NCBI GenBank assembly: GCA_044347025.1
Contig: JBIIYC010000002.1
Span: forward strand, 1 to 38,035
Source of the DNA: Bdellovibrionota bacterium
GTDB taxonomy: Bacteria; Bdellovibrionota_C; UBA2361; OMII01
DNA length: 38,035 nt
Direction of reading: 5' to 3'
Shown: one piece after another, positions 1-38,035 of the stretch
Layout: every line of letters begins with the position of its first letter
Numbering within the stretch: the stretch's first letter is position 1
Position numbers and translations under genes: made by a program
Notes under the pieces: model-generated
What the model was told of the DNA's origin: nothing
The model's input: the letters and a program-made list of their open reading frames with translations, nothing else
Database searches by the model: none

Positions 1-860
1 CGGAGCGCATCATCAGTCAGCGGCTGTTCGCTTTGCATCACTCGGCTCGCCAACTGCTGAATGCTACCCTGTACGATTTCGTTTCGAACAAATGGTCGGT
101 TCCAGCGTGAGGAGTCCTGCTCAAGTGCCATGATTGATGTAAGCACCAGCGCTCGCGTGTAGAACTCAGCAGAAACATCGAAATTCTGACTCTCAAGCAG
201 TTGCTTCGATGTTATTGTCATTTCTGGAGGGGTATAATCAGGCATTTGTATATGCCGAAAGAACTGCGTAGAGAGGCCCTGGCTCTCGGTGAAAAGAGCT
301 TCGATTCCGTCCTGAGATCCCGCCAGCATGATAACAACCCTGCCTCCATTCTCCTGTTCGAGGCGATTAAGAGCTCTACCAAGCTGAACTCGATCGTGCG
401 TTCGTAGGGCTGATATATCATCGATGAACAGCATGCCTCCAGCAGCTTGTTCCAGCGCTTGGCTGATTTTACCCTCTAACTCACCGATAAAATGCTCCTC
501 CAGTTCGCATGAAGAGATCGCAGTAATGATACTGTTTTGCAAATATCCCGCGCCGTAGAGCAACTTTCCAACAATACGTGCTATGGCGGCATTTTCAGAG
601 TCGTTGTCTCCGGTCAGAATAATGTTGCCGGTTTCGTCAGGTGTTCTGCTAAGCTGTTGCGCCACTAGGCCGACATTCACTAACTCGCGGAGCTGCTCCT
701 TCACGTTTCTCAGGCCCACCACGGATTCCAGTTCTCGCATCCCCTCTTGCAGTGCAGCTTCGCGAAGAGATGTGGCACCATGAGATGGTGCTGATGCCTC
801 GGGGCATGTATTGCATACAGGGTTGGTTTCGGTCTCTTTATGGGTTGTTATTGGGTTCAT
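1..860 (-). CDS. AAA+ fold protein, CbxX/SpoVK-like, with degenerate Walker A and B (predicted pseudo-ATPase); 3' end runs off the window
   Basis: Absent from the ORF track because it has no stop in the window. My minus-strand translation from ATG 860..858 gives MNPITTHKETETNPVCNTCPEASAPSHGATSLREAALQEGMRELESVVGLRNVKEQLRELVNVGLVAQQLSRTPDETGNIILTGDNDSENAAIARIVGKLLYGAGYL...GGMLFIDDISALRTHDRVQLGRALNRLEQENGGRVVIMLAGSQDG...PDYTPPEM. It is colinear with the neighbouring ATPase (LVLTGNPGTGKTTVAKLLGDYLYGIGYL / GGVLFIDEAY), but GKT is replaced by ENA and the Walker B reads DD rather than DE. Confidence 0.6.
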   Translation of the reverse strand, partial: MNPITTHKETETNPVCNTCPEASAPSHGATSLREAALQEGMRELESVVGLRNVKEQLRELVNVGLVAQQLSRTPDETGNIILTGDNDSENAAIARIVGKLLYGAGYLQNSIITAISSCELEEHFIGELEGKISQALEQAAGGMLFIDDISALRTHDRVQLGRALNRLEQENGGRVVIMLAGSQDGIEALFTESQGLSTQFFRHIQMPDYTPPEMTITSKQLLESQNFDVSAEFYTRALVLTSIMALEQDSSRWNRPFVRNEIVQGSIQQLASRVMQSEQPLTDDAL

Positions 861-930
861 GGGTTCTCTCTCATTATTATGTTAATAGGGTGTCGATGAT
901 TAAACGCTCTGGTAAGGCTTCGGCCCCCTT

Positions 931-960
931 TGTGCCGTCCCCCTTCGGGGATACGGCACA
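931..960 (-). other. Intercistronic stem-loop between the two AAA+ genes
   Basis: tgtgccgt-ccccc-ttcg-ggg-at-acggcaca forms 8 bp plus 3-4 bp arms with a small internal loop. It lies 10 nt downstream of the stop of the 971..2350 gene. No U-tract follows, so its function (attenuator or mRNA stabiliser) is unknown. Confidence 0.4.
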
Positions 961-970
961 AGGAGGAGAG

Positions 971-2350
971 TTAGTTCACTGTTCCTACCAGGTCAGCCAG
1001 GTACTGCTTACTTGCGGGAGTAAGCTCTGGTTGACCCTCGTCTAACACGCGGTGGTCCGTCATGTTGGCGAAGTACTGACCTACAGTGTCAGCATCCATT
1101 TGGATGACGTCGCCGTTCTCGCGCTTAAGCTCCCATTGGAGCTGATCGGGATCGACATGTGACCAGGGAATTCCGGTCAGCTTGTCAAAGAGTAGATCGT
1201 TTGCATGTACAACCTTCCAGCTATCATCAGTGGATGAAGGGTTAGTCGGCATTATTCGATCGGCCATCGGCCCGAAGCTCTGCTCAACGATCCCTTCCCG
1301 CACGAAACGTGCATTTGCATTCAGCCGGTTTGGGAACATGGTCTTTAATGAGCAGAGAACGTGTGCTTTTGCGAAGAATTCAGGCTCAGCTGTAACTCGG
1401 TTCTGCCCCAAAAATCTTCGTGAAATGGCAACCAGCTCTGCGGCGCTATAGTCGGGAAAGTTAATAGTTCTGGTAAACTTCCCCTTCAAGCCGGGATTCT
1501 TTTCAAGGAACTCCTGCATCTCCTTCTCGTAGCCGGCAGCGATCACGATCATCTCGCCCCGGTCTTGATCTAGTCGATGCGTCATCACGTCGATAACCTT
1601 TTGACCGAAGGAGTTGTCGCCACCGCGGGCGAGGGTATATGCTTCGTCGATGAAGAGAACTCCGCCACGAGCTTGATCGAATGCCTGTGCGGTGTTGACC
1701 TGTGCCTCTCCGACATGGGTACCACAAAGCTTCGCCTCATCCCCCTCAACCATGTGCCCTTTCGCGAGGTACCCAATTCCATACAGGTAATCGCCGAGAA
1801 GTTTAGCTACTGTTGTCTTGCCTGTTCCCGGATTGCCAGTTAGTACGAGGTGGCATGACGGCTTTGTGCCACCTAAAAGCATCTTCATAGCGATCACGTT
1901 CATGAATGTGCGGAGCTCTTGCTTGAACTCTTTCAATCCAATCAGATCGTCCATCTGTCGAGTGAACTCCACCAATGCTTGCTCGCGAGTGAGCCCCGGA
2001 CCAGACATGAGGGGAGATGCTATGCCACCCTGGACGCCTGGTGACGGGTGAGATGTGGTAGAATCGCCTGTCGAATGTAGCGCCATTTTCTGGGGCATCG
2101 CGGGTAAGGCGGGCATCGGCGTCCCCTTGCGGCACGCGTCTATCCACCCATCCATATTTACAACAGCTTGTTTGGTTTTCTCCCGTTGTTCCGGGTCGAG
2201 AGGTGCCTGGAGGCGACATCTCAGGAGTCGCTTTGTGTGTTCAAAGCTGCTCTCCGCCGAGGCATATTGGCCTTTATCGAAGCTCTTCTTGCCCTCTTGG
2301 AAGTGATATCCGATAGTTTTGTCATCTGGAATTGGACTTGCGGTCATCAT
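971..2350 (-). CDS. AAA+ ATPase, CbxX/SpoVK/EccA-like clade, with an N-terminal MIT/TPR-like helical head, a Pro/Gly-rich linker and a ~110-aa C-terminal extension
   Basis: Walker A is GNPGTGKTT and Walker B is GGVLFIDEAY. IVIAAGY, NPGLKGKFTRTINFPDYSAAEL and ANARFVRE are typical of CbxX-type AAA+ proteins. The N-terminus (GYHFQEGKKSFDKGQYASAESSFEHTKRLLRCRL..DPEQREKTKQAVVNMDGWIDACRK) reads as a 3-helix MIT/TPR-like unit. An AGGAG Shine-Dalgarno sits 8 nt upstream of the ATG. Confidence 0.85.
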   Translation of the reverse strand: MMTASPIPDDKTIGYHFQEGKKSFDKGQYASAESSFEHTKRLLRCRLQAPLDPEQREKTKQAVVNMDGWIDACRKGTPMPALPAMPQKMALHSTGDSTTSHPSPGVQGGIASPLMSGPGLTREQALVEFTRQMDDLIGLKEFKQELRTFMNVIAMKMLLGGTKPSCHLVLTGNPGTGKTTVAKLLGDYLYGIGYLAKGHMVEGDEAKLCGTHVGEAQVNTAQAFDQARGGVLFIDEAYTLARGGDNSFGQKVIDVMTHRLDQDRGEMIVIAAGYEKEMQEFLEKNPGLKGKFTRTINFPDYSAAELVAISRRFLGQNRVTAEPEFFAKAHVLCSLKTMFPNRLNANARFVREGIVEQSFGPMADRIMPTNPSSTDDSWKVVHANDLLFDKLTGIPWSHVDPDQLQWELKRENGDVIQMDADTVGQYFANMTDHRVLDEGQPELTPASKQYLADLVGTVN

Positions 2351-2373
2351 ATTCGAATCTCCTGTATAATTAG

Positions 2374-2391
2374 GCCCGAGCGTGCTCGGGC
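2374..2391 (-). other. Intercistronic hairpin between the coiled-coil gene and the AAA+ gene
   Basis: gcccgag-cgtg-ctcgggc forms a 7-bp GC-rich stem with a 4-nt loop in the 53-nt gap between the stop at 2404 and the start at 2350. It may set differential expression of the structural protein versus the ATPase. Confidence 0.4.
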
Positions 2392-2403
2392 TTCTACGTT
2401 GAA

Positions 2404-3189
2404 CTACGATCGTGCTGGGACCCTGTATTGGTCGGACGTATAGTTTAGTAGATCGATCCCATCCATTTGGCTTCTCGCAGTTTCCGCTGCTGTTAAAGCC
2501 TTTTGCTCCGCCTCTTTTTTGCGCTTTTCCTGGTGCTGACGTAACACCTTGTCCATTTCGGGCTTGATGGAGGATCCCAATGGCTGTCCTATAACGTCAT
2601 CAGTTTGCCCTCGTTGTTTGCCCTGAATGCCCTCAAGGATTCCCGTAAAAGTCGAGCGCATTTTCCCCCTATTTTTTGCGCCTTCGGAAATTGTTGATTG
2701 CAGCTGGTCGGGATCGGTCGCTGCGTGTTTAGTCGCGGAAGCGTCCTCTAACTCAGCCACGAGAACAACGGTGTCTTCTATAATCTTATCGCTTTCAACC
2801 TCAGCAACTTTGAGCGTAAGGGTCTCATGTCCTGCACTCAATGCTGCTCCCCGTATCTCTAGCTTCAAGTACTTGTTCTGAAGCGCGACGAGTTGAGCGG
2901 TGTCGCCTTTTTCCCTGGCTTCGATCATTTGGTCCAGAATCGACTCCTTTCTGGCTTCGTTTTTGGCGATTTCGTCCGAATATTTTTGTGCCTTTTGATC
3001 CATGACTACTAGCTTGTCATCTTCAGCATCCGCTCCGGCTCTGGCCAAAGCCTTTTTTTCTGCCTCGTTGTTATCTATTATTCGCTGCCTGAATTCCTTG
3101 CTGAAAGGATTAAAGTTAGCATTGAAGTCATGCCACGCTTGCTGAAATGCTCCGATGTCATTCTTCGGTCCCATACTTAATGAACTCAT
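2404..3189 (-). CDS. Coiled-coil protein, possible ESCRT-III (Snf7) / PspA-IM30 superfamily member
   Basis: 261 aa with a strong GGAGG Shine-Dalgarno 5 nt upstream of the ATG. It is all-helical and charged. The segment MIEAREKGDTAQLVALQNKYLKLEIRGAALSAGHETLTLKVAEVESDKIIEDTVVLVAELEDA resembles the Snf7 core pattern (kkGnk.aAl.aLk.Kk.yekql..l.g....le....). The tail is basic and acidic. The family call is pattern-based only. Confidence 0.75.
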   Translation of the reverse strand: MSSLSMGPKNDIGAFQQAWHDFNANFNPFSKEFRQRIIDNNEAEKKALARAGADAEDDKLVVMDQKAQKYSDEIAKNEARKESILDQMIEAREKGDTAQLVALQNKYLKLEIRGAALSAGHETLTLKVAEVESDKIIEDTVVLVAELEDASATKHAATDPDQLQSTISEGAKNRGKMRSTFTGILEGIQGKQRGQTDDVIGQPLGSSIKPEMDKVLRQHQEKRKKEAEQKALTAAETARSQMDGIDLLNYTSDQYRVPARS

Positions 3190-3695
3190 ACATTCCTCCT
3201 GGTATCGAGTATCTTCCCGGTCTCATTTGATTTGATTTGGACCGGTGTTGGACCAGGATAGTGACATAGGAGAGTTAATAAGGTTTCCGTCGATAGATTC
3301 CGTACAATTTTGGACGTGATATATGAGCGAGAGGCGAAGCTAAGCCGGTGGGTACTAGGAATTGTTTTTACGGTGACAATGTTCGTCTTAATGTGTGTAT
3401 TTCCGGCCACGGGGTGAGTTTCAGAGCGCCTCACTCCCAGAGAAGAGCGAGGATGGTGTTCGCCGTTAGTTGTCCTGCATCAGCGGCAATTTGCCCATTT
3501 TAACGGGGGTGACGCCCGAGGGGCCAATATCTGCCTTTAGCTATCTACGGAATCTATCGCCGGAAGGAAGGGGAGCGGGGGTGGTGTAGCGTGCGCTCCA
3601 TGATAAACACAAATACAACCAAACTTCATACCGCCAAAAACAGCAACGGAAACTCGCTTCCGCAGGGCTCTCCCGGTAACATGGAGGACCTTACG

Positions 3696-4523
3696 ATGCC
3701 GCAGGGCTTTCAACATGGAGAAACTCCTAAAGGGGCTCAAGGGCAGGAAGAGGGAGAGATAGCACAGCCGAAGAGGAGATGGTGGCCTTTCGGTCGAGGA
3801 AAGCAAGACCAGCCAGCCCAGCCAATCCCAGCTTCAGTTGCAGCACAGGAGCCAAGCGTGGCGCCCGTGGAGCCGGCGCCACAGGTTGAGCAGCAGATTC
3901 AGCCGAAGCTGACTGTTGAAGAGATCCGGAAGGGGCTTAAAGACCAGATTGAGATACTTACGCCGGAAGAAACAAGGCTTAAGCAAGAATGCAAGCGGCT
4001 TGAGGAGCAGCAGAATAAGAAATACGAGGAACTAGGTGAGTTGGAGGACAAGAGCGATTGCTCGCTAGAGGAGCTGGAGAAGATAACCCAACTTTCTCTC
4101 GAAATTCATGCGATAGAAATCGAAAAACAACAGGCGGACGAGGAGTTAGCGGATATATCAGTGTTAATTACTGGCGCACAAACCACTCTCCTGCAATTGC
4201 CTAAAGAGCTTTCGGTGGCTGACGAGGCTGCAAAGAAGATTGCCGAATTGGGGCGGGCCACGGATATAATCATTGAGGCGAAGTCTCAAGAAGTTAAGGT
4301 CGCCGGTGCAGACATTGCAGCGGTGAAAGAGCGCCAAGTAAAATGGCAAGCTACCCAGATGCCACAGCCGCAAAAAAGTAGGCCCCATGACCCTGTACGA
4401 GAAGGAATTACTAGCCGCGCCTTGGCAGAAGCGCGGGCAAGGAAGGCGCAAAAAGCGACGAGTAATAAGGCAGGGGACGAGGCTACGTCTGCGGGCGGCA
4501 AGCAATCCGGAGTTGCCCATTAA
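3696..4523 (+). CDS. Coiled-coil protein with a Pro/Gln-rich N-terminus, possible second ESCRT-III/Snf7-like protein (divergently transcribed)
   Basis: The ORF is open from GTG 3591. I prefer ATG 3696 because GGAGG (3683..3687) lies 8 nt upstream. The core is ...LEDKSDCSLEELEKITQLSLEIHAIEIEKQQADEELADISVLITGAQTTLLQLPKELSVADEAAKKIAELGRATDIIIEA, which is Snf7-like in heptad and charge layout. The C-terminus carries a basic amphipathic helix, SRALAEARARKAQK. Confidence 0.7.
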   Translation: MPQGFQHGETPKGAQGQEEGEIAQPKRRWWPFGRGKQDQPAQPIPASVAAQEPSVAPVEPAPQVEQQIQPKLTVEEIRKGLKDQIEILTPEETRLKQECKRLEEQQNKKYEELGELEDKSDCSLEELEKITQLSLEIHAIEIEKQQADEELADISVLITGAQTTLLQLPKELSVADEAAKKIAELGRATDIIIEAKSQEVKVAGADIAAVKERQVKWQATQMPQPQKSRPHDPVREGITSRALAEARARKAQKATSNKAGDEATSAGGKQSGVAH

Positions 4524-4531
4524 ATAACCCG

Positions 4532-4574
4532 GCGTGACGCCTCTGAGGAGGAATTTCTTCCAGAGGCGTTACGC
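4532..4574 (+). terminator. Long hairpin immediately after the stop at 4523 (terminator-like, no clear U-tract)
   Basis: gcgtgacgcctctg (4532..4545) pairs with cagaggcgttacgc (4561..4574) to give 14 bp including one G-U pair. The loop can add 3 further bp. Confidence 0.4.
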
Positions 4575-4799
4575 ATAAGTGAGTAGGACTAGAGTGGTGC
4601 TCCCAGAAACTCTGATTGCCCCTTGAGCGTTCAGAAAACAATTCAGAAGGATCTGATCGAAAAAATAACGATGAGTAGAGCGGCAGCGGCACCATAGTTG
4701 GTAGATATCTCGGATCTGCATCTTACAGCCGATAGGGGTTCAAAACGGTGGCTGTGGCACCCTGCACAGCGAGATTCCGGTGAGCCGAAGTAGTCTAGA

Positions 4800-4875
4800 G
4801 AGTGGCGCCAGGGATGTGTGTTTTCTCATGGCGCCACTCGGAGCCCCGATACGAGCGGGGCGTTAGGTCTAACGC
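4800..4875. other. Cluster of three consecutive GC-rich hairpins in an intergenic region
   Basis: The three hairpins are gagtggcgcc (4800..4809) with ggcgccactc (4830..4839), ccccg-atacgag-cgggg (4844..4860), and gcgtta-ggtc-taacgc (4860..4875). They lie 50-125 nt downstream of the stop of the minus-strand GxxExxY gene. Confidence 0.35.
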
Positions 4876-4923
4876 TGACGCAGATTGTTGGTGACCGCTC
4901 CGGGTGGCTCGTACTTCGCTGAA

Positions 4924-5412
4924 TTAGTGCGCGCTTTGATGTGATTGGTGTTCTCTCTCCCTGAATGTTTTACAAAGAGGACAGCGAGAACAGAGAGGGG
5001 AAGGAAATGGGCGTCTGAGACCGTCTTTGAGCAACTTTGCGTTAAAGTGGATCAGAAGTCCGACGCGGGCGTCGGTGAGTTTCATGTAAGTGATAACTTG
5101 GGCTTGGTGAATTGGTAGAAGTTGTTCCACTGCCTTTAGTTCAACGACGAGGTAATCGTCGATCAGAAAGTCCAAGCGATAACCACAATCCAGTGAGATA
5201 CCTTTGTAATCGATCGGTATTGCCGCCTGATTGATAAAAGGCAGTCCAGCTAGTTTAAGTTCATAGGCGAGGCATTTTTCGTAAGTTGACTCGAGTAATT
5301 CGGGTCCGAGGGTTCGATGGACCCCAATCGTACAACCGATGACCTGTTGGGTTAGAGGGTCTTTTTCCCCCTCTTCGTTCTCGCCGCTCTCTTTGTTAAA
5401 ATACATATACAT
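4924..5412 (-). CDS. GxxExxY family protein (PD-(D/E)XK nuclease-like fold)
   Basis: The sequence QQVIGCTIGVHRTLGPELLESTYEKCLAYELKLAGLPFINQAAIPIDYKGISLDCGYRLDFLIDDYLVVELKAVEQLLPIHQAQVITYMKLTDARVGLLIHFNAKLLKDGLRR matches the family signature almost position for position. There is an unusual ~25-aa Cys/His-rich C-terminal extension. Confidence 0.85.
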   Translation of the reverse strand: MYMYFNKESGENEEGEKDPLTQQVIGCTIGVHRTLGPELLESTYEKCLAYELKLAGLPFINQAAIPIDYKGISLDCGYRLDFLIDDYLVVELKAVEQLLPIHQAQVITYMKLTDARVGLLIHFNAKLLKDGLRRPFPSPLCSRCPLCKTFREREHQSHQSAH

Positions 5413-5520
5413 CTTATCGGCAATCTGCCGTATAAGGTGCTCAAGCCGCGCACCCGGGGCTATAGTAGAGAGAACAAGTGGCTCGTTTTGATGCTCGCTC
5501 GCGCTCGCACAAAATAGCCA

Positions 5521-5812
5521 CGCGATGGTACACAGCCGTCGGCGCGCAGGCGCTTTCCTTCAGTGTAATCAACGGTGAGTGGCATGCCCGCCCTCCCTTT
5601 GTAATGCGTGAGGATATACGAGGGGGATTGTTCCTGTTTGTCGCGTTAACGATTACATTCATCAGCCGCAGGCGCATTTGGTAGGCGTAATCAAGGGAGG
5701 GCTAGCAACCTGTTCCCCATAGCCTTGGCGGAGGGGTATGTTTCTCGCCGTTCGTGACGTTAACGATTACAGCCATCAGCCGCAGGCGTATTTTGTTAGG
5801 CGTAATCAAGGG
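5521..5812. repeat. Three copies of a ~55-nt element at a 114-123-bp period
   Basis: Copy 1 (5644..5697) is cgttaacgattacattcatcagccgcaggcgcatttggtaggcgtaatcaaggg. Copy 2 (5758..5812) is ~90% identical to it. Copy 0 (5521..5575) is degenerate (cgcgatggtacacagccgtcggcgcgcaggcgctttccttcagtgtaatcaacgg). Each copy carries the inverted pair gattac...gtaatc. The sequences between copies are mostly unrelated. Confidence 0.7.
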
Positions 5813-5875
5813 TGGGCGGGGCAAGCAGGCGTTTTCCTACGTCGTCCTGCCCCGCTTCTGTCCAAGCTAATCACA

Positions 5876-8533
5876 CTACCGGGTAAGTACGATCTCAGGA
5901 GAATCCGAGTTTGGGTTGGAGCTTTGCTTCCCTAACTTCCTTTTCCTGGAGGGTGGTGGGGTGGGTTGTTGTGTAACGGCAGACTCTCGCAATTTCCGAT
6001 AAATCGTCGCTGCAAAGCGCTCGCTCCACACTGTTAACGCAGCGGATTCAAATTTTAGATCCGAGTTGATTGCTTGGACGGTCTTGAGAGCGTTCTGCGC
6101 CCAAGCAGATACTTCAGCGAGGATAATTGCTTGTTGCTGAGAGCCAAAGCCTACCTCTAGTTTGCCCAGGTAGGAGTTTGCGTGTAGATGAACCTTTTTC
6201 AGGTCTTCGCTTCGTTCCGCAGCACGCAGAAGCTCAGCATTCTGATCCAGCCGCTTGGCAAGCAGGTTTAGTACCGTCAGTGCGGTTGAAAAGAGAGGCC
6301 CTTTAGCAGCAGCGGATGGGCCAAATTGGGAGGATATCAGGTTACTGAGCTGATCCCATTCTAGCTGATTGGGGCGCTTCTGAATCGTCTGGGCCAGCCG
6401 TACTATCTCGCCGAGGTACCCCTGTAGCTCAGCACCCCATTTGTGGCCGAAGGCCTTCGGCGCCAGCTCCTCCTCCAGCTTTCTGAACGCTTCGCTCTTC
6501 GTTCGCAGGAAGTCGCGGATGTTCTTTGCGATATCATCGGGGGCGAGTTCCCTATGATCTCCACCGCCAAAGTAGGCTAATGCCGCTTTGAAAAGCTCGG
6601 CTGGTGGATTCTCAAGTGGGCGTGTGACCTCGAGGTTCGGAACATACGAGGAGGGGACCTGGAGCTTCGCTTGGCACCGCTCAAGACCGCGTTGTGCCTC
6701 GGAGTGCGAGGGCCACATTGTCAGGGCTTGTTCGAAGTATTGAGCCGCCCTGGCGGTATTAGACAACTCTTCGATTGACGCCAAACCACAAAGCGCCTCG
6801 GGGCGAGTCGGATCGAGTGCCATAGCGGCCTCGAACATGGCGCGAGATTCGACCATTGCTTTTTCTGGCTTAATCCAGCCCTCAATGACGGGTCGAAGAG
6901 TGAGGGTGCCTTGTGTGACAAGGCTGTCATAGGTTGGTCTTGGGATGAGCTCGTCCAGTTTTGAGCTTAAGTTGCTCAACTGGAAGACGTCGCACTCAGC
7001 GTGCGCAGCTTGAAGGATTTGAAGCGCCTCTGGGGTTACCCCGAGCGAAAAGCTGTGTTCAAACCAGTTCTTAACGTTGTCATCATCCACGCCGATGCCC
7101 GTTGCCGTCATGGAGACTGCCTCAAGGCCGATAAGTAACGCGCGCTGTTGGAGCATTGGATCAGTGGCACCCTGATAAGCCTTAACTGCTAATTGGGTTG
7201 CCATATTCCACTGATTATGACCAAGAGCGATGCGAGCTTTTAGCAGCGGGTCCGTAAAAGGCAGGGGAAGTGGATAGGTGGAAGCTATCTCCTGGAGTCT
7301 TTGCAGTCTTGAGCCCTCTTTCGCAGGGGCTTTGACATCTCTTGAAAGCATGGCGATCTCGAACCATAGGTCGCTGCGTAGTCTCTGCCATGCATTCTCC
7401 GGTGTCCATTCCTGTAGTACTTGGTCGGATTTGTCGTCGACCCTAATCTCTACCTCTGAGAGACGACGCAGAAAATTCCCGACAAGCGGGGAATCTACAC
7501 CGAGTTTAATAGCTAGTTCCGCAAGACGAGTGCACTCGCTGACCGAAGATAGACATTTATTCTCCAGCATTCCGCGTAGGGTTAGAAACTCAAGGTCATC
7601 AGCCCCTTGACGACGACAGATCTGGGCAAGGCTACTAAGATCACTTGCAGTTGCGTCCTGACGGTAGAGTAGAGCTTTTACGTAACCAAACGCTTCCGGA
7701 AGATCCCCTGCTTGTAAAGCAGCCTGGCGCAGGCTGATAAGCCCCGCGCGGTCGTGCTGGATGGCAAGAGTCTTCGCTTTTTCATCTGTCTGGGCTGTGC
7801 TTGCGGCAAACGACAGTGCCTCTCTCAGGTTCTTCAGCTCAACGAATGGGTCATGGGATTGGATCTCGTAGATCGTGTTTAGAAGTGCAATCTCCGGAGC
7901 GCTGTTTTGCATAAACGGGGTGCTTTGGAGTGAGCGAGAAAGATCGTCGATAGTTCTCCTTAACTGCTTGCGCGCTACCTCACGAGCTTGATGGCCAGCT
8001 CCGGCGTCTTTGGCTGATTGAAGGCAGTCGTGGAGTGCGTTTAACACAACGATTCGTCCTCTAATGGCAGAGATAAACTCGGAGGGCTTCGCTGTGTTTG
8101 ATGGGGCCAAATTAGGGATTTTCCCGATGATGAGTCCATTGGTGGCGGCATCCACAATTGCGTCAATCTCAGCAGCTATCCTCTGTAAGCCGTTTTCTCG
8201 TTTGACTGAGTTCTCTGTAAGAAATTTCGCAACTTGGGCGGCTGCCGCCTCAGTTTGTTTAATAGTAGCGGCGAGCTGTGAGCGTTTTGCAGCCAGATCG
8301 AGGCCTGATATCTTGTTTGTTTGGGAATCGTGCCGCGTAGCCTCGAGCGAGAGGTTGTAGTTTGTGTCTAACCCAATCCTCAAGTGTACTGAGAGCTCCT
8401 TGGTTAATTGCGAGCCGCCTAATTGCTCAAGAACGTGTAATTGCTCCGCAGTCAGGAGTGCGGAGTATCGCTCGGCGGGTATTGAGACTTTCTTGTCCTG
8501 TATTTCGAGAGCTTTGTTTGTTCTGAAGAACAT
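5876..8533 (-). CDS. Large all-helical orphan protein with TPR-like repeats and a Pro-rich basic C-terminal tail
   Basis: 885 aa with an AAGGA Shine-Dalgarno 8 nt upstream. The start is 18 nt after the stop of the upstream gene, which implies an operon. TPR-like segments include AMFEAAMALDPTRPEALCGLASI and AAQYFEQALTMWPSHSEAQRGLERC. The tail is QQPTPPPSRKRKLGKQSSNPNSD. No signal peptide or TM segment was seen. Confidence 0.8.
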   Translation of the reverse strand: MFFRTNKALEIQDKKVSIPAERYSALLTAEQLHVLEQLGGSQLTKELSVHLRIGLDTNYNLSLEATRHDSQTNKISGLDLAAKRSQLAATIKQTEAAAAQVAKFLTENSVKRENGLQRIAAEIDAIVDAATNGLIIGKIPNLAPSNTAKPSEFISAIRGRIVVLNALHDCLQSAKDAGAGHQAREVARKQLRRTIDDLSRSLQSTPFMQNSAPEIALLNTIYEIQSHDPFVELKNLREALSFAASTAQTDEKAKTLAIQHDRAGLISLRQAALQAGDLPEAFGYVKALLYRQDATASDLSSLAQICRRQGADDLEFLTLRGMLENKCLSSVSECTRLAELAIKLGVDSPLVGNFLRRLSEVEIRVDDKSDQVLQEWTPENAWQRLRSDLWFEIAMLSRDVKAPAKEGSRLQRLQEIASTYPLPLPFTDPLLKARIALGHNQWNMATQLAVKAYQGATDPMLQQRALLIGLEAVSMTATGIGVDDDNVKNWFEHSFSLGVTPEALQILQAAHAECDVFQLSNLSSKLDELIPRPTYDSLVTQGTLTLRPVIEGWIKPEKAMVESRAMFEAAMALDPTRPEALCGLASIEELSNTARAAQYFEQALTMWPSHSEAQRGLERCQAKLQVPSSYVPNLEVTRPLENPPAELFKAALAYFGGGDHRELAPDDIAKNIRDFLRTKSEAFRKLEEELAPKAFGHKWGAELQGYLGEIVRLAQTIQKRPNQLEWDQLSNLISSQFGPSAAAKGPLFSTALTVLNLLAKRLDQNAELLRAAERSEDLKKVHLHANSYLGKLEVGFGSQQQAIILAEVSAWAQNALKTVQAINSDLKFESAALTVWSERFAATIYRKLRESAVTQQPTPPPSRKRKLGKQSSNPNSDSPEIVLTR

Positions 8534-8551
8534 GGCGTAATCCTTTTGGTG

Positions 8552-9712
8552 CTAATCAGTATAAGTGCTCTGTTTCTTTGCGTTCCCATTAACCGCCTCA
8601 TCAAGCATGCGCGCCAGCTTTTCAAGCGCGCTTCTCTCTGCTCGGTACGTTCCGTATAGTGCCGTTTCAATTGCGTCGTAAGTAGGCATCAACTCATCTG
8701 GCACCTGTCTCCGAATCTCATTTCGGTGCGGAGCGTATTCCTTCATTCCTACAAAGAGACCCACAGAGCTAGCAGCGACTACTTTAGCCAGCGTGGCGAT
8801 TCGGTGCCAACGTAGGGGGGAGTTCGGTGTAGTTGGAGCACCGGCATGGGGGTCTTTGTTCGTATTTTGGAGAGCCTGCTTTCGGGTGGTTTCCGCACTG
8901 GCTGAGCGCGCCGTCCAATAGCCCGGTAGGTCAGCCGAGGGGCCTCCTGGGCTTGTTTGCACCTCACGTTTCTCGTCGGTATCGCTTTTTGGTAGGCAGG
9001 TACGCCCTTCCTCAATATGTCCTCCAATAGAATCTAATGCTCGTCCATCTTGGTGGGCTATATCTTTAGAACTCGGCGAAGAAACCAAGCACGTTTTACT
9101 TGGAATTGGCTCTGCTGATTTGCTGACTGTGAGTAATAGGCTGGTATCCTCCTCGAGGATCTCCTCCTTGGGCTGATTGATCGTTACCGATTTACGTTTA
9201 GCCGCTGGCTCTGGTTCACGTTTCTTAGACTCTGCTGACGGCGAAGGGAGCGTTGCAGCGCTGAGGTTAATCGCGGGGGCGGGCGCCATTGTTTGTGCTG
9301 GAGTATGCCCAAGCTGCCTAAGGAGAACGAGGCGTTTATGTGGATTCTGGAGAGCAGAAATAATCTCACGAGCGCCCGCGTTCAATTTGGTGAATAGCCG
9401 TGTATGGAAGTCGGGCGGAAGATCTGGATGATGAGCGCATAGTGCCGGATTCAATCGACTTTGGAGTTGTTGATGGCGGGACGCTATCTCGGAGGACCTC
9501 ATCTGTTCGAGATCGTGTGGTGCTACGTTGAGCATAAATAGTTCGCCGGTCACCGAGTTCAACGAGCTCAAAGCCTGCTTCCCCTTGTCGATAAGTTTCA
9601 CTATATCGGGGTCACTCTTTGAAGATGACACAGAGGAGAGTCTTGCGACTGAACGGGCAGGGTTCTCTCGGGGAGTGTCGGTCTTGTGATTGGGCAATTC
9701 GATAGATGGCAT
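8552..9712 (-). CDS. Orphan protein, largely low-complexity/disordered (Ser/Pro/Lys-rich) with one hydrophobic segment near the C-terminus
   Basis: 386 aa with an AGGAGA Shine-Dalgarno 9 nt upstream of the ATG. The hydrophobic stretch is IATLAKVVAASSVGLFVGM and there is a basic cluster KKREPEPAAKRK. I recognise no family. Confidence 0.65.
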   Translation of the reverse strand: MPSIELPNHKTDTPRENPARSVARLSSVSSSKSDPDIVKLIDKGKQALSSLNSVTGELFMLNVAPHDLEQMRSSEIASRHQQLQSRLNPALCAHHPDLPPDFHTRLFTKLNAGAREIISALQNPHKRLVLLRQLGHTPAQTMAPAPAINLSAATLPSPSAESKKREPEPAAKRKSVTINQPKEEILEEDTSLLLTVSKSAEPIPSKTCLVSSPSSKDIAHQDGRALDSIGGHIEEGRTCLPKSDTDEKREVQTSPGGPSADLPGYWTARSASAETTRKQALQNTNKDPHAGAPTTPNSPLRWHRIATLAKVVAASSVGLFVGMKEYAPHRNEIRRQVPDELMPTYDAIETALYGTYRAERSALEKLARMLDEAVNGNAKKQSTYTD

Positions 9713-9913
9713 ACGGTGCGCTCTCCTAAATCGACATGAATCCTACGTGATAAACTTCTTGGGGCCTTCTGTTCATGAATTCGGTAAAAAACAGAATGTA
9801 CAGGGGTATTTCAGTTGTCGGCGGTGATGAGCGAAGAAAGTAGCTGCGAGGAGACCTGACGAAAGAAACCTTCAGGGTGTCAACGCAAATATCCTGCAGC
9901 TACGAGTTGAGTT

Positions 9914-10195
9914 TTATCTCCTAGGCGGAAGTAAGCGCATGTTTTCATGGCGCTTTTCCCTCCTCTTGGCACTCACCGTCACTAGTAGTAAACCGATCGC
10001 CGCAACTGCCCCCGGTGGACCACCCCAAATGAACATCGCCGCAAGGGCAATGGCCGTCAAAGGAGTGGGCAGTGCGAGGATAACAGCGCTTACGATCGAG
10101 TATGCGAGGCTGATGATCAGCCCGGCCGTGAGGATGCCAACGAGTGAGAGCAAAATGCTGATCACTCCCAGCCATCCGAAGAAGTTTCTTGTCAT
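9914..10195 (-). CDS. Small hydrophobic membrane protein (about 3 TM segments)
   Basis: 93 aa. FFGWLGVISILLSLVGILTAGLIISLAYSIVSAVILALPTPLTAIALAAMFIWGGPPGAVAAIGLLLVTV is followed by a basic tail. No Shine-Dalgarno was seen, and the overlapping plus-strand ORF looks less protein-like. Confidence 0.45.
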   Translation of the reverse strand: MTRNFFGWLGVISILLSLVGILTAGLIISLAYSIVSAVILALPTPLTAIALAAMFIWGGPPGAVAAIGLLLVTVSAKRREKRHENMRLLPPRR

Positions 10196-10534
10196 GATGT
10201 GTAGGTATTGTGTTGTTTGTTTTGTTGAGGCATCCCCACTTTCGTAGGGAAAAAAACGCGTGTAACAGAACCTTTGTCAGATCTCCGTCGCAACGCTGGC
10301 GACGTGGTTAGTCGTCAACGTTGCGGCGGATGCAAGCCATCCATCTACCCAGACCAGATTGAGAAAGAATACACACCGACGAGTAACGCAATAATGCGAT
10401 AGATCGCGGGGGATAACGGGAAGGTACGGGAGTACGAGATTGAGATCCACAATAAACAGCGATCCTGAATCCATCTCCGGAATCGATTCCGGAATCAAGG
10501 CAGTGCAGCGCGCATGATCGAGTTCGTTAGGGCA

Positions 10535-11383
10535 TTACAGCGTGCCATGCCGCGCCATATAGAGTCCCAGGATGCGAACATCGCTGGCGTACCTTTCTGC
10601 CTCTGCGATAGCCTTTGTAAGATCGTTTGAAGCGTGCTCGGGACACTCGAGGTCGATGTGAAAGGCGTATTCAAACGGCTTGCCTGCAACCGGACGAGAT
10701 TCCAGCTTAGTCAGGTTTATGGTGAGGTTTGCAAAGAGCCCCAAGAGTTTGTAGAGGCTTCCCGGTTCGTGTCGCAGAGATACTACCATCGAACACTTTG
10801 TTGGAGCGGCGCATGGCATCGGCTCGGCCGCGATAGCAACGAAACGGGTCGCATTCGTTGCGTGGTTTTGGATCGATTCCTGTACAATCGGAAGAGCGTA
10901 TTCCTCGGATGCTTCTTGGCTTGCGATCGCTGCATTTGCAGGGTCTTTGGATTGAGCTACTTGGAAGGCCGCACCCGCGGTGTCGGAGCATACAACGGCG
11001 GTGATGTGAGGGTGGCTCTCAAGGAAGCGTGAGCACTGCTCCAGCGCCTTTGGATGCGAGAATACCCTGGTGATTCCTTTCAGGGGCCCTGAACACAGAA
11101 GGTGAAGGTGGACCGGGCAATAGTACTCATCAATGACAAAACACCGATACTCTTGGAGGAGATCGTAGTTTTCATGCACCGAGCCGGCGAGTGCATTTTC
11201 AATCGGAACCACCCCTATATCGGCGCGACCTTGGATAATATGCTCAAATATCTCCCGAAAACGGGTGGTTTGCAGGGGGGCGCTCGGCGGGCCGTACAGA
11301 GCCCGAGCGGCCATACTACTAAACGAGCCAGTGATTCCTTGGTAGGCTATCCTCTTTTCCATGAATAGGGGATGATACCGCAT
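10535..11383 (-). CDS. pheA: Prephenate dehydratase (PDT plus ACT domains)
   Basis: Evidence is IAYQGITGSFSSMAA, the TRF motif (NATRFVAI), and the ACT region LTKLESRPVAGKPFEYAFHIDLE. The track ORF extends to 11512 but would overlap kdsB by 120 bp, so ATG 11383 or 11362 is the more likely start. Confidence 0.85.
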   Translation of the reverse strand: MRYHPLFMEKRIAYQGITGSFSSMAARALYGPPSAPLQTTRFREIFEHIIQGRADIGVVPIENALAGSVHENYDLLQEYRCFVIDEYYCPVHLHLLCSGPLKGITRVFSHPKALEQCSRFLESHPHITAVVCSDTAGAAFQVAQSKDPANAAIASQEASEEYALPIVQESIQNHATNATRFVAIAAEPMPCAAPTKCSMVVSLRHEPGSLYKLLGLFANLTINLTKLESRPVAGKPFEYAFHIDLECPEHASNDLTKAIAEAERYASDVRILGLYMARHGTL

Positions 11384-11390
11384 ACATTCT

Positions 11391-12176
11391 ATGAAAACCA
11401 TTGTTGTTATACCGGCCCGGTATGGGTCATCGAGATTTCCCGGTAAGCCGCTGGCGATGGTCGCGGGGCGCAGTCTTTTGGAACGCGTCTGGCGAATCGG
11501 CAAAGCCGTCACCGGTGTTGATGCGGTTTATGTCGCCACCGATGACGTGCGGATTGCAGACCATGTTGCACACTTCGGCGGTGAGGCGATTATGACCGCT
11601 TCGGAGTGTCGGAACGGTTCTGAGCGTGTGTGGGATGCTGTCAATAAGCTCCAGGAGAAGCCGGGGATCGTCATCAATCTGCAGGGTGATGCAGCGTTGA
11701 TGCCTCCTTGGATTATCGGCTCTCTCGTTACAGAGATGCAGCGTGATAGCTCAGTACAGATTGCGACTCCCGCGACGCAGCTTAGTAGAGCGCAGTACGA
11801 AGCGATGCTATCGATCAAATCGTCGGGGGTAGTCTCCGGAACGACGGTGACGTTTTCGAGGGCTCATGATGCACTCTACTTTTCGAAGGGGATTATCCCG
11901 TTTATTAGAGAGTGGTCCCAGGGCGAGGTGAGTCCGGTGTTCCAACATATCGGGGTGTACGCGTACACGTATGAGTCGTTAGGACGCTACATATCCTTGC
12001 CCATGGGGAGGCTTGAAGAGGTGGAGCAGCTTGAGCAGCTCCGTGCTCTTGAGCATGGGATGCCGGTTCGAGTCGTAGAAGTTTCGCTGCAGGGGCGTAC
12101 AATGTGGTCGATAGATAATCCTCAGGATGTAGCTCGGGTTGAGCAGATTATCGCCTCTGAAGGGGAGCTGGTATGA
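11391..12176 (+). CDS. kdsB: 3-deoxy-manno-octulosonate cytidylyltransferase (CMP-Kdo synthetase)
   Basis: The N-terminus MKTIVVIPARYGSSRFPGKPLAMVAGRSLLERVW plus IVINLQGDAALMPP and EQLEQLRALEHG are classical KdsB signatures. Confidence 0.9.
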   Translation: MKTIVVIPARYGSSRFPGKPLAMVAGRSLLERVWRIGKAVTGVDAVYVATDDVRIADHVAHFGGEAIMTASECRNGSERVWDAVNKLQEKPGIVINLQGDAALMPPWIIGSLVTEMQRDSSVQIATPATQLSRAQYEAMLSIKSSGVVSGTTVTFSRAHDALYFSKGIIPFIREWSQGEVSPVFQHIGVYAYTYESLGRYISLPMGRLEEVEQLEQLRALEHGMPVRVVEVSLQGRTMWSIDNPQDVARVEQIIASEGELV

Positions 12177-12802
12177 GGCGTCTCGTTCTGTTGTGCCGCC
12201 ATGGTAACACCTTCAGTCGAGGTGAGAAGGTTGTGATGGTAGGAGCACGTGAGGATCTCTCGCTTACGGAATTCGGCCGGGAACAGGGGGTGCTCATGGG
12301 TGCCGCAATCAGGAGTGCGAAGGTTTATATTGATGACGTATGCACCGGTCCGTTGAAAAGAACACGAGAGTACGCAGAGATTATCCGAGCTACAGCGCAG
12401 ATCTCCGCTTTAGTGACGGTGGACCAGCGTCTAATTGAGCTTGACTATGGTGCCTGGGGCGGACTCTCCGATGACGAGATTGTAAAGCTCTCCGGTGAAG
12501 AGGCGCTTCGTCGATGGCATCACGAAAGTATTCGTCCCTCTGATGTACCATTCATTCCGAGTGAGGAGGTGCTTCGAGCTGAGTGTCTCTCGTTTTTACG
12601 TGATATCTCGCAGAGTCATGGAGTATCACTCGTAGTGACGAGTAACGGACGGCTCCGAGAGTTCGGTAAGATTATAGCTCCTGTTGAGGGCGCTTCCTAT
12701 AAGGTGCGCACTGGTTGCGGTTCGCTTATTGAATGGGCCGATGATCGATGGAAGATTCTTGCATGGGATTGTGAGCCAGAGGAGTTGGGGCGGCTCCTGT
12801 GA
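12173..12802 (+). CDS. Histidine-phosphatase (phosphoglycerate-mutase-like) superfamily protein with an atypical second catalytic position
   Basis: An RHG motif is present (LLCRHGNTF). The start overlaps the kdsB stop as ATGA, which implies translational coupling. The position normally reading vvSHGg reads LVVTSNGRLR, so Asn stands where the second catalytic His is expected. Confidence 0.7.
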   Translation: MRRLVLLCRHGNTFSRGEKVVMVGAREDLSLTEFGREQGVLMGAAIRSAKVYIDDVCTGPLKRTREYAEIIRATAQISALVTVDQRLIELDYGAWGGLSDDEIVKLSGEEALRRWHHESIRPSDVPFIPSEEVLRAECLSFLRDISQSHGVSLVVTSNGRLREFGKIIAPVEGASYKVRTGCGSLIEWADDRWKILAWDCEPEELGRLL

Positions 12803-12838
12803 AAGCGCACGCACCAATCACCTCGTTGCGCGCGCACC

Positions 12839-13681
12839 TCACATCGAATATCTGGCTGAAGACTCTCGAATCGGGACATGCTGTGTCGACCCGTCTTTCA
12901 GTGTAATCAGTACGATTGACTTATCGGGATACTGCGCCCCGGATTTAGAGAAGCGGAAGTGTTCGCGATCGCCATTGCCGACACCGGAGAAGCTGCCTTT
13001 GCCAAGAATCTTCGTCTTGTCTGGCGAAAGGATTACGACGTTCTTAATCTTTCCTGTTAGTTTGGGTGGAGTCAGAATTGCGAGCTTTCCATCTTTATCG
13101 GATACCGGTTTCCATAAGAATTGCCCGGAGCCCTTGAGGCGAGTTCCAATAGTGTACTGCTTCGTGGACGTGATTGGTCGCGGTGCGTCCGAAAGATCGG
13201 GGATCTGTTCCTGCGCATCGATAGGCACGGTTGCCGCGCCCGGTGGGTTGCCATCGCTCGTTGATGCAATCTGTGATGTATCGGGCGGAGTTACAGAGGA
13301 GCTCTCAAGATCAGGAATGATGAGTCCGGGCTCCTGATCGACCGGGGCGAGCCAAGGCTCTGCCGGGATAGGAGAGGAAGTTTGAGTGGGTGCGGTAGTA
13401 TTAGCGGGGGCGTTCGGTGTGGTGGTGGCCTTGGTAGCATTCCGTTGTTGCAGTACGAGGGCCAAGGCTTCAAGCATGCGAGTAACGGAGTCAAATATCT
13501 TTTGTAGCTTGGTGAGCGAGAATCCCTGTGGGGCTTTTCCCTTTGCAGTGATGGGAAGTTTAAGCTCGGTGGGTAGTGCATTCGTGCTGAGGGATGCATT
13601 GCTGGTGATGGCTTTAGCGGTCTCAGTATCCTGAGGTTCAAGAAGTGGCAGGTAGTTTGCCGAATCAACGGATAGGATCAT
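12839..13681 (-). CDS. Hypothetical protein with a Thr/Pro-rich disordered middle and a Lys-rich beta-type C-terminal domain
   Basis: The track ORF starts at TTG 13774. I prefer ATG 13681, which has GGAGA 7 nt upstream. The C-terminal domain is GQFLWKPVSDKDGKLAILTPPKLTGKIKNVVILSPDKTKILGKGSFSGVGNGDREHFRFSKSGAQYPDKSIVLITLKDG. The antisense ORF 12684..13337 is Cys/Arg-rich and unlikely to be real. Confidence 0.6.
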   Translation of the reverse strand: MILSVDSANYLPLLEPQDTETAKAITSNASLSTNALPTELKLPITAKGKAPQGFSLTKLQKIFDSVTRMLEALALVLQQRNATKATTTPNAPANTTAPTQTSSPIPAEPWLAPVDQEPGLIIPDLESSSVTPPDTSQIASTSDGNPPGAATVPIDAQEQIPDLSDAPRPITSTKQYTIGTRLKGSGQFLWKPVSDKDGKLAILTPPKLTGKIKNVVILSPDKTKILGKGSFSGVGNGDREHFRFSKSGAQYPDKSIVLITLKDGSTQHVPIRESSARYSM

Positions 13682-13825
13682 ACAGGGCTCTCCAGTGATA
13701 TGTAGACGACTGCATCGATTGGGATGCGTGCTGCTATATTCGGATACCGGAAGTAAAAGTTGCGTGGATCTCAAGAGCGTTAGGTGACGCGTGTACGAGG
13801 AGAGGAGCTGTCGACCCTTATCGTA

Positions 13826-14347
13826 CAGGTGTATTGCCAGTCCGCTGCTCTACCGAATGGGTTCATCTTTATGGGGTGATTCAAGAGTATGAAGTGTGTG
13901 CCCAAGGCCGGAATCGAACCAGCGACCAGGCGTATTGCCAGTCCGCTGCTCTACCAAATGGGGTCATCTTTATGGGGTGATTCAAGAGTATGAAGTGTGT
14001 GCCCAAGGCCTGCATCGAACCAGCGACCAGGCGTATTGCCAGTCCGCTGCTCTACCAAATGGATGATTGAAGGAAAAAGGGTGTGCCCAAGGCCGGACTC
14101 GAATCAGCGACCAGGCGTATTGCCAGTCCGCTGCTCTACCAACTGAAGAATCGGGGATTGGATGATTGAAGGGAAAAAAGGTGTGCCCAAGGCCGGAATC
14201 GAAACAGCGACCGGGCGTATTGCCAGTCCGCTGCTCTACCAAATGGGGTCATCTTTATGGGGTGATTCAAGAGTATGAAGGGTGTGCCCAAGGCCTGCAT
14301 CGAACCAGCGACCAGGCGTATTGCCAGTCCGCTGCTCTACCAACTGA
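13826..14347 (-). repeat. Tandem array of six 5'-truncated tRNA-Phe-like pseudo-copies interleaved with recurring spacers
   Basis: The tRNA-homologous units are 13826..13857 (partial), 13899..13957, 14000..14058, 14084..14146, 14184..14242 and 14285..14347. On the minus strand each reads (TCAGT)TGGTAGAGCAGCGGACTGGCAATACGCCTGGTCGCTGGTTCGATTCCGGCCTTGGGCA, i.e. D-loop to 3' end, with no 5' acceptor strand. The spacers recur: one class is ggtcatctttatggggtgattcaagagtatgaag and another is agaatcggggattggatgattgaagggaaaagg. Confidence 0.85.
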
Positions 14348-14384
14348 AGAATCGGGGATTGGATGATTGAAGGGAAAAGGTGTG

Positions 14385-14457
<73 letters not shown>

Positions 14458-14606
14458 GTAGGTTGGTTAACCGTAGGGGTGAATGGTTATCACGGCTGGG
14501 AGGGAATAACAAGAGATCCAGGTTAATCAGGGGGATAAAGCTGCTCAGAAGGTGATATGAGGAAGCTCGAAAGCCTCCTGTGAGCCCTCTAACCCCCGAT
14601 TTGGGA

Positions 14607-17600
14607 TTACATAGGGGGGGCTAGCACCGTGAGTTTCTTGCGTCGTGGGGGCGTTGTGGGGGCTTGGGGCAAGACTTCAACGGCCTCCGCTGCTGCGGCC
14701 GGGGTAATACCTGTCGCAGAGGAGCCGGGCTTAGGCGAGCCTTTGGCGGTTTTGGGCTCAAAGGGGGTAAGAGATGTTCCAGCCTGCTCAATCATCGGAA
14801 CCAGTGAAGGAGCCAATACCTTGAGAAGTTCGGCAGCCAGGGCGCTCGTGAAATCGAACTTGGCGGCATCAGGGCCGGGCACATGCGCCGAAATGACTCC
14901 AAAAAAACGGTCGCCGATGTAGAAGGCGAAGGTTGCGGTGCGGTTGACTACTCGGGATGAGGTTACCTGACCTCCTGGTCCATATGTTTCAAAGCGATGA
15001 TCTCCGGTTCCGGTTTTTCCGCCTATGACATAGGGTTTTCCGTCCGAGCGCACATACGAGTTGAACACGCGGCGGGCCGTTCCGGATTCAACAACATTAC
15101 CCATGGCACGCTTGAGAGCTTGCGCCACTTCCTTTTTGAGCACCCGCTCTCCCTGTCCTTTGTTTACCCGAGCAAGTGTTATATCGTATGGGGTCTCTGC
15201 CGCGAAGTGTAACTCGTTCAGCCGCACCGACGGGTAGCGGATACCGTCATTCAAAATGATACCAACAAGCTCAGCCAGAGCTATGGGGCGATCTCCGGAG
15301 CTTCCAATCGCAGACGCGAGCGAGGGAACCATGGAGTTAAACGGATATCCGACCTTTTTCCACTGCTTGTGGATCTCGCTAAACGATTCATTCTCCATCA
15401 ATGTGCGAATGCGGATATCTTGGGCTCGAAGATGAGGTGTCTTGAAAAGCCATTCATACACCTGTTGGCGTTCTGATTGGCTTGCGTTAAGCATCTCTGA
15501 AACAGTGGCATTCGGGTGATCTTGAAGATACTTTACCAGCCACAGTTCGAGGGGATGAACGCGAGCTAAAAATCCCTGGTCATTCAAATTGAACTTTCCG
15601 GGACCGAGCTCGTTGTACCATTTTTCCAGAAGTGGTTGTGAGATCGTTGCTTGCGGAACCTGAGTACGGAGAAACGTCATGAGGGAGTCCAGTGAGTCAT
15701 TTGGCCGTACGTATCGAAACATAGCAGTCGCATGACGAGCAGATGCTCGGGTGTTTGTCACAAGCGCAGGAAGTAGTTCGTTCGAAGGCTTTCCTCGATA
15801 CTTTTCATAGAAACGCTTGAGGAAGTAACTCCCTTCCTGGTCCGCAAACTTAGATAGAAAATGCATCCGTACCGGACTTTTTCGATCTGTTGTTGCCCCC
15901 CCGAGCTTCTGACTGATGCGCTGTGTGTAGTAGCGCGAGATATCCCGCATCAGGCGAATGAACGGTAGGTTAAGTGAGTGAGTGAGGGCATCCCCGATGG
16001 TTGGATTTTTGCCGTTATCCTCTTTTTTGAAGTTTTCGAAGGTGTGAATGCCTCCGCCAGTAAAGAAGCTCTCATAGGGGCTTGCTGAATATTTCCGCTG
16101 TAAGGCGAGATCCAGCAGGGAAGAGAGCTCGATCTTTGGATTGCGTACCAAAGTTTCGACGACGAATGACGAGATCGGATCGAGGTCAGCTCGGTCCGCT
16201 TTTCGAAGTTCTGTGGGGCTCATGGAAGAATAGCGGTCGTAGCATTCTCCGACAACGTCCAGGTACGTAGTTAGAGTGCGGAGCTTTGCCGTCGAACCGA
16301 GATCAAGACGAGCGCCCTCATTCACGCTAAATGGATTGTCGAAATTGTCGGTTTGAACCCGCAATAGATTCGCATCTCCAACGTGCTCAAACAGGGTGAG
16401 GCTGTAGATTACTTTTGAAGGGTCCCCTTTATCGAGGTTTCGTGCTCCACTCAATCCGAACTTTTTGACGCTCTCTTCGTCCTTAATCTGTCGTAAAATA
16501 TTGGTTACCGATTCGTTCGCATCGTTGTTCATGGTGCTTTTCACCGTCAGGTCTACCTGGTCTAGATCGTAGAGCTGAGGGTACTTCAGAAGTTGGAGCA
16601 GTCGTGTGCGGATGGCGTTCGCTGCTTTCCGCTGCACGAATGACACTGATTGCGATTTAGGAGCCGCCCGCCGCAGTGTCAGCTTGACAGATTTGGCGGC
16701 ATCTCGGAGTGCAGGAGAGATAACCCCCTCCTTGGCGAGAAGATCGAGGTAGGTATTCGTGAGGGCGTTAAGTTCACTCAGTCCAGCAATCAGATAAAAG
16801 CTCGGACGACGATGTGCGATAAACAAGCTGAGCATCTGTTTGTACGCCTCTGCGTATGGACGCACATCAGCGTTATTCGGGAGTGACCCCAGGGCGCGTA
16901 GAGAATCATTCACCTCATCAAAATCGGCTCCGTACCATGCCCACAATCCATCTCCGAGGCCATTAACCTCCCCGTAGCCCCGAAGCGCGGCGAGTGGAAT
17001 CGAGTTAATGTATTGCTGCAGGATCAACTTACGGGTTTTGAGGGTATTGCGGCCATGCATATATGCCCGCACACTCGCCGAGGCCATTTGAAGAAGCTTG
17101 TCTTTGATTCCGCCAGTTCGCCCCTCTTTTGAGTGCCGATACTTCTCAAGTTGTGTTGCGATAGTGCTACCGCCGGGAGCGTTGAGGTCGGGATTGTAGA
17201 TCTGCTTGAGCTTCTCAAGGATCGCTTTTCCGAAACGATCCCACTCCACAGCCGGATTTTTATACGGGAACTGTTGGTTCAAGATCTCCCGGTTCTCGAT
17301 GTAGAGGAGCGCTTGAATAGTGGCCGAGGGGATAGATTCGAACGACTCATACATCCGTTCCGGTCTGTAGGCCGAGTAGATCGTCGTGTTTTTGTCATCA
17401 AGGATGGTCAGCCCAGCCTTCGTCTTCTCAAAGTAGGGCGGGTATAATCCCTCTTCAGCCAGACTCAGAAAGCGCGGAGAGAGTCGAGCCTGGGAGGATA
17501 TTTCAAAACCATTTTCCAAAAGGTTTTTGATAATGAGCGGTATGCGGGTGTAGCCGAGCCTCTGGTCATATGGACCGAAGCTCGGATACCAGGCGTCAGG

Positions 17601-17879
17601 GCGAGCTCCGGGCTTGACCGTGAAGGTGGCTTCCTTGGCGATGCGGGTGAAGTAGCGCGACTGTAGCGTCGAGGTCCGAAGCTCCCAGACGAGAAGGACG
17701 CCGAGGACGACAGCGACGATACCGGCAGCGATAGCTAGAGACCTGAGCCGTTTCCGACGATTTCTCGGGCGGGGAGTGAGAGCCGCCTGCTCTCCGAGGG
17801 GCGCCACAGGGCCTTGAGACTGGCTTGGGCCGGTCGGCTGAGTGGGCTTCAGAGGGGTTGAGGCGGTTGTTTCGCTCAC
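14607..17879 (-). CDS. Class A penicillin-binding protein (GT51 transglycosylase plus transpeptidase), unusually long
   Basis: The N-terminal TM anchor is LAIAAGIVAVVLGVLLVW. GT51 motifs are LLYIENREIL, GGSTIATQLEKY and KLILQQYINSIPL. Transpeptidase motifs are STAK (LGSTAKLRTL), SLN and KTG (GGKTGTGDH). The start is GTG. Confidence 0.8.
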   Translation of the reverse strand: MSETTASTPLKPTQPTGPSQSQGPVAPLGEQAALTPRPRNRRKRLRSLAIAAGIVAVVLGVLLVWELRTSTLQSRYFTRIAKEATFTVKPGARPDAWYPSFGPYDQRLGYTRIPLIIKNLLENGFEISSQARLSPRFLSLAEEGLYPPYFEKTKAGLTILDDKNTTIYSAYRPERMYESFESIPSATIQALLYIENREILNQQFPYKNPAVEWDRFGKAILEKLKQIYNPDLNAPGGSTIATQLEKYRHSKEGRTGGIKDKLLQMASASVRAYMHGRNTLKTRKLILQQYINSIPLAALRGYGEVNGLGDGLWAWYGADFDEVNDSLRALGSLPNNADVRPYAEAYKQMLSLFIAHRRPSFYLIAGLSELNALTNTYLDLLAKEGVISPALRDAAKSVKLTLRRAAPKSQSVSFVQRKAANAIRTRLLQLLKYPQLYDLDQVDLTVKSTMNNDANESVTNILRQIKDEESVKKFGLSGARNLDKGDPSKVIYSLTLFEHVGDANLLRVQTDNFDNPFSVNEGARLDLGSTAKLRTLTTYLDVVGECYDRYSSMSPTELRKADRADLDPISSFVVETLVRNPKIELSSLLDLALQRKYSASPYESFFTGGGIHTFENFKKEDNGKNPTIGDALTHSLNLPFIRLMRDISRYYTQRISQKLGGATTDRKSPVRMHFLSKFADQEGSYFLKRFYEKYRGKPSNELLPALVTNTRASARHATAMFRYVRPNDSLDSLMTFLRTQVPQATISQPLLEKWYNELGPGKFNLNDQGFLARVHPLELWLVKYLQDHPNATVSEMLNASQSERQQVYEWLFKTPHLRAQDIRIRTLMENESFSEIHKQWKKVGYPFNSMVPSLASAIGSSGDRPIALAELVGIILNDGIRYPSVRLNELHFAAETPYDITLARVNKGQGERVLKKEVAQALKRAMGNVVESGTARRVFNSYVRSDGKPYVIGGKTGTGDHRFETYGPGGQVTSSRVVNRTATFAFYIGDRFFGVISAHVPGPDAAKFDFTSALAAELLKVLAPSLVPMIEQAGTSLTPFEPKTAKGSPKPGSSATGITPAAAAEAVEVLPQAPTTPPRRKKLTVLAPPM

Positions 17880-18002
17880 GGCAGAATAGGGGTGAAGATA
17901 CTCATACGATAGATGCTTTTAATTTCCCTGTAGGTCCAGCTAAGTTACCATGTCTACAATAAAAATGTATGAATTGCTGAACAACTATCGATCGAGTGAC
18001 CA

Positions 18003-19142
18003 ATGACGGAACAAACATCGGCTCAATTTGTACACCGACCGACCTTCGCAGAGGTATCGCTACCTGCGCTCCGTCACAACTTTGAGCAGATAAAGAAACT
18101 TGTTTCCCCGGCAAAGGTCATGGCGGTTGTGAAAGCCAACGGCTACGGACACGGAATCTTCACAGTCGCTGCCGAGTTGGAGCGGCTCGGAATCGATTCT
18201 CTCGGGGTCGCTTACATTGAAGAGGCATTGGACCTGCGGAGAGCCGGGATAACAACTCCTATCCTGGTTTTTGGGGGGCTTCTTAAAGATCAACTCGACC
18301 TTTACATCGTGCATGATGTGGATGTCACTGCATCTTCGGTGAGCAAGCTGCAGCAAATAGATGAGTCCGCGCGAAAACATGGCAAGCGGGCTCGGGTACA
18401 TCTCAAGATTGATACCGGTTTGGAGCGGATCGGGGTGCATTATTACACGGCACAAACGCTATTCGACGCTGCGCTGCGCGTGAAGCATTGCGATGTCGTC
18501 GGGGTGTATTCTCATTTCGCTGATGTAAATCCGGAGGATCTCTCGTTGGCGCGGGAGCAGCTGCGGCGGTTTCTGGAAGCCCTCCAGTACTATGAGTCGC
18601 GCTCGAACGGGCCGTTCGACCGTCATATCGCAGCATCGGGAGGGCTGCTTGCGTTGCCCGAGAGCCACCTCGACATGGTTCGACCCGGCCTTGCCCTGTA
18701 CGGAGTCTATCCGCATCACGCGATGCGATCAGCGGCAGCTCTTCGCCCAACGCTGGCCTTAAAAAGTCAGGTGGTGTTTTTCAAGGTAGTTCGCAAGGGA
18801 GCTGGGGTGAGTTACGGACACCGCTGGCATGCTCCGGAGGATTCGAGAGTTGTAACCGTCCCGATCGGGTATGGGGATGGGTATCCGCGAAGTCTCACCA
18901 ATCGGGGCTCTGCGCTTATTCGTGGTTCGAAATATCCGATTGTGGGTGCTGTGTGTATGGATCAACTCATGGTGAATCTCGGTGCGAATGGCGAGGGATT
19001 CAATGGCGATGAGGTCGTTCTGATCGGTGAGCAGGGGCACAATGTAATCACGGTCGAAGAGCTTGCAATGGCGATGGACACGACACCCCACGAAATCCTG
19101 GTAACGCTTAATCAGCGAATTCCGCGGATAGTGCGAGGATAA
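18003..19142 (+). CDS. alr: Alanine racemase
   Basis: The PLP-lysine motif is VVKANGYGHG. Also present are PIGYGDGYPRSL, CMDQLMV and the C-terminal TTPHEILVTLNQRIPR. Confidence 0.92.
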   Translation: MTEQTSAQFVHRPTFAEVSLPALRHNFEQIKKLVSPAKVMAVVKANGYGHGIFTVAAELERLGIDSLGVAYIEEALDLRRAGITTPILVFGGLLKDQLDLYIVHDVDVTASSVSKLQQIDESARKHGKRARVHLKIDTGLERIGVHYYTAQTLFDAALRVKHCDVVGVYSHFADVNPEDLSLAREQLRRFLEALQYYESRSNGPFDRHIAASGGLLALPESHLDMVRPGLALYGVYPHHAMRSAAALRPTLALKSQVVFFKVVRKGAGVSYGHRWHAPEDSRVVTVPIGYGDGYPRSLTNRGSALIRGSKYPIVGAVCMDQLMVNLGANGEGFNGDEVVLIGEQGHNVITVEELAMAMDTTPHEILVTLNQRIPRIVRG

Positions 19143-19175
19143 CCGGCGCGCGACTCAGTCGCCCATGAAGGGCGA

Positions 19176-20318
19176 TCATCCAACCACGGATGCCTTTTGA
19201 ACCACGAAGTTGCAGAAGTCCGACCGGTGGCTGGTTCGTTGCTCCCGAGCCCAGGCAATGTGCGCCGTGTTGAGCAGATCCACGAGGGTACGAAATTCCT
19301 GATGCTCGCCGTCTCTGGAGAGATAGGCTGCTAGCACATGAGAGGGGGGATCGATAAGTTGATTCCGCAACGTTTTTGCAAGCAGTTTTGATAGCGGCTG
19401 CTCAGGATCGGTAGGACTCACAGTGTGGGCAAAGGCTTCGTGAATTGCATGGCTGGGTGTGCCAAAAGCGCGGAGAATGCGAGCGGATATGAAGCCTTGA
19501 GCGCGGAATTGGGTGCGAGAGCCAGGCGCCGCGCCATCCAGGTGGAGTATGTCGTTTACAACATCCTCCAGAGGTCGAATTGAGGGGACGCGCACAGACT
19601 CGATCATATCCCTGACCTCACGGATGTACCCCTCGCAGAGAGAAAACCTCGCTTCGAATTCGGCAAAAGACTGTTTGCATAGAGAGTACCCCGCACACGA
19701 AACTGCGACAGCCACAGGCCCAGGGGTGGTCGCCCACGCTCCTAAAGCTCCTCCTGCTCCCACGAGACAGCTGGCAATAGATTTGCCGTATGAGATGTTT
19801 CGAAGCACATCGTTTTCCATGTTGGCGACGAATATCTCCTCGCAATCCAGTGGAATCTCCCCGTCGCGAAGGAGGGCAGCTGGAACCTGATCGATCGCCG
19901 CGTAGCCGTTGATATGCCCAAGAGCGTCGAGCCCGAACGCTGCGGCCCGTGCCACTTCGGCATCGAAGACCGCCCGTCGATCGAGCCTCGCGAAGAATTG
20001 CAAAAGGTACGAATGGAGATCAGGGAAACGAGCGTTGTCGATGATGTGAGTCGCGCTCTCAAGTATGTCCGCCTCGACTTCAGCTGCACCACGGTCGATC
20101 TGCTCTCGTCGCTCGATAAGGAGTGCTCGTAGGTCTCCCCCAGGTAAGAGCTCAAGCGCTTCGTCGAAGCAGGAAAGGGCCTGATACGGCAGCCGAAACT
20201 CAATTGGTAGTGTAGCGTCTGAGAGAGACGAGGCACGTGACGATGGCAACTCGTGTTGGCAGTGCTGCCATGCACATTCGAGCCTTTGAGTTCGAGGGGA
20301 CAGCGGTGTGTTAACCAT
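19176..20318 (-). CDS. Hypothetical protein (no recognisable family)
   Basis: A 380-aa ORF with an ATG start and no Shine-Dalgarno. It has one hydrophobic patch, SCLVGAGGALGAWATTPGPVAVAVSCAGY. It converges on alr across a small hairpin (tcgccc-atgaa-gggcga, 19159..19175). Confidence 0.5.
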   Translation of the reverse strand: MVNTPLSPRTQRLECAWQHCQHELPSSRASSLSDATLPIEFRLPYQALSCFDEALELLPGGDLRALLIERREQIDRGAAEVEADILESATHIIDNARFPDLHSYLLQFFARLDRRAVFDAEVARAAAFGLDALGHINGYAAIDQVPAALLRDGEIPLDCEEIFVANMENDVLRNISYGKSIASCLVGAGGALGAWATTPGPVAVAVSCAGYSLCKQSFAEFEARFSLCEGYIREVRDMIESVRVPSIRPLEDVVNDILHLDGAAPGSRTQFRAQGFISARILRAFGTPSHAIHEAFAHTVSPTDPEQPLSKLLAKTLRNQLIDPPSHVLAAYLSRDGEHQEFRTLVDLLNTAHIAWAREQRTSHRSDFCNFVVQKASVVG

Positions 20319-20669
20319 ACGCTGAAGGGGGAGTGTAGCCTAGAAGGAGCTCATTTCAAGTAAAAAATCGTTCTCTTGGCCCGCATCCCCTGTGCCACCA
20401 TCGAGGGCGGGATGGGAAAAGTGGGCGCAGATGGGTGCCCCGCACTCGCGTTGTCTTACTTGCGGACGGGGTTTTCTCGAGGCTGAACGTGCCCCGTGCG
20501 TCATAGAGTATCGGATAAGGCAGGCCTATCGTGCTGTACCCTCACGGGGATCGAACCTAAGGGGTAAAAGCCGCGACCCCGTCGCTATTCAGTGAGTAAG
20601 GTATGTCCGCCTATCCGAGAGGGGGGCTCAGATGTCGGCGGGCTGATACCTGTCTCGCAATCGGTTCCT

Positions 20670-22544
20670 TTATGGCTGCGCTGAAACGCTCGCCTGGTAG
20701 CGCTTGAGTGCCTCAACGTCGACCACAATTGCGCGGTCATCAACGTAGCGAAGAAAGCTGGCCGAAACATCTTTTGGCATGCTGAGCAGCTTTCGTCCGA
20801 GATACTCGCTGGGCGCGTGACGCGCTAGCTCGCGAATCAAACCGTTAAAAGGGGCGTAGTACTTTACTTTTGCAAGGCGATCGCCAAAAAGGCTGTGCCG
20901 ATCAAAGATGAAGTAGGAGATCTTCTCCGACCCAACGTGAGTCAAGAAGTCCTCGATGGTCAAAGCGTAGTTCGCTCGCAGTGAGATCTCGAGTCTGCGA
21001 CGCGCTTCCTGCCAGTAGCCGGTGTAAAATGGGTGCGCGGTTTCGGATGTAATGAAGCCCTTGCGCTCGGCAAATAGCTGAACGGGATCGATATAGATCG
21101 GCTCTCCTGCGATGACGGCATCCAGTGGCGTGTTTGCTCGGACCCAGTCGAACACGCGTCCACGGCGATACCGATCGTAGTTGAAATTTGCTGCTCCGTA
21201 GAGCCCGGTGCCAGAGCCCGCGAAGATAATAACCGCCACGCCGATCAATCCTATCACACCTCGAGACAATCCCGCGCGCGAGATAGATCTCCCCGAGCTT
21301 TGAGTTGCTCGTTGCATAGGCCCGGTCGCAACGCGCCAGATAGCTGCGGAGAATCCCACTATACATAAGAGCGCAAAGGGAAACTGTAAGTGGCGGTCAG
21401 GCACGAAGAGTTTGAAAGCGAGGATTCGCGAGGCGATGTATACGACCGCGGATGCGAGGCCGTACGCGATAAAGAGCCCCGGAAAAACCAGCGTCCGTCG
21501 TCGCGCGCCAGCCACGAGGAGAATGAGTGCAAGCGTTGCAACGATTACGGGGGTATACGCCCGCATGATGCTCGCGCTCCTGTAGAGCCGAGGGGTCGTG
21601 AATGCCTGGAATGCAAATGATGACACCTCTTGCGACATCGGCTTGAAGGGTACAAATGGAAAGCGTCCCTTTGGTTCATTCGCTGAGAACTCCGGTCTCT
21701 GCAGCGCTTGCTCGTAGGTGGTCATGCTTCCGAATTCTGCTGGCTTTGCCACTGACCACGCGGTGACCGCCACAAAGATAGGCCCGAGGACGACGAGCTC
21801 AAGGAACGGTCGTTTGTAGAGGGCGCGTGTGCTCGGTCGACACACCTGCACTAGAAGGTACAAACCATACGCAAGGCAGATAGCGACCGTAGAGGGTGGG
21901 TGAATGACGCACGCTACAGCAATCGTGGCTAGGATTCCACGATGGTTTTGCTTGGCAGCGAAGTAGAGAAAAGCTGCGATGATCGGCGCAGCCCAACCGC
22001 GAGGGAGGCCGGCTGTTATTCGCTGAACCACATGCCGCGTATGCAGAAACCAGGTAACTGCAAAGAGCGCCGGTGCATAGCTCTTGGTGAGCGCCCGTAC
22101 TGCGCCGAAGATAAACCCCACGGTGGCCATGAGCTGTACAAGCATCAGCCAGTGGCCCGTCATGATCGGATCGCGCGTCAGCAGCGTGATGGCGTACCCC
22201 AGCCAATAGTGTCCGGGGGGGATGTAGTTGATCATCATCGACGTGACGAAGTCATTCTCGAATGCGGTCGGGTCTACGGCCCGCCAGAACGGATACGTCT
22301 GTTGCAGAGAGTCGTCGGTGAGCCAGAGGGGATTGAACCAGAAGGGAGCGATGCCGACGGCGCTCTTCGAGGCGCCCCACAGGAAGAAGTAGACATAGAC
22401 GATCAAGAGTAGCCCGGCTGCATAGTCGGCAAAGGAGAGCGTGCGAAGGAATGAGCCTAACGCCGAGCTGGTCGCCCTGGCGGAGGGCGCGGAATCGGTT
22501 GTGGGTCGCTGGGGCGCAGTTGGTAGTGCATTACCTGTAGTCAT
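20670..22544 (-). CDS. Polytopic integral membrane protein, possibly a GT-C-type glycosyltransferase or polymerase
   Basis: 624 aa with more than 10 hydrophobic segments (LLLIVYVYFFLWG, WLMLVQLMATVGFIFGAV, PIIAAFLYFAA, VIVATLALILLVAG and others) followed by a soluble ~190-aa C-terminal domain. It sits next to glycosyltransferase and methyltransferase genes. Confidence 0.7.
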   Translation of the reverse strand: MTTGNALPTAPQRPTTDSAPSARATSSALGSFLRTLSFADYAAGLLLIVYVYFFLWGASKSAVGIAPFWFNPLWLTDDSLQQTYPFWRAVDPTAFENDFVTSMMINYIPPGHYWLGYAITLLTRDPIMTGHWLMLVQLMATVGFIFGAVRALTKSYAPALFAVTWFLHTRHVVQRITAGLPRGWAAPIIAAFLYFAAKQNHRGILATIAVACVIHPPSTVAICLAYGLYLLVQVCRPSTRALYKRPFLELVVLGPIFVAVTAWSVAKPAEFGSMTTYEQALQRPEFSANEPKGRFPFVPFKPMSQEVSSFAFQAFTTPRLYRSASIMRAYTPVIVATLALILLVAGARRRTLVFPGLFIAYGLASAVVYIASRILAFKLFVPDRHLQFPFALLCIVGFSAAIWRVATGPMQRATQSSGRSISRAGLSRGVIGLIGVAVIIFAGSGTGLYGAANFNYDRYRRGRVFDWVRANTPLDAVIAGEPIYIDPVQLFAERKGFITSETAHPFYTGYWQEARRRLEISLRANYALTIEDFLTHVGSEKISYFIFDRHSLFGDRLAKVKYYAPFNGLIRELARHAPSEYLGRKLLSMPKDVSASFLRYVDDRAIVVDVEALKRYQASVSAQP

Positions 22545-22700
22545 GCCGGGAGGATACGGGATTTACGGGGGAATGGCTAGAACGGGGTGGAGCGGGTTGA
22601 GGACCGGCTGGTAGACCGGCAAAACCGAACCCTAGGCACGCCCGGCTGAATCTTAACCTGGGCCTATAAGAGCGCTACAGATGCGACTTTCGGACGGTGC

Positions 22701-24257
22701 ATGGCTACAATCCTGACAATAACGGAGACCATCCTACTTGGCGGCGCCAATCGGGCCTTCATCGCCGGCGCATCGCATTCCGCTCGAGCGAGTGGCAATT
22801 GCTACCAGCTCCTGTCCCTGACGCCTGAGAGCGACGATCCTGCTGCATGTAGCTTTGCAGAGCAGAACGGAATTCGCGTTGTACGGGCCCACTCCGAGGA
22901 TGAGCTCAATGCATTGATTGCGAGCGCTGATATCGTGCTTCTCAATTGGTGGAGTAGTCCTGATATGGGGCGATTCATGCAACGACACCTTCCAGAGTGT
23001 CGCTTGGCAGCCTGGATGCATGTAGGAGGGCATACAGATCCTCAGCGAGTACCTGATAGCTTTGTTGAATATGTGGACCTCGCCATTGCGTGCAGTCCTT
23101 ACACCGCTGAGTGCGATGCCTTTAACAACCTGTCTGTCGATACTCGACTTGAAAAGACTGCGATGGTGTATGCACCAACTGACCGCACGCGGTTGCATGA
23201 CTTCAAACCGATCCCGCATCATGGATTCAATGTTGGATATATCGGCACCGTGCATTTTCTTAAAATGCACCAGAACTACGTGCGGATGTCCGCAGCCGTT
23301 GCTGTGCCGGAGAGTCGCTTTCTTGTGTTTGGTTCGGGCGGGTATCAGCCACTACTCAAGGCGCAGGCGCGAGAGCTTGGAGCGGAGAATCGGTTTGTGT
23401 TTCATGGCCCGACTGAAAATATTGCCGAGGCTATCGGGCTATTTGATGTATACGGCTATCCCCTGTGTGAAGACACGTATGCAGCGTGTGAGTTAAATCT
23501 CCAAGAGGTGATGTACTGCGGAATTGTCCCGGTTGTCTTCCCACACGGCGGATGTAAGCGTTTGATCGTTGATAACTTTACCGGATTCATCGTGAAAAGT
23601 GAGCGGGAGTACGCACAAGCGATCGAGTATCTATACCATCATCCAGATGAGCGACGCAGAATGGGAACCAATGCCGCCGAGTATGCCCGGCAGATCTTCT
23701 CGCCCGAGCGCTCCGGAGCTGAGCTCAATGCCTTGTGGAATCGGTTGCTGCTAAAACCGAAAACCAAAAAACAACCGTTGCGATCGGCGCTTCACATTCC
23801 TTTTTCGGAGCGGTCGTCGGGGGTAGCTCAGTTTCTGGAGACGCTCGGTCCTACGAGAGCTCGTTTTCAAGCGACACTTGGATGCGGGGATTATATTCCG
23901 CTCTTCAACGCGGATGCGGAGATAATGAACTCCTCACCCCTTCTAAAGCACGGCGGGATTCTACGCTACGCGTCGGCGTATCCGACCGATCCCTATCTCA
24001 ACTTTTGGGCAGCACTCTCCCTGTGGAGTGAACAGGTTCGGCTTGGAGATGCCTGCATCAAGTTCTTTGAGGCGATTCGTAACGGCTTCCCTCATTGGCG
24101 GCCGTGGTGGTATCTCGCCCAGATTGCAAGAAGCCTTGGGGATGCGGGGTTAGCCACTCGGGCGCTTGAGGAGGTTCTACGCCTGGCACCGGAGTTCCCT
24201 CAAGCGCGTATGGCCTACGCACAGCTTGTGCAGCCTCCAGTAAGTTCTGGTACTTAG
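22701..24257 (+). CDS. GT-B glycosyltransferase (GT4/GT1-like) fused to a C-terminal TPR-like region
   Basis: The N-terminus TILLGGANRAFIAGA and the catalytic-end motif region YPLCEDTYAACELNLQEVMYCGIVPVVFPHGGCKRLIVDNFTGFIVKSEREYAQAIEYL are typical of GT4 enzymes. The C-terminus AQIARSLGDAGLATRALEEVLRLAPEFPQARMAYAQL is TPR-like. Confidence 0.75.
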   Translation: MATILTITETILLGGANRAFIAGASHSARASGNCYQLLSLTPESDDPAACSFAEQNGIRVVRAHSEDELNALIASADIVLLNWWSSPDMGRFMQRHLPECRLAAWMHVGGHTDPQRVPDSFVEYVDLAIACSPYTAECDAFNNLSVDTRLEKTAMVYAPTDRTRLHDFKPIPHHGFNVGYIGTVHFLKMHQNYVRMSAAVAVPESRFLVFGSGGYQPLLKAQARELGAENRFVFHGPTENIAEAIGLFDVYGYPLCEDTYAACELNLQEVMYCGIVPVVFPHGGCKRLIVDNFTGFIVKSEREYAQAIEYLYHHPDERRRMGTNAAEYARQIFSPERSGAELNALWNRLLLKPKTKKQPLRSALHIPFSERSSGVAQFLETLGPTRARFQATLGCGDYIPLFNADAEIMNSSPLLKHGGILRYASAYPTDPYLNFWAALSLWSEQVRLGDACIKFFEAIRNGFPHWRPWWYLAQIARSLGDAGLATRALEEVLRLAPEFPQARMAYAQLVQPPVSSGT

Positions 24258-24416
24258 CAGGGTGATGGGTGTCCGAGTTTATCCGCCAGGCGAGAGGCCC
24301 TCGCCAACTACCTAAGTAGCGCGATTCTTTGAGAATCACTATCCCGCACCTTCGAATCTAATTGAGACGATTTCACGACGAGCAGTAGCACAACTTTTCA
24401 CGAGGGAGCCCGATCC

Positions 24417-26105
24417 ATGTCTCATGTACAACCGTCCTCCGAGCAGCTTCAACATGCGACCGCGCTCCTGCACCGAGCCCAATGTCTTTTGCAAAGCGGA
24501 CAGATCGAAGAGAGCTTCAAAGTAATCCTGGATCTCAAGGCTCAGCGGGTTCCGCTGATGCAGCTCGATCTCTGCCGAGCGATCTGTTTTGCTCATATGG
24601 GGCGTATTCCGGATGCCGTTCAGTCGCTTCGGGAGGAGTTGCGCTTCTTTCCTCACAACGAAGATGCGCGGCAGCTTCTTGAGGAGCTGTTGAAGGTCCA
24701 GGGGCAGCAGGATAGCTCGCTTAATGCGAGTCATGATCCGGAGTTTATGGAGATCTATCAGGCGATTCGGAATCACACGATGCTCAGTGTGGCTCGACTG
24801 TATAACCTGTTCATTCACGCCAAGCGCATCTGTGAAGAAAACATTCCAGGTAACTTTGTTGAGTGTGGGGTAGCCGCAGGGGGCTCTTCGGTTCTTCTTG
24901 CGTATGTTATTCGTCGCTACAGCCGGATACCTCGCATCATGTGGTGCTTCGATTCGTTTAGCGGAATGCCGCCGGCACGCGCTGAGGACGCACATGGCGG
25001 TGTTCCGGCTGAGCAGACCGGTTGGGGCTCAGGTACCTGCGCCGCGCCTCTGCAGAGTCTGCAAAGCTTGGCTCGAAGTGTTGGGGTAGGAGAAGTCATA
25101 CGTCCTGTAGTGGGATTCTTTGAAGAGACCCTTAAGCCGCATCGCGATCGCGTTGGTATGATCGCTTTGTTGCACCTTGATGGGGACTGGTATTCGTCAA
25201 CCCGCACGATCCTCGAGAACCTCTACGATCGCGTATCCGACAAAGGTATTCTTCAAATTGATGATTTCGGATATTGGGATGGCTGTCGCAAAGCAGTACA
25301 GGAGTTTTTCCAGGCGCGAAAACTTACTCCGCTCGTGACACGCATTGATGACACTGGAGTCTGGCTGGAGAAGCCGGACCTGTTCCCGATTAACCCCACG
25401 CTTCCGAATGAGATGGTTCAGGCGTTCTGTGCTGAGGATGTCGGGCGGTATGCAATACCGAGTCAGATGTCCCCTAATGAGCGGTTTCAGCTCTACTGGG
25501 CATTCACAAAAGAGATGCATATTTCAGCCGGTCAGCGCGAAATTCGATTTTTGGAGATCGGCTCGTACGCAGGTGCATCGTTACTACAGAGCTATGTTGC
25601 TCTTCGGCATCATGGCCTACCGATTGACCTGGTCACCGTCGAACCACAGGGACAGCCTGAATTCTACGCAATCGTTCAAGAGTTGCAGCCGATCACAACG
25701 CACCTCAAAATGTTCTCGGATGCTGCAGCGCCTATCCTTGCTGATGAGATCGCGCGAACGGGCCGGCTCTTTGATGCTATGGTGATCGATGGAGATCACA
25801 CGTATGCCGGTGTGAAGAAGGATATCGAGCTCTTCTTTCCGCTCCTACGCCCCGGAGGGTTGATGTTATTCCATGATTATTTGCCGGCGCTAAACGATGA
25901 AAATCGCGAGGCGATTTTCGCGCACCATGCGTCGACAGAGCCTGGAATTCGGCGAGCGTGTGACGAATATTTTGCCGGTAATGCGGATGCCCAAGAGGTC
26001 ACGCTGCCGCTGTTACGTCCGAGTGATCCTACGCAAACCCAGGCGTATCTGCAGATTATACCTGGTGTGTTCTCTACCGTGAGGGCGTGGCGGAAGCGAC
26101 GGTGA
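24417..26105 (+). CDS. TPR plus TylF/MycF-type O-methyltransferase plus a second class I SAM-methyltransferase domain (fusion protein)
   Basis: The TylF-like domain is shown by NIPGNFVECGVAAGGSSVLL and LHLDGDWYSSTRTILENLYDRVSDKGILQIDDFGYWDGCRKAV. The second domain is shown by FLEIGSYAGASLL and MVIDGDHTYAGVKKDIELFFPLLRPGGLMLFHDY. The N-terminus is TPR-like. Confidence 0.75.
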   Translation: MSHVQPSSEQLQHATALLHRAQCLLQSGQIEESFKVILDLKAQRVPLMQLDLCRAICFAHMGRIPDAVQSLREELRFFPHNEDARQLLEELLKVQGQQDSSLNASHDPEFMEIYQAIRNHTMLSVARLYNLFIHAKRICEENIPGNFVECGVAAGGSSVLLAYVIRRYSRIPRIMWCFDSFSGMPPARAEDAHGGVPAEQTGWGSGTCAAPLQSLQSLARSVGVGEVIRPVVGFFEETLKPHRDRVGMIALLHLDGDWYSSTRTILENLYDRVSDKGILQIDDFGYWDGCRKAVQEFFQARKLTPLVTRIDDTGVWLEKPDLFPINPTLPNEMVQAFCAEDVGRYAIPSQMSPNERFQLYWAFTKEMHISAGQREIRFLEIGSYAGASLLQSYVALRHHGLPIDLVTVEPQGQPEFYAIVQELQPITTHLKMFSDAAAPILADEIARTGRLFDAMVIDGDHTYAGVKKDIELFFPLLRPGGLMLFHDYLPALNDENREAIFAHHASTEPGIRRACDEYFAGNADAQEVTLPLLRPSDPTQTQAYLQIIPGVFSTVRAWRKRR

Positions 26106-26763
26106 TCCTCGCGTTCGACCGCTGTCGGCCAAGCAACGAATCGACAAGTTCGTTTGCTCCGGGAATCATGAGGAGCCCGCGGATGGCAAACGAGATCGGA
26201 TCGGGAAACATCGACGTTGCATCTGTTTGCTGATGCGCGCGGCGTTGGTAGTCTCGAATCAGTCGGGGGTAGGTGAGGATCTCATCCGGGAGAAATGCTG
26301 AGCCGCCGAGCGTAATGGTATCGAGGAGCATCTCAACAGCCCCGAGCACAAAAAGGGTTCTCCCTTCATGTTGGAGTATCGGATTCTCGTGATGAACGAG
26401 TGCCCGGGCGTCAGCTACCTTTTTTAGCGGGCCCAGAAAGGGAACAAGATCTATCCCGAGGGTAAGAATTCCTGAGCCAAAGGACGCCTTGGTCGAGGGA
26501 TCTGCTCCGAGTAGCGAGTGGAGTGCGCCTGTAAGCGCTCCTCCAAGCCGCGTGAGCGGTCCCAGGGATCGAGCAGGAGCAACGGCGACCTCTCCATCTA
26601 TTCCAACGCGAGGCTCGTGTGACGCGGGGCTGGCGCGGTCTAACCGGGAAGGGGGAGTAGCCTCGTGTGTCCTCGTCTGTGGAGTAACCAGGGCCGCCAA
26701 TGGCGAGGTTCGTTCACCTGTGCGAGTGTCTCGTCGTGCATGCCCTGCAAGCATGGTGTTCAT
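26074..26763 (-). CDS. Hypothetical protein with a disordered Arg/Pro/Thr-rich N-terminus and a hydrophobic C-terminal half
   Basis: A 229-aa ORF that converges on the methyltransferase gene and overlaps it by 32 nt. No Shine-Dalgarno and no recognisable family. Confidence 0.4.
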   Translation of the reverse strand: MNTMLAGHARRDTRTGERTSPLAALVTPQTRTHEATPPSRLDRASPASHEPRVGIDGEVAVAPARSLGPLTRLGGALTGALHSLLGADPSTKASFGSGILTLGIDLVPFLGPLKKVADARALVHHENPILQHEGRTLFVLGAVEMLLDTITLGGSAFLPDEILTYPRLIRDYQRRAHQQTDATSMFPDPISFAIRGLLMIPGANELVDSLLGRQRSNARITVASATPSR

Positions 26764-26872
26764 ATTCTATAGGTAACACAGTGGCTTACCATAGCGAAAC
26801 GTTTCCTCACGTCACGCCGTATTCACAAAGGCGCATATCACAGGGAGGGGCAGACCGCCCCGGCAAAGCTAT

Positions 26873-27727
26873 ATGATTGTTGTACACGCTCAGCCCAAGA
26901 ACGATCCATTAGCCCCCGCACACGCTGGGCTCAAGGACACCCGGGTAGCCGCCTTTACGGAGCGGTTTCTCTCGTTGTTCGGCGCCACGAGTTTTCACCC
27001 CCTCAAAATGGCGATATCGGCGGGAGTCGAGCGACTACACGATTCTACAATCGAACGAGCGGTCCTACGGCGACTTGCTTCTGCGGAGCCTCAAACATTT
27101 CTTGAGATAGGCGCTGGGCGGAGCTATCCGCAGCAATCGCAGTGTCAAGGGATACCATACCTTGCGCGCTCGCTGGCAGAGATCGCCAGCGGTGATCGCG
27201 TGAAGGTGATCTGCTCTGATTTGATCGGGATGAATGAGAAGGTGGTGTTCTTTCTGCATCGGGGGGGAGTCCTCTCTACTGCCGGGCAGACGCTAGTCGA
27301 TCCATTCCTTCCTACCTCCGAGCTTGCTACGCGGGGTGAATCGGTGACTATCACGCCACTTGCAGCCGAGGCGAGAGGGTATGCAACGCTTACGGACCTC
27401 ATCGAGTCTGCCAAGGCAGTCTGTAGGCGCGATGTCGAGCAGGTGTTCGTGCGACCGGCGCTCGATCCTGAGCTTGAGCGCTCAGTGTTCGGACTCTCCT
27501 GTGTCCCGCAGGTCGACTTTCGTGTTCTTGATCAATTCACTGATGCTTCAGTAGATCTGGTCTTCGCGAGACATATGAATCCTTACGTTTCGCAGATTGG
27601 ATCCTTACCGCTCGTGATGCAGGCGTGTGAGCGAGTGCTCCGGAATGGTGGTGAGGCTATTCTTCACGTTGATGGCCAACCCCTTCTGATCGGCGAAAAA
27701 CGGGGTGCGCACACGTCGTGGCGATAG
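26873..27727 (+). CDS. Hypothetical protein, possible class I SAM-dependent methyltransferase
   Basis: Possible motif I is FLEIGAGRS, followed by an acidic post-I position (VICSDL), then DLVFARHM...VLRNGGEAILHV. The resemblance is weak. Confidence 0.4.
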   Translation: MIVVHAQPKNDPLAPAHAGLKDTRVAAFTERFLSLFGATSFHPLKMAISAGVERLHDSTIERAVLRRLASAEPQTFLEIGAGRSYPQQSQCQGIPYLARSLAEIASGDRVKVICSDLIGMNEKVVFFLHRGGVLSTAGQTLVDPFLPTSELATRGESVTITPLAAEARGYATLTDLIESAKAVCRRDVEQVFVRPALDPELERSVFGLSCVPQVDFRVLDQFTDASVDLVFARHMNPYVSQIGSLPLVMQACERVLRNGGEAILHVDGQPLLIGEKRGAHTSWR

Positions 27728-27947
27728 GATGGGTTTCGCAAATACACGCTGCTGTGGCTGGCGATATGCGGGCTGCGACTGTGTCAAACGTCGCAAAAAA
27801 ATCCTCAACGTGGCCCAGTGAATAGGCCTCCACCTAGGTTGCCTTGTCCACCAAAGCCTTGGCGTAGCAGGAAGTCACACTATCGATGTGCGCAACAGGA
27901 GATCCTTTTTGATCCCACTGCTCGTAGAGAGTAGCTCAGGGGGTGGT

Positions 27948-28715
27948 CTACAGTAGTCGGGCAAGCGCTGAAACCACGGCCAGCTCGGATCTCAGCACGT
28001 TGGTGCCCAGCGACGCGGGCACAAAGCCCTGCGATACGAGGAACGCTTCCTCTTCAAGGGTGATGTCTCCCTCCGGTCCGATAACAAGTGTTACGTTTGT
28101 CAGAGGGCTTGTGTTCGAGACGATCTCTGCCAGTGGTATTGCTTGAGCCGAGAGCGAGCACACCACCTGAGTTGTTCCTGGCGCATCGCCACGTGGTGCG
28201 AGCTGTACCGCTTCGGCGAGGCTTCGGGCGACTCGTACGACGGGAGGCTTGTTTTGCTTGCTCTGCTGAGCAGCTGCGAGAGCGATCTTGGAGAGACGTG
28301 TTTCTTTGTGGTGGCAATCCTTCTGATCGTTCACCCGCACGATGCTTCGAGTAGCCTGCCAAAAGATGATTGTGGAGCAGCCTAACTCGGTGGCCCAGTC
28401 ACAGATAAGATCGTTTTTTTGACCTTTGCAGAGGGCGCACAGTAGGGTGATCTCTGGGCGAGAGCGGGTATCGCCGGGCAGAATCTCGTCTATGGTGACG
28501 GTCACAGACTCGTTGAATGCGGTCACGTGGGCGCGGGCGATAGTTCCGGAGGAGTCGCCGATCTCCAAGGAATCGCCGACGCGCAGGCGTAGCACGTCAG
28601 CGATGTAGTGACTGTCTTCGGGAGATAGGAGGAGGGATGTGCCGAGCGAGTCGGCACTAAAAAACCGCACGTTAGTCACAAACAGCCGAGGCCCTTTGCT
28701 TTCACGTGCGGTCAT
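27948..28715 (-). CDS. rsmE: 16S rRNA (uracil1498-N3)-methyltransferase
   Basis: Evidence is the N-terminal PUA-like region HYIADVLRLRVGD, then LVIGPEGDITLEEE and LGTNVLRSELAVVSAL, the RsmE SPOUT signature. Confidence 0.85.
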   Translation of the reverse strand: MTARESKGPRLFVTNVRFFSADSLGTSLLLSPEDSHYIADVLRLRVGDSLEIGDSSGTIARAHVTAFNESVTVTIDEILPGDTRSRPEITLLCALCKGQKNDLICDWATELGCSTIIFWQATRSIVRVNDQKDCHHKETRLSKIALAAAQQSKQNKPPVVRVARSLAEAVQLAPRGDAPGTTQVVCSLSAQAIPLAEIVSNTSPLTNVTLVIGPEGDITLEEEAFLVSQGFVPASLGTNVLRSELAVVSALARLL

Positions 28716-28738
28716 GGGAAACGTCCGTGACGGATAGC

Positions 28739-29350
28739 TTACTTCTTACGAAGACCCATCTTCTCAAGACGCTGAGCAAGGTATGGAATCTTGTCGTATC
28801 CAACGATGCGCTCTCCGCTCTCGAATACGAACGTTGGGGTGTCGAACACGCCGAGCTTGCGTCCGCGCTTGTAAATGCCCTTTACGCGCTCACGTGTGTC
28901 TGACGATGAAACTTTGCTCAAGAAGTCGCCGAGGTCGATGTCGAGATCGTCGCACAACTCGTTCATGAATGCGTCCTCGTTAGGGTTCTCGCCGAGGCCC
29001 CACCACTTGTTGAATACCTTTACGTTGTACTCAAGGAGTACGCCGAGGTCGTTTGCGATAAGAGCGCCGCGAGTGATCCGTCCTGGATCGAACTCTACTT
29101 CAGGCCAGTTCTCTGGGTAGGTGAGCGAGAGGCCACGGTCTGACGCGATTCGCTTCGTATCCTCAAAAAGGTACGAGAGCTTGTCGGGGAGGATTCCCTG
29201 CTGAGGAACCGGATTGCCCGAGGCCTTCGCCGAGAACGGTTGCCAGAGGAGATCGACATTGTACTTCTCCTGGATGTCGTACAGGGGATCCAGCGAGAGA
29301 TACGAGTATGGACTCTGGAAAGAATAGAAGACCTCAACATTTACCGTCAT
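28739..29350 (-). CDS. DsbA-like thioredoxin-fold protein (2-hydroxychromene-2-carboxylate isomerase family)
   Basis: Evidence is VEVFYSFQSPYSYLS at the N-terminus and GVFDTPTFVFESGERIVGYDKIPYLAQRL at the C-terminus. It lies 23 nt upstream of rsmE, probably in the same operon. Confidence 0.75.
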   Translation of the reverse strand: MTVNVEVFYSFQSPYSYLSLDPLYDIQEKYNVDLLWQPFSAKASGNPVPQQGILPDKLSYLFEDTKRIASDRGLSLTYPENWPEVEFDPGRITRGALIANDLGVLLEYNVKVFNKWWGLGENPNEDAFMNELCDDLDIDLGDFLSKVSSSDTRERVKGIYKRGRKLGVFDTPTFVFESGERIVGYDKIPYLAQRLEKMGLRKK

Positions 29351-29809
29351 ATGCGCACTTCTTTTGAAAAGAGGGTTTTAAATATGGTCTCACCGCGGAG
29401 CTACCGCTTCTACAGCGCCATTGCTCCAAGCTGAAGTCTCATGCTTGCGTCTGAAGGGGTAGGCTTGCCTAGGCACGCGACCCCTTACAGGCGCGGAAGG
29501 CAGATCTGGCAGCCCAAGGTGTGGTTTAGACCATCGAAACTGTTTGGAAAGGTAGTCTTTATGCGGGGAGTTTGCAAGGATATCTTGGACTATCCCGGGC
29601 GAAATCGGCAAAAAACCAACAATCAGGGTTTGGTGAGTAGTGGTAAGGGGTAATATTTGCTAAGGTCTTCGGCAGGTTGCGAGGGGGCCGTCGTTTGAAA
29701 TGTGGTCTCCGGGGTGCCCCGAAGGGAGCTCCCCGTTAGAGAAACAGCGAGCCAAGGTTTTGGCATCGCAACCCGGCAGCAAAGAGTTGATGAAACGGAA
29801 GTTACATAC

Positions 29810-30712
29810 GTGGCACTAGGCATAGATCGATTGTTAGGAATTGAGGGCGCTCGCAGTCGCCCGTTGTTGTGCCTGGAGATAAACCCTCCGCGAGGTACCG
29901 ATGTCGAGGCAGTCCTGGAGCGCTATAGCGCTCTACGCGGAGTGGACTTCGCGAATGTGACCGACTCGGCTCTTGCCAAGATGAAGCTCTCGGGATTGGT
30001 TTTTGGCGCGCTCTTTAAGAAGCGATTCGGGATTGAGCCGTTGGTCAACGTCGCGTGCCGAGATCGCAATAGTATCGCACTGCAGTCGGATCTACTCGGT
30101 GCGTGGGCCCTCGGGGTTCGTTCAATTGTCGCCCTTACTGGTGATGCGGTAACCGTTGGCGATCTCCCCGATGCAAAGGGGGTGTTTGAGGTCAATTCGA
30201 TTGGTCTACTCAATATCGTATCAACCCTCAATGGTGGAAAGGACCTGTCGGGGACCGATCTCAAAGGAAAGACTGATTTCGTTCCGGGGGTTGTTGTAAA
30301 CCCGAACGCTCGAAACCGCGATGCTGAGCTGCGACGCTTGGGGCGTAAGCGAGAAGCTGGTGGCGTCTATTCCCTTAGTCAGCCGGTGTTCGATGTACAG
30401 CAAGCCGCGGAGTTCTTCGAGGCCGCTACCGCAAGTGGAGTTGATAACTTCGTGGGGTTGATGCCATTTAAGACAGCGCGGGCTTTCGAGGCGGTGTCGA
30501 AGATTCCGGGTATTAAAGTTCCGGAGAAGCTTTTGGAACGCGTTAGGGCGGTCTCAGAGGAAGATGTTCCGAAAGTGTCACTTGAGGTTGCCTGCGAGAT
30601 AGCAGAGCGCGTGCGGCCCTACGTGCGCGGGTTTCATGTTGTGAGTGGAGGTTCTCCTCTTCTTGCTGTAGAACTGTGCAACCGGCTAGCAGCATGGATT
30701 CAAGATCAATAA
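29810..30712 (+). CDS. metF: Methylenetetrahydrofolate reductase (MetF family)
   Basis: Evidence is LLCLEINPPRGTD, ANVTDSALAKMKLS, NVACRDRNSIALQSDLLGAWALGVRSIVALTGD and GVVVNPN. The ORF is open from ATG 29702. GTG 29810 gives a family-typical N-terminus, but the start remains uncertain. Confidence 0.8.
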   Translation: MALGIDRLLGIEGARSRPLLCLEINPPRGTDVEAVLERYSALRGVDFANVTDSALAKMKLSGLVFGALFKKRFGIEPLVNVACRDRNSIALQSDLLGAWALGVRSIVALTGDAVTVGDLPDAKGVFEVNSIGLLNIVSTLNGGKDLSGTDLKGKTDFVPGVVVNPNARNRDAELRRLGRKREAGGVYSLSQPVFDVQQAAEFFEAATASGVDNFVGLMPFKTARAFEAVSKIPGIKVPEKLLERVRAVSEEDVPKVSLEVACEIAERVRPYVRGFHVVSGGSPLLAVELCNRLAAWIQDQ

Positions 30713-30729
30713 CGTGAGAGGTATCTAAG

Positions 30730-31314
30730 ATGAAGCGTCGAGAAGAGATGACCTTCCTGGAGAGGATATACGTGGTCGAGATCGCGAAGGGTCTCCGGGT
30801 TACGTTCGGTAAGCTGCTCGGAAACCTGTGGTTGCACATCCTGCATGCACTCGGTCGAAAGACGGAGCTTCAGGGATCGGTGGCGATTCAGTATCCGAAT
30901 GCTCGCCGAGCTTATCCGCCCCGGTATCGTGGTCGTCACCGTTTGACCCTCAACGAACAGGGTGAGGTGAAATGCACGTCGTGTTTCTTGTGCGCAACAG
31001 CGTGCCCCGCTCGGTGTATATACATCGAGGCGTGTGAGCATGAGGACCCGAATGTTGAGAAGTTTCCAAAGCGCTACGAGATCGACACACTGCTCTGCAT
31101 TTACTGTGGGTACTGCGTAGAGGCGTGCCCAGTTGATGCAATTCGAATGGATACTGGACTTCATCCCGAGGTGTACCCCGCGGATCCGCGACTCTTCATC
31201 GAGGACAAAGAAACTCTGATGGAGCGCTCTCGGTTGCTTGAAGATCTCGGCCCTGAAAAGCTGTACGACATGCATATGAAGAGGATGCAGGAGCTTGAGA
31301 AGATTCGGGTGTAA
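30730..31314 (+). CDS. nuoI: NuoI-type 2x[4Fe-4S] ferredoxin subunit (NADH-quinone oxidoreductase subunit I-like), with no other nuo genes in the window
   Basis: The Cys clusters are CTSCFLCATACP and CIYCGYCVEACPVDAIRM. Also present are the NuoI-type N-terminus FLERIYVVEIAKGLRVTFGKLL, IQYPNARRAYPPRYRGRHRL and RYEIDTLLC. Confidence 0.8.
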   Translation: MKRREEMTFLERIYVVEIAKGLRVTFGKLLGNLWLHILHALGRKTELQGSVAIQYPNARRAYPPRYRGRHRLTLNEQGEVKCTSCFLCATACPARCIYIEACEHEDPNVEKFPKRYEIDTLLCIYCGYCVEACPVDAIRMDTGLHPEVYPADPRLFIEDKETLMERSRLLEDLGPEKLYDMHMKRMQELEKIRV

Positions 31315-32680
31315 GATATCCTTTGTCATCGCCTGTGCGCTGTGGACATCTGCGGCGTGTGCGCTCGACCCTGAGCTTCCGAAGGGGTGTGGCCCCCTTC
31401 CTGATGTAACCAAAGAATCAAAGTCTGGTGTGCTCATTACGGCGGAGCGCATCGGTGAATACCGACAGATACTACCCCCCGAGGTCGCTCACCTAGTGGA
31501 GCAGGGCGAGCTTCAGTTTGAGGCAGTGCTTCGTGCTCGAGGTCTCGAGAGCGTGGTGTCGGGAGCCTCGGGTTCTTCCGCCTCATACACGCTTGGTACA
31601 GCAGGTGAATTGCGGAGTGTTCCAGAGGGCGGATTGGGAGCGCGGCCTTTTGCTCTCCCTGCAAGCGTTGAGGGAGATCCTAAAACATTTGCTTACAAGG
31701 TGCTGTGGAACTCCGCGGGTGTGCTCGCTGAGGAGCGCTCGTTTTCGATGCTATTCTCAGCGCTGATTTTTCAAAGAGCAGATGCGGAGCCTCACGTCCT
31801 TGAGTTCCTGAATGAGCGGATCTACCCGCTAGCCCTTGGGCTCCCCTCTGGCACGCAGAAGCCCTTTTTTCGAGAAAAGATCGCTGCAATTAAGCCCGAG
31901 GTAATTCGGAATGTCTCGTGGTTGACCCTGCGATTTTTCGGCCCATTTGAGGACTATGTGTGGGCTGCTTCTCCGGTAATCAACAAGATTCGGCAGATGA
32001 CAGGGAGCAATCGCTCTGACGCTATGTTTTCTCAAGCCTTCTCTCCGGACGACCTCTTTGTATGGTCCGGTAAGATCGAGATGGTCGACCCGGTCGGGAT
32101 AACCTCTCAGCCGTTGTTGGTTCCGATTCTGCAGGCTCAAGGGGCGAAGACTGATACAAAGGGAGATTGCGTGACCAATGCCTTCCGAGAAGGGGCCAGC
32201 GTTACGGTTAATTCCGAGACGAGGCGATTCAAAGGCGCGGCGTCGTGGGTTCCGAGTAATGTTGTCATGGCGCTGCGCACTACGTGGAAGATTGATCTTA
32301 CCTCGAAGGATCCCTTCTCGAATGATAGTCGTCAGAGCGTGTACTTCGATGTGGAAACGGGACTCCCTGTCTATCGGGTTGTATGGGACCAGTCCGGCCG
32401 GTTGCAGAGGGTCATCGGCGGTATCGTTCGCCCCGTTCCAGCCGCGGCAGGTCGGGCCAGTGCGGCGTGGGCGGGGGAATGGATTGTTCATACTAATGGC
32501 ACCACGCGGGTCGATCTCGTGGCTCGTGAGTTTACCGTGTGTCGGACGGCTGGTCCGGGTCGGAGTTTGGAAGAGTTCGATCCTAGCTCTTTCATTAAGT
32601 TTGAGGCCAAAGAGATCAGTACCGCTGGCAAAGAAAAAAACCTTGAACAACGCGGTGAATCGGATGATATTTCCGACTGA
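31295..32680 (+). CDS. Secreted protein, DUF1329-like (LolA-fold outer-membrane lipoprotein-sorting-like family)
   Basis: The start is TTG and the signal peptide is KISFVIACALWTSAACA. The pattern ITAERIGEYRQILPPE ... KVLWNSA ... WAASPVINKIRQMTGSNRSDAMFSQAFSPDDLFVWSG ... SVYFDVETGLPVYRVVWDQSGRLQRV recalls DUF1329. It overlaps the end of nuoI by 20 nt. Confidence 0.6.
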   Translation: MRRFGCKISFVIACALWTSAACALDPELPKGCGPLPDVTKESKSGVLITAERIGEYRQILPPEVAHLVEQGELQFEAVLRARGLESVVSGASGSSASYTLGTAGELRSVPEGGLGARPFALPASVEGDPKTFAYKVLWNSAGVLAEERSFSMLFSALIFQRADAEPHVLEFLNERIYPLALGLPSGTQKPFFREKIAAIKPEVIRNVSWLTLRFFGPFEDYVWAASPVINKIRQMTGSNRSDAMFSQAFSPDDLFVWSGKIEMVDPVGITSQPLLVPILQAQGAKTDTKGDCVTNAFREGASVTVNSETRRFKGAASWVPSNVVMALRTTWKIDLTSKDPFSNDSRQSVYFDVETGLPVYRVVWDQSGRLQRVIGGIVRPVPAAAGRASAAWAGEWIVHTNGTTRVDLVAREFTVCRTAGPGRSLEEFDPSSFIKFEAKEISTAGKEKNLEQRGESDDISD

Positions 32681-32730
32681 CCGTGCGGCGACCAAACTGC
32701 CCGGCGATCCGTGTTACAACGTTTTCACCT

Positions 32731-33606
32731 ATGACGAAGCCCGACATCGGAAATCGTATCGAACGACTCGCAGGGCCTGGCGGCCTACCGGTTCTTCGTC
32801 TCAGCCACTCATCTGGATACTCGACAACTGTAAGTGAGTACGGTGGTCACATCATCTCATGGATGTCTCCTGCAGAGCAGGAGTTTCTATTTATGAGCAG
32901 TCGCGCGATCTACCAAAACGGCAAGGCGATCCGTGGGGGGATCCCCGTGTGTTTTCCTCAGTTCGGCAAGGGAGTATTGCCTCAGCACGGATTTGCTCGC
33001 ACGAAGAAGTGGAAAGTGGTTCGAGAGCAGGTAAGCACAAGCGATGTAGTCTCAGTAACATTACGACTAACGCCGGACTCCGAGATAGATTCGCTATGGC
33101 CCCACCAGTTTGTGCTTGAATTAGATGTAGTGCTGAGTGACGTGCTGCTTACAGCCCTTCGCGTGGCGAATACTGGAGATAAGCCGTTTGAGTATACCTC
33201 CGCGCTGCATACGTATTTTCGCACGAGCGCGATCGAAACGGTATCACTCTCGGGGCTCAAAGGAATTCAGTATCTTGATTTCTTGAAGGATCGCGCCCGC
33301 ATGGTTGAAGATCGTTCGGATGTTATGATCTCGGGGCCGGTTGACCGCGCCTACCAGAATTCGCCCGAAACACTTGTGCTATCATCACCGAAAGACAACG
33401 TACGATTTCGGATTACAAAAGAAGGCCTTCGAGACACGGTCGTGTGGAATCCGTGGATTGAGGGTGGTGGTGCGATAGCCGATCTTGGGCCCGATGAGTA
33501 TCGCTCGATGATATGTGTGGAATCTGGAAACGTCCTCGCTCCTGTTCGAGTCGAGCCAGGCGATATCCACACGAGTGGGCAGATAGTTCGAGCTGAGCTG
33601 ATCTAG
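32731..33606 (+). CDS. D-hexose-6-phosphate mutarotase (YeaD / aldose 1-epimerase family)
   Basis: Evidence is AIRGGIPVCFPQFG, LPQHGFAR, LHTYF and VVWNPW. The ORF is open from GTG 32683, but ATG 32731 gives a length matching the family. Confidence 0.8.
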   Translation: MTKPDIGNRIERLAGPGGLPVLRLSHSSGYSTTVSEYGGHIISWMSPAEQEFLFMSSRAIYQNGKAIRGGIPVCFPQFGKGVLPQHGFARTKKWKVVREQVSTSDVVSVTLRLTPDSEIDSLWPHQFVLELDVVLSDVLLTALRVANTGDKPFEYTSALHTYFRTSAIETVSLSGLKGIQYLDFLKDRARMVEDRSDVMISGPVDRAYQNSPETLVLSSPKDNVRFRITKEGLRDTVVWNPWIEGGGAIADLGPDEYRSMICVESGNVLAPVRVEPGDIHTSGQIVRAELI

Positions 33607-33640
33607 GTGCCTACTCGGAAAAAGCTCCAAAAGATGATGG

Positions 33641-34078
33641 TTACTTCACCCGTCTGAGATGTGATGCGCCGCTGCGTGCCGCGGCCGCCCGCGGTCGATA
33701 CTGCGGGGCTTGGTATCGTCGGCTCGATTCTTCGTGCGCGAGCACCATGTTTAGGATCTCAGGGGGAGCTGCATCGGTCCAGACAAACTCCTCTCCGCGC
33801 ACCGATGATGCTCCCCAGATGCTCGACCAGGGGATGTAGCAGGTGAAATATTCGGAGCCGAAGAGAAGCTCAGCAGTAATCTGTCGCTCGTCCGTCGCCA
33901 TGCGTCCCTTGAAAAATCGGCTAAGGCGCAATGTCACGGTACGGTTATCCATGAGGTGTGGTGGAATGACTACACCTAAATGCTGAGGTGTGAGGTGAAC
34001 CAGAACTTGCTCATCATTCAGAAGTCTCTCGATAGTCGTCTTCTGACCGCTGGTTGTCTCTCTATCTGTTGTCATCAT
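33641..34078 (-). CDS. sspB: ClpXP adaptor SspB
   Basis: IERLLNDEQVLVHLTPQHLGVVIPPHLMDNRTVTLRLS parallels E. coli FYEWLLDNQLTPHLVV...IVLNIA. The linker is disordered, and the C-terminal HLRRVK matches the ClpX-binding LRVVK motif. Confidence 0.75.
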   Translation of the reverse strand: MMTTDRETTSGQKTTIERLLNDEQVLVHLTPQHLGVVIPPHLMDNRTVTLRLSRFFKGRMATDERQITAELLFGSEYFTCYIPWSSIWGASSVRGEEFVWTDAAPPEILNMVLAHEESSRRYQAPQYRPRAAAARSGASHLRRVK

Positions 34079-34530
34079 CGTATCCGCTCCTCGGGAGAAT
34101 CGTTCGCCCCGTTGCCATGCAGCCCTGTGTGTTCAACAAACAGTTTCCACGTACTGAAGGGGTTTGCTGTACGACCCTGACCACTACACCGAAATCCATG
34201 GTCAAGCAGGCAATCGGGATATTGTGTATAGATGCAGTCTTGTGAACCGAGGCTTCGATTGGTTGCAGGCCATCTGCTTGAAGAGATTGGCGTGGGAGTC
34301 CCTCTGCTGGCGGCATAAAAAACAACGCAATTACAGTAGGTTATTGCGCTCGTTCAGAGAAGGGGAGAAGGGAACGGGGCTCAACCGGCGTTTTGTTTTG
34401 GTGGTTTGCGGCCACGCTAGTACACGCACCATAGTTTTCTGCGCTTTTCCTGGCGCGCAGGACAGTATCAATCTCCTCTGCTATAGTCTCCACGCAGCAG
34501 GTTTCTTCACCACCCTGCGAGGAATTCTCC

Positions 34531-36189
34531 ATGAGCGCCCCGTCCACAAACAATCGAACGTTTCTTCTCGTTGTAGTTCTTGCGATAGCTCTCTCCATTC
34601 CGTGGCTCGGCCGCCCATTCCATACGCGCGGAGAGCCTCGTGAAGCGCTTGTCGCTCAAGCAATGCTTGTGACCGGCAATTGGATTTCACCGCCAGCGTA
34701 TGATGGTGCTGTTCCGTCGAAGCCTCCGTTTTCGCATTGGCTGATTGCGTTGGCATCGCTACCAAGCGGCGCTGTCAGTGAGGCCACGGCACGACTACCA
34801 TCTGCGTTCGCATTTGTGATCTTCTCCGCGGCGCTATTTCGTTTTTTGGCCAGACGCACAAATGAAGCAGCAGCGTTTACGTCAGGTGTCATTCTTCTTA
34901 GCTGCTCCGAGTGGTTCCGAGCGGCGTCGACCTGTCGAGTCGACACGATCCTAGCTACGAGTATGGCGGGTTCGTTGTTAGCATTTTTTGCCTGGTGGGA
35001 GAGGGGGTATCGGGGAGTCCCGGTTGTCGCCATCGTGTTGACTGTGTGCTCAGCTCTGACGAAAGGGCCTGTTGGGATCGTTCTTCCACTCGGGATCTTC
35101 TCATTCTTCTGTTGGTTGAAAGCGGAATTTCGGTTGCGAGATCTTCCACCGATCATCATTCGGGCTGTTTGTGTGGCTCTTCCAGTCCTCGTCATCGTTT
35201 CGAGTTGGTATGTGATGGGATATCTCCAGCGTGGAGACGAGTTTCTCGCAAAGATTCGGTATGAAAACTTTGAGCGTTTTACCAGTAGTATGCAGGATGA
35301 GCCTCACAAACATTCAGCGCTGTATCTCTTCGGAATGCTTGGTTTAGGACTTTTGCCGTGGACTGTATTCGTATGTGCGGCAGCACTTCGTAATCGGTCT
35401 CGGATCGGGCTGAGTCGTTCTACCGTTGCAGCGTGGTGGCGACAACTGCCTGCACTGTATCAGTTCGCGTGGTTGGCAACAGTTTCGATCGTGCTGTTCT
35501 TTTGCATCCCCTCGAGTAAGCGGAGCGTGTACCTCCTCCCTGCCTATCCGTTTATGGCCGTACTCCTTCAGCGGCTGGTGATGCAAGGCTATGAAACACT
35601 AAGCGCACGGATGGCCCGTATTGTAGTATGGGGTGTGATACTCATCGGAGTGGTCTGGGCATCCCTGTTGATGCTGCCTGTCTCCGGAGTATCGTTTCAG
35701 TGGGGGGCTTTTCTTGAGAGTCTATCGCTTATCAAAGTTGCTTCGGTACTCGGTATCGTTGCCGTACTGGTGGGAGTGCTTCGGGAAGAGTGGGGAACGG
35801 CTATCCTCTCTAGCGTCAACCGCCTCGCTATCGCAATAATCAGTGCGGTATTCCTCATAAGTTGTTTTGTCTACGATACCGCTGCTCACCAACTCTCCGA
35901 ACGGAGTTGGTTGGATTCTCCGCAGTTTCGAGGAAGCGTCGATCTATCACAGGTTGAGCGTCTATACTCCTTTGGCTCCGAGGCGTACGGCTCGAGCTTC
36001 TATCTTGAGAAGCCGTTCTCAAGGGCTACCGCGGCGCTTCCTCCCGGAGCGATCGTTTTTGTGCAGCAACGAAATATTGATGAGCTGAATCGAGTGGTCG
36101 GTGCGCCACTCCAAGAGTTGGCGCGTCATTCTAGTGGGCTCGAGAAGCCTAGTCGGGATCTCGTTGTTGTTAGAATCCTGCCGCGATAG
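34531..36189 (+). CDS. ArnT/PMT-like GT-C glycosyltransferase (family 39/83 type)
   Basis: The signature GEPREALVAQAMLVTGNWISPPAYDGAVPSKPPFSHWL is followed by about 11 TM segments and a soluble C-terminal domain. A GAGGA Shine-Dalgarno lies 7 nt upstream. Confidence 0.75.
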   Translation: MSAPSTNNRTFLLVVVLAIALSIPWLGRPFHTRGEPREALVAQAMLVTGNWISPPAYDGAVPSKPPFSHWLIALASLPSGAVSEATARLPSAFAFVIFSAALFRFLARRTNEAAAFTSGVILLSCSEWFRAASTCRVDTILATSMAGSLLAFFAWWERGYRGVPVVAIVLTVCSALTKGPVGIVLPLGIFSFFCWLKAEFRLRDLPPIIIRAVCVALPVLVIVSSWYVMGYLQRGDEFLAKIRYENFERFTSSMQDEPHKHSALYLFGMLGLGLLPWTVFVCAAALRNRSRIGLSRSTVAAWWRQLPALYQFAWLATVSIVLFFCIPSSKRSVYLLPAYPFMAVLLQRLVMQGYETLSARMARIVVWGVILIGVVWASLLMLPVSGVSFQWGAFLESLSLIKVASVLGIVAVLVGVLREEWGTAILSSVNRLAIAIISAVFLISCFVYDTAAHQLSERSWLDSPQFRGSVDLSQVERLYSFGSEAYGSSFYLEKPFSRATAALPPGAIVFVQQRNIDELNRVVGAPLQELARHSSGLEKPSRDLVVVRILPR

Positions 36190-36398
36190 CTCGCATATGG
36201 GGCAATCGGCCCATGAGCAGTACGCATTCTATTCTGATTCCTTTGGGTGCAACTCCGCCTGATTGTCGCTGGTTCTATGCGGTACTCTACGCTCTCTAAC
36301 GAGTAGAATCATGAACGATGCGGTCGATGTAGCGAGCATCCTCTCTGTGTGAGGCGAGGGGGCTGATCGGCCCGGTGTGTCGTAGTTTCGAGGTTACT

Positions 36399-37496
36399 AT
36401 GAAGCCAGGTGAAAGTGGAGTTGCAGCGGGAGTAAACGGTGAGGTTCGTGCGGAGGTCTTGCACGATGGCCCAATTGCAGTGGTGACATTTGATGGCGAT
36501 GTGCGATGTACCTTCCTCAACGGAGCTGCTCAGCGACTCGTAGGGAGAACCAACGAGGAGTGCGTCGGTAAAGGGATGCAGGATTTCGTCTCACACGATG
36601 GCGATGAATTAGCTCGGTGCGAGGTGGTGCTTCGCGATACTTTGGCGAATCGACGCGCTCGACGTTATGAAGTTACGTACGGTGCGGGTCGGTTCTGTGT
36701 GGTCCTCTATCCAACGAGCGATTCAAATAATGACATCTCTGGGCTTGTCTGTGTTGGTCTTGATGTTAGCGATGTGACTACTCACGCGCCGGTAGGCGAT
36801 AATCGTCCCTCTCTGCGAGATCGAATTCTGCCGATCCTTGTGCACGAACTGCGCAATCCCTTATCCACGATGCGTTCTGGTTTGAAGATTATGGAGATCT
36901 CATCCTCTGAAGATCAGATTCGCAGCGTGCGCGCGATGATGGAGCGTCAGTTGGCCCACCTAACACGGCTTGTGCACGATGTGCTCGATCTCTCTCGAGT
37001 GAACGAGGGGCGATTAAGCTTGCAGAGACAACCGGTGTTGATAAGTGATGTTGTCAATCTCGCCATAGAGATGAGTGGAGATTCCCTGAAAGCGGGAGAT
37101 CATGCCCTGCGGGTTGCTCTTCCCGATACCGGGATCGAGATCCAGGGAGATTCTACGCGCTTGGCGCAAGTGGTCAGTAATTTGCTCGATAATGCCTCGA
37201 AATATACCCCTAAGGGTGGAGCCATATCCCTTACAGTGACCAGCGACGAGAACGATGTAGTGCTACAGGTTTCGGATACGGGCTTGGGCATTCCGGCCGA
37301 GCGACTTGATGAGATCTTTACCCTCTTCTCACAGATTGATGATCATCAACGATTCTCTCGGGGTGGCTTGGGAATCGGACTATATTTAGTAAAGGCGATT
37401 GTGGATGGCCACGGAGGAACGGTGCGTGCAGAGAGTGATGGGGACGGCAAAGGCGCTGTCTTTACAGTCCGATTGCCAATGGGTCGTGGTGCGTGA
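36399..37496 (+). CDS. Cytoplasmic PAS-domain sensor histidine kinase (orphan; no response regulator adjacent)
   Basis: The H-box is HELRNPLSTM, the N-box LLDNASKYTPKGG, G1 DTGLGIP and G2 GGLGIGLYLVKAIVDGHGG. The PAS-like N-terminus is GPIAVVTFDGDVRCTFLNGAAQRLVGRTNEECVGK. The ORF is open from GTG 36375, but ATG 36399 has GAGG 6 nt upstream. Confidence 0.85.
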   Translation: MKPGESGVAAGVNGEVRAEVLHDGPIAVVTFDGDVRCTFLNGAAQRLVGRTNEECVGKGMQDFVSHDGDELARCEVVLRDTLANRRARRYEVTYGAGRFCVVLYPTSDSNNDISGLVCVGLDVSDVTTHAPVGDNRPSLRDRILPILVHELRNPLSTMRSGLKIMEISSSEDQIRSVRAMMERQLAHLTRLVHDVLDLSRVNEGRLSLQRQPVLISDVVNLAIEMSGDSLKAGDHALRVALPDTGIEIQGDSTRLAQVVSNLLDNASKYTPKGGAISLTVTSDENDVVLQVSDTGLGIPAERLDEIFTLFSQIDDHQRFSRGGLGIGLYLVKAIVDGHGGTVRAESDGDGKGAVFTVRLPMGRGA

Positions 37497-37596
37497 GCGA
37501 CGCAGGAAGATTGGGTGACTGAGGCGCCGGGTTGGTCAGAGTCGGGGAAGCCTAATCCGGATTTCGTACACCAGGTGCCCAAGCGGAAACTCTGAG

Positions 37597-37626
37597 CAAA
37601 AAAATACCGCGCCGAGGCGCGGTATT
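37597..37626 (-). terminator. Rho-independent terminator of rpsN
   Basis: The minus strand reads AATACCGCGCC-TC-GGCGCGGTATT followed by TTTTTTT, a ~10-bp GC-rich stem plus a U-tract, 43 nt after the rpsN stop. It may also stop the convergent kinase transcript. Confidence 0.85.
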
Positions 37627-37668
37627 GAGTGGTGCATGAGCACCCCTTTAGACGGAACGAAGAACTGA

Positions 37669-37974
37669 TTACCAGCTCGACTTCGTTACGCCAGGGAGTA
37701 GTCCCTTGTGTGCCATTTCACGGAACACAATTCGCGAGACCATGAACTTCTTGTAGACACCACGAGGACGACCTGAGAGCTGGCAACGGTTACGGATACG
37801 CTCCTTAGCGCCGTTACGAGGAAGTGACTGCAACTTCTCGCGAGCCTTGTAACGATCCTCATCTGACAACTTCGGATCAAGAGCCTTCGCCTTGAGCTCC
37901 TGTCGGAGTGCGAACTGCTTAGCTGCCATCTTAATGCGCTTTTCGTTACGGAGAGTTGTGCTTTTCTTTGCCAT
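37669..37974 (-). CDS. rpsN: 30S ribosomal protein S14 (long, non-zinc-ribbon form)
   Basis: [29 protein letters not shown]...[51 protein letters not shown] is 101 aa with the canonical uS14 C-terminus. Only one Cys is present, so there is no CxxC pair. Confidence 0.93.
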
Positions 37975-37981
37975 ACTATGT

Positions 37982-38035
37982 GTCTACTACTGACGTTTTT
38001 ACTTCTAACGTCTACTACTGCCGTCTAATACTGCG
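37982..38035 (-). promoter_or_regulatory. Direct repeats GTCTAnTACTG (three copies) in the rpsN 5' leader/promoter region, truncated by the window edge
   Basis: The copies are gtctactactgacg (37982..37995), gtctactactgccg (38010..38023) and gtctaatactgcg (38023..38035). Function is unknown. Confidence 0.25.

Follow-up and report, generated by a model that had tools for sequence, protein, structure and literature searches.

A gene cluster of an uncultured Bdellovibrionota bacterium may be a bacterial counterpart of the ESCRT-III/Vps4 membrane-cutting machine, because the head of its ATPase is predicted to be MIT-like and the ATPase is paired with fast-evolving helical proteins. Support for this reading comes from predicted structures and a single weak profile match, and falls short of proof. 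That the genes form a lineage-restricted, membrane-proximal filament-plus-unfoldase module working like ESCRT-III/Vps4 is, in our judgement, a possibility falling a little short of an even chance; a new variation on the filament-plus-unfoldase theme is plausible, and ESCRT-III membership is unproven. The original prediction of such a module, made from the letters of the window (the whole stretch of DNA analysed, 38,035 nucleotides), is as a whole partly supported.

Gene order and variability of the locus

The locus comprises the divergently transcribed CC2 (307 aa; 3600..4523, plus strand), followed on the minus strand by CC1 (261 aa; 2404..3189), AAA1 (459 aa; 971..2350) and AAA2 (1..860). 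ORF translations place the last three where they had been predicted, but the CC2 start given as 3696 is replaced by the ATG at 3600, based on an N-terminus (MINTNTTKLHTAKN.NGNSLP) conserved in three related loci, L003, L006 and the Bdellovibrionota MAG L007. The order CC2/CC1/AAA1/AAA2 recurs in L005, L006/L009 and L007, and the order CC2/CC1-AAA1-(AAA2) is kept in four diverged haplotypes from at least two species; the module genes, whose co-occurrence was in question, lie together in every related locus found. The small intercistronic hairpins described earlier were located as inverted repeats between AAA1 and AAA2 (925..966; 19-nt arms, 79% complementary, 4 nt apart) and between CC1 and AAA1 (2374..2391; perfect 8-nt arms), and another inverted repeat lies directly 3' of the CC2 stop codon (4532..4574; 14-nt arms, 93% complementary). 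The divergently transcribed CC1 and CC2 are separated by an intergenic (regulatory) region (3190..3599) with 78% nucleotide conservation against L007 and 66% against L005, in contrast to the adjoining CC1, which has no nucleotide similarity. Within the haplotype, both CC1 and AAA1 are under purifying selection (pN/pS 0.14-0.25 and 0.11, respectively).

The co-varying unit reaches to about 10212 and adds three minus-strand genes to these four. The variable block opens with a gene for a 93-aa hydrophobic protein with about three TM segments (9914..10195; ORF and hydropathy); next comes a 386-aa protein with one transmembrane helix by hydropathy (residues 305-323; 8552..9712), which is syntenic and co-diverging, 30-55% identical to its L009 orthologue and conserved in its C-terminal 80 aa. 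An 885-aa helical protein (5876..8533) carries TPR units at residues 562-625 (weak Pfam TPR matches; designed CTPR match at 3.8e-6); it probably belongs to the module, because it too is syntenic and co-diverging (27% identity with the 857-aa L009 orthologue). A PDDEXK_3/GxxExxY gene (4924..5412, minus strand; Pfam 4.8e-40, NCBIfam 4.5e-40) is an accessory insertion found in this haplotype only and missing from syntenic L009.

Compared across haplotypes, the locus is a hypervariable island that recombines, while its flanks are near-identical. L009 is 99.1% nucleotide-identical in the PDT flank, with a PDT protein 99.7% identical; this 99% identity stops about 15 nt before the ATG of the 93-aa protein, near 10212, and the syntenic genes share only 15-55% amino-acid identity, the drop coinciding precisely with the start of the block's first gene. 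The right flank is common to L004, L005 and L006 at 92-94%. At this edge, a 3' segment of AAA1 (972..1175, minus strand) is conserved across diverged haplotypes, being 96% nucleotide-identical to the 3' end of L006 AAA1 and 92% to that of L005 AAA2, while the remainder of both genes is about 50% identical. In L004, L005 and L006 this tract runs on into a terminator and downstream flank common to the three. It serves as a recombination or gene-conversion tract and marks where the variable island ends on the right. In L003 the coiled-coil body of CC2 is swapped beyond position 3893, so that a breakpoint lies inside CC2 between strains with a common CC1, and relative to L007 CC1 (21% identity) diverges far faster than AAA1 (70%). 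Island character of this kind did not figure in the original prediction. A hypervariable mosaic locus would not be expected of an ordinary housekeeping membrane-repair system.

The same features could instead reflect a strain-variable conflict or interaction island, active for example in defence against phages, in recognising kin or prey, or in some other frequency-dependent role, in which an EccA/SpoVK-like chaperone ATPase handles fast-diversifying helical adaptors, sensors or effectors. The helical proteins would then be clients or specificity factors rather than filaments that remodel membranes, and CC1 would resemble ESCRT-III, and the ATPase head MIT, by convergence. Besides the sharp flanks, the CC2 breakpoint and the rapid divergence of CC1, the haplotype-specific PDDEXK_3 insertion and the TPR protein within the block agree with this explanation, and EccA provides a precedent, as a CbbX-type AAA with a helical-repeat head that binds the tails of helical substrates. 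However, PADLOC returned weak generic AAA matches only (IetA at 3.6e-7, to the ATPase core) and left the remaining six proteins unmatched, the accessory PDDEXK_3 is the sole nuclease, protease or toxin effector domain present, the family was not found on viral contigs, and the best structural matches of the head are MIT domains rather than TPR arrays or EccA. Hypervariability is, moreover, compatible with an ESCRT-III-like mechanism, the two not being mutually exclusive, and we consider an island of this kind unlikely, though with a real chance of being correct.

The helical proteins CC1 and CC2

The case for an ESCRT-III-like subunit is carried by CC1, which AF2 predicts to be all-helical (helices 12-25, 30-94, 97-155, 161-200, 210-240 and 244-254), with a hairpin of 65 + 59 residues whose tip lies at EKGD 93-96; a short helix comes before the hairpin at the N-terminus, and three more come after it. 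The model is of low confidence (mean pLDDT 60.7, from an MSA of 4). ESCRT-III-superfamily chains account for about 20 of its 50 best Foldseek matches, including ranks 1-4, with probabilities of 0.96-0.97 for CHMP2A/CHMP3, 0.94 for the Snf7 core, 0.91 for Asgard ESCRT-IIIB and up to 0.90 for Vipp1 (rank 6), and PspA is likewise among the best PDB structure matches. The expected superfamily members thus came up in the Foldseek search, but all E-values are at or above about 0.12, no match reaching E <= 0.001, and the other matches include SMC coiled coils, designed bundles, YscO and CT398.

The profile comparison points in the same direction. When CC1 was aligned with the Snf7 profile in hhalign, a score of 30.8 was obtained over 108 collinear columns (CC1 56-167 to Snf7 19-130), with KGD placed on KGN and the hairpin tips in register. 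The PspA-Snf7 pair, a known relationship used as a control, scores 28.2, and reversed controls score 13-19; 450 column or block shuffles all stay below 30.8, and 544 natural ORFs reach at most 24.7. Different MSA methods give similar scores (29.5-33.4). hhalign assigns a probability of 15-33%, and the score depends on yeast Snf7 and falls to 18-25 in several leave-one-out runs. CC1 gave no signal against the PspA profile. None of the seven CC proteins has a Snf7 or PspA_IM30 match in Pfam at E <= 10, NCBIfam holds no Snf7, PspA or MIT match for the module proteins, PDB sequence searches returned no ESCRT-III or PspA chain at E <= 10, and the CC1 profile, searched against 1.84 billion representatives, recovered its own family's four clusters only. 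The proposed Snf7-likeness of CC1 fits the predicted helix layout and the hhalign score above the nulls but has no Pfam match behind it, and as an assignment to ESCRT-III-like proteins it is suggestive only. CC1 is also the fastest-diverging gene of the locus (15-21% identity to its orthologues), with short tail motifs kept among these otherwise dissimilar proteins.

In CC2, the conserved peptide at the N-terminus is followed by a Pro/Gln-rich spacer, then by the coiled-coil body and finally by a basic tail. The Snf7-likeness also proposed for CC2 was not recovered, as its profile gives no Snf7 or PspA signal in hhalign and no Pfam match at E <= 10.

Both proteins could instead form a coiled-coil-rich cytoskeleton or scaffold of the intermediate-filament, CCRP or crescentin type, unrelated to ESCRT-III, whose turnover or assembly is governed by the AAA+ chaperone. 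Long charged helical segments of heptad-like composition in CC1 and CC2, Pfam results amounting to coiled-coil noise (e.g., Spectrin, TMF) and the SMC and spectrin-type coiled coils among the CC1 Foldseek matches fit such a scaffold, which is nevertheless improbable: CC1 is predicted as a hairpin plus short helices and not as one long rod, the CC proteins are short (216-307 aa), the collinear Snf7 signal exceeds its nulls, and the MIT-like head of the partner ATPase is left unexplained.

The AAA+ ATPases

Residues 1-75 of AAA1 (2126..2350, minus strand) are modelled by AF2 as a confident three-helix bundle (pLDDT 91.1; helices 10-25, 29-46 and 53-75), and the best 12 Foldseek PDB matches are MIT domains in 12 of 12 cases. 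The domains matched are those of Vps4, CdvC, spartin, katanin p60, NRBF2 and MITD1 (TMq 0.66-0.80; rmsd 1.1-1.7 A for the closest), which bears out, at the level of a predicted fold, the MIT-like head suggested earlier. An EccA-type TPR array was considered for the head and rejected, the model being a 75-aa three-helix unit that matches MIT; EccA1 N-domain structures are absent from the best 50 Foldseek matches. For the head, neither Pfam nor the PDB sequence searches gave an MIT match at E <= 10. As for CC1, the Foldseek E-values are not below 0.12, and three-helix bundles and long hairpins are simple folds that recur by convergence.

The anticipated Pro/Gly linker follows as a Pro/Gly/Ser/Thr-rich stretch, recognized by composition and poorly conserved alignment columns (residues 76-125; 1976..2125). 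The ATPase core (residues 128-386; 1193..1969), with intact Walker A and B, is of the CbbX/SpoVK clade and not the Vps4 clade, as had been proposed. It matches NCBIfam models of the CbbX/SpoVK/EccA clade at 7e-60, 7e-54 (T7SS_EccA) and 8e-47, and PDB sequences of CbbX (2.6e-57) and EccA1 (3.4e-55), with no Vps4 among the best 60. The CbbX match stops at residue 386, beyond which a C-terminal domain (residues 387-459; 974..1192), common to AAA1 and AAA2 copies in the alignment, has no Pfam or PDB sequence match.

AAA2 is a head-less CbbX/SpoVK-type paralogue (286-aa fragment; NCBIfam spore_V_K, CbbX and EccA at 5e-24 to 5e-23), whose C-terminus is lost at the contig end. Its Walker A reads GDNDSENAA versus GNPGTGKTT, its Walker B FIDD versus FIDE, and GLSTQF stands in place of GLK(G/S)(K/R)F, so that by its motifs it is catalytically dead in this window. 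The dead state is haplotype-specific, because the 371-aa L007 orthologue, which ends in the same C-terminal domain, keeps Walker A, and L005 has as its second AAA a complete MIT-AAA copy that looks active; the notion of a pseudo-ATPase paralogue holds for the window but does not extend to these relatives.

A secretion-chaperone system like T7SS EccA or T3SS chaperones, with the AAA+ preparing CC1 and CC2 for export, would account for the EccA matches of the core, the helical putative substrates with conserved termini and weak, non-significant matches to SctI, CdsZ, YscO and SycD, yet it is very improbable given the three-helix head, a 38-kb window free of EccC, EccB, EccD and Sct genes, the absent YxxxD/E export motif and the diderm host phylum.

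Proposed mechanism and known systems

In the ESCRT-III/Vps4-like reading, polymerisation, membrane binding, tail recognition and disassembly are steps that we infer. The setting of the genes counts in its favour, with a conserved order, two membrane proteins inside the co-varying block and short tail motifs kept among the CC1 proteins. CC1, and perhaps CC2, would be an ESCRT-III-like helical-hairpin protein self-assembling at the membrane, possibly aided by the 3-TM, 1-TM and TPR proteins. AAA1 would act as a hexameric CbbX/EccA-clade translocase, its MIT-like head, tethered through the flexible linker, docking onto conserved tail peptides of the helical proteins, for which h-N-x-T-[SA]-x-Q-h at the CC1 C-terminus and DP-h-x-E-x-x-TSR-x-LA in the CC2 tail are candidate motifs. 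After docking, it would thread and extract subunits, so that the polymer is remodelled or recycled, and the head-less, hydrolysis-impaired AAA2 may be a co-assembling regulatory subunit or may be decaying.

Computational predictions in bacteria place PspA or divergent-Snf7 genes beside inactive-plus-active classical AAA ATPases (PMC11237479). The nearest generic relatives of AAA1 adjoin FHA/PP2C or housekeeping genes and not PspA, and PspA/Snf7 HMMs found no match among 3,559 ORFs from roughly 1 Mb of retrieved sequence, most of it the 80 metagenome loci with related AAA+ genes. The T7SS ATPase EccA has a CbbX-type core akin to that of AAA1, whereas its TPR-array head is unlike the three-helix unit found here; the MIT-linker-AAA layout of AAA1 is that of Vps4, katanin and spastin.

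Gene organisation and the paired AAA+ proteins

The window is an entire metagenomic contig of 38,035 bp, with the four genes of the locus at its left end. Three genes are read from the minus strand, encoding the helical protein CC1 (2404..3189, 261 aa), the ATPase AAA1 (971..2350, 459 aa) and its paralogue AAA2 (1..860, with 286 aa visible and the C-terminus lost at the contig end), and a second helical protein, CC2 (3600..4523, 307 aa), is encoded on the plus strand. The original prediction had delimited the first three genes as the ORFs do, but not the start of CC2: the N-terminal peptide MINTNTTKLHTAKN.NGNSLP is kept in three other loci, so that translation is placed at the ATG at 3600. The small intercistronic hairpins that it had described correspond to inverted repeats in the AAA1/AAA2 gap (925-966) and the CC1/AAA1 gap (2374-2391), and a further inverted repeat follows CC2 (4532-4574). 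Scans of the locus for promoter and terminator consensus sequences stayed at background level, and Rfam and tRNA scans gave no match within it; the sole RNA family match in the window is a tRNA-Phe(GAA) gene (14384..14457, minus strand) downstream of a PBP1-type gene. Within a haplotype, that is, one of the diverged versions of the locus, pN/pS is 0.14-0.25 for CC1 and 0.11 for AAA1, which marks them as functional genes.

The N-terminal head of AAA1 was modelled as residues 1-80 from a five-sequence alignment, and the model (pLDDT 91.1) contains three helices, at 10-25, 29-46 and 53-75. In a Foldseek search of the whole PDB all twelve best matches were MIT domains, among them those of yeast and human Vps4, spartin, katanin p60, NRBF2 and MITD1 as well as Sulfolobus CdvC bound to CdvB. 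Residues 1-75 of the model thus form a three-helix bundle superposable on MIT structures (TMq 0.66-0.80 over 64-81 columns; rmsd 1.1-1.7 Å over 64-69 columns for the closest), and the E-values of only 0.12-0.4 reflect a query of just 75 residues. TPR proteins rank lower, the top 50 structural matches contain no EccA N-domain, and the head runs directly into a linker of ~50 residues rich in Pro, Gly, Ser and Thr. The proposed arrangement of MIT-like head, linker and AAA domain is accordingly borne out at the level of structure, and the head resolves as a single three-helix unit and not as the EccA-type TPR array that had been named as the outcome speaking against it. The comparison of residues 1-80 with MIT and TPR profiles yielded no sequence-level match: the isolated head from two haplotypes hit no Pfam family at E <= 10, MIT (PF04212) and TPR included, and a PDB profile search with it found no MIT chain. 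The structural model thus supports an MIT-like domain, whether by homology or by convergence.

The core that follows (residues ~128-386) belongs to the CbbX/SpoVK/EccA clade, with NCBIfam E-values of 7e-60, 7e-54 and 8e-47 over residues 124-387. The corresponding scores are all far below the equivalog cut-offs (202 vs 423, 183 vs 467 and 160 vs 459), so AAA1 is a member of the clade and an orthologue of none of the three. In PDB sequence searches it matches CbbX (2.6e-57) and EccA1 (3.4e-55) best; p97 comes next (1e-17) and the best 60 include no Vps4, in agreement with the early assignment to this clade and not to that of Vps4. Walker A and Walker B are intact in AAA1, and the pore-loop position reads HVG in the window and YVG in the related locus L006. 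AAA2 has no N-terminal head; its Walker A (GDNDSENAA), its Walker B (FIDD) and the loss of the Arg-finger motif mark it as a pseudo-ATPase. The dead paralogue foreseen from the sequence is therefore present in the window, but it is specific to the haplotype: in L007, a locus from a Bdellovibrionota MAG, AAA2 retains Walker A (GSTGSGKST) but has DD in Walker B, and in L005 the second AAA gene is a full-length, active-looking copy with a head. A 73-aa domain beyond the CbbX fold ends both AAA1 (residues 387-459; 974..1192, minus strand) and the AAA2 copies, that of L007 included, and is hence common to active and inactive paralogues; its consensus is …GIPWS.ID…LQWEL.RE.G.VI.M.A..VGQYFA.M.DHRVLD.GQPELTPA..YL…, and no relative of it was found in Pfam or PDB sequence searches.

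The helical proteins CC1 and CC2

Both coiled-coil proteins had been proposed to be Snf7- or PspA-like. At E <= 10, four CC1 orthologues gave no Pfam match to Snf7 (PF03357) or PspA_IM30 (PF04012), two models that the control PspA, Vipp1, LiaH, Snf7 and CHMP sequences, validated by these Pfam scores only, match at 1e-16 to 1e-72. A PDB profile search found no ESCRT-III, PspA or Vipp1 chain at the same threshold, a HMMER search of the CC1 profile against 1.84 billion cluster representatives returned the family's own four clusters and nothing else, and word-indexed homologue searches with the single sequence and the profile likewise recovered only its own family.

The AlphaFold2 model of CC1, built from an alignment of four sequences, has a mean pLDDT of 60.7, rising to 80-89 in residues 61-110, and predicts helices at 12-25, 30-94, 97-155, 161-200, 210-240 and 244-254, the second and third forming a hairpin of 65 and 59 residues with the tip EKGD at 93-96. 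PspA, Vipp1 and ESCRT-III share an alpha0-alpha5 layout of an N-terminal helix, a long hairpin and further helices, and the predicted helix order of CC1 fits it. Foldseek gave no match to this model at E <= 0.001; ESCRT-III-superfamily chains nevertheless occupy ranks 1-4 and about 20 of the top 50 for this low-confidence model, at E 0.19-1.3 and TMq 0.27-0.39. The probabilities are 0.96-0.97 for CHMP2A/CHMP3, 0.94 for the Snf7 core, 0.91 for Asgard ESCRT-IIIB and at most 0.90 for Vipp1 (rank 6), and CHMP1B, CdvB2 and PspA also appear.

When a four-sequence CC1 profile was aligned by hhalign to a four-sequence Snf7/CHMP profile, the score was 30.8 (P 1.2e-3, probability only 15-33%) over 108 collinear columns, with CC1 56-167 on Snf7 19-130. 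The KGD of CC1 falls on the KGN of Snf7 at the hairpin tip, the same tip that AlphaFold2 had predicted independently. For comparison, the known remote pair PspA-Snf7 scored 28.2 and reversed alignments 13-19; 0 of 150 column shuffles and 0 of 300 block shuffles (7, 14 and 28 columns) reached 30.8, the maximum being 27.1, and 24.7 was the most that any of 544 natural ORFs reached as a single query. The score (29.5-33.4) and register are stable across alignment methods and options, and leave-one-out scores span 18-34, several falling to 18-25; the signal leans on yeast Snf7. A profile similarity of CC1 to Snf7 is thus suggestive but not demonstrated. The N-terminal segments of CC1 and CC2 are moderately amphipathic (muH ~0.5), a hydrophobic-moment test that proved non-discriminating as evidence of an alpha0 helix and was set aside. 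On balance, the ESCRT-III-like character proposed for CC1 keeps its predicted layout, its Foldseek ranking and a suggestive alignment but finds no Pfam or PDB sequence match, and membership of the superfamily is not established, the sequence searches being negative and the structural and profile comparisons suggestive at most.

The Snf7-like reading of CC2 fared worse. Its profile stayed at control level with both Snf7 (14.8) and PspA (19.6), the L006 protein as a single sequence reached 24.7, the same as an unrelated integrase, and no Pfam match was found. By eye, the conserved N-terminal peptide is accompanied by a short hydrophobic 'W/F-FG-x-GK' motif and a Pro/Gln spacer, then a pair of ~45-residue helices with a Gly/Pro/Asp-containing break between them, and two shorter helices; this layout may serve as a lead, not as evidence. 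The CC2 tail carries a conserved DP-h-x-E-x-x-TSR-x-LA helix that is MIM1-like only in part. The conserved motifs in the tails of CC1 and CC2, which resemble MIM1 only partly, are candidate docking sites for the MIT-like head.

A recurrent gene order within a hypervariable island

The order of divergent CC2, CC1, AAA1 and (AAA2) recurs in L005, L006, L009 and L007 (L006 and L009 being one haplotype), so the genes do co-occur in other loci, as the proposed conservation check required. L005 has CC1, AAA1 and the second AAA gene with the CC2 N-terminus upstream, and L007, from a lake metagenome, encodes an AAA1 70% identical to that of the window and was the one true relative in a scan of genome contigs; viral contigs contained no relatives. 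A scan of metagenome contigs, swamped by the generic G[VI]LFIDEA pattern, retrieved only distant SpoVK-like loci (46% or less). Guilt by association was rejected: PspA and Snf7 HMMs matched 0 of the 3,559 ORFs encoded by the ~1 Mb of loci retrieved, mostly 80 metagenome loci with related SpoVK-type AAA+ genes, and two close double-AAA relatives adjoin FHA/PP2C or housekeeping genes. In one locus with a close relative of AAA1 (L090:78-4666), the 777-aa double-AAA protein P0007 is clustered with another AAA gene, an FHA protein and a PP2C phosphatase, a conserved cluster that represents a different context for this ATPase clade. Across all module proteins, Pfam, NCBIfam and PADLOC scans assigned only AAA, TPR and PDDEXK_3 domains, PADLOC giving nothing specific.

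The locus lies in an island, 972..10212 of the window, bounded by a 93-aa membrane-protein gene and the final ~200 nt of an AAA gene, and at least three haplotypes share its flanks. These flanks are 92-99% identical in nucleotides between contigs, and syntenic genes inside are 15-55% identical in amino acids. On the left, L009:1-1479 is 99.1% identical to window 10212-11690, which carries the PDT gene (protein 99.7%), and the identity ends about 15 nt before the ATG of the 93-aa ORF with three TM helices (9914..10195). Within the island, identities to L009 are 30-55% for a 386-aa protein, 27% for an 885-aa protein, 22% for CC2, ~15% for CC1 and 37-43% for AAA1. On the right, similarity returns within ~200 nt of the 3' end of the terminal AAA gene: window 972-1175 matches L006 at 96% and the L005 AAA2 at 92% identity, and in L004, L005 and L006 the tract leads into a terminator hairpin common to all three and over 350 nt of flank, at 92-94%. 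This nucleotide identity was considered as a sign of functional invariance of the AAA1 C-terminal domain and rejected, as conservation against L007 is ordinary there; the tract 972-1175 is hence either shared right flank or a gene-conversion tract. The same ~200 nt encoding the AAA C-terminal domain are repeated between AAA1 and AAA2 and near-identical across haplotypes, and the contigs of the window, L009 and P0002 end exactly at this repeat. The direct junction of AAA1 to the downstream flank in L004, with no AAA2, may therefore be real or a repeat-collapse artefact of assembly, and is given no weight here.

Recombination has also cut within a gene. L003 shares with the window CC1 (97%) and the first ~98 codons of CC2 (3600..3893, 95.6% in nucleotides), beyond which its CC2 carries an L007-like coiled-coil body, placing a breakpoint inside CC2. 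CC1 is the fastest-diverging gene, at 21% against L007 where AAA1 is at 70% and the adjacent intergenic DNA is 78% conserved. A PDDEXK_3/GxxExxY nuclease-superfamily gene (4924..5412, minus strand, E 5e-40) is found in this haplotype only, being absent from the syntenic L009. The 386-aa protein (8552..9712, minus strand) combines a Ser/Pro-rich region with a single TM helix (305-323), and its last 80 aa are conserved; the 885-aa protein (5876..8533, minus strand) is helical and has TPR units at 562-625. Both are orphans, and both are syntenic with the module in L009. The original extent of four genes is thus probably too narrow: the co-varying block reaches ~10212 and takes in membrane and TPR protein genes, and the functional unit is probably larger and membrane-linked.

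Possible functions and comparison with known systems

The reading that we tentatively favour, at somewhat short of an even chance, is an ESCRT-III/Vps4-like filament-plus-unfoldase module with a motor of the CbbX/EccA clade, in which the MIT-like head of AAA1 would dock on the conserved tail motifs of CC1 and CC2, and AAA2 would be a regulatory or decaying paralogue. Its main rival, less likely, is an island of strain-variable conflict or interaction genes, with an EccA-like chaperone acting on diversifying helical clients and the ESCRT and MIT likenesses being convergent. Near-identical flanks around a diverged interior form a mosaic such as diversifying or frequency-dependent selection typically produces, and EccA and CbbX both engage the C-terminal tails of their clients; the MIT matches of the head argue for the ESCRT-III/Vps4-like module, and the two readings are not mutually exclusive. 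An intermediate-filament-like scaffold with a chaperone appears improbable. SMC coiled coils, designed bundles, YscO and CT398 are interspersed among the Foldseek matches of CC1, and the top ranks belong to ESCRT-III-superfamily chains. A secretion chaperone is very improbable. EccA (type VII secretion) and the red-type Rubisco activase CbbX are the closest sequence relatives of the AAA1 core (E ~1e-55), but where EccA begins with a helical-repeat domain, a TPR array of several repeats and ~280 aa, AAA1 has one MIT-like bundle of 75 aa, and the window has no T7SS genes and no Rubisco context, so that neither mark of EccA membership is found in AAA1.

A stronger form of the ESCRT-III/Vps4-like reading, a genuine bacterial machine in which CC1 (possibly with CC2) would form a polymer of ESCRT-III fold, an MIT-type head would recognise it and a CbbX/EccA-clade AAA+ would disassemble it, we regard as doubtful. 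If true, it would mean that evolution or transfer had produced the MIT-plus-AAA solution independently of Vps4, and its setting would imply that a membrane-remodelling machine is itself in an arms race with phage, prey or competitors. According to published accounts, two-component ESCRT systems occur only in archaea and eukaryotes (PMC10936438; PMC7619361); recent reviews state that bacteria appear to lack a Vps4-like ATPase that regulates ESCRT-III polymers (PMC7619361), and the disassembly of bacterial PspA/Vipp1-type polymers is an open question. An operon with an ESCRT-III-like subunit and an MIT-headed AAA+ of another clade would be a directly testable bacterial example and would show that a 'tail-docking head + hexameric unfoldase' can be built on a non-Vps4 motor. 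Independently of this, the mosaic of deep alleles at the locus offers a clean natural experiment on the co-evolution of ATPase head and client tail.

Like the Vps4/CdvC ATPases of archaeal and eukaryotic ESCRT-III systems, AAA1 combines an MIT-like three-helix head, a flexible linker and a classical (PF00004) AAA domain. Most archaeal ESCRT systems place the subunit gene directly upstream of that of the ATPase (PMC10936438), and here the gene of the predicted helical hairpin, CC1, lies immediately 5' of AAA1. CC1 is further predicted, in its low-confidence model, to have the N-terminal helix, long hairpin, three shorter helices and tail of ESCRT-III subunits, with which its top structural matches agree, and the locus has more than one helical subunit gene. 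It differs in that the core is not Vps4/Cdc48-derived, in the 73-aa C-terminal domain that stands in place of the Vps4 beta-domain and C-helix, in lacking Pfam Snf7 or MIT matches as well as ESCRT-I, ESCRT-II and CdvA genes, in tails outside the MIM1 and MIM2 consensus, as had been noted for MIM1, and in its bacterial host and hypervariability. Comparable too are the computationally described bacterial genes for PspA or divergent Snf7 beside an 'inactive + active' classical AAA protein, for which ATP-dependent sub-membrane remodelling has been proposed; bacterial MIT+Vps4-like ATPases without Snf7 were also reported (PMC11237479). These dyads share with the present locus a helical-hairpin protein, here predicted, beside a classical AAA pair, one member of which is inactive, and extra coiled-coil and membrane proteins nearby. 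Here, however, the active and inactive AAA are separate genes, the inactive one downstream, whereas the dyads have them in one polypeptide with the inactive module N-terminal, and the active AAA carries an MIT-like head. Unlike PspA/Vipp1, CC1 has no detectable PspA_IM30 similarity (background level by hhalign), and PspB, PspC, LiaI, Toastrack and Band-7 partners are absent. If the ESCRT-III/Vps4-like reading holds, what would be new beside these systems is the MIT-like head of an AAA+ from a different clade, a pseudo-ATPase with a gene of its own and an orphan, extremely fast-evolving ESCRT-III-like subunit in a hypervariable setting.
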